15,018 nucleotides of DNA from Candidatus Altarchaeum sp. (GTDB lineage Archaea > Altiarchaeota > Altiarchaeia > Altiarchaeales > Altiarchaeaceae): positions 1 to 15,018 of the forward strand of contig JAGWDQ010000009.1 in NCBI GenBank assembly GCA_018260615.1, read 5' to 3'. The notes beneath the pieces are model-generated. The model was not told the DNA's origin, ran no database searches, and worked only from the letters and a program-made list of their open reading frames with translations. The position numbers and the translations under genes were made by a program. Shown here piece by piece: positions 1 to 15,018 of the stretch (positions within the stretch are counted from its first letter, which is position 1; every line of letters starts with the position of its first letter).

Positions 1-72
1 GACACAATGCATCGGATGTTTTAAATTACCTATACAATTACAGCGAGCAGAGAACCCAGGAAATGTGCAAGG
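1..72 (+). repeat. Near-identical intragenic direct repeat, copy 1 (truncated by window edge)
   Basis: 1..72 matches 295..366 at 69/72 nt (mismatches at 56, 60, 61). Offset 294 nt = 98 codons, in frame. Confidence 0.97.
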
Positions 73-3000
73 TTGCAGTTATAAACGGAACCGTAACGGC
101 AGATGAAACAACGGATGACTGTTCCGGACCACAAACAGCTGCGGTAAATGTAAAAGTTGAATTAATAAATGCATCATCAGCAACAGGAGCGGTTGTAAAA
201 TCAACATTTACAAACAGTTCAGGTAAGTTTAAATTCGTAGATATTCCCGAAGGCGACTATACTTTAAAATACTCAAGATCAGGGCTGATTCCAAGACACA
301 ATGCATCGGATGTTTTAAATTACCTATACAATTACAGCGAGCAGAGAACTCAGCCAATGTGCAAGGCGTGTTCCGTAACAGTTCATATTAACGATACAAT
401 CGTAAACAACCTACAAAATGTAAGAGTTGACTTAATAAAACTTGGAAATGTAATTTACGAAACAAAATATACGGATGCCAATGGCAATGTGTCATTCTCA
501 AATATTCCAGATGGGGACTATTATGTAAAGGCAAGCAAGTATCAGTACTTAACCTACATTGGAAACCTATCTCACTATAACGAAACAGAGTGTGAAATTT
601 ATTCTCTTACTTTGGATAAAGCGTGTATAATGAACATAAATGTAACTGACAATGCCAGTAATCCGATAGAAAATGCCCAGGTTAAATTATTCGCTGAAAA
701 TGGCACCTTAATAACATTAAGATATACAAATGCAAACGGAACAGTACAAATTTCCGGAATTCCGACAGGAAATTATTACGCAAATGCCACAAAATCGGGA
801 TATACAACAGCAAGTAGCATTGATAATGGTTTACAATTCTACAGCGAGGAAACATGTGGAGATATTGTGCTTAAAATTTCATTGAAGGAAACGGTAGAAG
901 TATGCGTAAATGATACAAATAACAATCCGCTTCAAGGCGTTAAAGTTGATGTGATCAGAGTAGCAGACAACCAAATTGAAAAAACATTATATACAAACGC
1001 AACGGGATGTGTGATATTTAATAACATTCCTGATAACAACTATTATATTAATGTTTCCAAACCAGGGTATGTAAGCGATAAGAGTGATACATTTACATAT
1101 TCGGAAACACAGGGATACTTTAAGCCATTCCAGCTTCTTGAGAAGCCAACTATTAGCGGAACAGTTACGGATGCGGCAACTAACCATACAGTTAAAGGCG
1201 TTTTGGTGCAATTATGTGATTTAACCGGAACATGCATTATGAATACAACAACTGATATCAATGGGACATATAAATTGGTTGAACTTCCGGAAATGGGACA
1301 ATATAAGCTTGTATTTAGCAAATTTGAATATAATACAGAAGAGGTTGACAACGCTGATGGAAATCCGATAAATTTGGATGGACTTGCCTCTTATGAAATA
1401 AATGTCTCTCTTGGACAGAAACCAAATATAGATGGTTATGTTGATACAAATACAACAACTCACATTAAGTATTTGGAAGGAGTTACTGTTCAGTTAGATA
1501 GAAATTGTAATGATGTTGCAGACAATGTAACCACAACCGATGCAAACGGATATTATGTATTTGTTGCCCCCGCTGCCGGCGATTATAAACTTAAATTTAT
1601 AAAGCAGGGATACCTTGTAGGAGAATCAAATTGCACAAATTTCAATGCATTTAATCCGCTCGAAATTAATATGACTCTTGATAAAGCACCGTCAATAGAC
1701 GGTTATGTAACTAATCAAAACAATAAGACAATTAAAGGAGCAATTGTAACATTAGATAAGGACTGTGATGGAACAATTGAAAATACAACAACAACAGATG
1801 TTAATGGATATTATATATTTGAAAGTCCGGAAGCACCGCCGTCAGGAGTGAAATATTGTATAAATGCAGAAAAAACAGGATATATCTCTCCGGAAATGCC
1901 TTCCAATATTACATTCTCAAATGCACCGTATGAGGTTAATATTTCACTTACCTTGAAACCATCAATCTATGGTTATATTACAGAAGAAGACAATATCACC
2001 CCAATTCAGGGGGCAGAGGTTGTTCTGGATAAAGAATGTAATGGAATTGATAATTCAGATGCTCATCAAATGACTGACAATTCAGGATTTTTCATATTCC
2101 AGCAGCCAGATCCAGGACAATATTGTATAAATGTCTCAAAGGCAGGATATGTTTCAAATGGAGCCGCTCCACCAGAAGTGCCATTTTTTGATGGAACATC
2201 TGAACTCGAAGTAAATATTTCATTAGCAAAGTCATCTGTAAAAGCGAAAATCTACGGTCACATTTATGACAATGAAACAAACGCTCCAATTCAAAATGCA
2301 CTTGTTGAATTATATGCAAACTGCACCACAAACATGGTTTCCATAAATTCAACTTATACCGATGTTAATGGATATTATGAATTTACTCCACAACAAGGAG
2401 ATTACTGTGTAAAGGTTAGCAAAGCAGGATATAATTCCGAAGAAGAAAATTTTGCGACAGACAATGCATTTGGAACATTCACCGGAACATCTAATTTCAT
2501 ATACGACTTTAAATTAGTTAAATTTACAACTCCTTATATAGAGGTCTGTGTGTATGAAGAAAATGCCACGCCTGTTAAGCCATTAAGTGAAGTATTGGTT
2601 GAAATTTATAACGGAAGCAGCATTGTAACAGCAAATAATACTGGAACAAGCGGATGTGTGAGATTTTATAACATTTCAGCAGGGGACTATACAATCAAAG
2701 CATCAAAATCAGGATATGTGTCTAATAATCTTTCAATATCCTATCCGGGGGGAGTAATTGGGGAATATGAAATAAATTTAACAACACCTGGATATATGAA
2801 AATCTGTGTAGTGGATGCTAAAGACAACGAGACGCCGATTATAGGTGCAGAAGTAAATATTTCAACACCCGGAATTGCAAAGAGTAACCTTACAGGGAAT
2901 GACGGTTGTGTAATATTTACAAATATAAGCAGTGCGAATTATACTATTCTTGCTTATCACAAATATTATGAAATAACAACTGAAAGTTGGTTGTATAGTG

Positions 3001-6000
3001 ATGGAGATAGAGCAGATATTAATTTATCTCTTGGTGCCAAAGCATGCAACACAACAGATATAAACGGAAAGGTTGTACAAAATGGAAATCCGGTTGCAGG
3101 GGCAAATGTTACGATAATTGATAACGGCACTGTGATAGCAACAATAATCACAGGCAGCGATGGTGTATATTCCTTTAATGTTCAAAATCCCGGAAATTAT
3201 ACGATTAACATATCATCTGATAATTATACTGCTATAGAACTAAATTTAGAAATTCCTGAAGGCATATGTACTCTTGCCATTTCAGAGGCATACACAGCAG
3301 TAAGACAAAAGCCGGATTGCACTGGTCTTACTAATGCAACTGTTATATACGGATATGTAAAAGATTTAGAAAATATAGGGATTAACGGATCAGCCGTTGT
3401 TGGAGAATTGTCCAATTATACAGGGGGATTGGGAAGCAGTGCTGTTTCATTAACATCAAGACCAAACACAATGACTATCGGTGAAGATGGATATTTTGAA
3501 ATGTTGGTACCTTATGGAAGTTATAATTTAGTTGCATCTTTGTCAGGCGGTTTGTTAGGTATGCAAAAGAATCAGTCAGAACTTATAAATGTGAGCGCAA
3601 CATCGGGATGTCCGGTATATGCAGGAACTATATATTTATCCAAAGAGGTTGAAGTAAGTGTTAATGCAGAAGTTACAAGAATATGTGGTGGAAATACAAC
3701 GCAGGAGATTACCGTAAAGGCAACAGCAGAACTAACAAACGCAAATTTAACTTTGAATTATTCAAACGGAACTACGCAGATATTTGCAATGGATTGTGAT
3801 AAGAAATGTACTAAGAAACTAAGCATTCCCAATGCAGACGGAGGAAATTACTCTTTTGTAATTTCTGATATTGTTGATAAATTTGGAAACAAATATCCGG
3901 ATGCAAACGGAACATTTACAGTTGCTACAAAAATTCCTCAAATTTCGATATCATCACAGTTGCTTGAAGGAAACAATGTGTCTGCAAACATAGTTATAAC
4001 CTCAGAAAACAATATATCAGATATATCCGTTGAAATTTTAAATACAAATAATCAGACATTGAATGTTAATGTAACTATAAATGACAGCAAAGCAAGCGAA
4101 AAGAAATATGTGGCGACATTTAATACAGAAGGTTTAAGCACTTATATTATAAGAGTTAATGTAACTGATTCGTGTGGCAGTAAGGCATCAAAATCAACGC
4201 TTGTCAGGTATGCAGAGGTCTATCCTCAAACGGTGTCATTCTGCGGCGAAGGAAAGTGCTTTGATGGCATGGGTTCGGGGTATGGTGCAGATAACGGACA
4301 AAGAAATGACCTGTTTTCTACAGTATTTTTCAAGAACTCTTCAAAACTCAGTGATTTAACAGGCATTACCGGAAAGAATGTAACAGACGAAATTCCAAGA
4401 GTATGGAGAGAAGCAAGGTCAGTAGTTAATTATAACTCACTTTATTATACTGCTTATGAAGAATGGCAGAATGATATTCCAAAGGTATATGTCAAGGCAT
4501 ACAATTCTGGTACTGATACTTCAACTAAAATTAATATTAATGGATTATCAAATGCAAATGTAAAATCATACAAGCCATATTTACATAGAGGTCCGTATGA
4601 TTGGTTCCTGGCTTATGTTTCAAACGAATCAGATGCGATGGGAGGAGTATATGTAGCAAAATATAACAATAACTTTAACGAGCAGGCAAAAGTATCTATC
4701 GGTGTTGGAACGGATATGCCGGTAGTGACTGTTTGCGGTAGTTATCCTGATGAAAAGGTCTATGTTGCATACCAGTTCTCTGATAACATTTATGTAAAGA
4801 TATATAATTACAACCTTGTATTTTTAGAAGATAAAAACATAACAAATTTCACAGGAGAAGTATTTAGTGCCGAAGCACCGTCTATCTTATGTGGTGGCAA
4901 TACAATTTATTTGGCTTATCAGGTAAATAAAAAACTTCCGGAAACAACAAGAATGGAGTGGGAGTCAAATTTCAAAGATGCAAATGGCGACACAATATGG
5001 GTTTACATGTTGGTAAATAAAACAGAAAACAAAATATTTATTGACAAATATGATATTAACCTGAATTCTGCAACTGGAAGTAACAATGCAACCATTGAAG
5101 TTATAGATAAAAAAGGAGGACAGGGAATTCCGGCAGCAACATTACCTAATATCGTTGCATACGGAAATAACAAATATATTACCTTTATAACCGATAGCGA
5201 CTTATTTATAAGGAAATATACAAGCAGTTTCACGAGCACTACTTTATCTACTGAGGATAGTCAATATTTGGCTTATTTGAATCAGTCAATTTCATCAGTT
5301 TCAAAGCCATTTTCAATTCAGCTTGAATACACAATAAACTGGCAACTGAGAACAGACATGGTAAACAACAGCAAAAACGAAACATTTATGGCAACCGTAG
5401 TAAAAACACAAAGCGGAGACATCATTCATATTAAAAATATTTCCAACGGTAATGTAACTACTGTTCTGAATGAATCCGGAAGTGAGCCGGCCATAAATTA
5501 CTATGATGGAAAGTACTATTTAGCTTATGTAAATAACGGAACAATAATAATTGAGCAATACAATGAGTCAATGAAAGAAACAGGACTAAATGCAACAATA
5601 CAAAATGAAAATGCATCTTCTCCGTCAATAACAATAAAAGATAATGTGACTTATATTGTATATTTATCAAACAAATCCGGAACAATGAATGTATATATGA
5701 ACAAATACAATATGTCGTTAATCTTAAATGAAACAACCAACATAACAAAATTCATTAATACCTCTGATGTCAACCCAACGCCATTCATCAAACCGCAAAT
5801 TTATAATGAACTTGATTATGTCGTCTTTGAAATTTCAAGCAGCAGGCAAATAGGAGTGCCATGGGATCCAAGACCTGAAATTGATATAAATGGTGAAAAA
5901 CTTGAATTTGACGCCAAAGATGGAGTTGTAAATACAAAATTGGCCTTGTGGAAAATAAATTCATCGTTCGGAATAAAAGAAGCGAGCAATATTACAAAGG

Positions 6001-8921
6001 GTATAAATTTTGTTGAAATAAATGTTCCTTTCCATGCAAATTACACTGAAGAGCAGTTGTATGATGAAGTCATAAAACAAAAGCCGAAAATAAGGGGTGT
6101 GATTTCAACATCTTATGGCGTGGATTTGAAAGATGCTGTATCACTTAACTATCCATTAACTGTAACTAATAAAATAGGTGAAGTTTATTATTTAACCTAC
6201 ACACAAGGTAACAATGTTAAATTTATGAAATTTAATTCAACATCAGGAACAGGTGCAAGTTTCAGCGTTGGAAGCGGAAGTCATCCTGCAATTTATTATA
6301 AAGACGGAGTATATGTTGCTTACGAAACAGGAAATAATAAGGTAGTAGTAGCAAAATATGACGAGAACGGAACACCAAAATCGAGCATCACAAGTAATAT
6401 ATCTGCTTATAGGCCATCAGTAACAAGCGTAAATGATAATATTTTTGTAACATATCTTACCCAGGCGGGAGAAGTTAAAGTTACACAATGCGTTTCAAAT
6501 TTAACCAATTGTTCAGATGTAAAAACAATATCTGCAAATATAAGCAATGTTAACACAATTGATGTTCCGCCGCAGCTTGTCTATAAGAACAATTATTTCT
6601 ATGTAATTTATCAGATACTTCAAAATGAAACAAATACAACGACAACACAAAAATTAATAGAAAGCACTTATCAAAATGAACCATTAACATTTACAGAAAT
6701 AATTACAGCAAAGGATATAATATCTATTGCAGAAAGATATACTTCGTCTTGGGAGGATTCAAGTGTCGGAGGGGACTTACTTGATGGTGTTGAATTAGAC
6801 AGAAAAGTAACAACTTATGGGGAAAGTAAAGTTGATAATAATGAGTCATATTACGGCAATAAAGAAGAGTTGGATCAGACCTACGGAGCATGCTCAATCA
6901 ACAATAATAACAATAACTTTATGTACAGCACAACTGTAAGGGATTACTTCAGATACAACCTGCCATCACCTTATATAAATGTAACAACTTCTATAACAAA
7001 TATCTCAAAGATAACAGTAAAGGACTATTCAGGAGAAGAAATAACGCTTGAAAATATAACTACAAATGAGAATGTGACATGCAGTAATGTAAGTGCAACT
7101 GCTCAGAAGTGCAGTATAAAGCTCAGCCAGTTATCCAAATTTAAAGGAGATGAAATAACAAAAGACAAACATTCAAATATATATTCAATTCAGGTAAAGG
7201 TTGAAAATGAAACAACAAGTGAAGAATTTTTAGGAACTATGACAATGGGTGATAATATTTCGCCAACAGTAGATAATGCATCAGTAATTATAAGAAATTA
7301 TGCAACCGGAAACACAACATTGAAGCTTGGTGATATGGCATACATCGCTTTAAATGCGAATGATTCAAATATAGCATTTGTTAGGATTTTTGCATTTGCT
7401 AATTGTACATATTACAATAACGATACAAACATGAATGTTACCGTATCCGGATGGGATATAAACAATCAATGCAAGGAGATAAGGTCGTCATCATTGCTTA
7501 TGGATAAGGATGTGAACAAGAGATTTGACAATTTATTATCACCTTTTGCTCTTCCGGATAAAATAAACGATAAATATAACATTACCTCCTGTAACATAAC
7601 CTTCCAGTTTGCCGTTTGGGATATGTGCTGTAATGTTTATTCCTTCTCTCCGGATCCAAGCAAAAAGAAATACTTTGAATTTTCATTGTTTAATTTGGTG
7701 CGAGAAGGAGCAGGTGCGGGAGAAGGTCCAGGGCCGGGAGGAGTTCCATGTCCAACTTGTTCACAACAACCAACACCAGCAACACCAGCACCAAGCACCG
7801 GAGGTGGCGGAGGTGGCGGACTTACAACATCTCAATTACCCTTAACAGCAACAGAACCAGTAACAACCGAAAAAGGTGTCTTTAGATCAGCAACTATAAC
7901 AAATTACACTTTAAAAGTAGTTAATATAACCGCAATGGAAGAAAACAAATCATTTACAGTCAAAGTTATAAATGAAACATATACTTACAACATAACTTAT
8001 AAGCAAATAAATACAACCAACGGAACAAGATGGGCAGAAGTTAATACATCTTTAGTTAGTAAAGCGGAAATTCCTGTTGAACGTGCAAATGTAGAATATG
8101 CCGAACAAACAGCAGTAACCGGAAGTGACGGAACAACAGTTATTTCAAAAGCAGTGGTTGGAGTTTATGATATAAGGGCAACAAAAGAAGGTGCCGAGGC
8201 AAGAACAACAACAATAGTTGAGCAGGTAAAACCAAAAGCAGAGGAAAGAGAAATTTTAACTATCACATCATTAAAAGGAGACAAAGAAAAGGAAGGAATT
8301 TATGAATTTGAGGTCAGGGACAAAAAAGGAAATTTAGCCGCAAACAGAGAACTTGTCGTCAGATTGCCGGATAATACAACGCAAAAGGTTGTTACAGACG
8401 AACATGGAAGATTCACTCTGACAATTAACCAGTCAGGATACATAACTGTAGAACAGCAGGAATATGCGGATTACACAGTTGAACGTTTTAAATCACATGT
8501 GGAAATAGAAGAACACAGGTTGCCCGATTTATGGATATGGTTTTTATTGTTGCTGCCATTATTGCTACTAATTTATCTGCTCCTGTTCATGATGAAAGGA
8601 AAGGTTGAAATAACAAAGGAAAGAGGAAACGGAAAGGTTGTAATTACTGTAACAAACAAAACACATAAGACACTTGATGCGTGTATGCTTGAAGATATTA
8701 TTCCTCTGGGCTTGCAGGTAGAAACAATTACGCAGGGACTTGAGAAGACCGCAATGGGCGATACTCTGATAATGAATCTTGGTAATTTAAAGAAAGGAGA
8801 AAAAAGAATAGCAGAATATAAAATTGTAAATGCAGAAGGAATTAAAGGAGCGGGTGCGAAGGGACTTCCGGAAGCAAAGGTTGTATGGAGTAATGGCGAG
8901 CAGCGCTCCAAAAATACATAA
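3..8921 (+). CDS. Giant membrane-anchored cell-surface glycoprotein/adhesin (5'-partial; >2,970 aa in window)
   Basis: The frame of the 63..8921 ORF is open from nt 3 (HNASDVLNYLYNYSEQRTQE-MCK), so ATG63 is internal and the start and signal peptide lie upstream. It has repeated ~85-100 aa beta-sandwich modules, very dense N-x-S/T sequons, paired Cys, a Gly/Pro linker and a 22-aa hydrophobic helix near the C-terminus. Stop TAA at 8919-8921. Confidence 0.92.
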   Translation, partial: HNASDVLNYLYNYSEQRTQEMCKVAVINGTVTADETTDDCSGPQTAAVNVKVELINASSATGAVVKSTFTNSSGKFKFVDIPEGDYTLKYSRSGLIPRHNASDVLNYLYNYSEQRTQPMCKACSVTVHINDTIVNNLQNVRVDLIKLGNVIYETKYTDANGNVSFSNIPDGDYYVKASKYQYLTYIGNLSHYNETECEIYSLTLDKACIMNINVTDNASNPIENAQVKLFAENGTLITLRYTNANGTVQISGIPTGNYYANATKSGYTTASSIDNGLQFYSEETCGDIVLKISLKETVEVCVNDTNNNPLQGVKVDVIRVADNQIEKTLYTNATGCVIFNNIPDNNYYINVSKPGYVSDKSDTFTYSETQGYFKPFQLLEKPTISGTVTDAATNHTVKGVLVQLCDLTGTCIMNTTTDINGTYKLVELPEMGQYKLVFSKFEYNTEEVDNADGNPINLDGLASYEINVSLGQKPNIDGYVDTNTTTHIKYLEGVTVQLDRNCNDVADNVTTTDANGYYVFVAPAAGDYKLKFIKQGYLVGESNCTNFNAFNPLEINMTLDKAPSIDGYVTNQNNKTIKGAIVTLDKDCDGTIENTTTTDVNGYYIFESPEAPPSGVKYCINAEKTGYISPEMPSNITFSNAPYEVNISLTLKPSIYGYITEEDNITPIQGAEVVLDKECNGIDNSDAHQMTDNSGFFIFQQPDPGQYCINVSKAGYVSNGAAPPEVPFFDGTSELEVNISLAKSSVKAKIYGHIYDNETNAPIQNALVELYANCTTNMVSINSTYTDVNGYYEFTPQQGDYCVKVSKAGYNSEEENFATDNAFGTFTGTSNFIYDFKLVKFTTPYIEVCVYEENATPVKPLSEVLVEIYNGSSIVTANNTGTSGCVRFYNISAGDYTIKASKSGYVSNNLSISYPGGVIGEYEINLTTPGYMKICVVDAKDNETPIIGAEVNISTPGIAKSNLTGNDGCVIFTNISSANYTILAYHKYYEITTESWLYSDGDRADINLSLGAKACNTTDINGKVVQNGNPVAGANVTIIDNGTVIATIITGSDGVYSFNVQNPGNYTINISSDNYTAIELNLEIPEGICTLAISEAYTAVRQKPDCTGLTNATVIYGYVKDLENIGINGSAVVGELSNYTGGLGSSAVSLTSRPNTMTIGEDGYFEMLVPYGSYNLVASLSGGLLGMQKNQSELINVSATSGCPVYAGTIYLSKEVEVSVNAEVTRICGGNTTQEITVKATAELTNANLTLNYSNGTTQIFAMDCDKKCTKKLSIPNADGGNYSFVISDIVDKFGNKYPDANGTFTVATKIPQISISSQLLEGNNVSANIVITSENNISDISVEILNTNNQTLNVNVTINDSKASEKKYVATFNTEGLSTYIIRVNVTDSCGSKASKSTLVRYAEVYPQTVSFCGEGKCFDGMGSGYGADNGQRNDLFSTVFFKNSSKLSDLTGITGKNVTDEIPRVWREARSVVNYNSLYYTAYEEWQNDIPKVYVKAYNSGTDTSTKININGLSNANVKSYKPYLHRGPYDWFLAYVSNESDAMGGVYVAKYNNNFNEQAKVSIGVGTDMPVVTVCGSYPDEKVYVAYQFSDNIYVKIYNYNLVFLEDKNITNFTGEVFSAEAPSILCGGNTIYLAYQVNKKLPETTRMEWESNFKDANGDTIWVYMLVNKTENKIFIDKYDINLNSATGSNNATIEVIDKKGGQGIPAATLPNIVAYGNNKYITFITDSDLFIRKYTSSFTSTTLSTEDSQYLAYLNQSISSVSKPFSIQLEYTINWQLRTDMVNNSKNETFMATVVKTQSGDIIHIKNISNGNVTTVLNESGSEPAINYYDGKYYLAYVNNGTIIIEQYNESMKETGLNATIQNENASSPSITIKDNVTYIVYLSNKSGTMNVYMNKYNMSLILNETTNITKFINTSDVNPTPFIKPQIYNELDYVVFEISSSRQIGVPWDPRPEIDINGEKLEFDAKDGVVNTKLALWKINSSFGIKEASNITKGINFVEINVPFHANYTEEQLYDEVIKQKPKIRGVISTSYGVDLKDAVSLNYPLTVTNKIGEVYYLTYTQGNNVKFMKFNSTSGTGASFSVGSGSHPAIYYKDGVYVAYETGNNKVVVAKYDENGTPKSSITSNISAYRPSVTSVNDNIFVTYLTQAGEVKVTQCVSNLTNCSDVKTISANISNVNTIDVPPQLVYKNNYFYVIYQILQNETNTTTTQKLIESTYQNEPLTFTEIITAKDIISIAERYTSSWEDSSVGGDLLDGVELDRKVTTYGESKVDNNESYYGNKEELDQTYGACSINNNNNNFMYSTTVRDYFRYNLPSPYINVTTSITNISKITVKDYSGEEITLENITTNENVTCSNVSATAQKCSIKLSQLSKFKGDEITKDKHSNIYSIQVKVENETTSEEFLGTMTMGDNISPTVDNASVIIRNYATGNTTLKLGDMAYIALNANDSNIAFVRIFAFANCTYYNNDTNMNVTVSGWDINNQCKEIRSSSLLMDKDVNKRFDNLLSPFALPDKINDKYNITSCNITFQFAVWDMCCNVYSFSPDPSKKKYFEFSLFNLVREGAGAGEGPGPGGVPCPTCSQQPTPATPAPSTGGGGGGGLTTSQLPLTATEPVTTEKGVFRSATITNYTLKVVNITAMEENKSFTVKVINETYTYNITYKQINTTNGTRWAEVNTSLVSKAEIPVERANVEYAEQTAVTGSDGTTVISKAVVGVYDIRATKEGAEARTTTIVEQVKPKAEEREILTITSLKGDKEKEGIYEFEVRDKKGNLAANRELVVRLPDNTTQKVVTDEHGRFTLTINQSGYITVEQQEYADYTVERFKSHVEIEEHRLPDLWIWFLLLLPLLLLIYLLLFMMKGKVEITKERGNGKVVITVTNKTHKTLDACMLEDIIPLGLQVETITQGLEKTAMGDTLIMNLGNLKKGEKRIAEYKIVNAEGIKGAGAKGLPEAKVVWSNGEQRSKNT
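63..3644 (+). repeat. Array of 13 diverged carboxypeptidase-regulatory-like / Cna-B-type (prealbumin-fold) modules within the giant protein
   Basis: Recurring pattern I-x-G-x-V-x-D...P-I-x-G-A-x-V-x-L...T-x-T-D-x-N-G-x-Y-x-F...G-x-Y-x-I-x-x-S-K-x-G-Y...I-N-x-S-L, counted 13 times. Many units carry Cys pairs (VEVCV..TGCV, DKDCDG..KYCIN, KECNG..QYCIN, ANCTT..DYCVK). Family name assigned by pattern recognition. Confidence 0.8.
295..366 (+). repeat. Near-identical intragenic direct repeat, copy 2
   Basis: GACACAATGCATCGGATGTTTTAAATTACCTATACAATTACAGCGAGCAGAGAAC is identical to 1..55, and the match continues to 366. Confidence 0.97.
4437..6614 (+). repeat. About 12 beta-propeller-blade-like repeats within the giant protein
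   Basis: Repeated P-x-I-x(3-5)-Y-(L/I/V)-(A/T)-Y-x(4-7)-(I/V)-x-(I/V)-x-K-Y-N motif, e.g. APSILCGGNTIYLAYQ, EPAINYYDGKYYLAYV, SPSITIKDNVTYIVYL, HPAIYYKDGVYVAYE, RPSVTSVNDNIFVTYL, PPQLVYKNNYFYVIYQ. Confidence 0.65.
7707..7820 (+). other. Gly/Pro/Thr-rich flexible linker with a CPTC motif
   Basis: Encodes GAGAGEGPGPGGVPCPTCSQQPTPATPAPSTGGGGGGG. Locally GC-rich, with GGAGGTGGC x2 + GGA at 7800-7820. Confidence 0.85.
8529..8594 (+). other. Single transmembrane helix of the giant protein
   Basis: LWIWFLLLLPLLLLIYLLLFMM (22 hydrophobic residues) followed directly by KGKVEITKER, consistent with positive-inside. Confidence 0.9.
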
Positions 8922-8977
8922 ATATCTATGCAAATATAAGCAGATATACATAAAAAAGGCGTTAAGTAGTCATTAAA

Positions 8978-8998
8978 TTTTTTTATTTTTTAATTTTT
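8978..8998 (+). terminator. Putative archaeal oligo-T terminator after the giant gene
   Basis: TTTTTTTATTTTTTAATTTTT about 55 nt after the stop codon. T-tracts are common in this AT-rich DNA, so support is modest. Confidence 0.45.
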
Positions 8999-9065
8999 AA
9001 ATTTCATTCTTTAAATTTAGTTATAAAATTCTAATTTATCCCTGTTTATAAAACATCTTGTTAAA

Positions 9066-9425
9066 ATGTACCAAACACCACCAGAAAAACTTAAAAAGAG
9101 AGGAAAGAGGAAATATGAAATTGCACGGGAGCCGGCAAATACATCAATCGGAGAGCACAAAATAAAGAAAATAAGAGTAAGGGGAGGAAATATAAAAAAT
9201 CGTTTATTGTCTGAAAAATATGCAAATGTCCTGATTGACAACAAGTATGAGAAGTGTGAAATTTTATCTGTTGTTAATAATCCTGCAAACAGGAACTTCG
9301 CAAGGGCAAATATAATAACAAAAGGAGCAATCCTGAAAGTCAGGAGGGATAATAAAGAAATAGAAGTTAAGGTTACTTCAAGGCCGGGACAGGACGGAAT
9401 TATAAATGCTGTTTTACCGGGTTAA
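9066..9425 (+). CDS. rps8e: 30S ribosomal protein S8e
   Basis: S8e motifs [44 protein letters not shown] and [16 protein letters not shown]. Confidence 0.96.
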
Positions 9426-9479
9426 ATTTTATGATTAAAGTCAAAAATTTTATTGATTAAATTTATTTATTATTATAAA

Positions 9480-10901
9480 ATGAGCAGGAGGTCAAAAGAG
9501 AACGAAAACGAGATTGTCATTAAAAAAAAGAAGAAAAAGGATAAAATTGACATATCTATACTTGTTTTCGAGTGGAATAATATTCCCGGGAAGGACGAGA
9601 AAGGTCTTAGAAATTATTTAAAGACAAATTTCTTTGTGGACTGGAGCGAAAAGGCAAAAATTGAAAAAAGTAAAGATAATAAAACCATTATTGCATCGCA
9701 TGATGGGCACAGCATAAAATTTCAGCTTGATGAGGTCGGACATCTGTTTAATTTAAAGGCACCTTACCGGAATTATATAAAAGAAGGGATAATAAGCGAG
9801 GAATTAAGAGACGGGTTTTATCAAAACAAGGTATTTCTTCCTGCAAGGGCGGAGGTTAAAAAAATAAAAGACAGCGAATGGAGAGTTATATGGAACAGAA
9901 CAGACGGAATGACTGATATTTATAAGATAAATGACCTGGGAGATAATACCTCCGAAAGTATAGAAATATATTGTGAGGGCAGAGTATTTGTAGAAAACGA
10001 TGATAAGGTAAAGGAAATTTTAATTATCCGGAAAAAAGCAGGCGAACTTTTAATATATGATAACCTGATTATCCTGGAAAATATTGTGGCTTCAATAACA
10101 ATTAATTTAGACGGAGTAAAGTCGGAATACATTAATAATAATAACCGGTTAGATATAGAAAATATCATAGAAAAGGACTATATGGAGATTTTTATGAAAG
10201 GAATACGGGAGAAAGATGTAGAAAAGATCATAAATTGGGAGGAGATTGTAAAAAAAGAGGAGGAGGAAAATAAGTATATAATCATGTTTAGGGAAAGAAT
10301 GAAGGAACTAATAAAAGAAATAAAAGAAGGAACGACAGATAAAGAAAAAATAGACGAAAGTACGGGTCTTTTCAGGAAAACAATAAGGAAAGTGATAGAA
10401 GAAGGAAATATAGAAAAAATTATAGCAAAGGATGCGCTGACATTTCTTTATAATAAATCAAGATTTCCCGGCATTGTGTTTCGTCTGAAGGATTTACAGC
10501 TGGCAATGTTATTGTTTGATTCAGGAAGTGTTATATGTACAGGTGCGGGAAGAGAAGAATTTGTTCAGAAAGCAAAGAATCGTTTAGTTGAAAAATTAAA
10601 GGAGTTTGATATAAATTTAAACTCTGAGCCGAGAATAGAACTGCAGAATATAGTTGCTTCAACAATGTTTTATCCGAAGATAAATTTGGATATGCTTGCG
10701 GACTATGACGAGAACACAGAGTATGAACCCGAGCAGTTTCCCGGACTTATTTATAAAATTGCCGAGCCAAAGACAGTGATGCTTGTTTTCAGGTCGGGAA
10801 GGATAGTTATTACCGGAGCAAAAAGTGTTGATTTTGCAATTGAGGCATCAAAAATGACCAAGAAGGCAATAATGGATGCAAAGGCGTTGATACATGAGTA
10901 A
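9480..10901 (+). CDS. tbp: TATA-box-binding protein family member with long N-terminal extension and large insertion in repeat 1 (~473 aa)
   Basis: Both TBP repeats are present: ENIVAS...YNKSRFPGIVFRL...AMLLFDSGSVICTGA and QNIVAS...EYEPEQFPGLIYKIAEPKTVMLVFRSGRIVITGAKS. The ORF track starts at TTG 9453; the first ATG (9480, MSRRSKE) is preferred. Confidence 0.9.
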   Translation: MSRRSKENENEIVIKKKKKKDKIDISILVFEWNNIPGKDEKGLRNYLKTNFFVDWSEKAKIEKSKDNKTIIASHDGHSIKFQLDEVGHLFNLKAPYRNYIKEGIISEELRDGFYQNKVFLPARAEVKKIKDSEWRVIWNRTDGMTDIYKINDLGDNTSESIEIYCEGRVFVENDDKVKEILIIRKKAGELLIYDNLIILENIVASITINLDGVKSEYINNNNRLDIENIIEKDYMEIFMKGIREKDVEKIINWEEIVKKEEEENKYIIMFRERMKELIKEIKEGTTDKEKIDESTGLFRKTIRKVIEEGNIEKIIAKDALTFLYNKSRFPGIVFRLKDLQLAMLLFDSGSVICTGAGREEFVQKAKNRLVEKLKEFDINLNSEPRIELQNIVASTMFYPKINLDMLADYDENTEYEPEQFPGLIYKIAEPKTVMLVFRSGRIVITGAKSVDFAIEASKMTKKAIMDAKALIHE

Positions 10902-10960
10902 TGATTTGATGAACAACCTCAAAAACTTATCAAAAATAAAGGGAGAATTAGTTTTTGGAC

Positions 10961-10981
10961 AACCTTTTTTACTAAAAGGTT
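10961..10981. other. Short palindrome/hairpin downstream of tbp (possible terminator or small intergenic repeat)
   Basis: AACCTTTT-TTACT-AAAAGGTT, an 8-bp stem, preceded by TTTTTGGAC. Confidence 0.4.
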
Positions 10982-11056
10982 AGTTATGAGAAACATGGAA
11001 ATTCCGGGAGAAGTTTGAAAATACGAGAATTTTATTGTATATCTATGGAATTGTAA

Positions 11057-11398
11057 CTTGACTTTGTCATATTTCAAAACATCATCTAAAAATTTAAAAT
11101 TTTTAAAGCCGAAAATTGCCGAAATACGAATTTAAAATTTTTATTTTTAAGCAATAAAAAAATCACACAGATTTTTTTAGATTGAAAACTCAAAGTTTTC
11201 AGTATAAAGCATTTAAAATTTTGGTAGTGATTAAGAAGTAAGGTTCTTACAAATAAATTCCCGGATAAATCACCTCGCTTACACTCGGAGATTTTTGAAA
11301 ATTACATGTTTTCAAAAATGTCTGTAATTTAAATGTAAATGTTAACATCCAACCTTACATGTTTATCACTACCAAAATTTTAATCTGACAAAGTCAAG
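11057..11398. mobile_element. Putative outer MITE (non-autonomous; 13-bp perfect TIRs, 4-bp GTAA flanking duplication)
   Basis: CTTGACTTTGTCA (11057-11069) and TGACAAAGTCAAG (11386-11398) are perfect reverse complements. GTAA lies immediately outside both ends (11053-11056, 11399-11402). No transposase is encoded. Confidence 0.5.
11223..11373. mobile_element. 151-bp MITE with IS1/IS1595-like GGTAGTG ends and 8-bp target-site duplication
   Basis: TIRs GGTAGTGATTAAGAAGTAAGGTT (11223-11245) and AACCTTACATGTTTATCACTACC (11351-11373) match at 20/23. AAAATTTT flanks both ends (11215-11222, 11374-11381). Internal 11-bp hairpin ATTTTTGAAAA/TTTTCAAAAAT at 11291-11319. Confidence 0.72.
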
Positions 11399-11463
11399 GT
11401 AAGACCTATCTTTAATTTATTCTGATTTTAAAATAAAATTTTGATAAATTTTTACTATTTAAA

Positions 11464-12477
11464 ATGAAATCAATCATCCAAAAACTTGTTGACAGACAAA
11501 ATTTAAGTGATGAGGAATCGGCTTTTGCAATGAATTTAATTATGAAAGGAGATGCAACACAGGCACAGCTCGCTGCCTTTTTGATAGGTATGCGAATGAA
11601 AGGCGAAACCGCAGGAGAAATTGCTGCACTGGCAAAAATTATGAGAAATTTTGCAGAAAAGATAAATGTGAATGGATTTGCAATTGACACCTGCGGAACG
11701 GGGGGCGATAAATTTAATACATTCAATATTTCTACCTGTGCCATGTTTGTTGTTGCAGGAGCGGGAATTAAAGTGGCTAAGCACGGAAACAGAGCAATCA
11801 CATCAAAATCCGGCTCTGCTGATGTTCTGGAAGCACTGGGAGTTAAGATTGACATGGAACCGAAAAGGACTGAGGACTGCATCAACAAAACAGGAATCGG
11901 GTTTATGTTTGCTCCGCTCTTTCATAAGTCAATGAAAAATGTAATGCCTGTAAGGAAGGAAATCGGAGTAAGAACTGTTTTTAATATGTTGGGCCCATTA
12001 ACAAATCCTGCAAATGCAAAGGGACAGGTTTTGGGTGTCTTTGATGAAAATTTAACTGAAAAATTTTGCGAGGTGTTAAAAATTTTGGGTTTGGAACGTG
12101 CCATAGTGGCTAGCAGCAACGGAATGGATGAAATTTCCCAGATTTTCAGGACAAAAATTTCCGAACTACGGGACGGAGAGATAAAGAACTATTACATTGA
12201 GCCGGACAGGTATTTTGAAAAAGCAACAGTTGGGGATATAAAGGGAGGGGATGCAACATTCAATGCTGACATAATAAGGCGGATTTTGAGCAATGCTCAA
12301 AGTAAGGAAATTTTGCATAAGCGGAATATCGTTCTTCTTAATGCTGCGGCAGGTATTATTGTCGGAAAAAAGGCGGAAAATTTTGACGATGCGATTGAGA
12401 TTGCAAAGGAATCACTCGTGAGTGGAAATGCGCTCAAGAAATTAGATGAGTTAATAAAATTTACCAACAGGGTATGA
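11464..12477 (+). CDS. trpD: Anthranilate phosphoribosyltransferase
   Basis: Canonical motifs DTCGTGGD-x-x-x-TFNIST, KHGNRAITSKSGSADVLEALG, RTVFNMLGPLTNPA and GMDEIS; 337 aa. Confidence 0.96.
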   Translation: MKSIIQKLVDRQNLSDEESAFAMNLIMKGDATQAQLAAFLIGMRMKGETAGEIAALAKIMRNFAEKINVNGFAIDTCGTGGDKFNTFNISTCAMFVVAGAGIKVAKHGNRAITSKSGSADVLEALGVKIDMEPKRTEDCINKTGIGFMFAPLFHKSMKNVMPVRKEIGVRTVFNMLGPLTNPANAKGQVLGVFDENLTEKFCEVLKILGLERAIVASSNGMDEISQIFRTKISELRDGEIKNYYIEPDRYFEKATVGDIKGGDATFNADIIRRILSNAQSKEILHKRNIVLLNAAAGIIVGKKAENFDDAIEIAKESLVSGNALKKLDELIKFTNRV

Positions 12478-12497
12478 ATTTGTATCAAAATTTTAAA

Positions 12498-12520
12498 ATA
12501 CACGAACGAAGTGAGTGTAT
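12498..12520. other. Hairpin with C-GAA-G triloop and tandem G.A mismatches just after trpD
   Basis: ATACAC-GA-AC-GAA-GT-GA-GTGTAT: 6 Watson-Crick pairs, tandem G.A/A.G, 2 more pairs, then a GAA loop. It can extend through AAATTTT/AAAATTT with a 3-nt bulge. Confidence 0.6.
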
Positions 12521-12553
12521 AAAATTTAATTTTTTCTGTTTTATTAAGGTAAA

Positions 12554-12588
12554 TTTACTGAAATAGTAAAACGCAAGACATCAGTAAA
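12554..12588. promoter_or_regulatory. Possible autoregulatory operator and TATA region of the TA operon
   Basis: Inverted repeat TTTACTGA (12554-12561) / TCAGTAAA (12581-12588) abuts the TATA-like ATATAAAT (12589-12596), about 40 nt upstream of the antitoxin ATG. Type II TA operons commonly autorepress at such sites. Confidence 0.35.
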
Positions 12589-12589
12589 A
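12568..12589 (+). repeat. Direct repeat upstream of the TA pair (copy 1)
   Basis: AAAACGCAAGACATCAGTAAAA vs AAAACGCAAAACATCATTAAAA at 13332-13353: 20/22 identical. Confidence 0.65.
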
Positions 12590-12632
12590 TATAAATGCTT
12601 GTAATATCAATATATAACTTAAAGCAGGAAAA

Positions 12633-12890
12633 ATGATCGAACAACAAATGAAAATAGGTCCAAAAGGGCAGGTAGTAATCCCAAAAGCATTTAGGAAATT
12701 TTTGGGCATATATCCCGGTTCTGATGTGGTTTTTGAACTTAAAAAAGAAGGCATTTTAATAGAAAAACAGGCCACAAATGTTGTTGAAATATTTGACAGA
12801 ATTGCAAGGAGCGGGAAGTTAAAAACGTTTGAACAAGATAAACAATATGAAGAAGAGATTGAACACAGGTGGAGGAAAGTTAAAAAATGA
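12633..12890 (+). CDS. vapB: AbrB/MazE/SpoVT-family antitoxin (VapB-type)
   Basis: N-terminal swapped-hairpin motif KIGPKGQVVIPKAFRKFLGIYPGSDVVF; 85 aa. ATGA overlap with the downstream PIN gene at 12887-12890. Confidence 0.9.
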   Translation: MIEQQMKIGPKGQVVIPKAFRKFLGIYPGSDVVFELKKEGILIEKQATNVVEIFDRIARSGKLKTFEQDKQYEEEIEHRWRKVKK

Positions 12891-13299
12891 TTTATATAGA
12901 TTCAAATGTGTTTATCTATGCCGCCCTTTATCCGGATGTTAAAGGTGATAATGCAAGAAAACTTATCAATAAAATTGAAAACGGAGAAGTAACCGGAGCT
13001 ACCTATTCACTGACATTTGATGAGGTTTTCTGGATTGTAAAAAAAGAACGCAATTTTGATATGGCTCTTGAAGCGGGAAAAGCACTTCTTTTAATGCGAA
13101 GTCAAAATTTCTAACTGTTGACAATAGTGTAATCTGGCAGGCGTATAATTTAATCAGCGAATATAAACTTGATCCAAGGGATGCCATTCATGCTGCATGT
13201 GCTCTTATTCATGGTGTTTATACAATAATATCAGAAGATGATGACTTTGATAGAATAAAAAAGTTTGAAAGAAAGGGTTTGGATGATTTGGACTTGTGA
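12887..13299 (+). pseudogene. vapC: PIN-domain toxin (VapC), split by a -1 frameshift near 13103-13111
   Basis: The first frame gives MIYIDSNVFIY...TFDEVFW... and stops at TAA 13112-13114. The -1 frame continues KFLTVDNSVIWQAYNLISEYKLDPRDAIHAACALIHGVYTIISEDDDFDRIKKFERKGLDDLDL* to TGA 13297-13299. Joined length is ~137 aa with the PIN acidic residues present. Confidence 0.85.
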
Positions 13300-13331
13300 C
13301 ATTGGCACGGATTGTTGTGGTCCGATTGTTC

Positions 13332-13353
13332 AAAACGCAAAACATCATTAAAA
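13332..13353 (+). repeat. Direct repeat downstream of the TA pair (copy 2)
   Basis: 20/22 identical to 12568-12589; lies 22 nt upstream of the thiI ATG. Confidence 0.65.
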
Positions 13354-13374
13354 ATATTTGATTTATAATTTATA

Positions 13375-14550
13375 ATGGACTCTGACAAATATATAATTAT
13401 TCATTACGCAGAAATAGCACTTAAAGGCAATAACAGGGGATTTTTTGAGGATGCTTTAAGGCATAATATTGAAAAGGCACTGAAAAGAGAAGGCATTAAA
13501 TTTCTTTTGAAAAAAATTTCAGGCAGGTTTGTTGTCCAATTAGACGAAGAAGAAAAGGACTATGAAAAAATTTCCGGAATTTTAAAGAATGTTATAGGGA
13601 TTGCACATTTTTCTTATGCGGTGAAAAGTCCCTGCGAAATTGAGTCCATAAAAGATGCGGCGATGTCTTTATTGAAAACCAAAAATTTTAACACATTCCG
13701 TCTTTCTGCTGTTCGTTCGGACAAAAAATTTCCGCTGACATCACAACAGCTCAATGAGGTAGTAGGGGAACACATCGTCAAAAATTCAGATAAAAAGGTA
13801 TCTCTGAAAAATTTTGATGTTGAAGTTGTTATTGAAATTACTGACAGGGATGCATTCTTATATGTGGAAAAGGAAGGTTGTATCGGGGGGCTGCCCGTCG
13901 GTGTTTCAGGAAAGGTTGTATCTTTGATTTCCGGCGGAATTGACTCTCCGGTTTCATCGTTTTATGCTATGAAGCGGGGATGTAATGTTGTTTTTGTCCA
14001 TTTTCATTCGTTTCCATATACAGGTATTGAATCCATAGAAAAAATCAAGAACATCGTTAAAATTTTGAATAAATTTCAGTTTAGGTCAAAAATTTATCTC
14101 GTTCCCTTTGCTGATTTACAGAGTGAAATTTTTGTGAATACAGCGGGAAATTTTGAGAAATTCAGGGTTGTGCTTTACAGAAGATTTATGCTTCGTCTTG
14201 CTGAAAAAATTTCGGAAATGGAGAAAGCACAGGCGCTCATTACAGGCGATGCCATCGGACAGGTTGCATCGCAGACGCTTGAAAATATAAAGACGATTAG
14301 CGGGGTATGCGGCATTCCTATATTGAGGCCACTGATTGGTTTTGATAAAGAAGAAATCATCAATAAAGCAAAGGAAATCGGAACTTATGAAATTTCGATA
14401 CTGCCGCATTGTGATACTTGCACGAGATTTATGCCAAAGCATCCGGCAACGAGGGCAAATGTTGAGACCGTAAAGGAGATCGAGGAAAATTTGGATGTTG
14501 ATAAATTAGTTGAGGATGCAATAAAGAGGGCGGAAATTCTGGAAATTTAA
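13375..14550 (+). CDS. thiI: tRNA 4-thiouridine synthase ThiI (THUMP + PP-loop, no rhodanese domain)
   Basis: IHYAEIALKGNNR N-terminus, THUMP region, GGLPVGVSGK, PP-loop SGGIDSPV, TGDAIGQVASQTL, RPLIGFDKEEII and a C-terminal HCDTC; 391 aa. Confidence 0.95.
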   Translation: MDSDKYIIIHYAEIALKGNNRGFFEDALRHNIEKALKREGIKFLLKKISGRFVVQLDEEEKDYEKISGILKNVIGIAHFSYAVKSPCEIESIKDAAMSLLKTKNFNTFRLSAVRSDKKFPLTSQQLNEVVGEHIVKNSDKKVSLKNFDVEVVIEITDRDAFLYVEKEGCIGGLPVGVSGKVVSLISGGIDSPVSSFYAMKRGCNVVFVHFHSFPYTGIESIEKIKNIVKILNKFQFRSKIYLVPFADLQSEIFVNTAGNFEKFRVVLYRRFMLRLAEKISEMEKAQALITGDAIGQVASQTLENIKTISGVCGIPILRPLIGFDKEEIINKAKEIGTYEISILPHCDTCTRFMPKHPATRANVETVKEIEENLDVDKLVEDAIKRAEILEI

Positions 14551-14608
14551 AATTTTGAAATTTAATACGGCAACTTCTTTTAAAATTTAATTCCGTCAAT
14601 AAAATACT

Positions 14609-15018
14609 ATGGTCAAATTAATAAAAACCATCGCAAAGAACATATACACAAAAACAAAAATCCCCGGCGTTGATTATGTATTAAATCACTATGTCGGATG
14701 CGAACACAATTGCACTTACTGTTATGCTAAATTTATGTGCAGATGGAAGCCATACGGCAAATGGGGGACATGGGTTGAGGCGAAAATGAATGCTCCCGAA
14801 CTGGCAAAAAAATTTATAAGCGATTCTGTGGCTATGTGTTCTGTTTCTGACGCATATCAGCCGGTTGAAAAAGAACTGAAATTAACCCGGGATGTCCTGC
14901 AAAATCTTGATAAACGCACTAATTTATCCATTCTGACAAAATCGGATTTGGTATTGAGGGATGTTGCTCTTTTTAAAAAATTTGAAAATTTAAGAGTTGG
15001 ATTGACAATAAACGGATT
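14609..15018 (+). CDS. Radical SAM protein, spore-photoproduct-lyase-like/Rv2578c-like family (3'-partial; absent from the ORF track because it has no stop)
   Basis: My translation: MVKLIKTIAKNIYTKTKIPGVDYVLNHYVGCEHNCTYCYAKFM...SVSDAYQPVEKELKLTRDVL...ILTKSDLVLRD...VGLTI. It has the CxxxCxxC motif plus the SD-x-YQP-x-E and TKS-x-L-x-x-RD motifs typical of this family. Confidence 0.85.
   Translation, partial: MVKLIKTIAKNIYTKTKIPGVDYVLNHYVGCEHNCTYCYAKFMCRWKPYGKWGTWVEAKMNAPELAKKFISDSVAMCSVSDAYQPVEKELKLTRDVLQNLDKRTNLSILTKSDLVLRDVALFKKFENLRVGLTING

Follow-up and report, generated by a model that had tools for sequence, protein, structure and literature searches.

The TATA-binding protein (TBP) is a textbook example of a compact, insertion-intolerant fold, and the N-terminal extensions of eukaryotic TBPs are variable, lie ahead of strand S1 and are mostly of low complexity. 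Canonical archaeal TBPs, including those of M. jannaschii (2Z8U), S. acidocaldarius (1MP9) and P. woesei (1PCZ/1AIS), are near-symmetric proteins of ~185 aa, with two repeats, Asn and Phe residues contacting DNA and an acidic C-terminal stirrup. Archaea use only TBP, TFB and TFE for initiation (PMC7289017); in eukaryotes, TFIIA and Bdp1 dock on the N-terminal-stirrup side of TBP, beside upstream DNA (PMC5526994). Among mobile elements, the IS66 ISBst12 group and its MITEs have terminal repeats starting with GTA and duplicate 8 bp of the target (PMC11946415, PMC12898284), and A. hamiconexum has the highest MITE density among archaea on record (PMC11602168). Rickettsia palindromic elements (RPEs), ~150 bp in length and about half of them intragenic, are selfish DNA that inserts in frame into unrelated genes and adds a conserved peptide to their products (Ogata 2000, 2002, as reviewed in PMC10969869).

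The window analyzed here, a stretch of 15,018 nt from a Candidatus Altarchaeum sp. genome (GCA_018260615.1, contig JAGWDQ010000009.1), encodes a 473-aa TBP without this compact, near-symmetric form (Table 1). PF00352 recognizes it in two stretches (134 bits vs. a cut-off of 22.9), and its best PDB sequence matches are canonical archaeal TBPs, aligning with 2Z8U and 1MP9, while NCBIfam PRK00394 (canonical archaeal TBP) gives at best 147.5 bits, below its cut-off of 181. The protein shares the two repeats, the Asn and Phe contacts and the acidic C-terminal stirrup with canonical TBPs, but is ~2.5× longer, owing to an N-terminal extension of ~195 aa and, within repeat 1, a 12-aa loop and an 86-aa helical insert. 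From the Asn codon to the stirrup Tyr codon, repeat 1 spans 123 codons (10080 to 10449) and repeat 2 spans 25 (10647 to 10722), the latter being also the repeat-1 spacing in 7/7 canonical TBPs of the class. The 98 extra residues and their 12 + 86 split are exactly those of the original prediction, made from the letters of the window, and the N-terminal extension with its K6 tract was likewise confirmed. The DNA-contacting Asn, the four Phe and the acidic C-terminal stirrup are invariant across all long TBPs. However, the Lys after the second Phe motif of repeat 1, which we take from established TBP structures to be a DNA-backbone contact, is replaced by Ser, and is lost in the whole clade of long TBPs, intermediate and paralogue. 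The N-terminal stirrup is basic, as predicted, but a basic residue at this place is already common among canonical TBPs of the class.

Table 1 Features of the tbp locus, in window coordinates.
Feature	Position	Strand	Evidence
rps8e, upstream neighbor, marker of the orthologous locus	9066–9425	+	Same neighbor in all long forms and the 338-aa intermediate
tbp gene, 473 aa, principal TBP of Ca. Altiarchaeum	9480–10901	+	ORF, two PF00352 repeats, homologues, tree
Basic N-terminal head with K6 tract (9522–9539), predicted disordered	9480–9560	+	K6 retained down to 62% identity; dN/dS 0.21
N-terminal part of module A, an old copy of an IS66-type MITE that codes for protein; own ends eroded	9561–9740	+	nhmmer E 6e-12; E 8e-18
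Module B (~77 aa), lying within a hairpin of module A; belongs to another coding MITE family, probably related to that of A	9741–9971	+	Same site as the nested second A in RadC
Module A, C-terminal part, stops directly before strand S1	9972–10058	+	Homology to other module A copies
Strand S1 of repeat 1 with DNA-contacting Asn (10080)	10065–10106	+	dN/dS 0.30
Loop insertion of ~12 residues, 3' of S1	10107–10145	+	Common to the 338-aa intermediate and the paralogue; dN/dS 0.36
Helix H1, first copy	10146–10178	+	25-nt direct repeat, 88%
Helical insert: ends are repeats of each other, indel-rich middle, net acidic	10179–10409	+	dN/dS 0.40; homologues only in these TBPs
Helix H1, second copy, leading into S2	10410–10433	+	NCBIfam TBP profiles put H1 here
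Remaining repeat 1: basic N-terminal stirrup (10443–10472), both Phe, helix H2	10443–10628	+	dN/dS 0.17
Repeat 2, canonical, acidic TFB-binding stirrup (10719–10745)	10629–10898	+	dN/dS 0.09

A bridging contig of 1,912 nt from a second sample of the same study covers positions 9156–10902 with 3 differences, and the same architecture is present in 3/3 other genomes of the genus (77–80% identity) and in seven clusters at 90% identity (417–476 aa), two of them named Candidatus Altiarchaeum/Altarchaeum. Given this contig, these genomes and these clusters, the gene is real and a chimeric assembly, which the original prediction had named as a possible source of error, is not its origin. One of the long TBPs is annotated as hypothetical, and long TBPs are under-annotated. 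The long form is genus-wide in Ca. Altiarchaeum (455–476 aa) at the same rps8e–tbp locus, with rps8e upstream in every long form checked, and is the only TBP found in two of the three congeners (G001 and G003, 85 and 87% complete); a contig end of the third (G002) carries a different TBP fragment, which is decayed. Counting tbp genes in the genome of the window (G000), as had been proposed, revealed a second TBP of 317 aa with an intact module A (L002:811–1764; G000:C84), which is more degenerate than the long form, with proline/glycine motifs altered in both stirrups and a longer branch. The long TBP is the housekeeping, or principal, TBP of Ca. Altiarchaeum and not a specialist.

The N-terminal extension consists of the basic head followed by a domain of about 87–88 aa, module A (residues 28–87 and 165–193), in which a second domain, module B (residues 88–164), is nested. 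Module A occurs in many unrelated proteins: in this genome it lies in frame in 11 other ORFs, whose products include Lon, two RadC, Cas3, a rhomboid protease, a kinase and a PIN-domain protein, and no copy was found here outside ORFs or in antisense. In RadC, a second copy of A is nested at the very site where B sits in TBP. A profile search retrieved 1,992 protein clusters at 50% identity, and module A is also present in genomes of ANME-1, ANME-2, Methanoperedens and Freyarchaeota; it is absent from the TBPs of other families. Pfam, NCBIfam and PDB yielded no family match for it. Its predicted fold (pLDDT 95.7) places two helices on a five-stranded meander, for which a fold search gave a best Z of 4.9 in the PDB (none ≥5) and a best TM of 0.58 in the Atlas, demonstrating neither novelty nor kinship. 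Overall, the N-terminal extension is made of mobile modules that are not specific to TBP.

Young copies of module A carry 14-bp terminal inverted repeats (13/14 matching), and in four pairs of orthologues between congeners, one genome has the element where the present genome has an empty site. Across 55 copies, some of them kin, flanking 8-mers matched at 0.50 compared to 0.33 when shuffled (z 8.7, only in that register), as expected for an 8-bp target duplication, and 18/55 copies had ≥6/8 matches. The element measures 246–306 bp (~260 bp) with a length of 3n+1, so that together with the 8-bp duplication the reading frame is kept. Other class genomes contain single-ORF IS66 transposases (PF03050, 449–464 aa) bounded by the same 14-bp repeat: at two loci (L213, L225) the repeats around PF03050 ORFs are identical to those of module A, two others (L207, L209) are complete IS66 elements with perfect 8-bp duplications, and the terminal-repeat motif was counted 14 times over 74 kb of IS66 loci vs. 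once over 83 kb of control loci. Because of these inverted repeats, target duplications, filled and empty pairs and transposases with the same ends, we conclude that module A is a protein-coding, non-autonomous IS66-family (ISBst12-type) MITE encoding a self-contained folded alpha/beta domain. The shared ends further suggest mobilization by an IS66 transposase; a search of this 87%-complete genome returned no such gene. A TA duplication (IS630) and an IS1595 origin, both considered as alternatives, were set aside in view of the 8-bp duplication and the IS66 transposase ends. In a synonymous-codon test, rare codons were kept along the whole element and the ends were not singled out. The copies of A and B in TBP are assigned by homology since their own ends are eroded, that of A having 3/8 duplication matches.

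Module A thus resembles the MITEs of the ISBst12 group in its repeats starting with GTA and its 8-bp duplication, the autonomous partners here having a single ~450-aa transposase, but differs from them in that it encodes a folded 87-aa domain, was observed solely in frame within genes, can nest within itself and has here become a fixed part of a general transcription factor. It works like an RPE, through in-frame insertion into unrelated genes, but is not one: it is larger (~260 bp), codes for a whole domain, is matched to a transposase family and has spread across distant archaeal lineages. Non-coding elements are found as well. Elsewhere in the genome are six IS66-type MITEs whose ends are related and whose 8-bp duplications are perfect (C15:720–1030, C26:10330–10708, C37:3086–3343, C60:49913–50075, C124:19294–19612 and C130:22028–22396), and a nested MITE pair lies between tbp and trpD at 11057–11398 of the window, with outer 17-nt and inner 33-nt inverted repeats, the outer part recurring at 96–99% identity on five other contigs and the inner part at 93–97% on four.

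Module B was detected in 21/61 class genomes in varied hosts, and was gained by TBP on another, independent occasion in a different family, where it sits in the inter-repeat linker (L033, L036 and L239, from G030, G033 and G048, with the congener G014 lacking it). Its left end is like that of module A and its right end has decayed. The signal for an 8-bp duplication reaches z 3.6 over 22 partly related copies, the TBP copy having eroded ends and 3/8 matches, and a profile comparison of A and B showed only the last strand to be shared. Module B probably moved in the same way as A. It is also carried by a 1,878-aa protein with RNA polymerase domains (P0226; PF00623, PF00562).

For the helical insert of repeat 1, searches found no match to modules A or B and no homologues outside these TBPs, and Atlas feature searches with the extension and the insert gave scores ≤0.83 only. 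Helix H1 occurs on both sides of it, in copies spaced by 85 codons and with 18–20 of 27 nt identical between them in four genomes; the predicted position "after H1" is therefore indistinguishable from "before H1". The extra block is indeed helical by prediction, with three to four helices. The conserved ends of the insert align with each other (hhalign score 25.1 vs. 19.9 for the best of 150 shuffles), and the insert is net acidic in 7/7 sequences, with indels in its middle, invariant F298 and R299 across long TBPs, and a conserved basic helix at its end. It differs in origin from the extension and, on the simplest account, arose by local duplication followed by expansion. A full-length AlphaFold2 model from a shallow, 10-row alignment (pTM 0.56; TBP matches at E 1e-10 with an rmsd of ~10 Å, saddle halves undocked) was used for secondary structure only.

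Next, we compared TBPs across the lineage. In a tree of the core only, the long forms, a 338-aa protein (P0009) and the paralogue formed a 100/100 clade nested among canonical TBPs of the class, and the insert was present in all genomes of the genus, in line with the lineage-wide distribution that the original prediction had proposed to check. The stem branch of this clade is long (0.67), indicating that the TBP core also changed, and the exact sister is unsure. In other families of the class, TBP frames span ~180–230 codons, except for three at 274–283. P0009, from the same rps8e locus, shares the basic head, module A and the loop with the long forms but lacks module B and the helical insert, and repeat-1 Asn-to-Tyr spacings are graded from 25 codons (canonical) through 41–42 (loop only) to 105–127 (long forms), with 80 to 102 extra repeat-1 residues among relatives of the 473-aa TBP. 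This intermediate and these graded spacings show stepwise growth, in which a canonical ~185-aa TBP gained the basic head, an N-terminal module A and the ~12-aa loop on the lineage stem, module B was later inserted within module A, and duplication and expansion of the H1 region gave a helical protrusion of 80–100 aa. Other long archaeal TBPs were also collected (P0047–P0051, P0016, P0010 and P0011): Theionarchaea TBPs have ~130 residues in the linker, one protein has two inserts in repeat 1, and two have three repeats, possibly as assembly artefacts. A metagenome scan for long TBPs returned, among the matches listed, canonical TBPs only. Inserts in TBP recur in uncultured archaea, and the Altiarchaeum TBP is the most extreme among those examined here.

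We then evaluated selection on each part of the protein through dN/dS, as simple counting estimates from four related sequences, one per genome. Values were lowest in repeat 2 (0.09), followed by the repeat-1 core (0.17), i.e., repeat 1 evolves twice as fast as repeat 2, a further difference from canonical TBPs; the head (0.21), module B (0.24), module A (0.28), S1 (0.30) and the loop (0.36) were intermediate, and the helical insert was highest (0.40; 0.48 in its middle). Every segment keeps its frame with dN/dS well below 1, and purifying selection acts on each of the added parts, which are fixed throughout the genus, with an invariant K6. Metatranscriptome contigs from a close relative span the extension, S1 and the core, and extend into the insert from either side in that relative's own sequence, no splice joint being seen at the long tbp in these contigs; the gap in mid-insert reflects the divergence of the relative. 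As contigs of a relative, these data give neither level nor strand and may contain DNA. All parts of the long TBP thus appear to be translated and constrained, and the original reading of a functional, asymmetric TBP with its additions away from the TFB-binding C-terminal stirrup is supported by the low dN/dS of both repeat cores and by RNA without a joint. However, the dN/dS of module A in Lon (0.26–0.28) is the same as that of A + B in TBP (0.24–0.29), so that constraint on A and B shows no excess particular to TBP.

Taken together, these patterns are probably best explained by a housekeeping TBP that was enlarged stepwise by tolerated accretion on its TFB-free face. The protein would be made at full length, S1 and one H1 copy would rebuild the N-terminal half of the saddle, and the intact C-terminal stirrup would recruit TFB as usual while the protein bends TATA DNA. 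The additions may survive because they lie at the N-terminus and at the H1/S2 edge of the N-terminal lobe, the side used by TFIIA and Bdp1 in eukaryotes and presumably without an obligatory partner in archaea; selection would then mainly keep them folded and in frame, and in a MITE-dense genus such partner-free sites would collect insertions that fold on their own. Tolerated accretion is likelier than the fused regulator of the original prediction because constraint on A in TBP equals that in Lon, and the TAF-like appendage proposed with it fares no better, the N-terminal modules being mobile. Accretion that is neutral does not by itself predict that TBP, TFB and TFE are all enlarged in the genus (TFB ~505 aa, TFE frames of 243–272 codons), with RpoB and 11/12 other comparators normal in this small sample. 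This enlargement would fit a domesticated appendage, i.e., parts that now form a built-in TFIIA/Bdp1-like arm, whose K6 head and basic insert helix would bind DNA on the upstream side of the TATA box or interact with the enlarged TFB or TFE, and so stabilize initiation on very AT-rich promoters at low temperature. The attachment of the insert close to the N-terminal stirrup, a region that Bdp1 and TFIIA occupy near upstream DNA (PMC5526994), the invariant K6, F298 and R299, and the clade-wide loss of the repeat-1 backbone Lys are also consistent with such an arm. Yet TFIIA and Bdp1 (SANT) are separate proteins with no sequence or fold likeness found to the insert, whose regulatory role is putative; sequence searches and a fold search with module A (best Z 4.9) found no homology to TFIIA, TAFs or DNA-binding folds; the insert is net acidic and indel-rich with the highest dN/dS; the 338-aa relative does without B and the helical insert; and A + B are no more constrained than in Lon. 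We therefore regard domestication as unlikely, though the helical insert or the K6 head may have a function, and similarly doubt a wider remodeling of Altiarchaeum initiation, in which transposon-derived domains and a duplicated helix would form a TFIIA/Bdp1-like arm co-evolved with the enlarged TFB and TFE; if true, it would be a prokaryotic case of mobile DNA building new basal transcription parts.

The promoter-selective TBP of the original prediction, for which the long form would serve a subset of promoters and the second TBP would do the housekeeping, as in haloarchaeal TBP/TFB combinations, could draw on the two TBPs and four TFB-like genes of this genome and on the combinatorial TBP/TFB use known elsewhere (PMC7289017). 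It is nonetheless improbable, as the degenerate copy with altered stirrup motifs and a longer branch is the paralogue, which was not found in G001 and G003 (85–87% complete), while the long form is syntenic, conserved and transcribed, i.e., the main TBP. Even less credible is an artefact or an insert that is removed, by chimeric assembly, as an intein or through RNA splicing, to leave a short TBP: the module ends are complementary and could pair in RNA, and the full-length model lacks a closed saddle, but independent assemblies and the bridging contig agree, no intein Pfam family was matched and the Cys/Ser start and the His-Asn end before Cys/Ser/Thr are all absent, RNA contigs cover the modules and enter the insert without a joint, and the frame is kept with dN/dS well below 1 everywhere. 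Removal at the RNA level, which the original prediction had also raised, finds no support in these contigs.

An abundant genus of subsurface, groundwater archaea relies on a TBP that has received three additions, the order of which is readable from living intermediates; two of them go back to transposon derivatives that code for protein and whose transposase family is identified. Compared to eukaryotic TBP extensions, this one is made of two mobile domains that are folded, and the saddle is interrupted as well. The case shows concretely how mobile DNA can furnish essential proteins with whole folded domains, and it marks places on TBP where insertions are tolerated. It also shows that mobile DNA can be taken up even by the most compact of transcription factors. 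We found no description of such a TBP in the searchable literature, which leaves out most subscription papers, consistent with the undescribed variant originally suspected.

Several observations were made on the other initiation factors and on the remainder of the window. The main TFB (L280:200–1714; G000:C109) is 505 aa long with ~185 residues inside the zinc ribbon, between two Cys pairs, in 4/4 genomes of the genus; this insert resembles the modules by eye and matches neither module profile, and its predicted complex with the TBP additions (22–322) scored 0.00, which is evidence neither way. Two genes of this genome (L114 and L116; G000:C101) encode TFB cyclin domains fused to helical repeat arrays, which take the place of the zinc ribbon, and TFE alpha (G000:C4:1092–1835) is 248 aa long with a Lys-rich N-terminal extension, compared to mostly ~180 codons in the class. 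In a promoter scan upstream of tRNAs and 758 genes, the signal was swamped by AT content. Within the window, positions 12633–13300 hold an AbrB/MazE-type antitoxin and a PIN (VapC-like) gene, the PIN frame of which stops at 13114 and continues in another frame, and thus looks frameshifted. Positions 3–8921 encode a surface protein of >2,950 aa that contains numerous carboxypeptidase-regulatory-like repeats together with a C-terminal membrane anchor; it is syntenic in relatives, and a 19-residue segment is repeated near the window start.
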